Assembly (NCBI GenBank): GCA_963706595.1
Contig: OY970166.1
Span: 4,256,001-4,320,000, forward strand
Length of the DNA stretch: 64,000 bases
Direction: 5' to 3'
DNA from: an uncultured cyanobacterium
GTDB taxonomy: Bacteria > Cyanobacteriota > Cyanobacteriia > Cyanobacteriales > Nostocaceae
Shown: piece after piece, positions 1 to 64,000 of the stretch
How positions within the stretch are numbered: position 1 is the stretch's first letter
Layout of the letters: each line of letters opens with the position of its first letter
Notes under the pieces: model-generated
The model's database searches: none
Seen by the model: the letters and a program-made list of their open reading frames with translations, nothing else
What the model was told of the DNA's origin: nothing
Position numbers and translations under genes: made by a program

Positions 1-19
1 AATTTTTAATAGCGTTTGT

Positions 20-1276
20 GTGGTTTATTTGAGGTGTCTAATGTTGAAATCAACTTTTAAAAGTATCACAATCATATTTTCGTCTTTGGCAGTGGTGTTA
101 ACAGTCTGTGAGTCAGCTACTGCTCAGTTACGCATCAACCAGAGTAATTCTATCCCACGAGGACAAGAGTCGGAACTTTTAGAGTTTCAGCGTCAAAATA
201 ATCAGCAAATGCGCCAGATGCGGGTGATGCCTAGCTGTCTGTTGGGATCTGGTCTGGGCTGCAACAAAACTGGCACAGTCGTTGAAAAGATGATTAATCA
301 GTTTAATGGCACTAACTACCAAGATATGTTGATGCGAGCAGCTGGTGGTGAAGATAACTACCGTAAGTTTGCAGCTTTTTACGAAAATAATCCTCGGCTA
401 AAGAATGTTCCCTATGCCTCATTTTGGAGGAATGATGATGCCTCTATTCTCGATGGACATCAATACGCTCTTGGAAACTCTGTTAGTCGCAATCCTTTAT
501 CAGGACTCAAAGCTGTCACGAATAACTTTGCTTGGTCTCCGTTATCGAGAGGCACAGAAATCAGTCCTCGTGATGGTTTGCTGAATTTGAAATACTCTTA
601 CGGACGTGTTCTCTTTGAAGAAGTGGCAAAAATTCCCGACTTGGAACAGCAGGTGAGGTCTTTGGATTTGTCCACAGAGATGACCCAATTTTATGTGAAT
701 AATATTTCTCAAGGGTTACGGGCATTAAATACTGGTGATGAGAGGGGACTCAAAGACAGCGTTTTAAAACTACTTTCCTTACCCTACAGGCCAGGCGGCT
801 ATAGCAATGATGGTTGGTACAACCGTAAATTAGCCAACATTCCCGACACCTTGATTGAAGAGTCAGGGAAATCTCTCCCCGGAGATAGTTTTGAGAGCGA
901 AAATCCAGTATTGGGGGGAGAAGACATGAGCATTGCCCTCAATGATCCCACCTTTGAGGAATATTTATTGCCGTCAGGAGGTTCTTTTCTACCTTATGCA
1001 GGCATCGCGCTGCTGCTTTTGCTGATGTTTATGGGAGGGAATGGTGGCTCAAGTCAGCCAGCTAGTTTTGTCGAAGTTCCCTCTGATGTGATCCCCAGCG
1101 ATGTTACTCCCGGTGACAACGATTCTGCTAATGAGCTTGAATTGACAGGCGATATTGATGTTCTAGCACCACAGCAACCCCAAGTTAAGACGGTAGCAGA
1201 GCCGTCAACTCTCTCAGCCTTACTAGTGTTAATGCTGACGGTTTATATACTCAATTACAAACAAAGGTTTATCTAA
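20..1276 (+). CDS. Secreted protein with PEP-CTERM-like C-terminal sorting signal
   Basis: N-terminal signal-like segment; C-terminus VAEPSTLSALLVLMLTVYILNYKQRF (xEP motif, TM helix, basic residues). Start uncertain. Confidence 0.6.
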   Translation: MVYLRCLMLKSTFKSITIIFSSLAVVLTVCESATAQLRINQSNSIPRGQESELLEFQRQNNQQMRQMRVMPSCLLGSGLGCNKTGTVVEKMINQFNGTNYQDMLMRAAGGEDNYRKFAAFYENNPRLKNVPYASFWRNDDASILDGHQYALGNSVSRNPLSGLKAVTNNFAWSPLSRGTEISPRDGLLNLKYSYGRVLFEEVAKIPDLEQQVRSLDLSTEMTQFYVNNISQGLRALNTGDERGLKDSVLKLLSLPYRPGGYSNDGWYNRKLANIPDTLIEESGKSLPGDSFESENPVLGGEDMSIALNDPTFEEYLLPSGGSFLPYAGIALLLLLMFMGGNGGSSQPASFVEVPSDVIPSDVTPGDNDSANELELTGDIDVLAPQQPQVKTVAEPSTLSALLVLMLTVYILNYKQRFI

Positions 1277-1298
1277 ATACTTAAGCGATCGCGCCAAT

Positions 1299-1338
1299 AA
1301 AAAATCCCTCGATTAGTCATCGAGGGATTTCTATTTTT
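1299..1338. terminator. Intrinsic terminator-like hairpin
   Basis: Perfect 12-bp inverted repeat AAATCCCTCGAT/ATCGAGGGATTT (1302-1330) with A-rich and T-rich flanks. Confidence 0.7.
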
Positions 1339-1436
1339 AGTACTTTGCACATGAAATGTATCCCACAGAAATAGTGTATCTATCCTTTTGAAATTATGTG
1401 TGCCAAAATGCCAATTTAACGCGACTCATTCAATCC

Positions 1437-2156
1437 ATGACGGCTCTTAATCATTTGTGGCTACCTGTACCGAAAAGTTTGACTTTATTACCAAATGATG
1501 TACATATCTGGCGGATTAACCTTGATGTCCCAGAAGCACAGCGACAAAATTTGCTAGCAACCCTATCGGGTGACGAAGTTTCTCGTGCTAACCGCTTCCA
1601 TTTTCCGGAGCATCAGCAGCGTTTTATTGCGGGGCGCGGTATCCTCCGGAGTATATTGGCTAGCTACTTGGGTATTGAGCCGCAACAAGTCCTGTTTGAC
1701 TATCAAGAGCGTGGTAAACCAGTGTTAGCGGCTACTTTAGCTAGCAGTGGCTTATGGTTTAATTTGTCTCATTCCCAGGGGTTAGCGCTGTGTGCAGTCA
1801 ATTATCACAGTCAAATTGGCATAGATTTAGAGTATATGCGCCCAATGTCGGATGTGGAAGCCCTTGCCAAAAGGTTCTTTTTGCCGAGAGAATATGAGGT
1901 AGTGCGATCGCTATCTTCTGACCAACAGCAAGAAATATTTTTCCGTTATTGGACTTGTAAGGAAGCTTATTTAAAAGCCACTGGAGAAGGACTAGCTCAG
2001 TTAGAGCAAATTGAAATATTACTCAGTTCCACAGCACCAGCCCAGTTACAGACATCTAAAAATTGGAGTCTATTTGAGCTAACGCCTGCTAAGAATTATC
2101 TTGCTGCTGTGGTTGTGGCGGCTTCAGGTTGTCATTTGAAGTTTTGGCAATACTGA
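1437..2156 (+). CDS. hetI: Sfp-type 4'-phosphopantetheinyl transferase HetI
   Basis: FNLSHS, IGIDLE and WTCKEAYLKATG motifs; convergent with hetN at the island end. ATG 1437 preferred over ORF start 1398. Confidence 0.92.
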   Translation: MTALNHLWLPVPKSLTLLPNDVHIWRINLDVPEAQRQNLLATLSGDEVSRANRFHFPEHQQRFIAGRGILRSILASYLGIEPQQVLFDYQERGKPVLAATLASSGLWFNLSHSQGLALCAVNYHSQIGIDLEYMRPMSDVEALAKRFFLPREYEVVRSLSSDQQQEIFFRYWTCKEAYLKATGEGLAQLEQIEILLSSTAPAQLQTSKNWSLFELTPAKNYLAAVVVAASGCHLKFWQY

Positions 2157-2960
2157 TTAGTTATCTTCTTGCATATTTCTCACAATCTTTGTCACTAGCC
2201 TTCTGGGGGTAAAGCTGACACTTTTGGCGAGAATTTGATTGATTAAACCAGGAATGACAATGGTTTGACCTTTCATTAAGGCCGCATAGCCAATTTTAGC
2301 AACCGTTGCGGCATCCATCATCCTTTTCCCCTTCAGCAGTTTAGAATCTGCCATCCCCGTTCGTTGATGAAAGGCAGATGCGGTTGAGCCTGGGCAGAGT
2401 ACCGTCACCGTCACACCTGTACCTTCTAATTCATTAGCGATCGCCTCAGAAAATGATAAAATGTAACCCTTGGTAGCAAAATAGACCGCCATCAACGGGC
2501 CAGGTTGAAAAGCTGCCGCCGAAGAAACGTTTAATATCTTGCCATAGCCTTGCTTGACCATATCCTTCAGAAATAGCTTAGTTAAATGGGTCAAACACAC
2601 CACATTTAGTTGCAGCATTTCCAACTCAGATGTTAAATCTGTTTCGTTAAACAATCCATAAATCCCAAATCCGGCATTATTCACCAGCACATCAACATGA
2701 ATGTTTGCAGCTTGCAACTCCGTGAAAATTTCTTGGGGAGATGTGGATATAGATAAATCCTTGACAATAGTTGTCACAAAATTGCCAAATTCTGCGTGAA
2801 ATTTAAGCGCAATTTCTTGGAGTTTTACCCCAATTCGATCTACCAATACTAAATTGTAATTATTAGCAGCAAAGATATATGCTAGTTCGTAGCCAATACC
2901 ACCCGCCGCCCCAGTAATCAGAGCAGTTTGTTTGTGTTGAACTTGGTTTATTGTATTCAT
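2157..2960 (-). CDS. hetN: Short-chain dehydrogenase/ketoacyl reductase at the hetN position
   Basis: TGAAGGIG, NNAG and YxxxK (YFATK) SDR motifs; between hglB and hetI. Lacks RGSGR. Confidence 0.75.
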   Translation of the reverse strand: MNTINQVQHKQTALITGAAGGIGYELAYIFAANNYNLVLVDRIGVKLQEIALKFHAEFGNFVTTIVKDLSISTSPQEIFTELQAANIHVDVLVNNAGFGIYGLFNETDLTSELEMLQLNVVCLTHLTKLFLKDMVKQGYGKILNVSSAAAFQPGPLMAVYFATKGYILSFSEAIANELEGTGVTVTVLCPGSTASAFHQRTGMADSKLLKGKRMMDAATVAKIGYAALMKGQTIVIPGLINQILAKSVSFTPRRLVTKIVRNMQEDN

Positions 2961-3225
2961 ATTAGAAGATTGGTGAATTCAATTTGCTCGATCTGCCTGA
3001 AATTGAAAGTGGCTTTCCGTGATGTCCAATTTAATAATTGTGCTTGCAACTACTAACATTATTACAGTTCCTTATCCTTTGAACTGCTTGCGTGACCAGA
3101 TGTCAATATAGTGAAAAGTTCATCAAGGTCTTTCACTTTGTACAAAATCCTAACAAACACGATTCGTATATATTTAATTGTTATGATTTCCAAATAAAAA
3201 AATACTCAATCATCCATATCATAGC

Positions 3226-3264
3226 CCCCTCCTCGCAAGCGAGGAGGGGGTTGGGGGTGGGTTT
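3226..3264. repeat. REP-like palindromic dispersed repeat
   Basis: CCCCCTCCTCGCAAGCGAGGAGGGGG hairpin plus GGGGGTGGG tail; related copies near 11696-11727 and 44221-44257. Confidence 0.65.
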
Positions 3265-3469
3265 CTTGTATCTCACTCAACTGAGAACCGCCATAACACT
3301 CATAGCAAAAGCTTCTCAAAACCTTACAAGTAAGTTAACGGGAATAAATCTAATTAAATTTCAATATCTCTTATCAAAATAAAGTAGAGACGTTTAATCA
3401 AACGTCTCTACTCTTACTTACTATCTGTTAGTATTGGGTCAATTTGATGTTTATTGACCAGAGAAGAAA

Positions 3470-4963
3470 TTAGGCTAGAGTTAAGAAGCCAGTCTGAATC
3501 AAATAGGAAGTGTAAGTCATCAATAATTGAGAATCAATTGGTGGACAAACAATAGAACTACCTGCGAGCGCTTTCAGAGTTTGCTGACAGCTAATAGTTG
3601 GTCTTCTCGCTTGCAGATACAAATCAGGAATAGTCAATTGTTCATCAGACCAACGTTCTAGTAAGAAAGGACGCAAGGTATATAAAGGATTCTCGACAGA
3701 AGAGACATTATTGATTAACTCTGATTGCCATTGTTCGTAGGGAATCATCTCTACAGGATAACCAAAAGACCGCACCCATTCAACTAAATCTTTTAAAGAA
3801 ATTGGTTGCGGATGTTGTAAATGGAAAGCCTTACCAATAGATTGTTTTTGTCTGGATAAGTAAACAACGGCTTTACTTACATAGTCCACAGGGGACATAT
3901 CTAACATATAATCTACATCAGGGAAGCTTCCCATTTGTAAACAGCCTTTAGTCATTAAATTGATAAAATCATGGGTATTACAAATACCTGTTTTGCTATC
4001 CCCTGAAATTAATGGCGGTCTGTGAATAGTTACAGGTAAACCTCGCTCACGGGCAACTTTAACTAATTTTTCTGCCACCCATTTAGTCTGAGAATAACCA
4101 AGGTAAATACCTTCCCAATGATTAAAGTCATCCTGTTCTTCTACGAGATGTCCAGCATAAGCAGTTGATTCAAAAACAGCGATACTGGAAACGTAATGCA
4201 CAGGCTTGACTTTAGTCTGACAAGCTAATCTCAAAATTTCTTGAGTACCTAAAACATTGGCTGTTTTTAGTGCTGAATAGGGATAAACATAATTCAGCAA
4301 AGCCGCACTGTGATAGATAGTATCAATATGGCTAGCTAAAATGTGAAACTGTTCAGAATCAATACCCAAAAGTGGTTGGGCTAAATCACCAACAATAGCA
4401 ATAATTCGAGAATTAAATTTCTCATCCCAAATTGCATACTGTTCTAAATTCTTTTGCAGTTTGCTTTTGCCTTCTTCTGTATTAGCAGCGCGGACTAAGC
4501 AATATATATCCGCATCGGTTTCTTGTAGTAGTTCCCTGATAATAAAAGCGCCTAAAAAACCAGTGCCGCCAGTTAAAAAGATATGCTTGGGTTCACCTGT
4601 AAATACACTCACTGCATTACTAGGATGAATAGTGGGGTCAAGCACAACTTCATCTGCCAGATTTACAACTGAAGTGTTAACTTGACCATCTTTCACCTCT
4701 AAACCTTCTTGTAATTCTTCAGCTAAACGCTGAGAAAGAGATGCAATATTTGGGTAATGCCATAGCAGAACCGGAGCAGGTTGAAAACCCAATAATTTTT
4801 CTAATTTGCTGACCAGAGTCATCGCTTGCGCGGAATCCAAACCATAGTTTTCTAAATTTTCGTTGATGTCTATCTCATCAGTTTCTAAACTGATTAACTC
4901 AGCCAGATTAGTCACCAGCCATGCTTGAATATCTGCGGCGCTATAAGTTTGTTTTAGAGTCAT
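3470..4963 (-). CDS. hglB: HglB (HetM): ACP plus thioester reductase
   Basis: ACP motif [15 protein letters not shown] and [10 protein letters not shown] reductase motifs. ATG 4963 preferred. Confidence 0.93.
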
Positions 4964-4965
4964 TT

Positions 4966-6639
4966 TTACATCTCCAATAAACGAGAAAAATCTGGGCAAT
5001 ATTGACTGTAATCATCGGGGATTTGCATTCCTTGAATTTTCAAGCTTTGAATGCGATATAAAAATGCTGCTCCAGTCATGATGTGATGAGCAACATCAAC
5101 TACCCGACGATTATTTGGTTCAGCTAAATAAGAACCTCGCACCCAATCATTAAAACTACCCATTGCTGGGCCACACCAAATTTGATAATCGACTTCTCTA
5201 CCTTTTTCCCCAGAACTAGACCACCGAGAAGATAATCCTAAATACCAGCGAAAAATTAACGCCATTTTCAGCTTGGGATTATTAACTGCTTTGCCTAGTT
5301 TTTCGGGGTTTTTCTGGGATAAATAAGTTGCTGTTCCTTCCCAGACTTCAGCCAGAGTTTTGCGGAAAATTTGCTTTTCTAATTTCTGTCTTTCTGCTAG
5401 GGGAATTTCTTCAATTGAGTTATAGTTACGGTACAATTCATACAACTTTTGCGCCCGCATGGGGAACATTGTGCCGCGTTTGAGAACTTGCAGTTTCACA
5501 CCCATTTCAAACATATCGGCGGCTGGAGCCATAATCATATCCGCCATTTCAGCTTGAGCTAATAATTTTTTGGTATAATCACAAGCTCCAGATTCAATGC
5601 AGGACTGATTAATTGAGCCAGTCATAATGTAAGCCGCACCCATCATAAAAGCTGCTAAGGCTGATTCTGGTGTGGCAATTCCGCCAGCTACTCCAATTCT
5701 AATTGGTTGTTGATATTGAAATTGTTCTTGGATTTCATTCCGCAAACTAATAATAGAAGGTAATAAACAGACTAAAGGACGATTATCTGTATGTCCGCCA
5801 GAATCAGCTTCGACGGTGATATCATCAGCCATCGGCACTTTAGTTGCCAGTTTGGCTTGTAAATCAGTAATTAATCCTTGTTCCAGGAGTTCTTTTAATA
5901 TTCTGGCTGGTGCTGGTTGGAGAAATTTACTGGCTACTTCTCGACGGGAAACTTTGGCAATGACTTTGTTTTTAATTTCAATTTGATTGGCATCATTTAA
6001 ACTTAGTCCGGCAACACGGTAATAAACTATGTTGGGGGTTAAATCTAAAAATGCTGAAGCTTCTACGGTTCTTACTTGATATTTGAGATATAAGTTCACA
6101 GCACGGCGTTCAATTGCCATGTCGTTAGGGCTGTGAATTAAATTGAAGGCGTAGGGACCATGAGGTAAGGCTGATTGAATGCTTTTAATGGCTGTTTCTA
6201 AACGTTCTGGAGGTAAGCCACCTGCACCAAATGAACTCAAAATTTTGGCTTTTCCTAGTGCAATAACCATTTCTTCGGAGGCTATTCCGCCAGCCATTGC
6301 GCCAGTTACATAAGCATATTTTACGCCATGAGCAGCTAGGAAATTTGGATCTCCTAGTTGTTGTAGATTGATTGGGGGAATAACGGTGAGGAGTTCTGGT
6401 TGTGCTGTGGTGTTATTTTCTGAAGGGCATAAGTAGCCTTCGTTTGTGACACCAATTTTTCCGGCAATTTTGAGGATGTAGCAGGGTTTATCTAATGTTA
6501 ATAGTTTGTTTTTGATGGCTGATTCCTGGAAGGATATGCTATCTAATGCACCTTTCCAGGTGAGGTTTTGACTGTGGGGATTGGTGGGAAATTTTAGGCT
6601 ATTATTGTGTTGGTCTGGTAGTGTGTCTACGGGAATCAC
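4966..6639 (-). CDS. hglA: HglA, PfaD-family enoyl reductase
   Basis: [22 protein letters not shown] and [11 protein letters not shown] motifs typical of PfaD. Confidence 0.93.
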
Positions 6640-6675
6640 GGTGGTTATACCTCAATTTGTTAATGATGGGTTATT

Positions 6676-6887
6676 AACGAACCGCCAAGTCGCCAAGTAC
6701 GCCAAGAAGAGAAGGAGAGATTTTTATTTGATAGTTAGCATGGCTGAATGAGAGTCGGGAGTTATGGAATAACGAACCGCAGAGGACACAGAGTACACAG
6801 AGGAATGAGAGTTTGAGAGGTTTTGTGCGTAAGTCCTAAACCGGATTTCTCATCTCTTACTCTCTGCGCCTCTGCGTCTTGGCGTGA
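6676..6887. repeat. Cluster of Nostocales small dispersed repeats
   Basis: AACGAACCGCCAAG-tCGCCAAG, AACGAACCGCAGAGGACACAGAG and CTCTGCGCCTCTGCGTC motifs that recur near 11770, 13554-13712, 46509 and 63729-63785. Confidence 0.6.
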
Positions 6888-6906
6888 GACTAATTCATGA
6901 TTTCAA

Positions 6907-9900
6907 TCAAGTTTGTTCATTCAATAAGTTTTCGGCACAAACTAGCTGTAATTGAATGATTTCGCTCATCTGTTTACTAAAATCTTTTCTGGCTTGGAGG
7001 AATGCCGCGTGATTTTGAGTTATTCTGTAATTGTTATCGCTCAGTTTTTGATACTGGGTTTTGTTTAATTCGGACATTCTAATTGTGTTATCAAGTTGAT
7101 GGTTTATAGCTGGAGATGACACAATTGGTTGCTGGATTTTCTGTGCCAGAACTGTTGACTCAGAAGATTGTAATTCTTCTGGAATCTCAAAACCGTGTTC
7201 CATGATATTTTTTGTTGGGTGTTCTGCTGGCTGGGTTGGGGAATTTAGGTTTTCTAATTCGCTGGAAATTGGTATGTTTTGATGCAGTTTTTCTACCCGA
7301 TAACTGTTGAGGTTTTTGGCGATATTTTGGAAGTATTTACGGTTTTCTTCACTTAAAATTGCACCTGCAATTGATTTACCGCCCAAGGTAATTGTTCTTA
7401 GGGTTAATTTGTTTTGTTTGGTTGTGGCTGTACTGAGATTGTACAGAGGTGATAAATCTAAATTCACCCGATGGCTAACAAGTTTTGCTAAGGCTTTGAC
7501 CATTGATGTGTGGTCATCCATACCTCTACGATTGAGGGATACGGTAATGTGTTCTTTGTTTTCTAAGATTTTACTAATCCATCGAGAACAAACTCCACCA
7601 GCGCCAGCTTCGACAAATATTTTCACGCCATCGTCATAGACACGGTTGACTAATTGGGGAAAGTCAAGTTGTTGGCAAAGTCCGGTGGCTATGCTTTTAG
7701 CTATGACATCTCTATCAAGTTTGATGGGTTGATACTCGGCGGCTGAGTAAAATGTGATGTCTGGTAAGTCTTGGGTAGGTAAGCTATTAACTTTGGCGAT
7801 TTCTTCGTATTCTGACCGCATAGCTTCACAATGAATTACATGGTCGAAGGGTGCGGGGAAGGAGTTACAACCCAAAGTTTGAATTACTCTCTGACAAGCT
7901 GTTTTTTCACCAGCAATTAAGACTTCTTCTGGTGTGTTGATTTGAGTTAAATAAACTCGTGACTCATGTTTTAAACATTCTTCCACCTGGGAAGGTTTCG
8001 CCATGAGGACATAAGTCGCCCAGAAGTTATCTTCTTGTAATTCTGTGCTATCTGTTAAGCCCCAATACTGACGCACCGCATTTTTTGCACCTGATAATTT
8101 ATCTCCAAATAAAGGTGATGAATTTAAGGTATTACTTCCGCCTTCAAAATCACTCCAAACTCCTTGGGCTACCATCATGCTGGTTTCACCTAAGCTATAG
8201 CCAAAGACGCATTTTGGTTTCACTTGAAAGTCGTCTCGGAAAATCGCTGTCATGTATCTAGCGAAGGCGATTTCACTTTCAAACATTCCTAGAGAATCAT
8301 CTAACAATTCTTTTTCGAGGGTTTCTAGTTGTCTGGTGGCGAGTTTGGGGAAGCTGCGGGGATAAACCAATTTCTCTACATCAGCAGCACGGTTATAGAG
8401 GTTATTACTCTTTAAGTCCTCAAAAACTTTGGGAAATAATCGGAACACTGTCCGACCAATACCAATGTAGGAATTAACGGCGGCTGGATAAACATAAGCG
8501 ACACTTGCAGTTTTACCTAACGGTTTGGCTGTAAAGTAACTACCTAATGGTGTTAACCAGTCTGTACCTTTTTCAAAGGCTATATTTACACCTTTACGTG
8601 CAGCATCAATTTGTTTGAGGAGTTCTTTTTTGTTACGTCCGGTAATTGTTAGAGCATATTTACTTTCAGAATACTCTTTAAAAGTTGTGAAGGTTTGACT
8701 GGCTGTAGTTGATAAACAAGAACTATCTGCAATAGTTTTTTCGAGATTATTTAAAACCTCTTGTAAGTTGTTTTGATTCTCAGCTGCTACAGGGAATAGA
8801 TGAAAAGGCATTTGCTGTAAATACCGACTGTCACGTTCTTCTTGGTTTGGGTCTTCAGATAAGATAACGTGAGCATAAGTCTCGTCTATACCTATGCTAT
8901 TAATGGCGGCTATACGACGCGTACTACCTTTATCGACAAACCAAGGTCTGGACTCTGTAGCTACATAAAAAGGGCTACCTGACCATTTTTGTGGAGTCTT
9001 TGCACCAGACCATTTAGGAGTGGCGGGAATGTATCTGTAATAGAGACAGAGGGCGGTTTTGATTAAACTAGCAATTCCCGATGCTGTGTATGTATGACCA
9101 ATATTAGCCTTGACGCTACCAATGGCACATTGCAAACCATTTCCAGTTTGGGGATAAGCCTGTAATAACCCGGTAATTTCGGCTTCATCTTGTTGAGGAA
9201 TACCACTACCAAACACCTCTACATAGTTAATCTCTTGAGGTTTAATTTTGGCTATGTCAAAAGCTTGGTGACAAGCATCGTTTGTGGCTGCTGCAAAACT
9301 GACTGCATCCAGGACAGCATATATTTTGTGGTTGTCTTGTTGAGCCGTATCATGACGCTTGAGGACAACGGCACCAGCACCTTCTCCGACCATCCAACCA
9401 TCGGCATTTTCGTCAAAGCTTAAGGTGTTGATACCTTGATTTATTTTGGCTAATTGACTGCGTAACAAGACATTTTCTACACCTCCAGCCAAATCAATTG
9501 CACCTAAAACTACAGCTTCAACTTCTCCAGAGGCTAGTAACATTTGTGCGACTTCTAAGGCTTTGAGAGCAGAGTTTTCACCAGCCGTCATTGTGAAAGC
9601 GGGTCCTGTGAAATTCCATAAGGCGGAAATTCTACCTGCCATAATATTGGCGATGTGACTGACATACTCGCTGGTTTCAACGGGATGATGAATACTATCT
9701 TTAACTACGCCTTCTAACTGTGAAAGTTCTGCATCTGGCAAAGAGATATTATCCTCTAATAAGCCCTCTTTTACCTGCCAAGATAAATCCCATCTTTGTT
9801 GTAATTGATGCACAGAAAGCTCGGTTTCCGCCGCTACAATTACGGCGACATTTCCACCTTCTTTGAGTCCTGCATCTTCAACAGCACGGTTAGCAACTTT

Positions 9901-11577
9901 TAACAGTAACAGTTGTTGGGGATTGAGTTTTTCAACTTCGTTTGGAGGAACCTTACAGGCTAAAGTATCAATGTCAAAGTCTTGAATGTATGCTCCAATT
10001 GGTGCTTTACCATCCTCTAAACCATACTCTTGCAGTAAGTCTGTTTGCTCGTCTATACCTTGCCATCTAGATGAGGGTAGAGGAATAAAATGCTGTTTTC
10101 CTTCGTAAATACTGCGCTCAAAGGCATCTAATCCGTTACATCCACCGAAAAAGGCATCCATGCCTACAATAGCGACTTTGGCAGGTTCTACAGGTGAATC
10201 TGAGTTAATATCTAGGGCTGTATTTCCTTGTTCAATAATTAAGTGGGAATTAGTTCCGCCAAAACCAAAGGCGCTGATGGCTGCTCGTTTAATTGGTGTA
10301 TTTTTGTGAGGCCAGGCTGTGGCTTTTCTGACAATATTATCACTGGAAATAACGTTATTGTCTGAGGCTAAAGGGACATCAACATTAATAGTAGGTGGAA
10401 TGACGTTCTGAGACATACTCAGAATTACTTTTGTCAAGCCTACCATCCCAGCAGCAGTTAATAAATGCCCGACGTTAGCTTTAGCAGAACCTACTAAGGG
10501 TGAGGCTTGATGTTGTCCAAAAAAGGTTGCTATGGAGTTGAGTTCTGTGGTGTCTCCCAGCAATGTTCCAGTAGCATGACATTCTAAATAGTCGATGCTT
10601 TGGGGACTAATTTGAGCTTCTTTATAGGCTCGTTCAAAGGCGAGAACTTGTCCTTTGGTATTGGGGCTGAGTAGGTGCTTACCTTTACCATCGTTGGAGA
10701 GTCCATTACCGCAAATTGTGGCGAGAATATTATCTCCATCTCTGACAGCATCGGTGTATCTTTTCAGAACTACCATCCCTACACCATCACCGGGAATCAA
10801 ACCTCTGGATGTCTTATCTAAAGGGCGACTTGTACCGTCTTCTGCAAAGCCTTGGACACCAGAAAAGAGCATTCGCACAAATAGCGAGTCTGCACAACTG
10901 ATGGCTCCGGCTAACATCATGTCAGCTTTATGAGATGATAGGTAATGAGAGGCTAGTTTTATGGCATAAAATGAGGATGAACAAGCCGCATCTAGACATA
11001 AGTTAATTCTAGATAATGATAAGGCTTGAGCAACTATTGATGCTGGTAAGCCGGAAATCATCGCATTGTAAACAGATGCTTTGGTTGTTGTGGGTAAACC
11101 AGCTAAATCGAAGTTTTCATGCTGCAAAAGTTCTTTAACAGCAGGTGCGATCGCTTGCTGATAAATAGGGGAGAATAATTGATGGGAAAGTCTGGTTGGG
11201 AATGACAGATTACCCAGAATTACGCCACATTTAGCGAGGAGGTTTTGATTTCCCCAGTAGCCACTATTTTTAATGGCTTGTTTGGCTGCATATAATGACC
11301 ATTTAAAGCTGTCGTCTAAACCAGCAAGTAATTCTGAGGGGAGATTGTATTCAGACGCATCAAATTCAAAGTCCCGGATGTAGCCACCTTTGAGGGAATA
11401 TGTTTTATCTGGTGTGCCTTTGACTGGGTTGTAAAAAATAGTGGGATCTACCCCAATTTCGGCGATGGTGGCTGATGATGTGGCATCTTTTTTGTTAATC
11501 AGATTCTGCCAAAATTCTTCAGGGTTTTTAGCATCGGGAAATAGGCTGGATAATCCGATGATGGCTATTTTTTGCAT
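6907..11577 (-). CDS. hglCD: Fused HglD-HglC polyketide synthase (KS, KS-like/CLF, AT)
   Basis: KS with DAACSS, HATGT and GHLL; second KS-like domain without the catalytic Cys (TAGENSA); AT with GYSLG; single 1556-aa ORF. Confidence 0.88.
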   Translation of the reverse strand: MQKIAIIGLSSLFPDAKNPEEFWQNLINKKDATSSATIAEIGVDPTIFYNPVKGTPDKTYSLKGGYIRDFEFDASEYNLPSELLAGLDDSFKWSLYAAKQAIKNSGYWGNQNLLAKCGVILGNLSFPTRLSHQLFSPIYQQAIAPAVKELLQHENFDLAGLPTTTKASVYNAMISGLPASIVAQALSLSRINLCLDAACSSSFYAIKLASHYLSSHKADMMLAGAISCADSLFVRMLFSGVQGFAEDGTSRPLDKTSRGLIPGDGVGMVVLKRYTDAVRDGDNILATICGNGLSNDGKGKHLLSPNTKGQVLAFERAYKEAQISPQSIDYLECHATGTLLGDTTELNSIATFFGQHQASPLVGSAKANVGHLLTAAGMVGLTKVILSMSQNVIPPTINVDVPLASDNNVISSDNIVRKATAWPHKNTPIKRAAISAFGFGGTNSHLIIEQGNTALDINSDSPVEPAKVAIVGMDAFFGGCNGLDAFERSIYEGKQHFIPLPSSRWQGIDEQTDLLQEYGLEDGKAPIGAYIQDFDIDTLACKVPPNEVEKLNPQQLLLLKVANRAVEDAGLKEGGNVAVIVAAETELSVHQLQQRWDLSWQVKEGLLEDNISLPDAELSQLEGVVKDSIHHPVETSEYVSHIANIMAGRISALWNFTGPAFTMTAGENSALKALEVAQMLLASGEVEAVVLGAIDLAGGVENVLLRSQLAKINQGINTLSFDENADGWMVGEGAGAVVLKRHDTAQQDNHKIYAVLDAVSFAAATNDACHQAFDIAKIKPQEINYVEVFGSGIPQQDEAEITGLLQAYPQTGNGLQCAIGSVKANIGHTYTASGIASLIKTALCLYYRYIPATPKWSGAKTPQKWSGSPFYVATESRPWFVDKGSTRRIAAINSIGIDETYAHVILSEDPNQEERDSRYLQQMPFHLFPVAAENQNNLQEVLNNLEKTIADSSCLSTTASQTFTTFKEYSESKYALTITGRNKKELLKQIDAARKGVNIAFEKGTDWLTPLGSYFTAKPLGKTASVAYVYPAAVNSYIGIGRTVFRLFPKVFEDLKSNNLYNRAADVEKLVYPRSFPKLATRQLETLEKELLDDSLGMFESEIAFARYMTAIFRDDFQVKPKCVFGYSLGETSMMVAQGVWSDFEGGSNTLNSSPLFGDKLSGAKNAVRQYWGLTDSTELQEDNFWATYVLMAKPSQVEECLKHESRVYLTQINTPEEVLIAGEKTACQRVIQTLGCNSFPAPFDHVIHCEAMRSEYEEIAKVNSLPTQDLPDITFYSAAEYQPIKLDRDVIAKSIATGLCQQLDFPQLVNRVYDDGVKIFVEAGAGGVCSRWISKILENKEHITVSLNRRGMDDHTSMVKALAKLVSHRVNLDLSPLYNLSTATTKQNKLTLRTITLGGKSIAGAILSEENRKYFQNIAKNLNSYRVEKLHQNIPISSELENLNSPTQPAEHPTKNIMEHGFEIPEELQSSESTVLAQKIQQPIVSSPAINHQLDNTIRMSELNKTQYQKLSDNNYRITQNHAAFLQARKDFSKQMSEIIQLQLVCAENLLNEQT

Positions 11578-11813
11578 TGTTATATCCTCGACAGTTTTGG
11601 GGTATTAAAAGAAGGCAGGATTTACGCTGTTCCCCAAATTTGAGAATGTGAATGAAATGCAAGATATCCTTTCTCGGTTGAGTGAGGTAGAAGAACCCCA
11701 CCCCCTCCCCGCAAGCGAGGAGGGGACTATGATAGACCTCTTATGTACGCCAAGAGAATAAACCTCCTCTCTCTGCGCCTCTGCGTCTTTGCGTGATAAT
11801 CAAGGCTAAATAA

Positions 11814-13532
11814 TTAACTTCTGAGTTGCTTCATTGACCAAATAATGGCATGAGCGCCTAGCATTTGAGAGTATATTTTTCCCTGATTATCGTGTATAAT
11901 AAAATCTGCGATCGCACTACTCGGAGTTTTCGCTTTTATTTCACAAGAAACATAAAATAGTTCGTTGTGTGGGGTAGGCGCAAATTGTTCAAATTTCTCT
12001 ACTTTTCCCGGTAAGCAACCTTCTTGATGAAAGTGTTGTGTCCAAATCCATAAGGCGTGCATACTCAAGTCTGTGGTATAAGGATTAACCCATCTTACGG
12101 GGAATTGTCCTTGTTTTTGAGCGCTGATTTCTGTCCACAAACATTCTGTGGTGATTTTTTCAGGCGTAATATTTAAAACTCTTTGAACTTCTTGAAATGA
12201 AGGTCCATGAAATAATGTAGCCCCACCATTTTGATAGAACTCTTTTCCTGTAGCAGTAATAATGTGATCTTGATTTAGATTGATAGATTCATAAGTAGGA
12301 ACATGAGGAATTATCCTATGCAGGTTGAGTTGAGCGCTAAAGTGATAATGGGTTTTTCCGGCTGGGTTTTTACTCCAGATTTTAGCTTTAACTACAATTT
12401 TTTCTGAGTTAATTTTCTCAACTTCTTCTATGTCTAGAATGTGTTCTTTGGCTAAGTTGTGATTGAAGGTAATTCCCTTTAAAACTTTGAAATCTGTGTA
12501 ATTGAATAATCGATAGCCGGGATACATTTCCTCACAGCAATTAATTATCCATGTCATTGCACAGGTAGCAGGTAATACTGGCGAACCAGCTATTGCATGG
12601 TCATATAAAAAGGGATTGGCTTCCAGTTTCATCTGGCGACGGATGCGATGATTTCGCAGTTGGGAATCTAACTCTATAGCTGGGGGAAGCAATGGACTAC
12701 CAATGACAACTTGTGCAGTATCATGATGGGACGGGTGCAATTCGTTGACTAACATTTGTGTACCCGCATCCACAGGAATAATATCAAATCCCCTTTCTGC
12801 AAGCGCTTTTTTCAGTTCTGGTGACACCATCCCACTATCCCAAGCGCCCCAGTTAATGGCGACTACGTGACAGTGAGGATGATTTTGCTTGATTAAATGG
12901 GCGGATTTGTTGAGAATTTCGTTAGCGATCGCATAATCAGATTGTCCAAGATTGCCGTAAAATCCAGTTACGGAGGAGAACAATACTAAATGCTGGAGTT
13001 GCTCAAGGTTCACGCAAGTTAGGAGATTTTCTAATCCCTGCACTTTAGCAGTGTAAACCTTTTCAAAATCCTGGTCTGTTTTCTTTTCAATCAGCTTATC
13101 AGCTAAATTTCCCGCCCCGTGAATAATCCCAGTGATTGCACCTACAGCCGCTAATTTTTGCTGTAAATCTGCAACATTGGTGACATCTACACTAATATAT
13201 TCGGCTTGAGCGCCTGTTTGTTGGATACTTGCTAAGGTTTTCTTAATTTCTCGACTGGAAACGATTTTGTTATATATCTTCAGTACACTCATAGGAGTTG
13301 GTTTTTCTCCTTGAGTCAGAAGATTCTCCATAATGCGTTTCTTTAAGGCTGGTTCCTCGATACAATCTTGAGCAAATGCTGGTTCAATTTCTAAAAGTTC
13401 GGAACGACCAAGGAGAATGAATTTACAAGGCTGGTGCTGGGCTATTTTAATCGTACATTGGGCTGTAATCCCTTTTGCACCACCACTTACAACAAAAACT
13501 GATGAAGGACGAATCTGTGTCTGTGTAGTCAT
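11814..13532 (-). CDS. hglG: HglG, ketoreductase plus dehydratase-like domain
   Basis: SGGAKGIT, IIHGAG, GQSDYAIANE, WGAWDSGMV; DHAIAGSPVLP dehydratase-type motif. Confidence 0.9.
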   Translation of the reverse strand: MTTQTQIRPSSVFVVSGGAKGITAQCTIKIAQHQPCKFILLGRSELLEIEPAFAQDCIEEPALKKRIMENLLTQGEKPTPMSVLKIYNKIVSSREIKKTLASIQQTGAQAEYISVDVTNVADLQQKLAAVGAITGIIHGAGNLADKLIEKKTDQDFEKVYTAKVQGLENLLTCVNLEQLQHLVLFSSVTGFYGNLGQSDYAIANEILNKSAHLIKQNHPHCHVVAINWGAWDSGMVSPELKKALAERGFDIIPVDAGTQMLVNELHPSHHDTAQVVIGSPLLPPAIELDSQLRNHRIRRQMKLEANPFLYDHAIAGSPVLPATCAMTWIINCCEEMYPGYRLFNYTDFKVLKGITFNHNLAKEHILDIEEVEKINSEKIVVKAKIWSKNPAGKTHYHFSAQLNLHRIIPHVPTYESINLNQDHIITATGKEFYQNGGATLFHGPSFQEVQRVLNITPEKITTECLWTEISAQKQGQFPVRWVNPYTTDLSMHALWIWTQHFHQEGCLPGKVEKFEQFAPTPHNELFYVSCEIKAKTPSSAIADFIIHDNQGKIYSQMLGAHAIIWSMKQLRS

Positions 13533-13747
13533 ATTTTTTTATGATTAAAGAGGAACGAACCACAGAGACGCAGAGTACACAGAGAGATTAGACTTAGTGT
13601 TCTTCCTTCTTTGCGTCTTTGCGCCTTTGCGTGAAACAAAAAATATTTCTGTAATGAAGAGGGAAATATAGAGTCCTATTTATCGAACCGCCAAGTCGCC
13701 AAGAGCGCCAAGGAATGATTTAGGACTGCTATATCTCCCTCATTCCC

Positions 13748-14464
13748 TTACTTCTCGAAAGAAGCAACTAAGGTTACGCGTCCTTGGGAACCGTAAGCAA
13801 CTTCGCTGATATAAAGATTGGGGTCGTGCATTTCAGCGATGATATATTCTGCTGACTGTTGGGGATTTATAGCTGGACTTAAGTCAATGGCGCGAGTAAA
13901 GACTTTTGGCCATTCCCATTTCAGAGTTTTGGTTAATCCAAATAATCCTGCACCAATGGCTCCAAAATTAATGTTATGTTCTAAGCCAAAAGCACCATCT
14001 AAACGGTTGACTGTTATGAAACAACTGCGTTCATAACGCGCTACTTCGTTGAGGGTTTGCTTGAGATGTTTGGCTATGAAGAAGACGTGCTTGACAATGG
14101 CTTTTTCTTGTTCTAAGTAAGCTGGGGTTTGATTTCCGGGAAATACTGGATGAATATGGATGAAAGCGCCAATGTTGCCGAAGTGAGTCGCGATCGCAGA
14201 TAATTTATGTTGAAGCAATTCTTCGGTCATATCTGCGAGGACTACGCGATTCACTCCGACTGGTAAGGGCGATTGTTGAGGAACGATAGATGGGGGGAAA
14301 CTTAAAACTACCACTTTCCCGCCGCGATCGCTTAAAGTTTGAGCTAATTTTGAGGTGGTGAGGGAACCATCGTCAGTAATTACACTCACGTGTCCCTCTG
14401 GTAAAGCGAAGTCTAAACTATCCGGTGGTGGGAGGAATTGCAGTTTAGCTGGTCGCCGTGTCAC
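13748..14464 (-). CDS. hglF: HglF, KR structural-subdomain-like protein; possibly the recoded C-terminus of HglE
   Basis: GLFGLTKTLKWEWP and RAIDL motifs as in the PfaA region before KR; between hglE and hglG; frame is open upstream to the A9 run at 14511-14519. Confidence 0.8.
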   Translation of the reverse strand: MTRRPAKLQFLPPPDSLDFALPEGHVSVITDDGSLTTSKLAQTLSDRGGKVVVLSFPPSIVPQQSPLPVGVNRVVLADMTEELLQHKLSAIATHFGNIGAFIHIHPVFPGNQTPAYLEQEKAIVKHVFFIAKHLKQTLNEVARYERSCFITVNRLDGAFGLEHNINFGAIGAGLFGLTKTLKWEWPKVFTRAIDLSPAINPQQSAEYIIAEMHDPNLYISEVAYGSQGRVTLVASFEK

Positions 14465-14472
14465 ACCGTCTA

Positions 14473-17400
14473 TTACCTGGACTGGCTGGTAACTAAACTC
14501 CTGCTGAGGCTTTTTTTTTCACCCCCAGCAGCTAGCTTCTGGAGATAATCAACTATTTGACCGATGGTGCGAAGGTCTCCCAGTTCTTCTATATTCGGCT
14601 GGGGTAAATTGGGGTATTTATCTTGCATCGCTCCCAATATTTCTACCCGTTTGATGGAGTCAATTCCTAAATCAGCCTCCATATCCATATCCATTTCTAG
14701 CATCTCTACTGGGTAGCCAGTCTTATCACTGGTGATGCTTAACAAGGTTTCACCCAAGTCTGCGTAATTATCGGTAGCTGCTATTTCTGGTTCTGTTTCT
14801 AATTCTGCGGGGAGGGGGGTAGAGACAACCGGGCTGGTCGTCTCTACGGGAATGGGGATCTCGTTGTCCCCTATGGGGATAAGGGACAAGGGGGATTGAG
14901 TCGATTCTAGCACGACTTCTGGAGTAGTAACAGCAGCACTGCCAGAAACTTGGGATTGCAGGTATTCTACAACTTGACCAATGGTGCGTTTTTCTGATAA
15001 TTCTTCTAAGTTTGGTTTGGGTAGGTCGGGGTACATATCCTGTAACGCGCCCAAGATTTCAACTCGTTTGATGGAGTCAATTCCTAAATCAGCCTCCATA
15101 TCCATATCCATCTCTAGCATCTCAACTGGGTAGCCAGTTTTATCGCTGGTGATGGCTAACAAGTTGTTACCCAATTCGGCTAAGTCAATATTAGAAGCAG
15201 CTACAGGTGCGGGGGGAATTTCGACTACTGGCGCTGGTGCTACTGCTACAGGTGCGGGTGGAATTTCTACTACTGGCGCTGGTGCTACTGCTACAGGTGC
15301 GGGTGGAATTTCTACTACTGGCGCTGGTGCTACTGCTACAGGTGCGGGGGGAATTTCTACTACTGGCGCTGGTGCTGTTTTTAACGACTGTCTTTGTGGG
15401 CTGAGTCGTTACCTGAGTCGAGATAATTTGAGAATATTCTTGTTGGATAAGTTGGAAAAACTTCTTGGCGTATTCTAACTGTTCTACAAGATATTGCTCA
15501 TGGATGCGGAGGGTTTCACCTTGTTGACTGTGAAACTGCATCATTCCTCGTTCTACACTTTCCTTGACAACTAGCTGAAGTTGTGCTGCTTCATCGTTAG
15601 ATTTGCTGTTAGCAAACACAGCGTTCTGTTGCTGCATCAATTGGAAAAACGCTTTGGTATATTCCATCTGATGTTGCAGATAAGTCCCGTGGACTTGCAG
15701 ATTTTCGGTTTGATTTTGCTGGAACTGTGTCAGCAGATATTCTAAACTCTCTAACGCCCGTTGGTAATTTACAGGTTTTTCTGGTGTTGGTTGCATTTTT
15801 GTCTCCTGGGCTATTGCAGTAGGAAGAATCACAGGATTCATTTGAGCCTGGGGTGCAGAATTAGTAGATTTATGTGAAAATTCGGGCAGACTATCTGGAG
15901 GATGGGCAACACGTCCATTGGTGGTATGTTCTTTCACTGCTGGAGTTGCTACTACTTCGGAAAATTCAGGTGCGGTAGTGACAGGTAAACTCACTTGATG
16001 TCCGTTCTGCAAAGCTTCAGTAAAAGCGTTCTTGGTTTTTTCGGAGACATAGTTCATGCCGTTTAAACGCACATTTAACGCCTTCTTCTTCTCTACTGGA
16101 GGTAGTGCAGGTTCTACTTGATAAGGATCGAGATTTTTCAAAGATAAGCCCACTACACGCAATTGTACAGCCGCTTCTCTCAGAGAGCGATCGCTGTTCT
16201 TTTGAGTGCTGGGGTTCAATGAGATGGTAAGATGTGGGCGATCGCCTAAAATATCTTTAACCAAGTTGGTCAAAATCCGTCGGGGACCAAATTCCACAAA
16301 GCAATAACCACCCGCAGCATAGATATTTTCGATTTCCTGTTTAAACATCACCGAATTAGACAGGTGAGTTTCCAGAATTTTTTGAATTGCTTGAGATTCT
16401 TGGGGGTAGGGTTTCCCTGTAACGTTGGTGAAGACAGGAATTTGAGGCTGATTGAATTTAACAGATTTAGTGGCGATCGCAAAGGATTTTTGAGCAAAAG
16501 CAATTAACGGCGTGTGGAAAGCAGCAGACACAGGTAACACCACCGCCGTACAACCTTGTTCCTGTAAAGCTTGTCTCACCTTCGCGATTTCTGCCGTCGG
16601 ACCAGCCAAGACAAATTGCGTCGGAGAATTAAAGTTAGCAATAGTCACCTGGGGAAAATTCCGCAGTACCACCGCAACCTTAGTCATATCTTCCTTCACC
16701 GCCAACATACTCCCAGCATCGTGGTCTGGGTCTTCTGGCGCAGCCATCGCTTGACCTCTAGACTTCACGAGAAACAAATAATCTGCTTCACTCAAAACCC
16801 CAGCAGCCCATAAAGCTGTCAATTCCCCAAAGCTGTGTCCCGCCACAAAATCTGATTTAAATCCCGCTTGTTGCAATATAGAATAAAGACCAGCGCTAAA
16901 TACCCCAATAGCAGGTTGAGCGTATTCTGTGCGTTGCAATGCAGCAATTTGGGCATTTTTTTCTGCTTCATCAAACACCGGATGAGGAAACACAATTTCT
17001 GAAACTGGCTGCAAATTATCTTTAAGTAACAAACTATCCATACAGCCATGTAAACGGCGCATAGTCGGGAAGTTCATCACCAATTCTCGCCCCATTTCCA
17101 GGTATTGCGAACCTTGTCCAGAAAACAGAGAAACAACCTTTCCGCCCAAAGCCATTCCAGAAGAACGGTAATAAATACCTTGGGGATGTTCCCAAGAAGC
17201 TGCGTTAGCTTTATTTCTCAGCCAGTCAATACTCACTTGCATAAACTTGCAGGCTTCTTGCAGATTCTCAGCCACAAACCCAACTCTAGCTGCAATTTGG
17301 GGAATCTCCAGCGATTGACATTCTTGAATTAAAGCCGCAAAGTGTCTGTCACCATCGGCTGACTGCAACTTACCCAGAGTTTCTTCACATTTACTCAAAA

Positions 17401-19015
17401 GTTGAGCCGGATTATTCGCAAATAGCAACACCTCACGGGCTGTACTGTGTAAACGGTAGGGAACGTTGTCTCCAGTTTCGTATTCTTCTAAAACAACGTG
17501 ATAATTTGTTCCACCGAAACCGAAAGAACTCACCCCAGCCCGTCTTGGTGCTTCACCTTCCGCCCGAATCCAAGGTCTGGTTTGGGTATTCAAATAAAAT
17601 GATGAATTCTTGATATCCAGTTTAGGATTTGGTTCAGTAATATTGATGGTTGCGGGTAAAACTTTGTGATGCAAAGCCAAAGCAGTTTTAATCAAACTTG
17701 CAGCCCCAGCAGCAGCTTTGGTATGTCCAATTTGAGATTTTACACTCCCCAAAGCGATATGCTGTCTTTGGGAATCATGTTTGCCAAAGTAATCTTTTAA
17801 AGAACCGAACTCAATCGGGTCTCCAGCCATTGTCCCAGTCCCGTGGGCTTCCATTAACCCCACAGTCGCAGGAGAAAAGTCAGCATCATCATAAGCACGT
17901 TCCAAAGCTTTGACTTGGCCTTCCTTGCGGGGAGCATAAATACTCTTGTAGCGACCATCGCTAGAAGTGCCAATCCCTTTAATCACGGCATAAATTTTAT
18001 CATTGTCCCGTTCCGCATCTTCCAAGCGTTTGAGGACATACATACAAACACCTTCACCCAGCAACATCCCATCAGATTTAGCATCGAAAGGTTTGGCGTT
18101 TTCACTGGGAGAAACGGCTGGGGTTTTGCTGAAAGAAATGTAAGCCATAATTGTGTTGTCAGTGTCAACACCACCGGTCAGCATCATATCAGCCCGATGT
18201 TCCACCAGTTCGCTAATAGCCATTTTCAAAGCACCAAAGGAACTAGCACAAGCCGCATCAACTACACAATTTGTGCCGCCAAAATTCAAGCGGTTGGCAA
18301 TTCTTCCAGCTACCACATTCGCCAACATCCCAGGGAAAGCATTTTCATCCCATTTGATATAGGCGCTTTTAATTTTTTCGATAATTTTTTGGGTATCTTC
18401 ATCAGAAATACCACTGCTTTTAAGTGCCTTTTCCCAAACAGGATACTCTAACCGAGCCGAAAGTGGCATTCCCAATTGCTTGGCCATCGCCACCCCTAAA
18501 ATGACCCCTATCTTTTCGCGACTAAATTCACGGGAGTCACCATAACCAGCATCTTCCATTGCTTCTTTAGCAATCACCAAACTTAATAGCTGGGAAATAT
18601 CTGTAACTTCCAAGATGCTGGGAGGAATGCCAAACTCCATGGGGTTAAAATCAATCTCTGGAATAAACCCACCTCTTTTACAGTAGGTTTTATCTTCAGG
18701 GGTTCTGGGGTTGGGGTCGTAATAATCTTCGACGCTCCAATGTGTGGAGGGGACATCAGTAATACAATCAATTTTATTAACGATATTTTGCCAGTATTCC
18801 CGTAAGTTTCTCGCTTGAGGTAAGAGAGAAGCCATCCCGACAATAGCTATGGGATTTTGTGCTAATTTTCTATTAATTTTGTTAACTGACATTACTGACA
18901 TAGGTGTTTCCTTGCTCAACTTCTTTTCCTCTATTGACCTAATCAAAGTTTTCTCAACACTTTTGATAAGGCTCTCTAACTCTGCCAAAGCCGTATCAAT
19001 TGAATAAGCAGACAT
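14473..19015 (-). CDS. hglE: HglE heterocyst glycolipid synthase (KS-AT-2xACP), broken by one +1 frameshift near 15378-15382
   Basis: KS DAACAS/HGTGT/GHTK; AT GHSFG and SAAFH; two ACPs LGIDSIKRVEI in ORF 14473-15174. Removing one A from GTTAAAAACAGCA joins the ORFs through an APAPVVEIPP linker. Confidence 0.9.
15200..15376. repeat. 45-bp coding tandem repeat (about 4 copies), HglE AT-ACP linker
   Basis: Units start at 15200, 15245, 15290 and 15335; minus strand encodes (APAPVVEIPPAPVAV)n. Confidence 0.92.
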
Positions 19016-19366
19016 AAGGCATATACTGTTCTTAAGTACTGTGGATTGTGATAGCTGGCGTGGCGATAGCTACAGTAATTCCTAATTCGTAATTCCTAAT
19101 TTGTAATTAAGAAGTCAGATTTCATCTGATTCGGGAGAACTGGTATAATGTCAAGCACCCAATAAATGAAGTCCACATTTTAATTTTATTAATCTTGTGG
19201 GGGAGGGCAAAGATGTCCGCCCTTGTGTACCTCATTTAGATGAAATATACTGTAACTGGTTGTTACTAAAGCAACCGCACACGATACATACTGTCTTTCC
19301 GCCCTCATTAATGGATGCTTTGAGCATTTCCAGGCACTTTCGGAATACAGCATTCGTGAAATAATC

Positions 19367-19645
19367 TTATACAGGACTCGACTCTTGATATTGAGGTAAT
19401 AGGTCAATCACGTTGTTGAAACTGGAAAAATAGTCTTGGAGTACGTTAGCTGCTTGACCAGTGAATTCCATCCATTCGTAATGGTAGAGATTTTCAGCGA
19501 TTGTATCCCACTGGATTAAGGGAAACTGAGGAGTAGCTACTAGGACAGAAACGCTTTTTTCTCCCAAACTAGTTTGAGTATCTAGCCTAACCGCAGCCAC
19601 GTAGCTGGTGTTAATGACAACGTTCTGTATCTTGATAAATGCCAT
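19367..19645 (-). CDS. Small hypothetical protein upstream of hglE
   Basis: 92-aa ATG ORF, protein-like composition, co-oriented with hglE. Confidence 0.65.
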   Translation of the reverse strand: MAFIKIQNVVINTSYVAAVRLDTQTSLGEKSVSVLVATPQFPLIQWDTIAENLYHYEWMEFTGQAANVLQDYFSSFNNVIDLLPQYQESSPV

Positions 19646-20340
19646 AGCCAGTTTCAGCGTCCAGGATAATTTAGTTTAAGCAATTTGACCCAGAAAAGTT
19701 GACAACTTCGTTACAGAAAAAACATTCCCTTTAATTCTGAAATCATGCACTTTTCTGAAGAAATACTCACACACTTATAGAATGATGCCAATGCGGTTAG
19801 GTTTAGTTTTGCTTTTTCAAATTTAAACAAAATAACTAATTTTCCTTGCCGCTTTGAAAGGGTTGAATTAATAAAAACAATAGCATGATTCACACAAACT
19901 AAATCATTTGTTTAAAGTAATTTTATAAATAAACTAGATTCTCCCTGGTAGCAATTTTCAAAAAGGCACGATCTACAAGTATAGTAAATAACTGAGTTGC
20001 TAGGCTGGTATTTTAGCTTAACTGCTTTCCTAGTCTTGATTTTTATGCCAGCACGCATATTTTGGTAATGCAGCTAAGATTTAATCAATACATCAAAAAC
20101 GTCCGGTTTTATCTAAGTTTATTTTTCAGCAGAACATCATAATTAAAGGGAATAATTCGATAATGTTTAAAGATAAAAGTACCTATAGAAAGCAATAGTA
20201 ATTTATAAAGCAAACATTAATTTAGAAGATAGTGCATAATAAACAAAACTCATTTGTGATGAATTGCCTAAACTTTGACCGCATTTAGCAATATCTGACA
20301 AAGCAGTTACAGATTAAGAAATAACTTTGTGAATCAAGGA

Positions 20341-20372
20341 ATTTTAGATTTTAGATTTTAGATTTTAGATTT
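20341..20372. repeat. STRR-type heptamer repeat (TTTTAGA)n
   Basis: About 4 tandem copies; same unit at 34726-34756. Confidence 0.8.
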
Positions 20373-20399
20373 TGGTGTGTCTGTAGTAAAAAATAGATA

Positions 20400-21731
20400 C
20401 TAAGACACCAAGCCGATTTTCTGCGGTAATTTACCAGTCCATTTCTGCCACCGCATGATTCCCCGATTCACCAATTGGGGATTTTCATCGCCAATAAAAC
20501 AGATTCGCCCCATTCTTTCGCAAGCAATGAGAATTTCACCGTTACCCATAAATGGAGCAATGACAAAATTATTCTGATGGGTATACAAATTAATTAAGTA
20601 GTTGACAATACCTTCTACGCCGTCAATATTAATTGGTGTCTGTGGCTGAGGTATTGATTGGTGAGAAAAAATGCCCACATAAAGATTACCTAGAACTAAT
20701 TCATATTGAAAAGGCATTTGGCTATGACGATAAAAATTATAAATATGACCCTCAGAACGCAGCACCGCCACCACCCGCGCTTCATCTATTAAGTAATTAT
20801 GCTCCCAAGTCTGAGAAAGGGTGGCGATCGCTAAAGCAGCATCTGACGGTAACAGGTTTCTAAATTTTGAACTAGCAGTATGATCACAATACACTAAATG
20901 CCGTCCCAGCATCCATTCTTCACCAATTTTAACACTCGGTTCATGAGTAGCGATCGCTGGTTCCGGCTGACGTTGCCCTTTTTTGTGCGCCAACTTAGCT
21001 TCCCGTTGCGCCATAGCACTTTTGTAAGCCAAAATCTGTAAATCTTTTTGCTTCGCCTTAGCTTCCAGCATCAATTGAGCTTGCCTTGCCGATTCTGCGG
21101 CATCTCCTCTCGCCTGGGCTAACTCCCAAGCCTTTTGAGACTCTTGGGCTAAAATCCGCTCTTTACTCCCAGCCCTAGCTATTTTCAGCAGTGCAGTCGG
21201 ACTATCAGCAACAGGCGAACCCTTAATGATTTCTTTCACCTCTGAGTGAATACTTTTAGCAATTTGCTTACCGTGCTGAAAGGTGCGTTCAGAGTAGCCA
21301 ACTTCTCTCGCCAACTCCACAGTCCGTTTTAACGGTGGTGAAATGATTTCACCACCTTTGGCTGTATATTGATTATCGCCAACCTTTGCCCTTAAACCCA
21401 TCCGCGCTAAAATCTCGTCTCGCTCCAACCACAATTCCGAACGCTCCAGTGGTTCCAACTCATTGCGAATCAAATTCTCATCAATTTCCGCCAACCGGGA
21501 TTGATCAGAATTTTCATAGTTCACAATATGACACTCAACAGCCTCTAGCCCCAAAAGTTTGCAAGCCGTCAAACGATGTAGCCCAGCAATCAAATTCAGC
21601 TTTTGATCCACCGTAATCGGATTTAACAAACCATTAGCCCGAATTGACTCCTTCAACTCATTCACCTTTTCGCCCTTAACCGGACGGCGATTCAGACCAA
21701 TCCGAATTTTATCTATGGACACTATAGGCAT
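20400..21731 (-). CDS. ParB/Srx N-terminal domain protein with degenerate DNA-methylase-like C-terminus
   Basis: SIRANGLLNPITV, LIAGLHRLTA and EIDENLIRNEL ParB motifs; C-terminal APFMGNGEILIACERMGR resembles the SAM-binding FxGxG motif. Confidence 0.8.
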   Translation of the reverse strand: MPIVSIDKIRIGLNRRPVKGEKVNELKESIRANGLLNPITVDQKLNLIAGLHRLTACKLLGLEAVECHIVNYENSDQSRLAEIDENLIRNELEPLERSELWLERDEILARMGLRAKVGDNQYTAKGGEIISPPLKRTVELAREVGYSERTFQHGKQIAKSIHSEVKEIIKGSPVADSPTALLKIARAGSKERILAQESQKAWELAQARGDAAESARQAQLMLEAKAKQKDLQILAYKSAMAQREAKLAHKKGQRQPEPAIATHEPSVKIGEEWMLGRHLVYCDHTASSKFRNLLPSDAALAIATLSQTWEHNYLIDEARVVAVLRSEGHIYNFYRHSQMPFQYELVLGNLYVGIFSHQSIPQPQTPINIDGVEGIVNYLINLYTHQNNFVIAPFMGNGEILIACERMGRICFIGDENPQLVNRGIMRWQKWTGKLPQKIGLVS

Positions 21732-22285
21732 AATTACTAAACTTGAGTGCAATCAGTCAAAGGTATATCTAAATATATTGCATCAATATACTCATTGGCG
21801 AGTCAATGAAGAAGCAGGGGAGAAGAGGAGAGGCGGTTGGGATTGACAAGATAGGCAATTTTTGCAATACTTATAAACGAGCTAAACCAAGTTTTGCCAG
21901 TTATTTTTCTCTTCGCTGCGAGCATCTGAAGATTTAGATTTTGATCCTAGCCAGATTGTATTTTACGCTACTTGATTCGGTGTCAAATTAGGATAAAACT
22001 AAGGAAGATTTGCAGTCACACCACCATTAAATCAGTGAACAGTGAACAAGGCTTATGGTGGGGGATATAAACCCAATTATGTCTCTTGACTGTTCACTGA
22101 TAACTGATAACTGATAACTGTACAGGCGTACAACAATTTATATAGAACTAATTAGACCTCTCAATTGGCAAAAAAGTAACACCAGAGAGAAAACCCTCTG
22201 GGTTAAATTGCGGATGAGTCTATTGCATTCAAATGATCTAGCCATTTTAGGCTGTTCCCTGGCATAGCACAATTGGAATAAAAAT

Positions 22286-23500
22286 ATGGCCGCAAACAAA
22301 GAACGCCTGTTACTCATAAAACCCCTCGGTCGGTGGCGAATAATTTTGGCAGCTTCTATCACTGTAGCGACTGGATTAGTAACTTTTTACAGCTTTTCAC
22401 AAAATCGATTTAGCGCCCAAGTTCAAACTCCCCCAGCCAATTTGCCAAAGACTACCGCTACCGCCACCCCAGCCAAACTTGCGGTGACAGCTTTAGGACG
22501 TTTGCAACCTGACGGTGAAGTGACTCAGTTATCTGCGCCCAATTCAGTCAACGGTGTGCGGGTAGAAAAAAGCTTGGTCAAGGAAGGAGAAGAAGTTAAA
22601 GCTGGGCAAGTATTGGCATATCTAGAAAATTATGCTCGCGCCACAACCGCCCTGCAACAGGCTGTAGACCAACACGAAGTTGCTAAAGCTAAACTAGCAC
22701 AAGTGCAGTCTGGAGCTAAAGCTGGAGATATTGCCGCCCAAAGAGTTGCGATCGCGCGTTTAGAGTCACAATTAAAAGGAGACATTGCGGCTCAACAAGC
22801 CACAATTAACCGCATCCAGGCCGAAGTAGATAACGCCCAAAGCGAAAACAATAGATATCAGCAACTATACAAAGACGGTGCTGTTGCCGCCTCCGTCGCA
22901 GATAGTAAAGCTTTGCAACTCAAAACTGTACAACAGCAGCTCATAGAAGCCAAAGCCAGCCTTAACCGCACCCAAAATACCCTTCAAGACCAACTCAAAG
23001 AAGGCAAAGCCAGACTAAACAGTATTAGCGAAGTGCGTACCGTTGACGTAGAATTGGCACAAACTGAAGTGAATAGTGCTGTAACTGCGATCAAACAAGC
23101 AAAAGCAGACCAAGAATTGACTTACCTAAAATCTCCCATAAACGGCCAAATTCTCAAACTTCACGCCAAAACAGGAGAAGTAATTAGCAACGCTGGATTT
23201 GCGGAGATAGGTAAAATATCGCAAATGTATGTGATCGCAGAAGTTTATCAAACCGATATTCAAAAAGTCAAATTAGGTCAAAAAGCTACCATTAATAGTA
23301 ATGCCTTTCCTGGTAAAATACAGGGAACCGTCAGCGAAATTGGTTGGCAAGTTGACAGACAAAGCATCTTCAGTCTTAATCCCGCAGCAGATACAGACCG
23401 CAGAATAGTGGAAGTAAAAATCAGCATCAATGACCCCGCAGATAGTCAACGGGTAGCGCGTTTAACAAACTTACAAGTAGATGTCGCCATTCAACTCTAA
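22286..23500 (+). CDS. hgdB: DevB-family membrane fusion protein (HgdB)
   Basis: VTALGRLQP, coiled coil, AEVYQTDI, DRRIVEVKI; position in the hgl island. Confidence 0.87.
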   Translation: MAANKERLLLIKPLGRWRIILAASITVATGLVTFYSFSQNRFSAQVQTPPANLPKTTATATPAKLAVTALGRLQPDGEVTQLSAPNSVNGVRVEKSLVKEGEEVKAGQVLAYLENYARATTALQQAVDQHEVAKAKLAQVQSGAKAGDIAAQRVAIARLESQLKGDIAAQQATINRIQAEVDNAQSENNRYQQLYKDGAVAASVADSKALQLKTVQQQLIEAKASLNRTQNTLQDQLKEGKARLNSISEVRTVDVELAQTEVNSAVTAIKQAKADQELTYLKSPINGQILKLHAKTGEVISNAGFAEIGKISQMYVIAEVYQTDIQKVKLGQKATINSNAFPGKIQGTVSEIGWQVDRQSIFSLNPAADTDRRIVEVKISINDPADSQRVARLTNLQVDVAIQL

Positions 23501-23502
23501 TT

Positions 23503-23580
23503 CAAGACGTGATTTATCGCATCTCTACAAGACGTGATTTATCGCATCTCTACAAGACGCGATAAATCGCGTCTCTACAA
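23503..23580. repeat. Three tandem 25-bp REP-like units
   Basis: CAAGACGYGATWWATCGCRTCTCTA at 23503, 23528 and 23553; palindromic core; reverse complement begins GTAG. Confidence 0.85.
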
Positions 23581-23606
23581 AACAATATCCCAGATGGTAT
23601 TAAACC

Positions 23607-24785
23607 ATGAATTTTAAAATTCCTTTAGCGTGGCTACAGCTAGCCCAACAAAAAGTTAGGTTTCTGGTAGCTGTAGCTGGAATTGCATTTATTGTACTGC
23701 TGACCTTCATCCAACTAGGCTTTCAAGATGCACTGTATTCTAGTGCTACTGCACTGCATCAAAATCTCCGCGGCGATTTATTTTTAGTTAGTTCGCAATA
23801 TAAATCTTTGACCGCAACTCAAAGTTTTTCCCGCAGTCGTTTATACCAAACCTTGGGTTTTGATGGTGTAGAGTCAGTTAGCCCCATATATTTGCAATTT
23901 GCGAAATTAAAGAACCCAGCAACTGGAGAAAAATATTCCATATATGTGATTGGTTTTGACCCCGGAAAATCTGTATTTAATATACCCGAAGTTGCTGAAA
24001 ATTTAGACAAACTCAAAATTCCGGATATTGTCCTTTTTGATCGAATTTCCCGCCCAGAGTTTGGTCCAATCGCCGCCAATTTTGATGCTGGAAATACTGA
24101 GCAGACAATTGAACTATTTCCCTTTGATGCTCCCATTGGTTACAGAATCAGAGTCGGAGGCTTATTCAGCTTAGGTCCTTCCTTTGGTGTAGATGGTAAT
24201 TTAATTGTCAGTGATTCAACTTTTCTCCGGATAAATCCTAATACTCGCCCAGCAGACATGATTGATATTGGTGTGATCACTCTAAATGCTGAGGCAAATC
24301 CAGAGCAAGTTTTGCAAAAATTGGCAGCCAGCTTACCTAATGATATCCAAGTTTTTACTCGTCAAGGCTTTATTGATTTCGAGAAACAATATTGGTCTGT
24401 GAGAACACCCATCGGTTTTATACTTAACCTCATGCTGACTATGGCTTCTGTGGTTGGTGTGGTAATTGTCTATCAAATCCTTTACAGCAATATTGCCAAT
24501 CAATTAGTTGCTTACGCAACCTTAAAAGCTATTGGATATGCCAATGGATATCTACTAAATGTAGTTTTTCAACAAGCATTAATTCTGGCTTTGTTAGGTT
24601 ATATTCCAGGGTTTATCTTTTCCATAGGCTTGTATAGTTTTGCTATGGAAGTGACTAAATTACCAATTATGATGACTGCAAACAATGCCATAATTGTTTT
24701 AGTTTCAGCAGTTTTAATGTGCATAACTTCAGGGTCACTTGCTATCAATAAACTTCGTTCCGCAGACCCGGCTGATATTTTCTAA
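23607..24785 (+). CDS. hgdC: DevC-family ABC permease (HgdC)
   Basis: IPLAWLQL, QLGFQDALY, YATLKAIGY, LRSADPADIF. Confidence 0.88.
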   Translation: MNFKIPLAWLQLAQQKVRFLVAVAGIAFIVLLTFIQLGFQDALYSSATALHQNLRGDLFLVSSQYKSLTATQSFSRSRLYQTLGFDGVESVSPIYLQFAKLKNPATGEKYSIYVIGFDPGKSVFNIPEVAENLDKLKIPDIVLFDRISRPEFGPIAANFDAGNTEQTIELFPFDAPIGYRIRVGGLFSLGPSFGVDGNLIVSDSTFLRINPNTRPADMIDIGVITLNAEANPEQVLQKLAASLPNDIQVFTRQGFIDFEKQYWSVRTPIGFILNLMLTMASVVGVVIVYQILYSNIANQLVAYATLKAIGYANGYLLNVVFQQALILALLGYIPGFIFSIGLYSFAMEVTKLPIMMTANNAIIVLVSAVLMCITSGSLAINKLRSADPADIF

Positions 24786-25005
24786 ATACACCAATTCTTC
24801 CTAATTATGTACTTATCTGAAAGCAGAAATAGCCTTCTAGAAAAGTATGCTAGTTCGCCCTTGGCGTTCCCATAGGCTATAAATTAAAAAGCCCAAAATG
24901 CCAAGGATAACTAAACTTACAGGTAATTAAGTATTAGTTCATAAAACAGAGCTAATACTGGTTATTCCACTCAAATTCCCTAATTTACCCATCACTTATA
25001 CCACT

Positions 25006-25995
25006 ATGAACCTCCAAAACAAAACTCTCTTAATCACTGGTATCGATGAATTTGTTGGTTTGCGTGCAGCCGAATTAGCAATAGCGCAAGGAATGAAAGT
25101 TCGGGGACTACAAAGTTCAACAGAGGTGAATAAAACAGCACAAAATTTGGGAATTGAGATCATTGTTGGTAACATTACCGATGCTAAAATTGCCCAAAAA
25201 GCTTGTCAGGGTGTAGATATTGTTTTACATACGGCTCAAATTGCTCAGGAAGCTGGCGCAATTAAAGAATTTCGTGAAGTAAATGTTGGCGGTACGGTTA
25301 ATATAGCTAAAGCTGCTAAAAATGCTGGGGTAAAAACTTTTGTCCATCTTTCTAGTGTGATGGTTTACGGTTTTAATTATGCAGATGGTATTACAGAATC
25401 TGGCACTCTATCCGGTGATAATAATTCCTACTGTCAAACCAAAATAGAAGCCGAAGCTGAACTTCTACCCCTGAATTCTCCTCCTGATTTTGGTGTAATT
25501 ATTCTCCGGGCTGGAGATGTTTATGGTCCTGGTAGTACTTCTTGGGTTGTCCGACCAATTCTGATGATGCGTCAAAAATTATTTGCTTATGCAAATGATG
25601 GTCAAGGAGTGATGAATCATGTCTATGTGGATAACTTGATTGATGCTGTTTTCCTCGCAATTCAAAAAGAAACCTACGGGGAAATTTTTAATATTACCGA
25701 CGGTCAAGAAACTTCCTGGAAAGAGTATTTTCTGCGTTTAGCTGCAATGGAAGGTTTAGCTGCGCCGATGTCTTTACCTAAAGAGGAGATGAAGTTATTT
25801 CTCAAGCTGCGCGCCCAAGGACAAAAACTGTTTCGCAAAAAAGCTGATATTCTCCCAGAGTCTGTAGATTTTATGAGTCGTCCTCATGCTTATTCCATTG
25901 CTAAAGCCCAAAATCTGTTAGATTATAAACCAAAAATTGATTTAGAAGATGGTTTACGACTAACACAAGAATGGATTCAAAAAACTGATATCTAA
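25006..25995 (+). CDS. hgdA: NAD-dependent epimerase/dehydratase-family protein (HgdA)
   Basis: Extended SDR motifs HLSSVMVYG, YCQTK, VYGPG; follows hgdC. Confidence 0.8.
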   Translation: MNLQNKTLLITGIDEFVGLRAAELAIAQGMKVRGLQSSTEVNKTAQNLGIEIIVGNITDAKIAQKACQGVDIVLHTAQIAQEAGAIKEFREVNVGGTVNIAKAAKNAGVKTFVHLSSVMVYGFNYADGITESGTLSGDNNSYCQTKIEAEAELLPLNSPPDFGVIILRAGDVYGPGSTSWVVRPILMMRQKLFAYANDGQGVMNHVYVDNLIDAVFLAIQKETYGEIFNITDGQETSWKEYFLRLAAMEGLAAPMSLPKEEMKLFLKLRAQGQKLFRKKADILPESVDFMSRPHAYSIAKAQNLLDYKPKIDLEDGLRLTQEWIQKTDI

Positions 25996-26038
25996 AAGCT
26001 AGTGAAATGCCTTTAGATTTTACTTAGCCTTTTTTTAT

Positions 26039-27025
26039 ATGAGCGACAATATACCACGAGTAAGCATTGGTTTGCCTGTATATAATGGCGAGAAATTTAT
26101 CAAAGCAGCCCTCGATGCACTTTTGGCTCAGACTTTTGAAAATTTCGAGTTAATCATCTCAGATAATGCTTCGACAGATAATACTGAAGAAATTTGTCGG
26201 GCTTATGCGGCTCAAGATAAACGTATTCGTTACTACCGCAATCAGAGTAATCTTGGTTGTTCATGTAACTTCAATCGTGTCTTTGAATTGTCTGTGGGCG
26301 AATACTTTAAATGGGCAGCTTATGATGATTTACACGCTCCTGAGTTTCTGATGAAATGTGTGGAAATACTTGACAATAATCCCAAAGTGGTATTATGCCA
26401 TCCTCAAGTATATTTCATAGATGAAAATGGTAATTTTCTGCAAAACTACAATATTCAACTCAAGACTGATTCAGAAAAACCTCACAAGCGTTTTCACGAG
26501 TTGCTGACTAAGCATCTCTGCTATCAGACTTATGGTGTAATTCGTGCCAGCACTCTGCGAAAAGTGCCACCTATGGGTAGTTATGGGACTGCGGATGGAA
26601 TTTTATTGTTAAGAATTGGGTTGCTTGGGCAATTTTATGAAATTCCTGAATATCTATTCTTTGCTAGAAGCCATTCGCAGCAATCGTTGAGTATGTTTTT
26701 CCCCAATTATCATTTATTGGGGGACAATCAATCAAAATCTCCTCCTAGCATTTTACCTGACTTTTATGCTTACACAGTTTGGTTTGACTCAGCCAAAAAA
26801 GGCAAGATATTATTTCCACATTGGAGAATAGTTTGGGAATACATGGTTTCTGTCTGGCTGTTTAAACTGAGCCTTTATCAGCGCCTACGTTGCCATATCA
26901 GTATTTATCAGCAGTTGCACGGTACAGAATATTTGTTGCTTAAAGATTTACTGAAAGTAGCTCAAATATTATGGCAGCGTTGTTGGCAGTATCCATCTAT
27001 AAACAATGAAAAAATCATCCCTTAA
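26039..27025 (+). CDS. Glycosyltransferase family 2
   Basis: VSIGLPVYNGE, ISDNASTD, WAAYDD GT-A motifs. Confidence 0.88.
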   Translation: MSDNIPRVSIGLPVYNGEKFIKAALDALLAQTFENFELIISDNASTDNTEEICRAYAAQDKRIRYYRNQSNLGCSCNFNRVFELSVGEYFKWAAYDDLHAPEFLMKCVEILDNNPKVVLCHPQVYFIDENGNFLQNYNIQLKTDSEKPHKRFHELLTKHLCYQTYGVIRASTLRKVPPMGSYGTADGILLLRIGLLGQFYEIPEYLFFARSHSQQSLSMFFPNYHLLGDNQSKSPPSILPDFYAYTVWFDSAKKGKILFPHWRIVWEYMVSVWLFKLSLYQRLRCHISIYQQLHGTEYLLLKDLLKVAQILWQRCWQYPSINNEKIIP

Positions 27026-27082
27026 AGGGATTGCTGTGACAAATTATTTCCAAGTAAAATCACATTTTCAATTCCCCAAACT

Positions 27083-27557
27083 ATGTTGAACATTACTCAT
27101 TTTAGTCGTGTACTTCTAGCTACTTTATTGAGCCTGAGCTTTGCGAGAACTGTAAGCGCCGAGCCAACTGCAACTCTTACAGTTGTAGTCAATGGCATCA
27201 GCAATCAAAAGGGGACGATTTGCATGGGCATTTACTCCCGTGCTAAGGGATTTCCGATGAGTACCTGATGATGTGGTAACAAGCGCTTGTGTGCAGCCTC
27301 AAGGCAAGACTTTAACTCACAAATTCTCTGGTTTGAAGCAGGGAACTTATGCGGTTGCGGTAGTAGATGATCAGAATAGCGATCGCAAACTCAATAAAGA
27401 CTTTCTCGGTATTCCTCAAGAAGGTTTTGGTCTTTCCCGAAATCCCACTGTCTCAATAGCAACTGGTACACCAAGTTTTTATGATGCCAGTTTTATATTG
27501 ATGCCAAATCAAAATACCAAAATCAACATTTTGATGAAATATTCCCTTGATTCATAA
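27083..27557 (+). CDS. DUF2141-like exported protein, +1 frameshift near 27264
   Basis: Signal peptide, then GTYAVAVVDDQN..GIPQEGFGLSRNP; deleting one C in AGTACCTGA fuses ORFs 27083-27268 and 27273-27557. Confidence 0.78.
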
Positions 27558-27718
27558 AAGTAGCTAGTGGGGGATTGAAAAAGAAGCAGGGGAGCGGGGA
27601 GTAAGAAATTATTTTAAACTTCCGGTTACTTAACAACCATTCTTATTCTCCCCAGCCCCCAGCCCCTTTTCCTCTTCTCCCCACTCCCCACTCCCTACTC
27701 CCTACTCCCCAGCTATAT

Positions 27719-28978
27719 ATGAAAGAGTTGACGATATTCATTAATCAGTCTTTGCTGAGTTGGCTGGCTATTCAAATGTGTTTAGCGCTGGTGTTTCTGT
27801 TATACCTGCGATCGCACCAAGAAAACATCTTAGCCGATGAGCAGTTACCCAAAACGGCTGTAATTCTTTGTCTGCGGGGAGCCGATCCGTATTTACCTAA
27901 CTGCGTCGAGGCGCTGTTAAATCAGAATTATCCAGAGTACGATTTAAAGCTGATTGTTGATAGTCAAGAAGATCCGGCTTGGCAAATTGTCAATGATATT
28001 ATCAACGAACAAGGAGCCATCAACGTCCAAGTCAGCCCTCTGAGGACTATACGACATGACTGTAGTCTCAAATGTAGTTCGCTGTTGCAAGCTGTTTCCG
28101 AGTTGGATGATTCCTATCAGGCGATCGCCTTAGTAGATGGTGATACTATTGTTCATACTAATTGGTTACGTGAATTAGTTAGTCCTCTCGCTGATCCCAA
28201 AGTCGGCGCAACCACGGGGAACCGTTGGTTTGTACCTACAGGTAACTATTGGGGGTCTTTGGTCCGCTACATCGGTAATGTCTCTACTGTGGTGCAAATG
28301 TACCTGTTCCAAGTTCCTTGGGGTGGAACTTTGGCGATTAAAACAGATGTGCTGCGCCAAACAGGTCTGTTAGATAAGTGGAGACAGGCTTTCGGCGAAG
28401 ATTTTATGATCCACAAAATCCTCAAAAAACATGGGATGCGGGTTAAGCTTGTACCTTCCTTGATTATGCTCAATCGGGAAGAGTGTGATTTACTGGGATT
28501 AATAGACGCACTCAAGCGTCTCATCTTGTATTCTCGACTTTATCATCCCAGTTGGTTAGCGATAGTTGGTGATGCAGTTTCGAGTATTCTGTTTCCTTTT
28601 GTGGCCATAATTCTGTTTCTATTATCGTTGTTAGATGCACAGTGGGATTTAGCCGTTTTATTGTTTTCCACTTATTGCATTTACACTGTGGGACTACTCT
28701 TAGTAACGCTGATTTTAGAGTTAGGGGTAAGCCAAGTGATTTACTCTCATGGTCAGCCCACTTCAAAATTATCAATGGCGACAATAGCCAAAATATTCAT
28801 TGCTATTCCCCTCACGCAATGGGTATATGGATTAGCTTTGCTCTCGTCATTATGGATGTCAACAGTTAAATGGCGCGGTATTGTTTACCGTGTGCAAAAT
28901 GCCTGGAATATCCGATTAGTTGAATACCATCCTTATGATTTGTTGGATCAACCTATTGACAGCAAAATTTCTCTTTGA
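27719..28978 (+). CDS. Glycosyltransferase family 2 (ceramide glucosyltransferase-like), membrane-bound
   Basis: VILCLRGADP, CSLKCS, LVDGD, PWGG, GED motifs; C-terminal TM helices. Confidence 0.85.
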   Translation: MKELTIFINQSLLSWLAIQMCLALVFLLYLRSHQENILADEQLPKTAVILCLRGADPYLPNCVEALLNQNYPEYDLKLIVDSQEDPAWQIVNDIINEQGAINVQVSPLRTIRHDCSLKCSSLLQAVSELDDSYQAIALVDGDTIVHTNWLRELVSPLADPKVGATTGNRWFVPTGNYWGSLVRYIGNVSTVVQMYLFQVPWGGTLAIKTDVLRQTGLLDKWRQAFGEDFMIHKILKKHGMRVKLVPSLIMLNREECDLLGLIDALKRLILYSRLYHPSWLAIVGDAVSSILFPFVAIILFLLSLLDAQWDLAVLLFSTYCIYTVGLLLVTLILELGVSQVIYSHGQPTSKLSMATIAKIFIAIPLTQWVYGLALLSSLWMSTVKWRGIVYRVQNAWNIRLVEYHPYDLLDQPIDSKISL

Positions 28979-29081
28979 GGTAAATCAATGAGACGCGATG
29001 GAGACGGGATGAAGACGCGATGAATCACGTCTGTACAAGAAAGTTCATCTTTCAGAGTCAACCATACAGCAGTAATTAAAG

Positions 29082-30344
29082 ATGAACGACTTGGTAATAT
29101 TCATATCTAGGTGTCTAACCGTTAGCTTGGCTGTTCAAGTATGTTTTATGTTAGTGTTTTTGTGGCATCTATCCTCATCCCCAAAAAATCTCTTAGCAGA
29201 TGAAGATTTACCCAAAACGGCAGTGATTCTTTGCCTACGTGGCGCTGATCCGTTTTTGAGTGATTGTTTGCGGGCGCTGTTGAATCAGAATTACACGCAG
29301 TATGATTTAAAAATAGTCGTTGATCGGATGGAAGATCCAGCATGGACAATTGCTACGGATACTGTCCAGGAACATGGCGCGACTAATGTGCAAATCAGCC
29401 CGTTGCGAATTATCCGGAGAAATTGCAGTCTCAAATGTAGTGCTTTAATCCAAGCGGTGACAGAATTGGATGATTCTTATCAAGCGATCGCCTTAGTAGA
29501 TGCTGATACAATTGTTCATGAGCATTGGCTGCGTGAATTAGTCACTCCTTTAGCTCATCCCCATATTGGCGCGACAACGGGGAACCGTTGGTATGTCCCT
29601 ACAGGTAGCCATTGGGGTTCTATAGTTCGGTATATGTGGAACGTATCTGCGGTGGTGCAGATGTATTTATATGGTATTCCTTGGGGCGGGAGTATGGCGG
29701 TAAAAACAGCAGTCATTCATCAAACAAAATTGCTGGATAAGTGGGGAAAAGCCTTCTGTGAAGATACAATGATGCGTCATATTTTAGGTAAACATAAAAT
29801 ACAGATTAAATTTGTACCTTCTTTGATGATGCTGAATCAAGAAGAGTGTGATTTAACTGATTTAAAAACTTGGATGCAGCGCCAACTTTTGTTTTGCAGA
29901 CTTTATCACCCCCACTGGTTTGCAGTAGTAGGTAACGCGATTTTAACAATCCTGTGTCCTACTCTTTTGAGTGTATTGTTTGTAGCAGCTTTGCTAACTG
30001 GACAATGGTATGCTGCATCATTATCTCTGAGCTACTATAGCAGCTATGTAGTGGCATTACTATTGATTGTACTTTTCTTAGAACAAGCAGTACAGCTAGT
30101 TATTCGCGCTGATCATCAACCAAGTGCAAAATTATCCGTTGCGGCAATTTTCAAGATGTTAATGGGAATTCCCTTAACACAATGGGTTTATGGGTTCGTA
30201 TTCCTCTCTTCTCTCTGGATGTCAAAAGTTAAATGGCGTGGGATCACCTATAAATTCAAAAGTCCCTGGAAGATTCGGTTAGTTGAATATCGTCCTTATC
30301 GGTCGGGAGACAAACCTGTTTTGCCAAATATTTCTTTGAATTGA
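29082..30344 (+). CDS. Glycosyltransferase family 2, tandem paralog of the preceding gene
   Basis: Same motifs (VILCLRGADP, LVDAD, PWGG, CED). Confidence 0.85.
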   Translation: MNDLVIFISRCLTVSLAVQVCFMLVFLWHLSSSPKNLLADEDLPKTAVILCLRGADPFLSDCLRALLNQNYTQYDLKIVVDRMEDPAWTIATDTVQEHGATNVQISPLRIIRRNCSLKCSALIQAVTELDDSYQAIALVDADTIVHEHWLRELVTPLAHPHIGATTGNRWYVPTGSHWGSIVRYMWNVSAVVQMYLYGIPWGGSMAVKTAVIHQTKLLDKWGKAFCEDTMMRHILGKHKIQIKFVPSLMMLNQEECDLTDLKTWMQRQLLFCRLYHPHWFAVVGNAILTILCPTLLSVLFVAALLTGQWYAASLSLSYYSSYVVALLLIVLFLEQAVQLVIRADHQPSAKLSVAAIFKMLMGIPLTQWVYGFVFLSSLWMSKVKWRGITYKFKSPWKIRLVEYRPYRSGDKPVLPNISLN

Positions 30345-30415
30345 TCATGCAATGCGCTCGAAAAGCATAAAGAGACCTTTTTTTCGGTTCTAAAATACAC
30401 AAAAGCACTAAAATT

Positions 30416-31678
30416 ATGAACAAGCAACCGCTTCGTATTGCTCTGTTTACAGGATTGTATGCTCCTTTTTTAACAGGGGTTTCAATTGCAGTCCATCAAA
30501 GGGTGCGCTGGTTACTCGAACAAGGGCATGAAGTTTTTCTAATCCATCCAGAAATTAACGATCAGTATCCTAAAAATGTTAGCAATCGTCCTATGGCAGG
30601 ACTGGAAGAATTGCAGTGTTTTCCTAATTTTTCTGCTTATGCTTTCCCCACAAAGCCACTAATTTTTTACAAGTCTTTACCCCAACCATTACACTATCGC
30701 CATTGGAGTGATACTAAGTTATTAGAAAAGTTTAAACCCAATATTGTAGTAGTAGAAGAAGCTCCGCAAATGCGAGGTTTCTATTCAATGTTCTTGCAAG
30801 GTTATGGTCGCCCCATTGGGGTTGAATATGCGAAGAAAACGGGGACTCCAATTATTTCTGTTTTCCACACTGATATTGTTGCCTACATTCAATACTACTT
30901 GGGTAATCAGATTTTCAATTTGATGCGTCCGATTATTCCCTTTTTAGTCAAGCAGTCCACTGAAGTCTATGATCGCAATTTATTTCCTTCTCAAGGACAA
31001 CTCCTAAAGTACAAAGAACTGAATTGCCAACGGGGTGAATATGTTCCTTATCAAGGAATTGATTGTGAAAAATTTCACCCCCGCAATATTATCCACAACC
31101 CGATTCCCGACGACAACAGACCAACTATCTTGTTTGTGGGACGCATTACGGCGGAAAAAAATGTCACCCAACTTATCGATATGTTTCCGCTAATTGCTGC
31201 CAAAATTCCTGATGTTCATTTGGTGATTATTGGTAGTGGTCCTTTAGATGAAGAACTGCGTCGGCGCTCCCAAAAGTTTGAAGGTATTACTATGTGGGGT
31301 GAGTCCCACGGTACAGAACTTTTGGGTTGGTTTGCTCGTGCAGATGTATTTGTCAACCCTTCTGCGACTGAAAATTTCTGCACTACAAATACCGAAGCGC
31401 TGGCTTCCGGTACTCCTTTGGTGGCTGTGGTTGCACCTTCAAGCTTTGAGCAAGTTTTTCCTGGTCGCAATGGCTTTTTAGCTGAAGCCAATAATCCTCA
31501 AGATTTTGCCGATCAGGTAGCGGCAATTTTGGCAAATTCTCAACTTAAAGCAGAAATGGCTGAACAGGCTCGTCCTTCTATACTCAAATATGATTGGTCG
31601 GCGTGTTCACAAAAGTTTGAAGATAAGCTTTATGAGATAGTTCAAGATGTTAAGAAACTAGAGCCAACAACTGTTTAA
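30416..31678 (+). CDS. hglT: Glycosyltransferase family 4, HglT
   Basis: FVGRITAEKN and ENFCTTNTEALASGTP GT-B motifs; last gene of the hgl island. Confidence 0.82.
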   Translation: MNKQPLRIALFTGLYAPFLTGVSIAVHQRVRWLLEQGHEVFLIHPEINDQYPKNVSNRPMAGLEELQCFPNFSAYAFPTKPLIFYKSLPQPLHYRHWSDTKLLEKFKPNIVVVEEAPQMRGFYSMFLQGYGRPIGVEYAKKTGTPIISVFHTDIVAYIQYYLGNQIFNLMRPIIPFLVKQSTEVYDRNLFPSQGQLLKYKELNCQRGEYVPYQGIDCEKFHPRNIIHNPIPDDNRPTILFVGRITAEKNVTQLIDMFPLIAAKIPDVHLVIIGSGPLDEELRRRSQKFEGITMWGESHGTELLGWFARADVFVNPSATENFCTTNTEALASGTPLVAVVAPSSFEQVFPGRNGFLAEANNPQDFADQVAAILANSQLKAEMAEQARPSILKYDWSACSQKFEDKLYEIVQDVKKLEPTTV

Positions 31679-31850
31679 TTCGTAATTCGTAGTTTGTAAT
31701 TCGTAATTATGCTACAATACACTCTACTGGTGTGAGGCAGGGCAAGGACTGCCCGCCCATAACAGGCATCTTGCCTGTTCCACAAGAGAAACATAATGCA
31801 TCATTTTAAGCTTGTCACGCCACTACGAATTACGAATTACGAATTAGTAA

Positions 31851-33065
31851 TTATTTTGTTGCTTTCTCAATTTGCTGAGTAAAGTATGTTTCCTCATGTT
31901 TGAGTTGTTGAGCAAGTTCTAATCCTTTTTGAAAGGCGGCGAGTGCTTGGGGATATTCTTGACGTTCTAAATATAATTTACCAATTTGATCGTAAGCTTG
32001 CATTAGTCCATAATAATTGATGGCTTGCTCTTGTGTCTCGATTAAAATTTGGCTAGTTTGCAAAGCTTCATCAATTTGTTCTTGAGCAATATATAGAGAA
32101 ATTAACTTTTGCAAAGCTTCACCAGCCCGAACATACTGGCGCGATCGCACACCCATGAGATAAGCTTCTTGATAGTTATCAAATGCTTGTTTGAGTAAAC
32201 TAGGATTTTCCTGTGCTAAGGTTTGATAATTTGAGCCAATGGCTATTTTTAATTCTGGGATTTTAGTTAGATTATTTTCCTGTTCGTAAATTTCTGCTAT
32301 TCTTTTGAGAACATCTACAGATGGCTGGGGTTGTTTTGTCTGCTGGTATATATAACGTAGCTGTTGCAGGTATGCTAACTCATTAGTTTTATCGCTCTGA
32401 GTAGCAGTTAAATTTAATAATCTCTCATAAGTGGCGGCTGCTTGAGGATAATTAAACCAACTCAAATGCAGTTCGCCCATTGTTGTCAGGGTTTGCACGA
32501 TTGCAACTGCATCTTGTTGTTGTTGCACTGCTGTTAAAATTTGCTCATAAATTTCTAAAGCTAGTTTAGGCGATCGCACTTTTTGATATGCTTCACCAAG
32601 CGATCGCATTAAATCTAAATCAACAGTTTTTTGTTTTTGTGCTTGCTTTTGGATAGTTTGCAATCGCTGCGTAATAAATCTTACCTGCTCACTAGCATTT
32701 CGGTTCCAAGCGATCGCACCAAAGCGCGATAATGCTTGCAATTCTGCCAATGAACCCAAATAGCGCCGCAAACGTACTTCCCGGTTCCAAATCGCAAATG
32801 CGGCTTCCTCATCTCCCCCTTGCAATTTAGCCGCAGCTTCCTGATTCAACTCATCCAACGCCTTCTCCAAGCTTTGCAGTTCTGTAAGAGTTAACTGCTG
32901 TTTATCAATCAAAGGCGGTAACAGTGGATCGGGTTTGGTAATTTCTAGGGGATTAGGAGCAAATTTAGTCGGCTGTTGCGGCTTTTTAGTCTCTGCTAGG
33001 GTTAACGAACTGTTAAGCTGACAGAGGACAGCGACACTAATAATAATACATAAGCGCCTGAGCAT
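31851..33065 (-). CDS. Tetratricopeptide repeat protein with signal peptide
   Basis: Helical TPR-like repeats (AYDQIGKLYLERQEYPQALAAFQKGL). ATG 33065 preferred because the upstream extension runs through a heptamer repeat. Confidence 0.8.
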   Translation of the reverse strand: MLRRLCIIISVAVLCQLNSSLTLAETKKPQQPTKFAPNPLEITKPDPLLPPLIDKQQLTLTELQSLEKALDELNQEAAAKLQGGDEEAAFAIWNREVRLRRYLGSLAELQALSRFGAIAWNRNASEQVRFITQRLQTIQKQAQKQKTVDLDLMRSLGEAYQKVRSPKLALEIYEQILTAVQQQQDAVAIVQTLTTMGELHLSWFNYPQAAATYERLLNLTATQSDKTNELAYLQQLRYIYQQTKQPQPSVDVLKRIAEIYEQENNLTKIPELKIAIGSNYQTLAQENPSLLKQAFDNYQEAYLMGVRSRQYVRAGEALQKLISLYIAQEQIDEALQTSQILIETQEQAINYYGLMQAYDQIGKLYLERQEYPQALAAFQKGLELAQQLKHEETYFTQQIEKATK

Positions 33066-33246
33066 GGGTACTTTACCTAAGATGGGAATAGAGGATAGGG
33101 TATGACTACCATACCCAAAAATTTTAACTGCCAACTTGTTTGACGCATCAAAAATCCAGAATTCTCCCCACTCCCTACTCCCTACTCCCCACTCCCTATT
33201 CCCTCTACAATGAATCCAGAGAATTTTAAATGTAATCACTAATTCT

Positions 33247-33843
33247 ATGGATATTACAACCTTAGCTCGCTGGATGGCAGCTGATTTTAGTAATCAAGCC
33301 CAAGCTTTTGAAAACCCACCTTTTTTTGCTCATATTCGCGTGTGTATGCGCCCTCTACCCGTAGAGATGCTATCAGGAATCAGTTTGTTTGTGGAACAAG
33401 CTTATGATTATATGCTGAATAACCCTTATCGCGTGCGGGTTTTGAAATTGGTAAATGCAGGCGATAGCGAAGCGCTCCGTAGGAATCGCATCCAAATTGT
33501 CAACTATACTGTGAAGCAAGAAGAAAGCTTTTATGGTGCATCCCGTAACCTCCAACTGCTGAAAACTTTAACAAGCGATCGCCTAGAAGAACTTTCAGGA
33601 TGTAACATGACTGTAGAGTGGGCTGGTAACAGCTTCAAAGGCAAAGTCGAACCAGGTAAAGGTTGCATTGTCTTTCGGAAAGGGCAAAAAACCTATTTAG
33701 ATAGTGAATTTGAAATTAGCGAAGAAAAATTTATCAGCCTTGACAGAGGACGTGATTTAGATACCAACGAACATATTTGGGGGTCTGTTGCTGGTCCATT
33801 TCACTTTGTGCGGCGAAACAGTTTTGCTGATGAAGTAATATAG
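33247..33843 (+). CDS. cpcT: CpcT/CpeT-family phycobilin lyase
   Basis: FSNQAQAFENPPFFAHI, EQAYDY, PYRVRV, SLDRGRD..HIWGS. Confidence 0.88.
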   Translation: MDITTLARWMAADFSNQAQAFENPPFFAHIRVCMRPLPVEMLSGISLFVEQAYDYMLNNPYRVRVLKLVNAGDSEALRRNRIQIVNYTVKQEESFYGASRNLQLLKTLTSDRLEELSGCNMTVEWAGNSFKGKVEPGKGCIVFRKGQKTYLDSEFEISEEKFISLDRGRDLDTNEHIWGSVAGPFHFVRRNSFADEVI

Positions 33844-33853
33844 CTCAGATAAT

Positions 33854-34658
33854 TTAGGATACCTTAGCGGCTAACTCCAATGGATTAAAATAAGGAACTC
33901 GCTCTACAGAAGTTTCCCACATCCCATTGGGGTATAGCTTCAACAACCGAAATCCAGGGTATTTGGAATCAATCATCAAAGTGGGACTTTTGGAGCGAAA
34001 CTGAAGCCCAGTTGACGGAGTGCTGAGGTAGTGAACTTGGTGACGCTGGCGTTGAAATTCTTGATGGATGTGACCAAACAAAACTAACCTGACTTGGGGA
34101 TGACGGTCGAGAACAGCAAAAAATTCTTGGGGATTTTTCAGAGGTACTGCTATCTAACCACGCCGAATTTACCGGAAAAGGCGGATGATGTAGAGCGACT
34201 AAAGTCGGAGCATCACCCAGGGTTTTTAATTCAGAGTCCAGCCAATCGAGAGTTTTACCGGAAAGATGACCATGTAAACAACCAGGAACCGAAGAATCGA
34301 GTAAGATAAAATTCCAACCACCACGATGAAAAGACTTGCGTCGGGAAACCATCCCCATATTTAAGATATCTTCCATTGCGATCGCACAGTCATGATTCCC
34401 TGGTATCCAGTAAGCAGGTATTTGTAGTTGATTCACTAGATTTTGCAGATTATCATAGGAATCAGGCTTACCATCACCAGACAAATCACCCGTTAGCAGT
34501 AGTAAATCAACTTCACTCCTGATCTGTTTTAACCTGTCTACAACTGCCTGGAAAGACTGTATAGTAGGCATTCCCAGCATTTCGTGATTTTCCGCAGCAA
34601 ACAGATGTGTATCTGTGATTTGAGCGATTGAGATCGGAGATACTTGATTGATTTTCAT
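33854..34658 (-). CDS. cpdA: 3',5'-cyclic-nucleotide phosphodiesterase (Icc/CpdA), +1 frameshift near 34142
   Basis: DTH, TGDLS, PGNHD, HHPP, and GHIH in the second ORF (33854-34081). Confidence 0.82.
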
Positions 34659-35120
34659 GGATGGCGATATGTGCAACTTAACATCTGATTCTTTTGGGGG
34701 AAAGTAGCTGACCAAAGTCAAACAATTTTAGATTTTAGATTTTAGATTTTAGATTTGGGATTGACTCCCCAGATAAATCTAGGGGCTTTTACCATGAATG
34801 AACTATTGGTGATAGTGATTTTGATGTCATCATAGAGCTAAAAACCATAAATAAACATCTAATTTCTGGAAATCCCTGAATTTTCATCTATCTTAAGAGT
34901 GAAATTGTATTTTTTTTTGTGTTTTACGTCACGCATTTTTGGCAAAAATTCATCAATCCCTCACACTATCCCCACAAATCTTCATTTAGCGCTGCCATCT
35001 CCTGGGATGTGCAAATGCCATTAACCACTAAATTTGCTCAGGTGCGGCAAAATTTTCAAGAGACGTAGGGTGTAAATTTAGAGAAAATATGTTATGCTAA
35101 GGAATCGTGAGAGCGATCGC

Positions 35121-35205
<85 letters not shown>

Positions 35206-35433
35206 GATTCTAGTTCCATAGATTCTCTAGAAACCAACAATCCAGGACTCAATACAGGACTCAAGAAGAATCCCCAAGCTGTTATTTGCTGCATGGGGAT
35301 TCTTTATTTGTCCAGTTCATCCGACTTGGCACATCTGATTTGATTATTTAATAATCCAGGTTTCCTGACTGTCTTCCGTTGGTAGCAGTATCTATTCCAT
35401 TCAGGCTGTTACCTGCTGTATGGGGGTTCTTTT

Positions 35434-35594
35434 TGAGTCCCTTGAGTCCTTTTTTGAGTCCCTTGAGTCCCACTGAGTCCCTTGAGTCCCTTTTTGAAAT
35501 CCTTGAAAGCTTTATACAGCCTATGTTTCAGCTTGGAACTCAAAAGGGACTCAAAAAGGACTCAGGGACTCAGCCGGAAACCCAAAGGGACTCA
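35434..35594. repeat. Bipartite TGAGTCC/GGACTCA repeat array
   Basis: TGAGTCC at 35434, 35443, 35455, 35464, 35474, 35483; GGACTCA at 35547, 35558, 35566, 35588. Confidence 0.88.
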
Positions 35595-35637
35595 AGCAGC
35601 AGATAACAGCCCAGTATGCCCTAGTTTCCCTAAATGA

Positions 35638-36063
35638 CTAACTAACCATATAGATAGAAGTATTTTTATTCCTGTAGGTTTGTCCTGTAGTATTGTTGCC
35701 CCGGTGGTCTGGTAAACCATTTGGGGTCTTTTTGTTGTCCAGGCTCCCAGGGAAACCACTTGTAAAGCTGAGAATCGTATATAACATCAAGTTGGCTGTA
35801 AAAGCCCTAGCATCAAGGCTTTTTGTTACTGATGCGGCTGTTGTGGCTCTTGTAGATGCTTTGGTGTTTCCAGTAGCATAAATACACTTATAAACTCCAG
35901 GTGCGTCGTTCATCCCCTGGGGGTTTATTGGAAGACTTGACGACGTTAAGTTTATGGTGCTATCATCATTTTCAAGGGATTGAGCATTTGCGCGTATTAG
36001 CTCAGTACCAAGTAAAGATAAAAAAAAATACTTTAAATCAGAGGTAATATGAGCCTCTGACAT
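35638..36063 (-). CDS. Hypothetical protein (element cargo)
   Basis: 141-aa ATG ORF, no recognisable motif. Confidence 0.4.
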   Translation of the reverse strand: MSEAHITSDLKYFFLSLLGTELIRANAQSLENDDSTINLTSSSLPINPQGMNDAPGVYKCIYATGNTKASTRATTAASVTKSLDARAFTANLMLYTILSFTSGFPGSLDNKKTPNGLPDHRGNNTTGQTYRNKNTSIYMVS

Positions 36064-36250
36064 TTTCTCGTAAATATATTTGACTAATTTTAAAGCCTGT
36101 GATACATTCTAAATATGGAGAATCAGAGGAATGAGGAAATAGAAGCGACCCCAGTTGCAAGCCGGGGTCTTGTTGTTTCCTATTTTCTTTCCAAGCTGTA
36201 CTAGAGCTTGAAGTTTCTTCTATGCAAACTTTTAATACAAGGACAAGGAT

Positions 36251-36520
36251 ATGGGGAACAGACCCAAACCTAGCTTACTACAGAATATCAAACATTCTGT
36301 AGTTTTGGCAACCGCAGTTCCACTGGTTTTTTTGGGGGGTGGTGTAACACTTAGCGAGTGCGGCGGTTTTGTCCATATAAAGCTGTCGGATTCTGGCAAT
36401 GAGTTTTTAGTGGACAAGCGCAACTGCAAACTCCCCAGTGATTCAGAGGAATCAGAAAAATCCTTAAGCTCTAAGGATTCTCATATTAGCACAGAAAATG
36501 ACCAGCCGCAGGTTGATTAA
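36251..36520 (+). CDS. Small hypothetical membrane protein (element cargo)
   Basis: AAGGA just upstream of the ATG; one hydrophobic segment; terminator-like hairpin plus T run near 36568-36599. Confidence 0.55.
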   Translation: MGNRPKPSLLQNIKHSVVLATAVPLVFLGGGVTLSECGGFVHIKLSDSGNEFLVDKRNCKLPSDSEESEKSLSSKDSHISTENDQPQVD

Positions 36521-36682
36521 CTAGGATTAGCAGATCCTCCTACTGCTGATTTATGCCATACTTTGTCCCCTTAGTGCCTAATCGTGCTGAGGGTTTTTTA
36601 TCTACCTGACTATGCTAAAATAGACAAAGAAAAGCCCCGGCGCTAACCAGGGCTAAACAAGCTTTATTAAGAATCGTTACAC

Positions 36683-37660
36683 TTACAACTTACTCCAGGT
36701 AGCTCGATCATCATCCATCGGCTCCCTACCCACTCCTTGAGAATCATACCGCTTGGTAAACTCAGGGAGTTTTGATATGGGTAGGGTTTTCAGTTGCTCT
36801 CTTACCCACCTCTTAGCTTTTCTGATACTCTTCTCGGTAGTGGGGTCTCTTTCAGCAAGTACCCCAACCTCGCACCTAGTCGCCACCTCCTCAAAGAATA
36901 TCAACTCACGTACGATCACCGTCTCTTCAGTTGCCTGTACCGTCTCAGGCTCATGGGTGGCTATGGGTGGCTTAGGCTCTACAGGCACATCTGGCACGAT
37001 CACGGGTTCAGGTTCAGATATAGCCACGGGTTCAGGTTTAGGCTCTTGCCAGCCTAGATCCTCAAGGCTCTCTCTCAGATGATCTAACCTCCTATTAACA
37101 CTTGCCTCATCACGGCTCTTGCCAGCCTGTTCGGGGTAGTAGTCTAGTTTCCTATCTTGTCCATACCTGCTAATGGCTTCCCTCATGAGCGGGTGGCTAA
37201 GTTGCTTCAGAACAGTGAAAGGGCGACGCTCAAAATACTCAGCCTTGTTTTTGATCACGAAGTCCCACACATCCTCTGGAAAATCAGAAGGCACAACTTC
37301 ATACCATTGTTGGTTGCCGTTCTTTGTCTTCTGTCGGGTAACTACCAGCCGTGCGTTACGAGATACAAAATACCTCCGATCCAAGATCCTCTCAGTTTCA
37401 GCATCATCTAGCTTAGTTTCCTCATCAGGTGATAGCCTAACCCATCCTGACGCTTCACACACATTGGGTGCTACGTTTTCATCATAAGCCTTATCAGGCA
37501 AAAGGTCTGAGGTGCTACAGCCTAGCTGTTCTAACCCCAGTAACATTGCCTTAAGCGCCAACTCATTCTGAGTCAACCCTATACTTTTAGCAAATGTTTC
37601 CATCCTTGTTTTGATCTGTTCATCCAATCGGAATGTAACTTGTGGTTTCTTGCTTGGCAT
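36683..37660 (-). CDS. Protein with N-terminal ribbon-helix-helix-like domain, Pro/Glu linker and conserved C-terminal domain
   Basis: QVTFRLDEQIKTRMETFAKSIGLTQNELA RHH pattern; AAAGGA RBS; C-terminus duplicated at 40680-40910. Confidence 0.75.
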   Translation of the reverse strand: MPSKKPQVTFRLDEQIKTRMETFAKSIGLTQNELALKAMLLGLEQLGCSTSDLLPDKAYDENVAPNVCEASGWVRLSPDEETKLDDAETERILDRRYFVSRNARLVVTRQKTKNGNQQWYEVVPSDFPEDVWDFVIKNKAEYFERRPFTVLKQLSHPLMREAISRYGQDRKLDYYPEQAGKSRDEASVNRRLDHLRESLEDLGWQEPKPEPVAISEPEPVIVPDVPVEPKPPIATHEPETVQATEETVIVRELIFFEEVATRCEVGVLAERDPTTEKSIRKAKRWVREQLKTLPISKLPEFTKRYDSQGVGREPMDDDRATWSKL

Positions 37661-37682
37661 AATCTATCCTTTGTTTATGGTT

Positions 37683-37921
37683 GGGTGCTACACATCTACT
37701 TGTAGCACCCTCAAGTTATTGCTATACAGCTATCTTGGCATATCGTAGCACCCATGTGTGGAAAGCCCTGTTTTTTATTTCAAAGTTTTCCCCTGATTAT
37801 TTGGGCGATGCTGGCTAAACTTTGCCAGCCATTCCCCCGTTAAAGTAGTACCCAACCGTAGCACCCTCAAGTTATTGTAAAGCAAGTTGTTTAGCAACTG
37901 TAGCACCCAATCGTAGCACCC
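37683..37921. promoter_or_regulatory. GTAGCACCC operator/iteron-like array
   Basis: Copies at 37683 (inverted), 37702, 37745, 37845 (one mismatch), 37858, 37900, 37913; upstream of the RHH-like gene. Confidence 0.65.
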
Positions 37922-37945
37922 AATGTGTGTAAAGAGCCATATTCC

Positions 37946-38215
37946 CTAGCTGAAGTTTAGCCCGGTTAGTTGCTTCTTACTCACAGTCCCATCAGGCTTG
38001 ACCATATCCCCAGTCGGGTAACTAATCCCTGAAGATTCCATCCCGCCCCTAATCGCACCTAGCAACCGCCGTTCCTGGATCAATAACCTGATACCATCCC
38101 TGATCAATCCCGATGCCGTGTTATCAGTCTTAGCCGCCTCAGCCTCTAACCACTGCCAAGTCGCCTTACTCAGCCGTACTGCCAACTGTTTACTATCTAC
38201 TCGCTTCCGTCCCAT
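37946..38215 (-). CDS. Small CopG/Arc-like ribbon-helix-helix protein
   Basis: KQLAVRLSKATWQWLEAEAAKTDNTASGLIRDGI pattern; start 38215 or 38239. Confidence 0.65.
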   Translation of the reverse strand: MGRKRVDSKQLAVRLSKATWQWLEAEAAKTDNTASGLIRDGIRLLIQERRLLGAIRGGMESSGISYPTGDMVKPDGTVSKKQLTGLNFS

Positions 38216-38864
38216 TACCTGCATACCAATGGTGTACATCTAGAGATAGTCAAGTTGGGTATTAGTGGGTTGCAAAATCCTAGTTTTGACAAGTTGAAAC
38301 CCTTACAGGCTAAAGCTTTGAGTGGTCTACAAGAATATGGCTACTAGATAGATGCTAGACTGGCTACTAAACAGGCTACTAGGATTTTATTGGCAATCAT
38401 CGCTTAAGCATCTCTAAGTTATTTCTCCCCATAGTGCGCTTAAACATCTCTAGGATTTTTTGCTGCATATCATCACTTAAGCGCCCTAAGTACCCACAAT
38501 TCCCTATACACTTAGTCCACTGAGATTATTTAAATAAACACATACTCAGCCAGAATCGACCAAACTTTATTGGGTGTTTTCCTAGCTTTCATTCCCTTTG
38601 GTTTCAGTTAGTAGCCTTTGCCCCTGGTTAATCCTGATTACTCAAGATTGCTCAGTTACCACCATGCTGTTAGTTGCTGTATAGGTGTCTTGGGTGGCTA
38701 ATGGGTGGCTGTCTCCCTCCTCATCTTTTGTAATCTATGTGTCCCAACAATGTTTTTATACAGGTTTAGTATCCGGGGGAACCTAGCCATAAAATAAGCC
38801 CCTCCAGAATCGCCTAGAAGGGCATCAAAATCATTTGGCTATACGATTGATTGCAAGTCAGTTT

Positions 38865-39095
38865 TTAGTCGTTAGGGGCAACCTTACCTAAATACTCTGC
38901 ATCCAAGGAATCCTCAGAGATTCTGTAGTACCCCTCGTGAATCTCACCATCATGATCGCAGTTATAGTACCCCATAATGTCCATTATTCTGGATTCATCC
39001 CATGCTCTAGGGCATTTGTCACTCAACCCATTACCTCGTTTATACTGTACACAATCTACTTCTGACCAGTGAACGATAATAGTTCTCTTTCCCAT
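38865..39095 (-). CDS. Hypothetical protein downstream of the integrase
   Basis: 76 aa; AGGAG RBS; 18 bp after the integrase stop. Confidence 0.6.
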   Translation of the reverse strand: MGKRTIIVHWSEVDCVQYKRGNGLSDKCPRAWDESRIMDIMGYYNCDHDGEIHEGYYRISEDSLDAEYLGKVAPND

Positions 39096-39113
39096 TGTTA
39101 TTTCTCCTGAGTG

Positions 39114-40376
39114 CTACAACTCAGGCATTTCTATGGGTGTGACATTACCCGCATAATGCTTGAGAATGATCGCCGGACTATTCCCCACAAGTTTAGCCAC
39201 TTCTGAGACGGTAAAACCTGCACCAAGCATCATAGTAATGAATGTATGCCGAGTATTGTACAGGCATCTATAACGCTCTACCGCCCCTGAGTCTACCAAG
39301 GCACGCATAACCCCAGTATAAAACTTAGTTCCCTGTTTTCCCCCGTGCCATACTTGCTGTGAGAACTTTGTATTGTTAACCATCCCACCGTTGGGACTGG
39401 TAAATACAGAATCATCAGGCAACTGATCGGGTTTCCTTAACTCTTTCAGAAGTTCTTTAAGCCTGTTATTACAAGTAAACCTACGACTTTTACCTGTTTT
39501 GGTACATTTCCTAACCTTTGTTGCCCCATCGTAACTATCACTAAAAGTTATAACTGAGTAATCCGGTGCGATATGCTTCCACTGTAGAGCTATTGCCTCA
39601 CCAGTCCTACAACCAGTCCAGAATAGAAACTTGATAAATGGTGCATAATGTGGCTTATTGGCTTCAAATGCCCCGATGATCGCATCCATCTCAGACTTAC
39701 TAAATGGATCAATGGCATCATCGTCTGATTTAGGTAACTTGATATCTGCGGACATCTGCATAAATGGATTGTCCTTAACCAGTCCAGACTTTACAGCCCA
39801 ACCAACACAGGCGCTTAGATAAGTTAAAACTCTCTTAGCTGCATTCGTGGTCAAGTTAGCTAACAGATAATCCCTGATCGCCACTGAATCATCTAGGCTG
39901 TGAGTAGGCAGTGACTTGATATGGTTTCTGTACTTCCTAGCATAATCCTTTCTGTAAGTTGTCTCTGCCAGTTGTGGCTTCATATATTCTGAATATCTAT
40001 CCCATAGTGTTAGCAGGTTGAATCTAGGCTCTACAGGCTTTCTAGGCTCTACTACGACTAGATGCCTATTCTTATAACTTGCTAACTTGTCCTTATATTT
40101 GGCTAGGGTCGGATTTAGCTGTTCTGTGAGTATATCCTCCTCAATCCAGTTAGCCACGCCTGATACACGCTTCTTGTTAATCTCAGTAGTATCTAAACCT
40201 GAGTAAATATAAACCTGCTTACCACCTGCTACTGACCTGGGAAGCCTTAACCTCAGCTTGCCTTCTTTATCATCAATGTTCACTGACATCTTGGCTTTTT
40301 TCTGTGCGACCATATCTCCCTGAGTCCTCTTAACCTTTACCTTACCAAGGGTAATCAATCCAGGACTCAAAGTCAA
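39114..40376 (-). CDS. Tyrosine recombinase/integrase with putative arm-binding N-terminal domain
   Basis: TGCRTGEAIALQW (catalytic R), KTGK, YNTRHTF, VGNS..KHY (catalytic Y); next to att. Start may be ATG 40313. Confidence 0.93.
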   Translation of the reverse strand: MTLSPGLITLGKVKVKRTQGDMVAQKKAKMSVNIDDKEGKLRLRLPRSVAGGKQVYIYSGLDTTEINKKRVSGVANWIEEDILTEQLNPTLAKYKDKLASYKNRHLVVVEPRKPVEPRFNLLTLWDRYSEYMKPQLAETTYRKDYARKYRNHIKSLPTHSLDDSVAIRDYLLANLTTNAAKRVLTYLSACVGWAVKSGLVKDNPFMQMSADIKLPKSDDDAIDPFSKSEMDAIIGAFEANKPHYAPFIKFLFWTGCRTGEAIALQWKHIAPDYSVITFSDSYDGATKVRKCTKTGKSRRFTCNNRLKELLKELRKPDQLPDDSVFTSPNGGMVNNTKFSQQVWHGGKQGTKFYTGVMRALVDSGAVERYRCLYNTRHTFITMMLGAGFTVSEVAKLVGNSPAIILKHYAGNVTPIEMPEL

Positions 40377-40440
40377 TAGGACTCAGCAATATTTCTAGGC
40401 TAGACAAGGCATCTGGCTAGTAAAAACGGTAGGCTGTCGC

Positions 40441-40496
40441 TCTGCAAAACCTCCATCCCCCGGTTCAAATCCGGGTGTCGCCTTCAGGGTTTCAGC
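40441..40496 (+). repeat. att direct repeat, right copy (3' half of tRNA-Cys)
   Basis: TCTGCAAAACC...GTCGCCTTCAGGGTTTCAGC identical to 35150-35205. Confidence 0.95.
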
Positions 40497-40915
40497 CCTT
40501 TAAGGACATCCAAAAGTTAATAAAGCCGCTATTTGATAGTCAAACTGATAGTCAAAAGGATTTCCCAGGCTGTTACTTGCTGCCTGATGGTTGTCTTTCC
40601 TGCCTGACTATGCTAAAATAGACAAAGAAAAGCCCCGGCGCTAACCAGGGCTAAAATGTTATTCTTGATTTCTTAACTATTACTTAATAATCCAGGTAGC
40701 TCGATCACTATCCATCGGCTCCCTACCAACTCCCTGAGAATCGTACCGCTTGGTAAACTCAGGGAGTTCTTCTATGGGTAGGGTTTTCAGTTGCTTCCTT
40801 AGCCACTTCTTTATTCTCTTAACGCCATCGGGTGTAGTGGGGTTTCTCTCAGCAAGTAGCCCAGCCTCGCACCTAGTCGCCACCTCCTCAAAGAATATCA
40901 ACTCAGGTACGATAA
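40497..40915. mobile_element. Remnant of a second related element
   Basis: 40603-40655 is identical to 36605-36657; truncated paralog of the 325-aa gene; att-proximal layout matches element 1. Confidence 0.78.
40680..40910 (-). pseudogene. 5'-truncated paralog of 36683-37660
   Basis: Shares IFFEEVATRCE and LPEFTKRYDSQGVGREPMD; no RHH region. Confidence 0.75.
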
Positions 40916-41015
40916 TGTCTAGACTCCAAGGGCTGTAGGGTATGCATTAGAGCCTTTTGGCTAGAAATTGATGCTTGAGTTGATATGCTGGATTCGTTAG
41001 ACACATAAAAAAATA

Positions 41016-41144
41016 TTTACCAATATGGTAAAGTATGCTTTTTTGAGGTTATATCAAATTTATTTACCAAAACGGTAAAGTATTACATTAATTGATATGA
41101 TATTTTCTCTAGAATATAACAAATTTATTTACCAAAATGGTAAA
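41016..41144. promoter_or_regulatory. Three 17-bp palindromic operators TTTACC-N5-GGTAAA
   Basis: Copies at 41016-41032, 41063-41079 and 41128-41144, directly upstream of the TA operon. Confidence 0.8.
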
Positions 41145-41165
41145 CTTGTATTAGTCTACTAACGC

Positions 41166-41495
41166 ATGGAAACTTCTTTCGCTGACGACAAACTGCAAAA
41201 CCTATGCGAGCAACCAAAACTAGCACAAAGAAAATTAGGTGCAAACTGTGCTAAGAAATTGGCAGCCCGATTGGCTGACCTTGATGCTCTTAATTGTGTC
41301 ACAGAATTATTTGCAGGTCGTCCCCATCCCTTAAAAGGAGATCGGGCAGGTGAGTTTGCAGTAGACCTAGAAGGTGGTAAACGACTTGTGTTTAAACCAG
41401 ATAACAACCCCATCCCTTTAAATGAGGATGGAAGCATTGATTGGTCTAAGGTTACTGCTGTTTGTATTGTTTTCATTGGAGATTACCATGACTAA
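41166..41495 (+). CDS. higB: HigB/RelE-family toxin (killer-protein type)
   Basis: HPLKGDRAGEFAVDLEGGKRLVF..IGDYH; toxin-first gene order. Confidence 0.85.
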   Translation: METSFADDKLQNLCEQPKLAQRKLGANCAKKLAARLADLDALNCVTELFAGRPHPLKGDRAGEFAVDLEGGKRLVFKPDNNPIPLNEDGSIDWSKVTAVCIVFIGDYHD

Positions 41496-42594
41496 GACAA
41501 CCCGTCCGTTTACTCCAGATTGGGTTTCTCCCCCTGGTGATACTATCGCTGATGTACTAGAAGAGCGTGATTGGACACAAATAGAATTAGCAGAGCGTTT
41601 AGGTTATAGCACAAAATTTATTAGCCAGTTAATTAACGGTAAAGCACCTATCAATGAAGAAACTGCTCTGAAACTAGAACGAGTTTTAGGGAGTACAGCC
41701 GCATTTTGGCTCAGACGTGAAGCTCAATATCGCGCTGCTTTAGCCAGGAAAGAAGAAGAAAGCTGTTTAAAGGGGTGGATATCTTGGTTAGATAAGTTAC
41801 CAGTCAGAGAATTGATGAACCAAGGTGCAATTCCCAAGTGCAATTTGATTGCTAAAAATAAGCCAGAAGTGGTAAAAAAGTTGTTACATTTTTTTGGTGT
41901 TGCTTCACCAGAAAAGTGGGAGAAATGCTACGGAAATTTGGAAGTTTCTTTTCGTCGCACCCGTGAAGACCAAAGTGATGTTGGTGCTATTTCTGCATGG
42001 TTGCGTTTGGGTGAAATAGAAGCAGAAAAATTAGACTGTCCTAAGTACAGTAAACCAAAATTTGAAAAAGCAGTGCGGGAAATTCGCACTTTGACGGTGT
42101 TACCACCAGAGGAATTTGAACCACGAATGCAACAATTATGCCGAGAATCTGGGGTGGTGTTGGTTTTAGTACCTGCAATTAAAGGAGCGCACGTTAGTGG
42201 TGTAGCGAGGTGGTTAAATCGCCATAAAGCACTAATTCAACTTTCACTTTACGGTAAAACCAATGATCGGTTCTGGTTTAATTTCTTCCATGAAGCAGCA
42301 CATATTCTATTACACAACCAGGAAAATATTTTTCTTGATGAATGGGATAGTGGGAAAAGTTGGGAATCTGAACTAGAACAGGAAGCTGATAAATGGTCGC
42401 GGGAATTTTTGATACCTTCTGAGTATCAAGGAGAATTAGCGCAACTTAAATCTAAAGCTGATGTTGTTGATTTTGCAGCGCGTATCAATATTCATCCTGC
42501 TATTGTTGCAGGGCGACTTCAACATGATAATTTAATTCCTCTCTCTTGGATGAATGGTTTCAAGGAGAGTTTTTGTTTTCAAGGGGTAGAATAA
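41488..42594 (+). CDS. higA: HigA-type XRE antitoxin fused to ImmA/IrrE-family metallopeptidase
   Basis: SPPGDTI..WTQIELAERLG HTH; FFHEAAH (HExxH); EQEADKWS; ATG 41488 overlaps the end of the toxin gene. Confidence 0.85.
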   Translation: MTKTTRPFTPDWVSPPGDTIADVLEERDWTQIELAERLGYSTKFISQLINGKAPINEETALKLERVLGSTAAFWLRREAQYRAALARKEEESCLKGWISWLDKLPVRELMNQGAIPKCNLIAKNKPEVVKKLLHFFGVASPEKWEKCYGNLEVSFRRTREDQSDVGAISAWLRLGEIEAEKLDCPKYSKPKFEKAVREIRTLTVLPPEEFEPRMQQLCRESGVVLVLVPAIKGAHVSGVARWLNRHKALIQLSLYGKTNDRFWFNFFHEAAHILLHNQENIFLDEWDSGKSWESELEQEADKWSREFLIPSEYQGELAQLKSKADVVDFAARINIHPAIVAGRLQHDNLIPLSWMNGFKESFCFQGVE

Positions 42595-42867
42595 GTACAA
42601 GATGATACGTTAAAATCATGGTGGAAATTACTAAATCAGAAATAGAAGGTTTGGAATTTTCAATATTAATGATTTATCGTGTTGCCTAACCATTATCTAG
42701 CTTTGCCTTGCTCTGCGCGCCATAAGGAATCGCTGGGAATATCTTGTGTGTGTTGTGTCGCGTCTCCAGGAGAGGACTGAAGTCCTCACTACAAGCTTTT
42801 TAGTTTGCTGTGTAACGTTAGGTTATTCTATTCTGTCACAATATGAAGAAAGATTAAGATAAGTGGT

Positions 42868-44094
42868 GTGCAGGAAAATATGACAATGTTTAGTCAGATT
42901 AATTGGGTGTTGGTTAATACTGGTTTGCAGTTTGCTGGTTGGGGAGTGTTTTCGCTGCTGCTGGCTGAAGTCTTAAGAGACAGTTATCATGTTTTGTGTC
43001 ACGAGGTCAAATGGCTCGCTAAATGGCACAATAAGCATCATCAGGTATATCGTCGGGATTTATCCATTGTCTCTGTGCAAGCTTACCAAGATTCTCAGCT
43101 TTATCACGATGTTCTGGAGTCGAGTTTACTGGTTGCGGCTTTAACCATCATCGCCTTAGTTGTTCAGCAAATGGGGTTATGGCTGGGGGTACTCTATGGC
43201 TGTACTTTCTTGTATGGTGCTTCTGTGCGCTATTTCTCAGGTAAAATCGATACAGATTACAATCACTTACCCGGTCCTTTACAGATAATTCCCTCTGTTT
43301 GGTGGGTAAATCGCACTTACCATTGGCGACATCATTTTGATGATGTCAATGCTTACTATAGTGGTGTCTTTCCTCTCGTGGATAAAATACTTGGTACGGG
43401 TTTATCCCTCAAAGGTAAAACCGTTGCTATAACTGGCGCGTCAGGTTCTCTCGGTCAAGCATTGGTGGCGGAACTGCTCAAGCATAATGCCAAAGTGGTG
43501 GCTTTAACCACTAACCCCGAAAAATTAACACCGCAGACTAATTTTAAGGTGCTTTCCTGGGAGTTAGGTAATGAGGCGGAACTCAAAGACAGTTTAGAAA
43601 AAATCGATATTTTGATTATCAATCATGGTATCAATGTCTATAATAGCCGGACACCGGAAGCGATCGCATCTTCATATCAGGTGAATACTTTCTCAGCTTT
43701 GCGGTTGATGGATATATTTTTAACAACTGTCACCGGACCACAAGCCAAAGCCACCAAGGAAATCTGGGTGAATACTTCTGAGGCTGAGGTTTCCCCGGCT
43801 TTAAGTCCCCTTTATGAACTGAGTAAACGCACTTTAGGAAATCTTGTCACCCTGAAGCGCTTGGATGGAAATTGTGTAATTCGCAAGTTAATTCTGGGAC
43901 CTTTTAAAAGTCAACTCAACCCTTATGGAGTCATGTCAGCCCAGCAGGTCGCTCGTGGTATTTTGTTTTTAGCACGGCGAGATTACCGCAATATTATTGT
44001 CACCATAAATCCTCTGACTTATGTGTTCTTTCCTATCAAGGAAGCTAGTACATGGCTGTATTACCGGATTTTTAGTAAAACAGCTAAAAATTAG
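42868..44094 (+). CDS. Bifunctional sterol desaturase/short-chain dehydrogenase
   Basis: His boxes HVLCH, HNKHH, HWRHH; then TGASGSLG and YELSK. Confidence 0.88.
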   Translation: MQENMTMFSQINWVLVNTGLQFAGWGVFSLLLAEVLRDSYHVLCHEVKWLAKWHNKHHQVYRRDLSIVSVQAYQDSQLYHDVLESSLLVAALTIIALVVQQMGLWLGVLYGCTFLYGASVRYFSGKIDTDYNHLPGPLQIIPSVWWVNRTYHWRHHFDDVNAYYSGVFPLVDKILGTGLSLKGKTVAITGASGSLGQALVAELLKHNAKVVALTTNPEKLTPQTNFKVLSWELGNEAELKDSLEKIDILIINHGINVYNSRTPEAIASSYQVNTFSALRLMDIFLTTVTGPQAKATKEIWVNTSEAEVSPALSPLYELSKRTLGNLVTLKRLDGNCVIRKLILGPFKSQLNPYGVMSAQQVARGILFLARRDYRNIIVTINPLTYVFFPIKEASTWLYYRIFSKTAKN

Positions 44095-44113
44095 GCTAAA
44101 AACCTTTCATTTG

Positions 44114-44191
44114 GTAGGGTGCGTTATAGACTTTAGAACTTACGCACTGAAATTTAGGATGGTGCGTTGCGCTACGCAACAATACACCCTA
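44114..44191. repeat. Inverted doublet of GTAG-type REP-like elements
   Basis: GTAGGGTGCGTTA...ACACCCTAC; similar doublet at 58545-58622 and single copy at 50938-50970. Confidence 0.7.
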
Positions 44192-44392
44192 CAAACTACA
44201 AACTACAAACTTATCCAGTCCCCCTCCTCGCTTGCGGGGAGGGGCTAGGGGTGGGGTGTTATGTTCACCAACGCGCAATTTCCATACTTGTGTCTACACA
44301 GTGGTTGCTTGTAGCAGAGGGTTAGGGAAAAATCAATATATTTGATTTGGGAAATTATCTGGTATTCCAGCCATATCTCTGATATATTAAAA

Positions 44393-44410
44393 ATATCGAT
44401 TGTTCGATAT
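44393..44410. promoter_or_regulatory. Putative TetR operator ATATCGA-N4-TCGATAT
   Basis: Perfect 7-bp inverted repeat 7 bp before the TetR ATG. Confidence 0.55.
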
Positions 44411-44417
44411 AAAAAAT

Positions 44418-44990
44418 ATGCCCAAAATAGTTGACCATGAGCAATACCGTAAAGAACTTCTGAGCAAGTGCTTTGATTTATTTGCTCAAAAAGGTTACGG
44501 TGCGCTCACCATGAGACAAATCGCTGAAAGTTTAAATGTTTCTACTGGTACACTATATCATTATTTTCCTAGCAAACAGGCTTTGTTTGAGCAATTAGTT
44601 GAGGAAATAAGTCTTCAAGATATCAGTTCAGCATTGGTGGAGATGGAAGGAGTAGAAACACTTTCAGAAACAATGACTGCGATGGGAAAATATTTAGTTA
44701 AAAATCAAGATTACTTTATTAATCAAACTTATATCTTGGTTGATTTTTATCAGCATCACGACAAAGAAACCATAGAGAAAAGTCCGGTATTTCAACGTGT
44801 AAAGCAAAGGTATCAGCAAGCAGTTTGTGATTTTTTAGGAATTGAAGATCCAGTATTAGCTTCTTTTGTTTTGAGCTTTATCGATGGGTTGATTTTAGCA
44901 AAACTCTGGGGTGATCAAACAATTGATTTTGTTGAACAATTTGCCTTGTTAGATAAATTGCTCACCAGCTATTTATCAGAAAAATCATAA
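44418..44990 (+). CDS. TetR/AcrR-family regulator
   Basis: FAQKGYGALTMRQIAESLNVSTGTLYHYFPSKQALF HTH. Confidence 0.92.
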   Translation: MPKIVDHEQYRKELLSKCFDLFAQKGYGALTMRQIAESLNVSTGTLYHYFPSKQALFEQLVEEISLQDISSALVEMEGVETLSETMTAMGKYLVKNQDYFINQTYILVDFYQHHDKETIEKSPVFQRVKQRYQQAVCDFLGIEDPVLASFVLSFIDGLILAKLWGDQTIDFVEQFALLDKLLTSYLSEKS

Positions 44991-44992
44991 CA

Positions 44993-45131
44993 TATAGTAA
45001 TCCGCTTTGATTTTTTAACTTACTTGCGTAGGTGGGGAGTGGGGAGTGGGGAGTGGGGAGTGGGGAGTGGGGAGTGGGAAAAAGCCATTTTGAGTTGTAT
45101 TGATATTCAGAAATCAAATAGGAGTCCTATA
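44993..45131. repeat. MITE-like repeat enclosing a (TGGGGAG)6 heptamer array
   Basis: Imperfect inverted ends TATAG..TTTGATTT / AAATCAAATAGGAGTCCTATA; heptamers at 45033-45074. Confidence 0.6.
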
Positions 45132-45211
45132 GATAACCCCTAAATTAGAGAAAAATTTTAATTCTTTGTACCTAAATATCTCCAAAAAATAGTGTGTTTA
45201 GTGAGGTAAAA

Positions 45212-46502
45212 ATGACTCAAAATGTGTTGTTTAAAGTTCCCAATCACAGGTTAATTGTATTAGTAGTAGCTGCTACTGTGATTACAGGTGGAATTGCTTT
45301 TTATGGAATTGCTCAGTCTGGTTTAGTTGGTCAAACTGCTTCATCTGAACTTGGAGAAACTCCGCCAGTTACACCAAAAATCTCGGCTTTAGGAAGATTA
45401 GAACCAGAAACAGAGGTAATTAGTCTGTCTGCACCTTTGGATTTGGATGGCGATCGCATTGCTCAGATTTTAGTCCAAGAGGGCGATACAGTCAAATCTG
45501 GTCAGGTGGTGGCAATTTTAGACTCACGCACTCGCCTACAAACTGCTGTACTCCAAGCAGAACAACAGGTGAGAGTGGCTAAAGCTAAATTGGCTCAAGT
45601 TGAAGCTGGAGCAAAAACTGGAGAAATTCAGGCACAGCAAGCAACTATGGAACGCTTACAGGCTCAGTTACAAGGCGATAAAATAGCTCAACAAGAAGCG
45701 ATCGCTCGCATAGAAGCACAGTCTTTAGGTGAAAGATTAGCACAAGAGGCGACAATTAACAAGCTGCAAGCCGAATTAAATAATGCTCAAGCTGAATATG
45801 AACGTTATCAGCAACTATCCTCAGAAGGTGCAATTTCTCATTTCTTTATTTGATAGTAAGCGCTTGAGTTTAGACACTGCAAAACAGCAACTTTCACAAG
45901 CCCAAGCAGTTCTAAATCAAATTAATTCTACTGCTAGTCGAGAATTAGCTCAAGCTCAAGTTACACTGACTCGAATTAACGCCACTGGGAATAAACAAAT
46001 TAGTGAAGCCCAAGCCACACTCAACAGTATTGCTGAAATTCGTCCCGTAGATATCGCAGCAGCTAAGAGTGAAGTTGAGAGTGCGATCGCGACACTCAAA
46101 CAAATGCAAACTAATTTAGATTCTACTTCCATTATAGCACCAATAGCTGGACAAATTCTCAAAATTCACACACGAGTTGGAGAAAAAATTAGTGATGCTG
46201 GAATTGCAGACTTGGCGCAAACTGAACAAATGATTGCAGTTGCAGAAGTATATCAAACTGATATTAGTAAAATTAAGCTGGGACAGTCAGCAGTAATTAC
46301 TAGTCAAGTATTTGCTGGTGAATTGCGCGGCACAGTTTCTCAAATTGGTTTGCAGGTAAATAGACAAAATGTTTATAGCAACCAACCCGGAGAAAACTTA
46401 GATAGTCGCGTGATTGATGTCAAAATTCGTCTGCATCCTGAAGACAGTAAACAAGTCGCCAATTTGACTAATTTGCAAGTACAAACATCAATTGAATTGT
46501 AG
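45212..46502 (+). CDS. DevB-family membrane fusion protein, +1 frameshift near 45840
   Basis: ISALGRLEPE..AEVYQTDI..DSRVIDVKI split over two overlapping ORFs. Confidence 0.83.
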
Positions 46503-46544
46503 AAGGAATAACGAACCACACCAGACGCAGAGGACACAGAGTCA

Positions 46545-46709
46545 AGAGGATGTTTGAAAAGTATTGTTTATTACTCAAAAATTTTAGAAACCTAACCCCC
46601 CTACCCCCCTTCCCTAGAAGGGAATGGGGGTTTCAAAGCCTCTCTCCTTGTAGGAGAGAGGTTTGGAGAGAGGTTTTTAGTATACTTTACGACTTTACAA
46701 ACATCCTCT
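46545..46709. mobile_element. MITE with 18-bp terminal inverted repeats
   Basis: AGAGGATGTTTGAAAAGT (46545-46562) vs ACTTTACAAACATCCTCT (46692-46709), 17/18 match; no ORF. Confidence 0.72.
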
Positions 46710-46804
46710 AAGAGAGTTTGAGAGTTTTTTTGCGTAAGTCCTGTTAAAAATACCAGTATTATTCCACTCCCTACTCCCCACTCCCCACTCCCCACTCCCC
46801 AATT

Positions 46805-47972
46805 ATGTTCTTTAAACCATCACGGAAGACTCCCCTAGCATGGCGACAGTTAATGAAAGAAAAAACTCGTCTGTTAGTCGCAGTTGCAGGAATTACTTTT
46901 GCTGATATGCTAATGTTTATTCAGCTAGGTTTTGAAAGTGCGCTGTTTGATGCTGCTATTCAACCTCACCGCAATTTACAAGCAGATTTGGTGTTAATTA
47001 ATCCCCAATTTCAAACTCTGTTTTCAGTCAAAAGTTTTTCTAGAGAACGACTATATCAAACATTGGGTTATGAGGGTGTAAAATCAGTAAATTCTGTTTA
47101 TATTGGCACTGGACAATGGCGAAATCCTCAAACCCGTCTTGATCGGGCTATCTTGGTTTGGGGTATCGATCCGGCACAACCTGCTTTTAAGTTTCCCGAA
47201 GTTCAAGAAAATCAGAATCATCTCAAACAATTGCATCAAGTGCTGTTTGATCAAGCCGGTCGTCCAGAATATGGCGCTGTTGGTGATATATTCCAGAAAA
47301 CAGGCAATTTTGACACGGAACTGAATAATAAAGCTATTCGTGTCAGGGGTGTATTTAGTAATGGTGCTTCTTTTGCTGCTGATGGAAATGTGATTACCAG
47401 TGATTCTACGTTTTTACAACTGTTTCCCGAACGCCAAAGCAACCTTATAGAAGTGGGTTTAATTACTCTTAATCCTGGTGTAAATGCGGGAAAAGTGCGA
47501 TCGCAATCTAGCCGCAAAGTTACCCAATGATGTCAGCGTTTTAACTCCAGAAGAATTTGCTCAAATAGAAAAGAAATACTGGGCTGAGGGGACTGGGATT
47601 GGTTTTATTTTCGGTTTAGGTGTGGTGGTGGGGTTTATTGTCGGTATCGTGATTGTCTACCAAATTCTTTATTCTGATGTCTCCGAACATCTCCCAGAAT
47701 ACGCTACCCTCAAAGCGATGGGTTATAGCGATCGCTATCTGTTGGGAGTCTTATTACAAGAGGCTTTATTTTTAGCCGTCTTCGGTTATATCCCGGCATT
47801 TTTTCTTTCCTTCGGATTATATCAGCTTGCTTACGCTGCCACAATGCTACCCATAGCCATGAAGCTGGAAAGAGCCACAACTGTGTTTATTTTAACCGTA
47901 ATTATGTGTAGTTTTTCTGGTGCGATCGCCATGAGAAAGTTACGCACAGCCGATCCCGCAGATGTTTTCTAA
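46805..47972 (+). CDS. DevC-family ABC permease, +1 frameshift near 47507
   Basis: TPLAWRQL..EYATLKAMGY..ADPADVF split over two ORFs. Confidence 0.83.
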
Positions 47973-48006
47973 TTCCCAATAGACCAAATTTTGGCAATAA
48001 GAACCC

Positions 48007-48759
48007 ATGATACAAAACAGTATATCAGGAAATGACCCCTTAAATTTATCTACTGTGGAACCTGTGATTTCTGTTCACAAAGTCAATCATTACTTTGGCA
48101 GTGGAAACCTGCGAAAACAAGTCTTATCTGAGATTAATTTGCAGATTAACGCCAGTGAAATTGTGATTATGACTGGTCCCTCCGGTTCAGGTAAAACCAC
48201 TCTGTTAACCCTCATGGGTGGTCTACGTTCCGCCCAGGAAGGTAGTTTGAAAATCTTAGGACAGGAAATTTGTGGAGCCAGCAAAGGACAATTAACGAAG
48301 CTGCGCCGTCAGATTGGTTATATTTTCCAAGCACATAATCTGATGACTTTTTTGACAGCTAAAGATAATGTCAGAATGTCCATAGAATTGCATGACGAGT
48401 TTTTCGCTGAGGATATCAACGCCAAAGCGATCGCCATGTTGGAAACTGTGGGTTTAGCAGACCATGTAAATTACTATCCAGAGAATCTCTCAGGGGGACA
48501 AAAACAAAGAGTTGCGATCGCGCGTGCGTTAGTCAGTCATCCTAAAATTGTTTTAGCAGATGAACCCACAGCCGCATTAGACAAAAAATCTGGGCGCGAT
48601 GTCGTGGAATTAATGCAAAAGTTAGCCAAAGAACAAGGTTGTACAATCTTGCTAGTTACCCATGATAACCGGATTCTTGATATCGCTGATCGAATTATTT
48701 ATATGGAAGATGGTCAGCTAAAGACTAATGCTGTAGATGTAGCCACAACAATGCATTAA
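48007..48759 (+). CDS. DevA-family ABC ATPase
   Basis: GPSGSGKT, LSGGQKQR, ADEPT, VTHD. Confidence 0.92.
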   Translation: MIQNSISGNDPLNLSTVEPVISVHKVNHYFGSGNLRKQVLSEINLQINASEIVIMTGPSGSGKTTLLTLMGGLRSAQEGSLKILGQEICGASKGQLTKLRRQIGYIFQAHNLMTFLTAKDNVRMSIELHDEFFAEDINAKAIAMLETVGLADHVNYYPENLSGGQKQRVAIARALVSHPKIVLADEPTAALDKKSGRDVVELMQKLAKEQGCTILLVTHDNRILDIADRIIYMEDGQLKTNAVDVATTMH

Positions 48760-49576
48760 ACTTCAGACATTTCTCCCCTCTCCTTAGTAAGGAGAGGGGT
48801 TGGGGGTGAGGTTCCATGATCACCGGATTCTTGATATTGCTGATTGAATTATTTATATGGAAGATGGTCAGCTAAAGACTAACGCTGTAGATGTAGCCAC
48901 AACAATGCATTAAACTTCAGACATTTCTCCCCTCTCCTTAGTAAGGAGAGGGGTTGGGGGTGAGGTTCCATGATCACCGGATTCTTGATATTGCTGATTG
49001 AATTATTTATATGGAAGATGGTCAGCTAAAGACTAACGCTGTAGATGTAGCCACAACAATGCATTAAACTTCAGACATTTCTCCCCTCTCCTTAGTAAGG
49101 AGAGGGGTTGGGGGTGAGGTTCCATGATCACCGAATTCTTGATATTGCTGATTGAATTATTTATATGGAAGATGGTCAGCTAAAGACTAATGGTGTAGAT
49201 GTAGCCACAACAATGCATTAAACTTCAGACATTTCTCCCCTCTCCTTAGTAAGGAGAGGGGTTGGGGGTGAGGTTCCATGATCACCGGATTCTTGATATT
49301 GCTGATTGAATTATTTATATGGAAGATGGTCAGCTAAAGACTAACGCTGTAGATGTAGCCACAACAATGCATTAAACTTCAGACATTTCTCCCCTCTCCT
49401 TAGTAAGGAGAGGGGTTGGGGGTGAGGTTCCATGATCACCGGATTCTTGATATTGCTGATCGAATTATTTATATGGAAGATGGTCAGCTAAAGACTAACG
49501 CTGTAGATGTAGCCACAACAATGCATTAAAGTTAAGACATTTCCCCCCTCTGGTTACTAAGAACAGGGGTTGGGGG
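48661..49576. repeat. 154-bp tandem repeat (5 full copies plus a degenerate sixth) of the devA-like 3' end and a REP-like hairpin
   Basis: Unit starts at 48661, 48815, 48969, 49123, 49277, 49431. Confidence 0.95.
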
Positions 49577-49652
49577 TTAAGACATTTCTCCCCTCTCCTT
49601 ACTAAGGAGAGGGGTTGGGGGTGAGGTTCTTTAATTTTAGAGGATATAATCT

Positions 49653-49859
49653 ATGAAAATTTGGGTAAATGAGCAAATTGATCCTTCTGGGATGATTTAT
49701 GCCTGTATTGCTTGTTGTGATGAATCGCAAGCCCAAGATTGTCATGAGTCCTTTCAAGAAAACTTGACCGCTAGGCAAAAGTCAACCGGTTGGATAGCAC
49801 AATTGCGGATAGTTAGTTCTTGGGATGAAGTCCCAGTTAATGCACTCAAACTGGATTAA
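49653..49859 (+). CDS. Small cyanobacterial hypothetical protein
   Basis: 68 aa; GAGGA RBS; WVNEQIDPSG..WDEVPVNALKL recalled as a conserved cyanobacterial family. Confidence 0.65.
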   Translation: MKIWVNEQIDPSGMIYACIACCDESQAQDCHESFQENLTARQKSTGWIAQLRIVSSWDEVPVNALKLD

Positions 49860-50171
49860 TTGTTTCCCGATTCAGTTTATCAAGATATTTTTTCATTTAT
49901 ATAGGTCATCCCATTCAGGTTTTGACCTGTATTTTCTTGAGCAAGAGTTTAAATTTTTAGCTGTTGATTCAGCCAACCCAAGTAGTTATAGTAGCCAGAT
50001 ACCTAAGTATAACTGAAGAAACCATAAAAATTACCGCAAAAAAATTACGATTTTTACACAAGAACTTTGAAGAAACCTCACATTTTCGGAAAAATTGATC
50101 ATATTTAGGAACTTTTAAGGGTTATTATCATACCAAGAGTTCAACGTAAAACTTGCAAAAGCCGAATTAAT

Positions 50172-50720
50172 ATGGTGAACTATTCCCCAGTTTACACTTC
50201 GGAGCAAGGCTGTCCTATTAATTTGGTTGGCGAAACAGGACAAGCGGTGCAAATTTCCATTCATTCCCCCAGTCAGTATATCTGTGCCAACTGCGAACGG
50301 ATATTACCAGATTGGAAAAATCAACCTTGTTTCTGGGTTGTAATTGTTTTACAGCAGTCACGTTATCCACTCGTAAAAAGTACGCCAGAAATCGAAATGG
50401 AGAAACAACGCCTGCGGGAAAAGTTTATGCGGTTTGGCTTTGACTTAGCATTTCAATTGCGGGATATCGGCTATCTAACCGACTTGATTGATCCTCGCAC
50501 GGGCTATCCCTTACTTTCCCATCCGGGAGAAATTCCTCACAATGACATCGCAGTTGTGAAAGCCTTGCTCAACTATCGAGTTATTAAAAATAAATGTCGG
50601 GTGCTGATTCATCCTCTCTGGGGAGCAGCAGTTTATCCCAGCGTTTTAATATCAGCAGCACCGCCAACAACAATTGAAAGTTTCACCAAAAACATTGCAC
50701 CCTTACACGGATGGAATTAA
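50172..50720 (+). CDS. MMADHC/CblD-like protein
   Basis: EKQRLREKF, DLIDPRTGYP, CRVLIHPLWGAAVYP motifs. Confidence 0.75.
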   Translation: MVNYSPVYTSEQGCPINLVGETGQAVQISIHSPSQYICANCERILPDWKNQPCFWVVIVLQQSRYPLVKSTPEIEMEKQRLREKFMRFGFDLAFQLRDIGYLTDLIDPRTGYPLLSHPGEIPHNDIAVVKALLNYRVIKNKCRVLIHPLWGAAVYPSVLISAAPPTTIESFTKNIAPLHGWN

Positions 50721-50721
50721 C

Positions 50722-50898
50722 TAGGTAGGTACAAATAAACCTAACTATGTAACGAAAAGTAAAAGCGCTGAAAACCTTGTATTCGCTTTACTCCACTTCG
50801 TTACGTCTGGCTAACGCCACGCTTTGCAGTAAGCGCAGCTATGCCCGCCAGGACTTTACGCAATGACATAGTTGTAAACTTTTTCACCCACCTACTTA
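50722..50898. mobile_element. Degenerate MITE-like element
   Basis: Imperfect inverted ends TAGGTAGGT..AACTATGT / ACATAGTT..CACCTACTTA. Confidence 0.4.
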
Positions 50899-51421
50899 AC
50901 AGTCAGAGGAGAGTACAGCACCAAGACCACAGAAGACGGTGCGTTAGGCTAAAGCCATAACACACCCTACATATACTGAGATTTTTTCAATAATCAAATC
51001 GGATTCCTATATAAAGGCTGATTAGAAAGCAAAGCTAGTATTTTGCAGTGAATCGAAGAGATGTCATCAATAAAAAGGCAAGTTTAGTTAAAATTTTCTG
51101 ATTTTTTATATTTTTCCTTATATATACAACATTCAAATAATCACTTAATAAAAATTTATTTAATCCCACACCAAACATATAACCACAGCATTATGATCGG
51201 AAAAGAAACAACCATATAATTACCGAATTATCTCAAAAAAAATAATTTAAATAGTAAATACCTGGAAATTTAGCCTGTAACTCCGTAGATATTTCCGATA
51301 AAGACTTTAGCAACGTTTTATGGAACCTCTCTACAAGGGTTTGAGAAAAAGCATATTTAAATTCGGTCGATTTCTAGTGAATAAGTAGATTTTTTTCTAT
51401 TTTTTAGAAAATGTAGCAAGT

Positions 51422-54400
51422 ATGACCCTTAGACCAGGAATTGAACCCTTAGCTAATTGTGTGTCTGTTGAATTGCCTACTTTAAAAAATGCCATATATC
51501 TTTTCCCCTTGACTGTTACCCCTGATACTCGTGTAATTGATGCGATCGCCTTAATGAGTCAAGCACGAGGCAGTAATTACCAGATAGTAAATCAGAATCT
51601 GTCACCAACTCCAGAAAAAGCTAGCTGTGTCTTGGTAATTGAGCAAAGGCAACTAGTAGGAATCTTTACAGAATGGGATGTAGTCAGGCTCACTGCCACA
51701 GGTGTGGACTTATCTGAGATTACCATCGCTGAAGTCATGATTCACCCAGTGATTACTATTCAGCAATCCCAGGCTGAGGATATGTTCACAGTGCTGTCAA
51801 TCTGGCATCAAAATCGAATTCGCCATCTACCAGTAGTGGATGACAAAAATCATTTAGTAGGAATACTCACACCTGAAGCAATTCGTCAAGTAATCCAACC
51901 AGCAAATTTATTGAAATTACGCTCTGTATCAGAAGTAACTGTCAATCATGATATTTATGCCCCATTGACTACCAGATTACTCGACATTGCCGAGCTAATG
52001 AATCATCAAAATATCAGTTGCGTAGTCATTGCAGAACCTAACGCTACAGGATGCGTCATCCCCCAGGGAATGATCACGGAAAGGGATATTGTCCAATTTC
52101 AAGTTTTGGGGCTGGATTTTACCCAAATTCAAGCTCAAACTGTGATGAGTACACCTTTATTTTGTGTGCATCCTGAAGATTCCTTGTGGTTTGCCCATCA
52201 AGAAATGCAACGGCGACAATTGCGGCGATTAGTTGTCACCAGTCAAACTGGGGAATTTCTGGGAATTGTCACTCAAACCAGCTTTTTGCAATTGTTTGAT
52301 CCCTTAGAAATGGCTAACGTGATTGCGGCTTTACAGCAACAGGTTGCAGCCCAGGGAAAAGAACTAGAACAGACTAACCAGCAATTGCAACAGGAAATTA
52401 CACAACGCCAGCAGACAGAAGAGAAACTGCATCAAGCTTATACAACTTTAGAACAACAAGTTGCCCAACGCACCGCCGAACTATCCCAAGCCAATGCACT
52501 GTTACAGCAAGAAATTGAGGAACGCCAAAAAACAGAAGTAGCACTCAGGAACAACCAAGCACAGGCTTGGCAACAACTTGCAGAAATTGAAAGTATCTAT
52601 GCTTCTGTCCCCATTGGACTGAACTTTGTGGACACAAACCTGAGATTTGTCCGCATCAATGAACATCTAGCTCAGATTAATAATGTCCCAGTGGCCGAGC
52701 ATATCGGGCGAACCCTGCGGGAAGTATTACCAAATCTCAGTGACAAATTAGAGCCGCTTTATCGACAGGTGATTGAGTCAGGCTTACCCATCATCAACCG
52801 CAAAGTTCATGGTACTATCCCAGCCCAACCAGGTATTGAACGTTACTGGCTAGTTAATTACTACCCACTGAGAGGGCATGATGGTGAAATGCTTGGTGTC
52901 AACTCAGTAGTACAGGATATTACCGAACGCCAACGCACAGAGAAAAAGTTACGGCATCAAGCACAAATTATCAACCAAATCCATGATTCAGTCATTGCCA
53001 CTGACCTTAAAGGTTATATTACCAGTTGGAATCAAGGTGCAGAAAAATTAACAGGTTACTCAGCTACCGAAGCTATGGGTAAACATATTTCGCTGCTATA
53101 TCCAGGGGAATTGGTTGATGTATTGGAAAATCAAGTTATTGCCCCTCTCTTAGAAACAGGAGAGCATGAAATTGAAGTGATCATGCAAAATAAGTTTGGC
53201 AAACGATTTGATGCTCTTTTGTCACTGTCGTTATTACGTAGTCCTAATCAGACTCCTATCGGCATGATTGGCTATGCTATAGACATCACAGAGCGCAAAC
53301 GAGCTGAAACTGCCCTGCGGCAAAGCCAACAGCAGTTTGAGGATATCATCAACAACTCGACAGCAATCATTTTCCTCAAGGATCTCCAAGGAAGATATAT
53401 ATTAGTCAATCGTGGGTTTACAATTCTTTTTAACCTGAGCCAAGAACAAATTCAAGGTAAAACTGACTACGACCTTTTTCCCCAAACACAAGCTGAAAGA
53501 TTTTTGGCAAATGACCGAAAAGTAATTGAAGCCAGAAAATCTTTGACTGTAGAAGAATTAGTAACATTGGCAGATGCTACCCACACTTACGTTACAGTTA
53601 AATTTCCTCTGCTTAATGCTGAAGGTGTACCCTACGCTGTTTGCGGTATTGCCACCGACATCACAGAAAGCAGATTAGCCGAAGAGAAAATCCGCGAACA
53701 AGCAGCCCTGATTGATATTGCCACAAATGCAATTTTTGTTTGCAATCTGGAGAGGCGGATATTATTTTGGAATCAAGGTGCTGAGGATATTTATGAATGG
53801 TCAGCAGCCGAAGCCTTGGGCAAGAATGCCAACGAACTTTTATTTGAAAAAGCTTCACCGCAACTAGAAGCGGCTCGTTTAAGTGTTTTAAAAGATAATT
53901 CCTGGCAAGGAGAGTTACATCAAGTCACTAAACATGGCAAAAAAATCATTGTGCAGAGTCGATGGACACTAGTACGCGATCAAGTTGGAGAGCCAAAATC
54001 AGTTTTAATTGTTAACACCGACATTACCGAGAAGAAACAACTAGAAACCCAATTTCTGCGGACTCAACGGTTAGAAAATCTTGGTATCCTCGCCAGTGGG
54101 ATTGCCCATGATTTAAACAACATTCTCACACCGATTCTGACCAGTACTCAACTGCTACCCGTGAGACTAGGCAATGTGGATGAGCAAAGTCGCCAACTGC
54201 TAAAAATGCAGCAAGACAGTGCCAAACGTGGTGCGGAGTTAATTAAGCAAATTTTGTCCTTTGCTCAGGGAGTTGAAGGAAAGCATTTTCCCCTACAAGT
54301 AAGACATTTATTAAGAGAAATTGAGCAGCTTGTTAAAAGTACATTTCCTAAATCAATTGCAGTTGAAACCTATATACCAAACACAATTTCTTCAATCATA

Positions 54401-55195
54401 GTTGCTGATCCTACCCAAATTCATCAGGTGCTAATGAACCTGTGCGTCAATGCTCGTGATGCCATGCCTAATGGCGGTACTCTACGTTTAGAAGCAGATA
54501 ATTTCTTTGTTGATCAACATTATGCCCAGATGAATCCAGAAGCCAAGGTTGGCAGCTACATTGTGATCACTGTGTCAGATACAGGATGTGGCATACCACG
54601 AGAGTTGTTAAAACGAATTTTTGAACCCTTTTTCACCACCAAGGAATTTAGTAAAGGCACAGGCTTAGGACTTTCAACAATTATTGGTATTCTCAAAAAT
54701 CACGGCGGTTTTATCAATGTTGATAGCACGGTAGGCTTAGGGAGTAATTTTAAAGTTTATTTGCCAGTCTCTGACCAAATAGTGACGGAAGAAACTTATA
54801 AAAGTGAGATACCCCAAGGCAATGGTGAATTAATTTTAATTGTCGATGATGAAGACAGTATTCGAGCGACTAACAAAGCTACTTTAGAAAGTTACAATTA
54901 CAAAATTATCACCGCTAATGATGGTATAGAGGCTGTTTCAGTTTACGCCCAACATAAAGATGAAATTAGTGTGGTCTTAATGGATATAGAAATGCCATCT
55001 ATGGATGGTATACGAGCTATTCAAGTCCTATGCAAACTTAATTCGGCTATCAAGATTGTCGCTATGAGTGGATTAGTATCGAACCGCGAACGCCTCAAGG
55101 AAATTGCGGCTTGTGTGCCAGCATTTTTGTCAAAACCATACACGATTAAGGAATTATTAGAAACTGTGCAATTTGTTTTAAATAATCATGCTTAA
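51422..55195 (+). CDS. Hybrid sensor histidine kinase (CBS x4, PAS x4, HisKA, HATPase, REC)
   Basis: IRHLPVVD CBS; repeated DITER PAC ends; GIAHDLNN; NARDAM; GTGLGL; VDDE and MDIEMP receiver. Confidence 0.93.
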   Translation: MTLRPGIEPLANCVSVELPTLKNAIYLFPLTVTPDTRVIDAIALMSQARGSNYQIVNQNLSPTPEKASCVLVIEQRQLVGIFTEWDVVRLTATGVDLSEITIAEVMIHPVITIQQSQAEDMFTVLSIWHQNRIRHLPVVDDKNHLVGILTPEAIRQVIQPANLLKLRSVSEVTVNHDIYAPLTTRLLDIAELMNHQNISCVVIAEPNATGCVIPQGMITERDIVQFQVLGLDFTQIQAQTVMSTPLFCVHPEDSLWFAHQEMQRRQLRRLVVTSQTGEFLGIVTQTSFLQLFDPLEMANVIAALQQQVAAQGKELEQTNQQLQQEITQRQQTEEKLHQAYTTLEQQVAQRTAELSQANALLQQEIEERQKTEVALRNNQAQAWQQLAEIESIYASVPIGLNFVDTNLRFVRINEHLAQINNVPVAEHIGRTLREVLPNLSDKLEPLYRQVIESGLPIINRKVHGTIPAQPGIERYWLVNYYPLRGHDGEMLGVNSVVQDITERQRTEKKLRHQAQIINQIHDSVIATDLKGYITSWNQGAEKLTGYSATEAMGKHISLLYPGELVDVLENQVIAPLLETGEHEIEVIMQNKFGKRFDALLSLSLLRSPNQTPIGMIGYAIDITERKRAETALRQSQQQFEDIINNSTAIIFLKDLQGRYILVNRGFTILFNLSQEQIQGKTDYDLFPQTQAERFLANDRKVIEARKSLTVEELVTLADATHTYVTVKFPLLNAEGVPYAVCGIATDITESRLAEEKIREQAALIDIATNAIFVCNLERRILFWNQGAEDIYEWSAAEALGKNANELLFEKASPQLEAARLSVLKDNSWQGELHQVTKHGKKIIVQSRWTLVRDQVGEPKSVLIVNTDITEKKQLETQFLRTQRLENLGILASGIAHDLNNILTPILTSTQLLPVRLGNVDEQSRQLLKMQQDSAKRGAELIKQILSFAQGVEGKHFPLQVRHLLREIEQLVKSTFPKSIAVETYIPNTISSIIVADPTQIHQVLMNLCVNARDAMPNGGTLRLEADNFFVDQHYAQMNPEAKVGSYIVITVSDTGCGIPRELLKRIFEPFFTTKEFSKGTGLGLSTIIGILKNHGGFINVDSTVGLGSNFKVYLPVSDQIVTEETYKSEIPQGNGELILIVDDEDSIRATNKATLESYNYKIITANDGIEAVSVYAQHKDEISVVLMDIEMPSMDGIRAIQVLCKLNSAIKIVAMSGLVSNRERLKEIAACVPAFLSKPYTIKELLETVQFVLNNHA

Positions 55196-56250
55196 TTATT
55201 TCTCCGTCGTCGTCTAGAAGCAATGGGGATAAGAATTTGATTCAGACTACGCAATTGTTCCGATGTCCCCATGCAAATTAGGGTATCTCCTGGTAATAAA
55301 ACAGTGTCACCAGTGGGACCACCAATCAGATGTCCATCGGCGCGACGAATGGCAATTACTAAAGCGCCGGATTGCGATCGCAACCTTGCTTGTCTTAAAG
55401 TTTGCCCCACATACGGATAAACCGCCGGATCAAGTAAAAATTCTTCCATATAAAACTGTCCGTCTAGACCGGAGATGAAACCATCTACAAAGTCTAAAAC
55501 TTGCGGTCTGAGGGCGGCGGCAGCCATGCGCTTCCCACCAGTAATGTATGGTGAAACTACGGTATCAGCCCCACCACGTTGTAACTTTTTGACAGATTCT
55601 TCTGTACTGGCTCGTGCGATCGCTCTAATTCCTGGATTCAGTGTTTTTGCTGTTAACACTGTATATAAATTTTCAGCATCTGAAGGTAAAGCCGCCACTA
55701 TACAAATCGCTCGTTCTACGCCCACTCTCAATAAGGTTTCATCTAGAGTTACATCACCTTGGTATGCGATGTAGTTTTCTGCTTCTACCTCTTCTACAGA
55801 TTCGATATTTGCATCAACCACCACAAAAGGTACGCCTTCCGCCTGAAATTCCTTGGCAATTTGACGACCAGTGCGACTAAACCCACAAATAATGTAATGT
55901 TGTGTCAGGGATTCCATTAGCCTTCTCTGTTGCCTGAGTCTCATTCCTTCTTGAAAGTAGCCTTGAATCACGGCTTCTGTAAATCTGTTCACCATGTAAC
56001 CGATAGTGACTACACCCAACATAATCAAGGCAATTGTAAATAATCGTCCTTGGCGACTCAAGGGGTTTGTTTCACCAAAGCCCACAGTAGTTAAAGTGAT
56101 GACTGTCATGTAAGCCGCTTCTTCCCATGACCAACCTTCCATGAACTTGTACCACAAAGTGCCAGTCAGGAAAACGCCAGCCAATGAAATCGCCCCTACC
56201 GTTAGTTCTTTTTGCAGTCGTCGGTATTTTTTCTCAAGTACAGAATACAA
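55192..56250 (-). CDS. Potassium channel with TrkA-N/TrkA-C (RCK) domains
   Basis: TTVGFGE selectivity filter; ICGFSRTG RCK motif. Confidence 0.9.
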   Translation of the reverse strand: MYSVLEKKYRRLQKELTVGAISLAGVFLTGTLWYKFMEGWSWEEAAYMTVITLTTVGFGETNPLSRQGRLFTIALIMLGVVTIGYMVNRFTEAVIQGYFQEGMRLRQQRRLMESLTQHYIICGFSRTGRQIAKEFQAEGVPFVVVDANIESVEEVEAENYIAYQGDVTLDETLLRVGVERAICIVAALPSDAENLYTVLTAKTLNPGIRAIARASTEESVKKLQRGGADTVVSPYITGGKRMAAAALRPQVLDFVDGFISGLDGQFYMEEFLLDPAVYPYVGQTLRQARLRSQSGALVIAIRRADGHLIGGPTGDTVLLPGDTLICMGTSEQLRSLNQILIPIASRRRRRNN

Positions 56251-56401
56251 AGTTTTTTTACTGCTACCATTTTTTGGCAGGATATTTAACAGTTAGCCTA
56301 CAAAAAAGTATCAGATTTGTGAAATAAAATGTAATTTTTAAGATTTTCTAGCAAACTAGTAAGTAAGTATTAAAATTAAAGACTTATCAGGAGGCGCGAT
56401 C

Positions 56402-57685
56402 GTGAGCATAGAAACTCTAATTGAGCAAGCTACCATCCCCCCAACATCAGGTTCTATGTCATCTAGCCCTTTTGACGCTAATAGCTTCGATGAAGCCGTA
56501 ATGTCAACTTATGGCCGGTTTCCCCTAGCTTTAGACAGGGGTTCTGGCTGTCGCGTTTGGGATACCCAGGGACGGGAATATCTGGACTTTGTAGCCGGAA
56601 TTGCCACTTGCACCCTCGGACACGCCCACCCAGCTATGGTGGAAGCGGTAACACGCCAAATCCAAAAGCTGCATCATGTTTCTAATTTGTACTATATTCC
56701 CGAACAAGGCGAATTAGCCAAATGGATAGTTGAACATTCCTGTGCAGATCGGGTATTTTTCTGCAACTCTGGGGCTGAGGCTAACGAAGCCGCCATTAAA
56801 CTGGCGCGGAAATATGCCCACACAGTTCTAGAGATTGACAAGCCGATTATTCTCACCGCCAATGCTAGTTTCCACGGTCGGACTTTGGCGACTGTCACCG
56901 CTACCGGACAACCGAAGTATCAAAAACATTTTCACCCCTTAGTACCTGGTTTTGCATACGTTCCTTATAACGATATTAATGCCATAGAGGTAGCAGTTAG
57001 TGAATTAGATGAAGGAGATTATCGCGTAGCGGCCATTTTAATTGAACCATTGCAAGGAGAAGGCGGTGTGCGTCCTGGTGATGTGGCTTACTTCCAAAAG
57101 CTGCGGAAAGTTTGTGATGAAACTGGCATTTTGTTGATGTTCGATGAAGTGCAAGTTGGGATGGGACGCAGTGGTAAGTTATGGGGTTATGAACATTTGG
57201 GTGTGGAACCAGATATCTTTACCAGTGCGAAAGGTTTGGGTGGCGGTATCCCCATTGGGGCGATGATGAGTAAGAAGTTCTGCGATGTCTTTGAACCAGG
57301 AGAACACGCCAGCACTTTTGGCGGTAATCCCTTTGTATGTGGTGTGGCGCTGGCTGTTTGTCAGACTTTAGAAAAAGAGAATATTTTGCAGAATGTGGAA
57401 GACCGAGGTATACAGCTAAGAAATGGCTTAAATGCGATCGCGGCTAAATATCCCAACTACATTTCTGAAGTCCGGGGCTGGGGTTTAATCAATGGGATGG
57501 AATTACAAGCAGACATTCCACTCACCGCAGCTAATGTTGTCAAGGCTGCTATGGACAAGGGTTTATTGCTAGTCCCAGCCGGTCCGAAAGTTGTCCGGTT
57601 TGTCCCGCCGTTGATTGTGACTGAAGCGGAAGTTAATTTTGCATTACAAGCTGTTGACGAGGCGATCGCTTCTCTCACCGCTTAA
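56402..57685 (+). CDS. argD: Acetylornithine aminotransferase
   Basis: FCNSGAEANE, FHGRT, FDEVQVGMGRSG, AKGLGGG, HASTFGGNP. Confidence 0.93.
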   Translation: MSIETLIEQATIPPTSGSMSSSPFDANSFDEAVMSTYGRFPLALDRGSGCRVWDTQGREYLDFVAGIATCTLGHAHPAMVEAVTRQIQKLHHVSNLYYIPEQGELAKWIVEHSCADRVFFCNSGAEANEAAIKLARKYAHTVLEIDKPIILTANASFHGRTLATVTATGQPKYQKHFHPLVPGFAYVPYNDINAIEVAVSELDEGDYRVAAILIEPLQGEGGVRPGDVAYFQKLRKVCDETGILLMFDEVQVGMGRSGKLWGYEHLGVEPDIFTSAKGLGGGIPIGAMMSKKFCDVFEPGEHASTFGGNPFVCGVALAVCQTLEKENILQNVEDRGIQLRNGLNAIAAKYPNYISEVRGWGLINGMELQADIPLTAANVVKAAMDKGLLLVPAGPKVVRFVPPLIVTEAEVNFALQAVDEAIASLTA

Positions 57686-57715
57686 GCTATAACCAGCGAG
57701 GATAGGTATTCACGC

Positions 57716-58438
57716 CTATCTCTCGCTGTTTTTTACGCTTTTTGTCTGAATTTCTGGCAGATTGGCGGCACTGATACCCGCCACCATTGTACGTTTGAGC
57801 ATGGGGTGATTGGTATGAGTAAATCCCGTGTCCGAGTCGGGATGAAAACAAACAACAGTTAATTTATCTGCCTCTGTCCGAAACTTATGCAGATGATTAG
57901 CAGGAATAAAAATAGTCATACCTGGTTGCAAAGGAATAATACCATCAGGTGTTTCACACTCTCCACTACCTTCAACTACAATAATTAGCCGATAACTAGG
58001 ATGAGTATGAATCGTCTGATCCACTCCTGGGGGAAAATATAAAGCATTCAAACAAGGATCTCCAGACATAATTGGCGGAATCAGCACATTATCTGTACCG
58101 CCATCGATATAACTTAACCTCCCGATAGATTCAATTTCCCCCCCAATCATAAATACCCCTTTAAAAGTCGGACAACTCACCACAAAACCCGATGAATTTT
58201 CACCCCCAACTGCACCCTCTCCAGATAAACTAAAGTACATCCCAGGGTAAAGTTTGTAATCTTGTAAACCCGTCCGGCGCTGCAAAATAGGATTACCACT
58301 ATAGACAAAACCGAAATGAGTTCCTGTATCGGGAAGTTGAATAGAATCTCCATTCCAACCCATAAAGCAATCTGGTACTTGCTCATTAAATTTGGCAAGT
58401 TTACCGTGAGTTAAATTTTGATAAATTTGGAGTGTCAT
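57716..58438 (-). CDS. Cupin-domain protein
   Basis: HTHPS..VVEGSG..LQPG..FIPANHLH cupin motifs. Confidence 0.78.
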   Translation of the reverse strand: MTLQIYQNLTHGKLAKFNEQVPDCFMGWNGDSIQLPDTGTHFGFVYSGNPILQRRTGLQDYKLYPGMYFSLSGEGAVGGENSSGFVVSCPTFKGVFMIGGEIESIGRLSYIDGGTDNVLIPPIMSGDPCLNALYFPPGVDQTIHTHPSYRLIIVVEGSGECETPDGIIPLQPGMTIFIPANHLHKFRTEADKLTVVCFHPDSDTGFTHTNHPMLKRTMVAGISAANLPEIQTKSVKNSER

Positions 58439-58511
58439 GATCGTTTTAATAGATGTATTGATAATTAATATTTGTGAAAATCAGCCCAATTTATGACTTC
58501 ACCACCCCAGC

Positions 58512-58677
58512 TATAGGACTACTATTTGATTATTGAACAAACACGTAGGGTGTGTTAGCGCAGCGTAACGCACCAAAGCCTTAATAACGGTGCGTTACGG
58601 ATTTCATCCTAACGCACCCTACAATACTGTGGTTAGTTTAAAAAAGTCCCGTTCAAAACTCAAAGAGGATTCCTATA
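58512..58677. mobile_element. MITE-like element enclosing a REP doublet
   Basis: Ends TATAGGACTACTATTTGA / TCAAAGAGGATTCCTATA; internal GTAGGGTG..CACCCTAC doublet. Confidence 0.6.
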
Positions 58678-58726
58678 TAAGAACTGAGTATGAATAAAAA
58701 TTCATAAAATAATAGCCTCATTTATA

Positions 58727-61063
58727 TTACAAGTTTTTATTACTGTCAAGATGCAATAATACTGAATCTAAAAGTTGCTTCCGAAATTCGTGTTGAATCA
58801 TACAATCAGTATTCAAACACTCGACCAATAACAAAAGAGCTTGATAATATTGCTTAAGCAGCTTTTTATCCTGCTCATTAAATTGCCAATCATTACTTCC
58901 TATGTGACGGTTTTTCTTAGCGAGGCTTCTAGATTTATCAGCTAAGATTTTCAGTTTTTCTTCGTCCAGTTCACTATGATTAATCTGAGCATCATTTTCG
59001 TATATTTTCTCTAAAACAGTTCTTAATTCTGGCTGTAATTTCCCAGATTCCAGGGCATATTTAACAGCAATATACATAGCTTTATTGGCTGAGGAAACCT
59101 CACTAATTTTTGGTTCATCTGGTCTAGCATCTTTATCATAATTTTCAGCAATATGGATACCTTCTTCAAAACTAGTTTCTTGAAAAACACGCGCAAAAAA
59201 ACTTCCACAGACTAAATAATTAGCCGCAGGATCTAGTAGTAAACTCAGTCGTCGCTCTTGATCTATATCAAAGTCAATATCAAAATAAAAAGCTCTGATT
59301 GCCGATAATTTAACTGCGGTTTGATGAATTAAAGATTGTTGCTGTACGTAAACTAAAAAATCTTGAATTTTCTGATTTTCGTCTATAATTTTATCAATTC
59401 TTTCTTTGAGAATTGTAAAAAAAAGCGTCGCATCTGGTTGAGCCATTTCGGCTGATAGCAAAAATATTTCTTTCCAGTAACGGTCACTTAAATGGTTTGC
59501 TAACTCTTGAAAAGCTTCTCGCTGTGGACGCTTTCTGACATTGATTTCACGGGCGACAAAATACTCATGAAAAGTTAGGTGAGAAAAAGAATAAATTCCT
59601 TTAGCTCTTTCTACTAAAATTCCATGTTGTGCTTCAATTGCGTGTAAAATTGCCTCACTATCTAGTTGTAAATCTTTTGGTTCTCGGTCAGCATTACTAC
59701 TGAGATTTTGGATATATTCTTTAATATAAAGTTTGGCTTCTTTTTTAGAGAAGAAAAATTCTTTTTCCTTGAAGGTCTTGAAAGCTATATAACTTAACAA
59801 ATCTTTTTTCCTTTGCAAAGAAAGTTCTTGATAAACTTGCTCGCGTTGGATTCCTCGTTTAGCATCCCATTTATTGAGCAGAATCTCAATTCCTTCTGTA
59901 TATAATTCGGAACGATTATTAGGAAAATTACATTTTTCATCAAACACTAAGCAAATTAAGGTCAACAACAAAGGCGTTACTGCCAATTGAGATAAGCGGT
60001 CATTATTTTTTAAAGATTTAATGAAATCTTCTGTTGAAATCAGGCTTTTATTTTGAAATTCCAACCATTGGGAAATAAATGTTTTAATCTGTTCTTCATT
60101 AAAATCTGCTAATTCAACCTCCGCAAATTTATCTAATACATCATACGAGTATTCTTTAGCAGCTATTCTACACGTAATAATAAAATAGTTATCATAATAT
60201 ATCCGAGATAAATTCCTAATCTCATTTAAGGTTCTTTCGTAATGTTCATTTTTTACCTCATCTAGTCCATCCAATAGAACTAAAACTGATTTGTGTATAA
60301 ATAGTTCTTGAATCTGCTCAAAATTGATTCCACATTCAGCAAATATTTGTCCCATATACTCTAACAAAGCAGGAGAATTAGGAGATTCAGCAAAATACTT
60401 GAGATTAATAAAAATCGGCACAAAATTGGGCATAAATAACCCTTCGTTACACTGAAGCGCTAGATACTTGAGAAAAGTAGTTTTTCCGGCTCCAGGCTTA
60501 CCTAAAACAATCAGCTTTTTATATTTGGTAACTGCACTTTCACCCGGAACTCGTTCTTCCGTGACTCTACCTAATCCAAATCTTTCCAAATCTTCTAAAT
60601 TAGACTCTGCAAGTAGCTCTTTAATTGTCTTGCGTCTGTGAGCGGTTAGCTTTTCTAAAATATTTACATCCGTATATATTTGATTTATTTGTATTGGTTG
60701 CGACATATCCAATACGCGCATTGTGCCGCACCATTCTTGAATGATCTCTCTGATGTTACGGCGGACTTGTTTTACCAAAGATGCAATATTGTCTTCATTT
60801 TGATGGCTCGAATCAATTGGATTTTCATTAACCTCGACTCCTGGTGTAGTAAGTTTATACCAGTCTTTGTCAAAACCCAAAGCTTCACCGATTTGGAGAA
60901 AGTTATCTAATAAAATTGGTTTGCCGTTCAGTAAGGCACTAATGACTGAACGATGAAGTCCTAGCTTATCGGCGAGCATCTTTTGCGTTAATCCCTGCTT
61001 GGTTAAGGATTCTTTAATGATCTGGATTCCTGCCAACGAAGCTTGTAATGTGGGCTTTGCCAT
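58727..61063 (-). CDS. XRE-HTH plus NACHT NTPase with C-terminal helical domain
   Basis: LTQKMLADKLGLHRSVIS HTH; GKPGAGKTT Walker A; LLDGLDEV Walker B; ITCR; TPLLL; FSHLTFHEYF. Start 61063 or 61075. Confidence 0.9.
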   Translation of the reverse strand: MAKPTLQASLAGIQIIKESLTKQGLTQKMLADKLGLHRSVISALLNGKPILLDNFLQIGEALGFDKDWYKLTTPGVEVNENPIDSSHQNEDNIASLVKQVRRNIREIIQEWCGTMRVLDMSQPIQINQIYTDVNILEKLTAHRRKTIKELLAESNLEDLERFGLGRVTEERVPGESAVTKYKKLIVLGKPGAGKTTFLKYLALQCNEGLFMPNFVPIFINLKYFAESPNSPALLEYMGQIFAECGINFEQIQELFIHKSVLVLLDGLDEVKNEHYERTLNEIRNLSRIYYDNYFIITCRIAAKEYSYDVLDKFAEVELADFNEEQIKTFISQWLEFQNKSLISTEDFIKSLKNNDRLSQLAVTPLLLTLICLVFDEKCNFPNNRSELYTEGIEILLNKWDAKRGIQREQVYQELSLQRKKDLLSYIAFKTFKEKEFFFSKKEAKLYIKEYIQNLSSNADREPKDLQLDSEAILHAIEAQHGILVERAKGIYSFSHLTFHEYFVAREINVRKRPQREAFQELANHLSDRYWKEIFLLSAEMAQPDATLFFTILKERIDKIIDENQKIQDFLVYVQQQSLIHQTAVKLSAIRAFYFDIDFDIDQERRLSLLLDPAANYLVCGSFFARVFQETSFEEGIHIAENYDKDARPDEPKISEVSSANKAMYIAVKYALESGKLQPELRTVLEKIYENDAQINHSELDEEKLKILADKSRSLAKKNRHIGSNDWQFNEQDKKLLKQYYQALLLLVECLNTDCMIQHEFRKQLLDSVLLHLDSNKNL

Positions 61064-61321
61064 AAGTGACTCCATGCGAAATTTTGTTACTACAACCCTA
61101 AAGCAGTGCTGGTTCACGACAACCAATCAAAAGTATATCGGGTAAGCTTTTCATTGGTTTGATCACGACATTAGCTATTATACTACGACAATAAACCATC
61201 TTTTGACAAACTTTAAACCAACATTGACTTGACATATCAACCAACATACGTTTATCATCTGAGTAAACACGGAGACAAACGCAGGCGCAAGCGCACTCGT
61301 ACTAGAGGAGGCTAAAGCTTT

Positions 61322-61699
61322 ATGGACACAAGGGAAATAGTGGACTTACTTAAAATTATGCCTAGTCCAGGTTGTCCATTCAATTGCACCTTAAGAACTG
61401 TGGAGGGAAATCATCTGAATTTAGTCGTACCGAATGTCAAAAGCTTTCATTTTTCTAAACAACAGCTAAGAGACTTTGCACTTGATAATTGCTTACCAAC
61501 ATCACTTGTGGAATTGATGAGTGTCATCGAAAGCAAAGAGTTTAGTTGTCCATCACGCTTTTTTCAAGCCGCACTAACAGCCCTATCTTTGGGGCGTGGC
61601 TATGGTGTAATTAACCTAGAATATCCCGACACAAGAGCATTTATTGCCACGGTTAGCCCTTCTTACCGAGTTTGGATGGGAACAGATAAAAGTATTTAG
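61322..61699 (+). CDS. Hypothetical protein
   Basis: 125 aa; GAGGAGG RBS; divergent from the NACHT gene. Confidence 0.65.
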   Translation: MDTREIVDLLKIMPSPGCPFNCTLRTVEGNHLNLVVPNVKSFHFSKQQLRDFALDNCLPTSLVELMSVIESKEFSCPSRFFQAALTALSLGRGYGVINLEYPDTRAFIATVSPSYRVWMGTDKSI

Positions 61700-61947
61700 T
61701 TGCTTTCATCTGCTGTAGATAAAAACAGTTGCTGCAACTAAATGAAATCATTAAAAATTTAGTTTATGAATAAGCTGGGAGGATTAGAACTTAATCACAA
61801 AAGCTGGTTTTAGTGGGATGTCACTGGCCAGCTTTTTTATTGGCATTAGTTAATCCAAGAATCTCATCTCTATAAACTAAAAGTTTCAAATTAGTGTGGT
61901 TGAGAGTAATTCGATTCTATTTTCTCAGTTTCCTAAAGGTAAAAATC

Positions 61948-62187
61948 ATGAAAAACAACCTAAATAATGGCAGTGGTTATTTATTTGATTTGGCTTGTAA
62001 AGGGTTGAAATATTTTCTATTGACTCTGCTTGGTTTTGCGATCGCATTTGTCATATCTAGAGTTTTTGGAGTTTCTCAAGTTGTGCAAATGCTGTTATAC
62101 CCAAGTATATGGGCGTGGCTTTTCCGCATTGCAGTTTCTATATTCTGTCTGTTTGCAGTCGCTATCATCTATGAATCTTCTTGTTAA
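61948..62187 (+). CDS. Small two-TM membrane protein
   Basis: AAGGT before ATG 61948; two hydrophobic helices. Confidence 0.55.
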   Translation: MKNNLNNGSGYLFDLACKGLKYFLLTLLGFAIAFVISRVFGVSQVVQMLLYPSIWAWLFRIAVSIFCLFAVAIIYESSC

Positions 62188-62408
62188 TTTGCTTCATTCT
62201 TAGCAGTGAAATTATTTTGGTTGTTAAGAGATTATTCAAGGCAAAATCTCAGAACAGGTTTACTAAAAAACAATTGCAAAAAGTTTGCTGGATAAAAAAA
62301 ACGGCAACTTGCTGACAACTTAATAACCAAAATTTATTTGTTGCTATACAAAGACGTGGTTAGCATCTGCTCTTTAATTAGGTCTACTATTTAGACGAGG
62401 GAAAATTT

Positions 62409-63089
62409 ATGAATCTAATTGCCAACAACTCTGCAAATAATGACTTTTCCCAGCAAGACTTAAGCTACCACGATCTCAGCAACTACAACTTGAGTCACAA
62501 CTTATTTATAGAAACTAAACTCAATGGCTGTAATTTAAGTTATTGTAATTTAAATGGAGCCAATTTAAAGAATACACAACTATGTGGTGCAGATTTAACG
62601 GGTGCTAGTTTGTGTGGGGCTAAACTGTATAATGCCAAACTCAATGGAGCTAACTTGTGTCAAGCTAATTTAGCTGGGGCAAATTTAAGTGGTTCAGATT
62701 TACGATATGCTACTCTCAAAAAAGTCAAGCTTAATGACACCATATTTAATGACGTAAAAGTAGAAAATGCGGTATTTGAAAGTTGTGAGGGATTAACTGA
62801 AGATATCAAGCGGACACTAAAAAACCGAGGTGCGATCTTCAAAGATTCTATCTCTCAACCTGGAAATATCAGATGGTATATTCAGTATGTAGTTGTACCA
62901 ATTTTAGTTGCTCTAATTGGTGCTGGCATTTTTCTCAAGCCACAGAATGAAACTTGTTCGCTTTCATGGGGTCAAAAGTCGATGCTTAAATATCTACCGG
63001 ATGCTGTCCATAATATGGTAGAGCTTCAAACCAATGAGGATATTTACCTTGTTGCCAATCTAAATAAGCCAGTTCTAAAATACAACTAA
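62409..63089 (+). CDS. Pentapeptide-repeat protein with C-terminal TM segment
   Basis: A(N/D)LxG-type repeats; GAGGG RBS; 3' end overlaps tsaB. Confidence 0.8.
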   Translation: MNLIANNSANNDFSQQDLSYHDLSNYNLSHNLFIETKLNGCNLSYCNLNGANLKNTQLCGADLTGASLCGAKLYNAKLNGANLCQANLAGANLSGSDLRYATLKKVKLNDTIFNDVKVENAVFESCEGLTEDIKRTLKNRGAIFKDSISQPGNIRWYIQYVVVPILVALIGAGIFLKPQNETCSLSWGQKSMLKYLPDAVHNMVELQTNEDIYLVANLNKPVLKYN

Positions 63090-63645
63090 CTGTTGCAGCT
63101 AAACCAGATGTGGCTTTAATTAGTTGATATTCACTCTGCCAATTGGCTAAGGTTTCTTGCCATGCTTCCGGTGTAAATACGGTATCAGGTAATAAGGCTG
63201 TGATACTCAAGTTATCAGGCGATATTTGGTAAATAGCACCGAAGATTTTTCCCCGTTGTGCTGCCATTTCTACGGCTATAACTGCTGGTTTCGATTGATT
63301 TTGACCTTTGTTCGCCCAAGCTACTGCGGCTAAGGTGGAAATGGCAAAGATAGGTATATTTAACTGTTGTCCCAAGGTGCGGGCAATGACTACACCAATG
63401 CGAGTCCCGGTGAAACCGCCTGGACCTCTAGCTACGGCAATAAATGTTACATCTGCCCAGGTTTGGGGTTCGATAAATTCTTTTAAATACTGATGTACGT
63501 AGCTAGATAAATCACGCCCCAAATTCCAAGTATCAGCGCGAGTTTCACCAGCAAAATTACTGATAGCCAACCCCAGTTCGGGTGTTGTGGTGTGTAGCGA
63601 GATGGCGTATTTTGTGGCTGCAAGGTTTTGTAGTTCTGGGGTCAA
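62986..63645 (-). CDS. tsaB: tRNA t6A biosynthesis protein TsaB (YeaZ)
   Basis: IAVARGPGGFTGTRIG and ISTLAAVA motifs. Confidence 0.9.
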   Translation of the reverse strand: MTPELQNLAATKYAISLHTTTPELGLAISNFAGETRADTWNLGRDLSSYVHQYLKEFIEPQTWADVTFIAVARGPGGFTGTRIGVVIARTLGQQLNIPIFAISTLAAVAWANKGQNQSKPAVIAVEMAAQRGKIFGAIYQISPDNLSITALLPDTVFTPEAWQETLANWQSEYQLIKATSGLAATVSCILELAYLDWQQGKYPHWFEALPYYGQHPVDI

Positions 63646-63863
63646 GGTTAATTTAGATGTTAATAATTTGAGGGTTATTTATTTATTGAATCATATAATT
63701 GTGGCTTTATTTAGCTGGATGGATTATCGAACCGCCTTCGCTTTAGCGTATGCCCCCAGGGCGTTAGTCGCCAAGAACGCCAAGGGGATAAGGTAATGGT
63801 GGAATGTACGACTACTACAGGCAAGAGTAGTAGCCGCTTTGAATATACAGTAATTGTTTTTGA

Positions 63864-64000
63864 TCACGTTGGTACTAGTTCACCAGGACGCAATTTCGAC
63901 CATTTACCTGTTTCTCGCTTGAAGCTGAGACAACCGACAACATCCCATTCCATTTCAATCATCTCCCCGCTTGTGCGGATGTTGACGTTAATTGAGGGTT
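63864..64000 (-). CDS. ycf34: Ycf34-family protein, 3' part only (runs off window)
   Basis: Manual translation ...PSINVNIRTSGEMIEMEWDVVGCLSFKRETGKWSKLRPGELVPT*. Confidence 0.8.
   Translation of the reverse strand, partial: PSINVNIRTSGEMIEMEWDVVGCLSFKRETGKWSKLRPGELVPT

Follow-up and report, generated by a model that had tools for sequence, protein, structure and literature searches.

To our knowledge, few bacterial chromosomal, non-mobile genes undergo programmed recoding. In Thermus thermophilus dnaX (A9; tau and gamma), slippage on 9 A/T adds several A's and gives about 50% full-length product; the long form lies in one ORF, with the run internal and stops close by in both other frames (PMC5009743, in the portion available). 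Other bacteria carry dnaX as two ORFs with 10 A's at their junction (available portion of PMC3711429). E. coli dnaX, copA and chlD instead use a -1 ribosomal shift at A_AAA_AAR, in which a zero-frame heptamer and an early -1 stop yield a short N-terminal subunit (PMC5009743 and PMC9227772, available portions). In Roseiflexus IS630, slippage at a T5C5 motif, with loss of a base, is stimulated by a nascent stem-loop directly 5' of the motif (same portion of PMC5009743).

We examined hglE in a 64,000-nt stretch of DNA (the window; contig OY970166.1, positions 4,256,001 to 4,320,000) from an uncultured Nostocaceae cyanobacterium, whose gene order and domains match the heterocyst glycolipid synthase island (hglE_A, hglF, hglG, hglC, hglA, hglB, hetN, hetI). 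Together hglE, hglF and hglG show the KS-AT-tandem ACP-KR-DH order of the PfaA/HglE synthase (PfaA family, TIGR02813), and no recognisable catalytic motifs are found in the FabG-like hglF region (Table 1). We propose, with a probability of roughly two in three, that nine or ten consecutive A's following the last ACP form a programmed recoding site which, in Nostocaceae, most likely works through RNA-polymerase slippage and gives a short and a long isoform. In its available portion, PMC11804610 treats hglE_A and hglF as separate in PCC 7120, as the original prediction had correctly stated, and as one gene in a Calothrix strain; it mentions fusions or fissions in general, states that the hglF product 'probably interacts with HglEA', and lists in a supplement table row that the glycolipid layer is absent in hglF mutants. 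Neither 'frameshift' nor 'slippage' occurs in that portion of the text or in one supplement. The literature searched contained no report of recoding in hglE or pfaA; the search covered part of the PMC3711429 supplements, with the cluster table possibly outside that part, and 'polyketide' is absent from the first 300,000 characters of the PMC5009743 review.

At the junction, the minus strand reads GGG GGT GAA AAA AAA AGC, and the A9 run contains A_AAA_AAA in the ACP frame. Past the run, the ACP frame adds the tail EKKSLSRSLVTSQSR and stops, the -1 frame reads KKKPQQEFSYQPVQVIDG and continues into VTRRPAKL of hglF (GTG at 14462-14464), and the third frame stops after ASAGV. This re-reading agrees with the original prediction on the position of the run, the frame-0 tail and the open -1 frame. 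The genome holds 76 runs of at least nine A on both strands, among which only this one joins two long open frames in different phases.

Table 1. Features at and around the hglE/hglF junction (window coordinates)
Feature	Coordinates	Strand	Remark
hglG, separate gene, KR and DH domains	11814..13532	-	PfaA model positions 1991-2572
hglF region, proposed C-terminal domain of long HglE	13748..14464	-	FabG-like fold; PfaA model positions 1758-1980
TAA ending the A9 (or A12) frame, tail SLSRSLVTSQSR	14473..14475	-	equivalent tail SLSLSGTGSQSV ends PCC 7120 HglE
ORF with both ACPs, hglE continuation	14473..15174	-	
TAG after ...ASAGV, would end the short form from A11 (or A8) transcripts	14493..14495	-	tail found in Logan-only protein P0208
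9-bp stem enclosing the run	14501..14531 (arms 14523-14531 and 14501-14509)	-	formable here, not conserved
A-run, proposed slippage site	14511..14519	-	A9 here; A10 in frame in 10/10 same-genus genomes
Possible 5'-adjacent nascent-RNA hairpin (YAYCUCCAG...CUGGRGGUG), ending at the run	14519..14548	-	candidate stimulator
Second and last ACP domain of HglE	14530..14763	-	run begins 10 nt past the ACP
hglE KS-AT part as assembled	15191..19015	-	frame broken near 15380

An account without any programme would hold that EKKK is kept for protein reasons and that out-of-frame junctions are assembly errors, or true splits in which HglF starts independently. The state of the window assembly lends it some weight. 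This assembly, a single contig, is 94% complete and error-prone, and small frame-breaking events number 8 in 137 ORFs (171 kb; five of +1, two of +2 and one of -1), a count that leaves out three larger events from one divergent alignment. Relative to two or three relatives, single extra bases, whether or not inside a gene, lie at about 27264, 34143, 34652, 45840, 46494 and 47507, and this audit is consistent with the earlier statement that the other frameshifts in the window all need a base removed. The hglE frame break near 15380 is an extra base in a Pro/Ala/Val repeat linker and is probably an assembly error; the assembled hglE therefore terminates at 15191, ahead of both ACPs, and ribosomes that began at its start would never arrive at the A9. 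The errors are mostly non-homopolymer insertions, and the A9 of the window is thus about as likely to be real as to be an error. Systematic truncation of A10 to A9 by the assembler was rejected on the A10 sites of relatives: of 20 such sites, five rows (three distinct sites) show A10 in G000, one is A9, seven lack a spanning match and the rest have diverged. Contigs from 4 of 24 sequencing runs, all of them from relatives, were compared at the A-run: X1, X4 and X18 are one base longer there than the window, and X12 is described below. A search for read sets of the window's own strain gave no sequencing run with more than 0.45 of the words.

All 175 distinct hglE_A-type junctions carry A9 or longer and none lacks the run, although the loci here and below share kinship and the counts overstate their independence. 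In 168 of them the run is A10 or A11 and hglE is fused in frame with hglF (exactly A10G in 152 of the 168); seven are out of frame. Residues at the junction vary (E/Q, K/N) while A10 is kept, and the linker behind the run is divergent. Among 144 conserved K/E/Q columns in 73 aligned full-length CDS, 8 are without G-ending codons, and three of these are the consecutive junction codons; the fourth junction codon is AAG in 62 of the 73, against a background of 26%. Sites of A10 or more are otherwise rare (4-10 per genome in the five genomes counted, hglE among them every time), and the run is present in all three codon phases across junctions. The junction run is conserved at the nucleotide level, beyond protein need. 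Such freezing of synonymous positions, with the run kept while residues vary, argues against an account without a programme.

The frames around the run are closed off as well. For 72 in-frame loci, the -1 frame meets a stop within 11 codons in 71 (57% of control positions) and the +1 frame within 13 codons in all 72 (61%); nearby stops in both non-zero frames are found in 33% of controls. With its one ORF for the long form, internal 9-10 A's, close stops in both other frames and proposed extra A's, hglE resembles T. thermophilus dnaX; it differs in being a Pfa-type iterative lipid synthase, cut between the ACPs and a pseudo-KR, and in its possible 5' hairpin. Since hglE_A-type junctions are mostly fused in frame, recoding in Nostocaceae would yield the short form. 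The original prediction had viewed the hglE/hglF split as a possible conserved recoding site giving two isoforms. Conservation of the A-run, a natural A9 allele and the likelihood of isoforms uphold part of this, but conservation in Nostocaceae does not extend to the split. Its further premise, that A10 would mean a simple in-frame fusion, was too strict, since what is conserved is precisely an in-frame A10.

Out-of-frame junctions occur naturally too. In repeated assemblies, PCC 7120 HglE terminates with the same A9 tail, and the PCC 7120-type 90% cluster contains the 1541-aa A9 form on 14 and 6 contigs together with a fused 1777-aa form on 16 contigs. Out-of-frame junctions, found in 20 of 32 non-Nostocaceae loci, 6 of 29 Nostocaceae paralogues and 22 of 53 scorable metagenomic PfaA-like loci, are spread over several clades of the KS tree, and entire clades without heterocysts are uniformly out of frame, their downstream frames intact. 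These in-frame and out-of-frame states of hglE resemble the one-ORF and two-ORF states of dnaX (PMC3711429, available portion). It is true that run length is all that separates 5 of the 7 out-of-frame hglE_A-type loci from relatives, as assembly error would predict, but errors would not produce one phase across clades and many-contig assemblies. An independent start of HglF finds a candidate in a TTG 14 codons into HglF, which 10 of 33 out-of-frame loci possess and from which the 216-aa HglF of PCC 7120 is annotated. However, HglF start codons are no commoner out of frame (19/33) than in frame (124/203), 14 of the 33 out-of-frame junctions have no ATG, GTG or TTG up to 20 codons into HglF, and a Shine-Dalgarno-like site occurs in only 3 of the 33. 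We therefore consider it improbable that there is no programme.

Occurrence of A9 and A10 alleles together in the PCC 7120 cluster, and of sister loci one A apart (L249 vs L250; L172 vs L239/L240), would also be expected of a DNA-level simple-sequence contingency (phase-variation) switch, in which replication slippage toggles long HglE between cells or strains. We judge this the least probable of the explanations weighed here: PCC 7120, an A9 strain, is reported to produce heterocyst glycolipids and to need hglF, the clades fixed out of frame keep intact downstream frames, and genome records show almost only A9-A11 at the junction.

Run lengths in RNA contigs and read-derived proteins bear on slippage during transcription. 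RNA contig X12 matches G002 at 35/35 listed sites, and only A11 accounts for its single gap and 85 mismatches, while the G002 genome has A10; RNA contig X18, at a depth of about 380, has A10. Among 13 Logan-only proteins showing the junction, which may come from RNA or DNA libraries and of which P0207 may share a study with X12, six imply a lengthened run (A11, A11, A11, A14, A16 and A20). Reverse transcription or PCR could also lengthen an A-run. An extra Lys or A11 tail was found in none of about 68 NCBI-sourced proteins, counted by hand.

The same two isoforms could arise mainly by -1 ribosomal frameshifting at A_AAA_AAA or A_AAA_AAG, as in E. coli dnaX. A_AAA_AAR in the ACP frame occurs wherever the run occurs, the excess of AAG at the fourth codon fits such a shift, and all 22 out-of-frame metagenomic loci need -1. 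Moreover, four in-frame non-Nostocaceae junctions and seven out-of-frame metagenomic loci have just A6G or A7 with the heptamer in phase, and L317, an out-of-frame metagenomic locus of this A6G/A7 group, has a strong 3' hairpin (z -5.1). With L317 as the exception, neither a 3' stem-loop nor a 5' Shine-Dalgarno stimulator was enriched in 72 in-frame and 26 out-of-frame loci: there was no conserved 3' structure (mean z -0.26; 8/72 below -2) and no Shine-Dalgarno enrichment (7/72 vs 39/288 controls). Unlike E. coli dnaX, copA and chlD, whose heptamer, early -1 stop and short product it shares, hglE thus showed no conserved 3' stem or spaced Shine-Dalgarno in Nostocaceae, and its run exceeds what a heptamer needs. 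Ribosomal frameshifting also leaves unexplained the lengthened runs in contigs, five junctions needing +1/-2 instead of -1, and the retention of 10 rather than 7-8 A's. As the main mechanism it appears unlikely, and of the two routes named in the original prediction, -1 ribosomal frameshifting or transcriptional slippage, the evidence leans to the latter.

A hairpin might assist slippage. The originally predicted 9-bp stem CUGCUGGGG/CCUCAGCAG, enclosing the run, can form here and is present in the minimum-energy fold of 14464-14545, but it is not conserved: among 72 orthologues, 8 or 9 of the 9 pairs are possible in only 5, and 38 have a best fold in which the run is enclosed by no pair. The fold of 14464-14545 is itself no better than chance (z -1.63; 16/200 shuffles as good). 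The hairpin 5' of the run has a window fold of -13 kcal/mol (z -2.02), and its synonymous-recoding z averages -1.96, falling below -1.5 in 46/70 loci vs 45/350 controls; 83% of cells are paired, with two-sided changes at 3 of 9 pairs. RNAalifold gave no consensus structure for it, and out-of-frame loci show it only weakly (mean z -0.44). These values are suggestive only of a slippage stimulator, placed like that of Roseiflexus IS630 directly 5' of its motif; there a base is lost at T5C5, whereas at hglE bases would be gained on an A homopolymer. An intrinsic terminator was also considered and rejected on either strand, the junction showing no terminator-like site, with the hairpin before the A's and no conserved hairpin after them.

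Under polymerase slippage, the enzyme would add one to several A's at the run, perhaps aided by the hairpin forming 5' of it, so that mRNAs of several lengths would coexist. With an A10 gene, mRNA that has not slipped or has changed by +3 or +6 would encode long HglE-F (KS-AT-ACP-ACP-pseudoKR, about 1,790 aa), and any other length a short protein (KS-AT-ACP-ACP, about 1,500-1,540 aa) that stops within 13 codons. An A9 gene, as in PCC 7120, many non-heterocyst cyanobacteria, Bacteroidota-like PfaA and perhaps the window strain, would make the short form by default and the long form upon gain of one A. Either state would thus make both proteins. The short form may bring additional KS, AT and tandem-ACP capacity but not the domain that, together with HglG, makes up a complete ketoreductase, and may thereby set the subunit ratio. 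In lineages that have only A_AAA_AAG (A6G), -1 ribosomal frameshifting would lead to the same outcome.

More broadly, we lean slightly towards an ancient, previously undescribed recoding site in the Pfa-type lipid megasynthases of cyanobacteria, Bacteroidota-like and other bacteria, placed where the ACPs give way to the ketoreductase. Over evolution this site would have alternated between an in-frame and an out-of-frame form, and between slippage by the polymerase and shifting by the ribosome, and it would fix how much of a short carrier-rich subunit is made relative to the full enzyme. On this view 'hglF' of PCC 7120 would be no separate gene but a C-terminal domain of HglE whose synthesis depends on slippage. 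If so, recoding would set subunit stoichiometry in a polyketide/PUFA-type megasynthase, and the ratio of short form to full enzyme may tune glycolipid yield or chain processing. A central heterocyst gene of the model strain PCC 7120 would be re-annotated and its apparent hglE split explained, as would pfaA/hglE entries split into pseudogenes or two genes in many databases. Codon optimisation would erase the site, which matters for heterologous expression. The run or Lys stretch is absent from 15/29 Nostocaceae paralogue junctions and from PfaA of Shewanella, Colwellia, Moritella and Psychromonas, and is therefore not required by every Pfa-type synthase; in the same genome as the window, the hglE2-type paralogue is a single 2,320-codon frame without the A-run.

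A run of nine A's is present in the window where it was originally reported, and it starts 10 nt past the second ACP of hglE (see table). The reported frame layout also stands: the ACP frame ends after EKKSLSRSLVTSQSR, and the -1 frame continues uninterrupted into hglF. In the remaining frame, a stop follows ASAGV. The junction lies within a heterocyst glycolipid island comprising KS-AT, two ACPs, hglF, KR-DH, KS-KS-AT, a PfaD-like gene, reductases and a phosphopantetheinyl transferase; the nearest named relatives are Nodularia and Anabaena records.

Features in the window and elsewhere in its genome (G000)
Position	Strand	Feature
14511-14519	-	A9 run at the hglE-hglF junction
15190-15380	-	hglE linker of four near-identical 36-nt Pro/Ala/Val repeats, their number differing among relatives; an extra base at its start breaks the frame ahead of the ACPs
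near 15380		break in the window's hglE frame
13550-13730		highly repeated element in the hglF-hglG intergenic region; depth 10-30x that of flanks in all four sequencing runs compared
19253-21807		region between hglE and divergent exporter genes with a ParB-N/DNA-methylase-like ORF (20400-21752); also in three relatives compared
27719-31678	+	three tandem ORFs of 419-420 aa
39114-40376		one more ORF of 420 aa
G000:C1:1938040-1945000		hglE2-type paralogue lacking an A-run, its last ACP followed by a tandem-repeat linker
G000:C1 ~2281286		another A10 run with conserved flanks, kept in four genomes of the genus (L389, L392, L401); possibly a second slippage or regulatory site
G000:C1 ~2368211		further shared T10/A10 (L393)

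From 291 loci we obtained 236 distinct junctions, assigned by divergence to the main Nostocaceae group (hglE_A type, 175), Nostocaceae paralogues (29, including L175, which was so counted though it lies in the main tree clade) and other cyanobacteria (32); one locus, L028, was left out because its hglF match was absent. When aligned, all 175 hglE_A-type junctions keep the A-run, none lacking at least nine A's. The hglE/hglF split, which had been thought perhaps conserved, is not the usual Nostocaceae state, since 168 of the 175 are fused in frame (by run length and next base, 152 A10G, 5 A10C, 5 A10T and 6 A11T); six need -1 and one needs +1. Within the genus of the window, 10 of 10 genomes carry A10, with hglE reading in frame into hglF. 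The feature is absent from 15 of the 29 paralogues. At one locus (L226, on G128:C11) the A10 junction is in frame, yet the open frame spans only 411 codons, indicating that hglE is interrupted further upstream.

The A-run is nonetheless under selection. Only 8 of 144 conserved Lys/Glu/Gln columns (73 full-length in-frame coding sequences) lack any G-ending codon, three of them being consecutive junction codons; only 2 of 49 Lys columns lack one, both at the junction; and, counted over five genomes with one poly-A contig excluded, runs of at least ten A's occur at 4, 7, 9, 9 and 10 sites, each time including the hglE site, all these counts coming from related sequences and hence being neither independent nor formal tests. 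Junction codon 1 is GAA or CAA and codon 4 is AAG, AAT, AAC or AAA; residues vary while ten A's are kept. The linker behind the run diverges freely.

The out-of-frame state is also natural. HglE of PCC 7120 (1,541 aa, C-terminal end GGEKKSLSLSGTGSQSV) carries the A9 reading seen in the window; A9 forms of this type occur in two versions, represented by 14 and 6 contigs of several origins, and a fused 1,777-aa form of the same cluster occurs on 16. According to a supplement table, hglF mutants are without the glycolipid layer (PMC11804610). Among the 32 junctions from other cyanobacteria, 17 would have to shift by -1 and 3 by +1; an in-frame A9-A10 is seen in 5, an in-frame shorter run containing A_AAA_AAR in 6, and neither run nor heptamer in 1. 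A metagenome scan with non-cyanobacterial PfaA-like queries returned 80 loci, of which 53 could be scored, including some duplicates and many cyanobacterial loci: 31 were in frame and 22 out of frame, with -1 needed in all 22. Fourteen of these 22 carry A9-A11, seven A6G or A7 with the heptamer in phase, and one A4. In a tree of 176 KS sequences, sisters alternate between the two states, and one out-of-frame group falls with Aureibacter and Persicobacter PfaA; the feature is absent from PfaA of marine gammaproteobacteria. At some out-of-frame loci (L276, L277, L278 and L247) the frame past the run encodes HglF and HglG fused, 740-840 codons in all, and recoding there would yield a PfaA-like full-length chain.

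HglF might instead be translated from its own start at out-of-frame junctions. We do not favour this: 14 of 33 such junctions lack a start codon as far as 20 codons into the domain, and start codons are no more frequent there than in fused genes. Ten of the 33 do have a TTG at codon 14, which keeps independent initiation alive for some. The hglE junction is probably a real recoding site, whether by polymerase slippage or ribosomal frameshifting (probability about 0.83). The mechanism class is already known from dnaX, copA and chlD (PMC5009743, PMC3711429, PMC9227772); a search of mostly open-access literature gave no report of recoding in hglE or pfaA.

A shift of +1 or -2 is called for at five junctions, and the run occurs in all three codon phases; polymerase slippage accounts for this more readily than a -1 shift does. 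Beyond the run, both non-zero frames soon reach a stop. One RNA contig (X12) agrees with genome G002 at every one of the 35 sites listed; aligned to the window it shows a net -1 gap and 85 mismatches, a pattern that only an A11 run reproduces, whereas G002 itself has A10; another RNA contig (X18) has A10. Lengthened runs are implied by 6 of 13 Logan-only proteins with the junction (A11 in P0178, P0207 and P0237, A14 in P0208, A16 in P0182, A20 in P0180), lengths being deduced from peptides in records of unspecified library type, and by none of about 68 NCBI-sourced cluster proteins. Such multi-A gains resemble Thermus thermophilus dnaX, where slippage on A9 is reported to add several A's (PMC5009743). 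In lineages with only A_AAA_AAG, the ribosome would be the sole route, if recoding occurs at all.

No enrichment of 3' structure or Shine-Dalgarno signal was found at the junction, and the stem once proposed to enclose the run is not conserved. Synonymous-recoding controls (46/70 versus 45/350) and pair counts made on 55 of the 63 distinct upstream sequences, indel variants omitted, favour a hairpin immediately 5' of the run; RNAalifold gave no consensus structure for it. This hairpin resembles the Roseiflexus stimulator and is a lead as a stimulator of slippage.

HglF weakly matches FabG-like reductases, its match in PfaA lies directly ahead of the KR domain, and HglG has KR and DH domains. 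By our inference, HglF forms the structural half of the ketoreductase; in that case the long isoform would recruit HglG and the short isoform would provide additional KS-AT and ACPs. In PUFA synthases, yield is reported to increase with ACP number (PMC4882568).

The overall finding is independent of whether the window's own A9 is real, and the odds are near even between a natural allele, as in PCC 7120, and an assembly slip. The assembly, a single contig of 94% completeness, retains A10 at 3 other sites and seldom deletes bases, which favours the natural allele; A10 in all close relatives argues against it. A search for sequencing reads from the window's own strain turned up none. Six further single extra bases distinguish the window from its relatives, and outside it 8 small frame-breaking events were found in 137 ORFs, 7 of the 8 being insertions.

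Follow-up and report, generated by a model that had tools for sequence, protein, structure and literature searches.

The locus

The window is the whole 64,000-nucleotide stretch of DNA that was analysed. A 5.3 kb element (element 1), which carries an intact-looking tyrosine integrase and repeats of arm type AGGACTC, lies at the tRNA-Cys gene and is followed by part of an older sibling (Table 1).

Table 1. Features of the tRNA-Cys locus in window coordinates
Feature	Position	Strand	Remarks
tRNA-Cys(GCA)	35121..35192	+	Single genome copy; insertion target
Left att copy	35150..35205	+	44-bp tRNA-derived core plus 12 bp of element left end
tRNA-side arm pair, element 1 (type AGGACTC)	35243..35264	+	12-bp period
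Motif GCTGTTANNTGCTG after arms	35278..35291	+	
Array of 10 further GGACTCA copies	35434..35594		6 inverted, then 4 direct
325-aa ORF	36683..37660	-	No family match; 3′ end repeated (85-94%) in right-hand remnant
97-aa ORF	37946..38239	-	Ribbon-helix-helix-like by eye; homologues in three sibling elements
Tyrosine integrase, 399 aa (PF00589)	39114..40313	-	
Integrase codons 10-41	40191..40286	-	Predicted three-stranded β-sheet of putative arm-binding domain
Inverted arm copy	40321..40328	-	8 bp upstream of integrase start codon; adjoins likely ribosome-binding site
Two direct arm copies, integrase side (type AGGACTC)	40361..40385	+	
Right att copy	40441..40496	+	attR of element 1, earlier attL of older sibling
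Sibling remnant without integrase	40497..40916		Left end, arm pair, 3′ stub of 325-aa gene
Arm pair of older sibling (type GATAGTC)	40534..40556	+	Spacer nearly identical to G004 left end

The att copies form an exact direct repeat of 56 bp (35150-35205 and 40441-40496). An earlier note on this DNA had given both elements one att core; the exact repeat bears this out, but the tRNA-derived core, which spans the anticodon arm to the tRNA 3′ end, is only 44 bp long. The other 12 bp are left-end sequence common to the two siblings, because the att copies of most relatives end at 44 bp. No third att copy was found anywhere in the 5.57-Mb genome, and no clean empty site was identified within the genus. 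A hairpin after attR in some relatives was considered as an empty-site terminator and rejected, because it forms the end of an element type that is more distant and carries TGGGGTAAA repeats.

Probable arm repeats and gene content

Lambda-type integrases bind arm sites on either side of the core. The repeat pairs described in the earlier note were confirmed: CAGGACTCAA at 35243 and 35255, and TGATAGTCAAA at 40534 and 40546, both with a 12-bp period and starting at +38 after the left and right att copies, respectively (a gap of 37 bp). The recurrence of AGGACTCA at 40321 (inverted), 40362 and 40378 and the homologous segment 3′ of both pairs were also recovered. The tRNA-side pair of element 1 lies at +125/+137 from the tRNA start, as in relatives. 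Exact 8-mer pairs with a 12-bp period are present in 0.28% of 40-bp windows drawn at random from the genome. At this period, the GATAGTCA pair occurs once in the 5.57-Mb genome and the GGACTCA pair twice, both times within element 1. Five of the nine genome copies of GCTGTTANNTGCTG lie within 35278-40569. The ten-copy array, which the earlier note had overlooked, is the densest GGACTCA cluster of the genome and is missing from a 92%-identical sibling in G010.

No excisionase family matched the element ORFs scanned, and the window element lacks the primase/helicase replication module. Full siblings have a size of 7-11 kb and encode the integrase, a VapE-like helicase (present in the four full siblings scanned) and several ribbon-helix-helix (RHH)-like proteins. 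Capsid and conjugation families gave no match among the sibling and element ORFs scanned, and a viral-contig scan returned distant integrases only (at most 38% identity). The minimal element, in G010, is 2.6 kb long; the integrase is its sole ORF of at least 65 aa, and all arm copies are kept.

The older sibling

The earlier note had two sibling elements stacked at tRNA-Cys. The second pair does derive from a real sibling lineage (seven sibling integrases have the GATAGTC type), but the second 'element' is an integrase-less remnant. No second sibling integrase was detected in this genome by tblastn; the three other matches are 30-38% identical, and two of them sit at tRNA-Phe and tRNA-Thr. A higBA-like pair (41166-42594) was considered as cargo of the second element and is unsupported, its G003 and G004 homologues lying outside the tRNA-Cys island.

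It is hardly conceivable that the second pair lies outside any mobile element, either as a constant part of the host sequence after tRNA-Cys or as a repeat that arose by chance. The earlier note had named pairs after tRNA-Cys in strains without an element as evidence against its reading, and this was found in part: relative G004 carries a TGATAGTCAAA-type pair behind tRNA-Cys in an island without an integrase. The G004 pair is most readily taken as a scar, since pair type varies among the 11 genus members; only two have this type, and in the remaining members the ends are unrelated or of three other types. The same pair, at the same offset, also opens full elements whose integrase matches. Judged from sequence, both pairs are very probably the arm sites of two sibling integrases that use the same tRNA-Cys core; besides the one element with its integrase, the locus retains the left end of an older sibling, from which the integrase is missing.

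The integrase and its N-terminal domain

The window integrase matched PF00589 (E 2e-9). The catalytic-motif residues R236, K272, R355 and Y387 are invariant in 50 homologues, and the first His is replaced by Y352. The fold of the AlphaFold model matches those of Tn1549 and lambda Int; against full-length lambda Int (1z1b) the model gave Z 18.1 and an r.m.s.d. of 13.6 for 314 aligned residues, covering lambda Int residues 13-356. The N-domain (residues 12-62; pLDDT 85-93) was modelled as strands 12-16, 19-24 and 34-41 and helix 44-62. PF12167 matched 40 of the 50 homologues at E <= 0.05 and gave no match to the N-domain of the window integrase itself. When this domain was folded alone without an alignment, the pLDDT was 57 and no structural match rose above Z 4; a PDB sequence search gave matches in the catalytic parts only.

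Arm types among sibling integrases

The close-sibling set comprised 29 integrases that are 57-100% identical, among which five arm types (AGGACTC, GATAGTC, GATATTC, GATAGCC and GGTAGCT) occur on one core. The layout is conserved across the family: next to the integrase start are two or three direct copies and an inverted one, the core follows, and a direct pair lies about 50 bp beyond the tRNA end. The same motif is present at both ends in 23 of the 26 close-sibling elements that have both ends. G006 is mismatched, with a GTAGCC-type left pair, a GATAGTC-type integrase and a decayed right att, and L093 and L096 are without the tRNA-side pair. Mixed or degenerate arm copies were seen at L094, L241 and L270. 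A class-wide search at E <= 1e-95 gave no match in 400 other genomes, 17 of them from the family.

The arm-site reading and the claim that arm sequences are element-specific were strongly supported by this comparison, both ends matching within elements, and the proposed check for covariation with the arm-binding domain showed that arm type does co-vary with the N-terminal domain. The nearest neighbour by the first 32 residues gave the right arm type for 29/29 integrases, and that by the core-binding and catalytic part for 21/29. Ten arm-type changes are needed on the N-domain tree, which has few columns, versus 20 on the catalytic tree. For the catalytic part, a single clade was rejected by the AU test for the GATAGCC type (p 2.4e-5) and was not rejected for the GATATTC type (p 0.07). 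Some co-variation is expected from cassette linkage alone, because the arms adjoin the sheet codons.

Those unlike-arm pairs that are 92-96% identical in the core-binding and catalytic part are only 62-66% identical in the sheet. Amino-acid change affects 11-12 of 32 residues in the sheet versus 0-9 of 60 elsewhere. In five GATATTC/GATAGCC pairs, 0.38-0.65 of the same-residue codons in the sheet differ synonymously, versus mostly 0.1-0.3 elsewhere; this excess was not seen in GATAGCC/GATAGTC pairs. That unlike-arm pairs can be up to 96% identical outside the sheet points to the swapping of a short sheet-plus-arms cassette. In genus relatives, both pair copies switch from AGGACTC to AGTAGCC with the spacer nearly unchanged. 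The same arm types recur at integrases of tRNA-Thr, -Phe, -Leu, -Lys and -Ser.

Residue-to-base pairings

Residues 16, 26, 34, 35 and 37, all inside the β-sheet, co-vary with arm bases. Pairings were tabulated in 50 rows, with two duplicate loci counted once. Loci with no callable arm (L103, L107, L109-L112, L114-L116, L124, L125, L130, L140, L024 and L025) were omitted, as were TGGGGTAAA types and other distant types. Three rules hold in every informative row. F/Y16 occurs with A3 (31/31) and K/H16 with G3 (17/17); R34 occurs with C7 (28/28) and non-R with T7 (22/22); R26 occurs with C8 (44/44) and T/A with T8 (6/6). Two rules are weaker: Y37 with G4 (4/5), which the omitted L125 would contradict, and Y35 with G6 (37/41), to which the window's own type is an exception. 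Supported branches offer few independent contrasts: 5/5 (p 0.06), 3/3 and 2/2. The pairings were found again in integrases with 37-50% identity that sit at other tRNAs and in those with the opposite gene layout.

The rules were fixed before the held-out test, which covered 40 loci, 18 of them in scope and 14 of these with an arm call. All 12 fully predicted arms matched the called arms, with eight of the 12 belonging to one tRNA-Phe lineage; L270 looked discordant by eye. No paper on the arm repeats of this integrase family or on an arm-binding code came up in full-text searches of a collection that takes in few subscription papers.

These pairings bear on a quite improbable alternative, in which the repeats are operators of an element repressor or excisionase (RHH proteins, for example) and track the integrase N-terminus by linkage only. 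Such an account would suit the arm copy at the integrase start, the several RHH-like proteins encoded by the elements and the ten-copy array in the window; the available text of PMC10111431 assigns a doubled attP motif of HE-PICIs neither to the arm domain nor to AlpA. Linkage alone, however, does not sit well with the same residue-base pairings in such distant integrases. The minimal G010 element keeps all arm copies, and the spacing to the core is fixed.

Proposed mechanism and its selective basis

In the arm-site reading, the β-sheet would read a 10-mer in the major groove, as lambda and Tn916 integrases do; base 3 would be set by residue 16, base 7 by residue 34 and base 8 by residue 26. 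In the excised circle the sheet codons, integrase-side arms, core and tRNA-side arms would be contiguous, and could therefore swap by recombination as one cassette of a few hundred bases, which would give near-identical catalytic domains new addresses. Each integrase is predicted to act mainly on the ends of its own element; a newcomer in front of an unlike resident would therefore see a plain attR and no self-type attP. Siblings one base apart may cross-react.

The earlier note had proposed a naturally orthogonal integrase set at this site. The second element has no integrase, so no such pair is present in the window, and none of the 351 family and 127 genus genomes searched (overlapping sets) yielded two intact close siblings; the family and genus searches gave one close integrase match per genome. 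The added claim that divergence serves to avoid cross-excision went further than the counts: a sibling left end lies directly behind attR at four of the 23 attR sites examined, and all four are of unlike type, a count that is not significant given the type frequencies (P about 0.29).

That the arms diverged under selection, stacked tRNA-Cys elements thereby avoiding cross-excision or resident-sibling repression as phage immunity groups do, is possible but on the doubtful side. Besides the four unlike neighbours, G006 also joins unlike types, most change falls in the sheet and the catalytic part remains 92-96% identical, the AGGACTC to AGTAGCC switch affected both copies and left the spacer nearly unchanged, and same-type SXT/R391 tandems are unstable according to the available text of PMC5812530. 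Against this, no searched genome yielded two intact close siblings, simple recombination would also remove same-type tandems, and the arm types recur at integrases of five other tRNAs with no common core.

Recurrence of the types at unrelated tRNA targets would suit neutral diversity, in which arm and sheet drift by compensatory change, recombination shuffles them and partial cross-reactivity persists with no benefit from orthogonality. We consider this a serious possibility that falls somewhat short of being expected. Several types are one base apart and some copies are mixed or degenerate, but every switch needs coordinated change in at least five DNA copies and the protein, and amino-acid change is not spread evenly but concentrated in the sheet. 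We hold equally tentatively that a swappable address cassette and a near one-residue-one-base code yield a mutually orthogonal integrase panel on one attB, whose diversity is maintained by sibling competition for the single tRNA-Cys gene and which could be reprogrammed by three to five residues.

Comparison with known systems

The N-terminal three-strand/one-helix, core-binding and catalytic domains are shared with lambda Int, Tn916 Int and the IntBPP-1 subgroup with PF12167, as far as the latter is described in the available text of Smyshlyaev et al. (PMC8138268). Repeats that flank the core at fixed spacing, one of them inverted, are also found with lambda-type heterobivalent integrases. Unlike those examples, close siblings here combine one core with five or more arm sequences; their residue-to-base code is short and readable, and there are signs that cassettes have been exchanged. 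The reverse pattern, arms in common and different cores, is seen in lambda/HK022 and P2/W-phi.

Phage-satellite-like islands (PICI-like elements and tycheposons) resemble the full siblings in their 7-11 kb size, integrase, VapE-like helicase and RHH-like regulators; the window element differs from PICI-like satellites in having no helicase. Tandem accretion at one att site is also seen in SXT/R391 arrays, described as unstable in the available text of PMC5812530, and in ICESt1-related CIMEs. In these systems, too, newcomers stack at the regenerated site, and what remains of older residents is decayed and lacks an integrase. The same or a cross-reacting integrase handles the tandem partners there, whereas here neighbours carry unlike arms. 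A 37-kb Anabaena variabilis tRNA-Cys element excises as a circle, as detected by PCR, with a crossover proposed in the anticodon loop (Pratte and Thiel, 10.64898/2025.12.09.693284, available text). It is alike in target gene, stacking of elements and tyrosine integrase; it is larger, and its integrase has 368 aa. The terms 'arm', 'repeat' and 'attP' do not occur in the available main text of that paper. Orthogonality of the siblings here, if real, would account for the use of one essential tRNA gene by several elements, and would allow cargo to be stacked and removed separately at a single site in heterocyst-forming cyanobacteria.

The general idea of a common attB with private arms has precedent. 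Two cases are reported in which elements share a target but each integrase favours the ends of its own element, in part through arm sites: phage 21 with e14 at the icd attB (Wang et al. 1997), and the HPI and HAI7 integrases at tRNA-Asn (Szwagierczak et al. 2009). Each case is an isolated pair whose integrases are fairly distant, whereas here catalytic parts up to 96% identical go with unlike arms and the changes map to single residues. Specificity change of arm-binding domains has been hard to study because known integrases are too divergent. This family provides near-isogenic natural pairs, 96% identical outside the 32-residue sheet and with known putative cognate repeats, and a β-sheet DNA-recognition code is therefore testable by single swaps.

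The tRNA-Cys locus

All coordinates in the earlier note were correct. Each copy of the exact att repeat is followed by a 37 bp gap and then by a direct pair with a 12 bp period; a pair of this kind is present in 0.28% of random 40 bp windows. Across the whole 5.57 Mb genome, the GATAGTCA pair with this period occurs once and the GGACTCA pair twice, both times within element 1, the 5,291 bp element of arm type AGGACTC between the att copies. The element 1 integrase starts near the right att and is directed towards the tRNA. In its AlphaFold model, three strands and a helix (residues 12–62) precede the core-binding and catalytic domains; the model matches Tn1549 Int and full-length lambda Int. 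PF12167 was matched in 40 of 50 homologues, but not in the window integrase. The other ORFs of element 1 gave no family match. The helicase of full siblings is absent from the window element, which is probably a reduced form.

The earlier note had described two tandem elements. The second pair does mark the left end of a sibling (element 2, type GATAGTC): to the right of 40496 lies a left end with a TGATAGTCAAA pair and a stub 85–94% identical to 36591–36916. No second element in working order is present there, and the whole genome yielded neither an integrase for element 2 nor a further att copy; element 2 is a remnant.

An array of ten further GGACTCA copies (six inverted and four direct), overlooked in the earlier note, is the densest such cluster in the genome and has inverted GCTGTTANNTGCTG motifs on both sides; slippage may have produced it, or it may act as an integrase sink. 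Remnants in two relatives (G007 and G004) have smaller arrays, each of its own arm type, and the element in G010 has none. Five of the nine genomic copies of GCTGTTANNTGCTG lie within the tRNA-Cys island, in many cases at points where the match to relatives changes over; a protein may bind the motif, or it may be prone to deletion. In the window, 8 bp separate an inverted arm copy from the start codon of the integrase; in siblings of the GATAGTC type this copy directly adjoins the ATG, and integrase autoregulation through it is possible.

Elsewhere in the window, the repeats preceding the HigB-like pair are operator-like in appearance; homologues of this pair in G003 and G004 are found outside the tRNA-Cys island, at a distance of a few kilobases. 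The three consecutive ORFs are possibly paralogues, and the apparently split or frameshifted ORFs may be assembly errors. A cpcT-family gene and many GCGATCGC octamers, which we take to be HIP1, mark the host as a cyanobacterium, as do the named relatives of the integrase (below).

Features of the window (strand given where reported)
Feature	Position	Strand	Remark
Consecutive ORFs	27719–31678	+	Three, 419–420 residues
Metallophosphoesterase and two transporter ORFs	33969–34721, 45194–47972		Apparently split or frameshifted
tRNA-Cys gene	35121–35192
att copies	35150–35205, 40441–40496		56 bp exact repeat
GCTGTTANNTGCTG motif	35278, 35405, 35597–35610, 38666, 40569
GGACTCA array	35434–35594
Tyrosine integrase	39114–40313	−	399 residues, PF00589
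Inverted arm copy up to integrase start codon	40313–40328
28 nt repeats	41009–41148		Three
HigB-like toxin and HTH-peptidase M78 partner	41166–42594
Tandem array	48660–49629		154 bp period, 25 nt palindrome; follows ABC-transporter operon

Sibling elements at tRNA-Cys

Siblings were sought in 351 family genomes, in an overlapping set of 127 genomes from a single genus and in a named genome collection. Twenty-nine distinct close siblings (57–100% identity) were found, all at tRNA-Cys, with arm types AGGACTC (n = 2), GATAGTC (7), GATATTC (9), GATAGCC (6) and GGTAGCT (5); the nearest named relatives of the integrase are Nostoc records. Full elements usually measure 7–11 kb and carry genes for a VapE-like helicase and for RHH-like proteins. 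The arm copies keep one arrangement: the integrase start bears an inverted copy, two or three direct copies come next, and after the core a direct pair follows, about 50 bp beyond the tRNA end. The same motif stands at both ends in 23 of the 26 siblings that could be compared, the tRNA-side end being missing from three contigs. The tRNA-side pair is absent from L093 and L096, the two ends are mismatched in G006, where the right att has decayed, and other DNA replaces the right att copy in L088. In the GGTAGCT type (L092, L093 and L095–L097) the 5′ part of tRNA-Cys is duplicated rather than the 3′ part; these siblings lie upstream of the intact gene with integrase orientation unchanged.

Pairs following tRNA-Cys without an element had been proposed in the earlier note as evidence against its reading. 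Several of the loci in 11 genus members do lack an integrase, but the type varies (AGGACTC at five loci, of which two have a single copy; two AGTAGCC; one GATAGTC; one GATAGCC; two with unrelated ends), and the pairs are therefore best read as scars left by elements and not as a feature of the host. A sibling left end lies behind attR at four of the 23 attR sites examined. All four are of another type, three cut to one copy, for which random pairing gives P ≃ 0.29. More distant integrases are stacked next to close siblings; no genome among the 351 and 127 was listed with two intact close siblings. At L037 and L039 the spacer after tRNA-Cys is nearly identical to that of the left end in the window, but both arm copies read AGTAGCC, a type for which no close-sibling integrase was found. 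The tRNA-Cys 3′ half has a variant T-arm (GGCGG...CCGCC) and variable-loop changes at L033, L036, L037 and L041; earlier integration events probably left these behind. For A. variabilis, a compensatory variant of four bases is described.

Arm type and the integrase N-terminus

The covariation that the earlier note proposed to look for is borne out: when only the first 32 residues were compared, the nearest neighbour gave the arm type for 29/29 siblings, versus 21/29 when the remainder of the protein was used. Pairs with unlike arms that are 92–96% identical in this remainder share only 62–66% identity in the predicted N-terminal β-sheet (codons 10–41). For the 50 integrases with callable arms, 20 arm-type changes are needed on the catalytic tree versus 10 on the N-domain tree, which has few columns. 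In tests on the catalytic alignment, a single clade was rejected for GATAGCC (p = 2.4e-5) and was not rejected for GATATTC (p = 0.07). GATATTC/GATAGCC pairs (n = 5, not independent) have synonymous differences of 0.38–0.65 in the sheet and mostly 0.1–0.3 elsewhere; GATAGCC/GATAGTC pairs have no synonymous excess in the sheet. Siblings would thus exchange short cassettes; in the excised circle the sheet codons would adjoin the arms and core, which makes such exchange plausible.

With residues numbered as in the window integrase and bases as in the 10-mer TGATAGTCAA, and with arms in distant rows called partly by eye, F/Y16 occurs with A3 (31/31) and K/H16 with G3 (17/17), R34 with C7 (28/28) and non-R residues at 34 with T7 (22/22), and R26 with C8 (44/44) and T/A26 with T8 (6/6). 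Weaker rules link Y37 to G4 (4/5) and Y35 to G6 (37/41), the window type being among the exceptions. For the three strong rules, every independent contrast on a supported branch is in agreement, but the numbers are small (5, 3 and 2; best p = 0.06), and a cassette swap carries residue and base along together.

The rules were noted before 40 unseen homologues were fetched; 18 had this kind of sheet and 14 gave a pair call. All 12 fully predicted calls match at bases 3–9, eight of them from one tRNA-Phe lineage, as scored by a caller that was written after the output of the first had been seen and that gave some additional pairs on the minus strand as well; with the earlier, stricter caller, 10 of the 12 were recovered. 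The two further calls match at the predicted positions. L270 looks discordant by eye. At tRNA-Thr in the same genome, L044 (C1, about 3269600–3271100) has a 37% identical integrase and about seven CATAGTCAAA-like repeats, which have ATAGTCA in common with the orphan pair at 40534; within one cell, this arm code thus serves a second tRNA core as well.

Comparison with known systems

Three-strand domains at the N-terminus of integrases bind arm sites and influence whether integration or excision takes place (PMC8138268). Judged from sequence, the repeats are very probably integrase arm sites, in which residues 16, 34 and 26 would read bases 3, 7 and 8. Unlike siblings are probably at least partly orthogonal; that avoidance of cross-excision drove arm divergence is less likely than not. 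An A. variabilis element in the same tRNA gene excises, and the main text of the preprint that describes it mentions neither arms nor repeats (10.64898/2025.12.09.693284). In literature with incomplete full-text coverage, we found no paper on the arms of this tRNA-Cys integrase family or on a residue-to-base arm code. Phage 21 and e14 reportedly share one attB with private ends, as HPI and HAI7 are said to do, so that this arrangement is already known.
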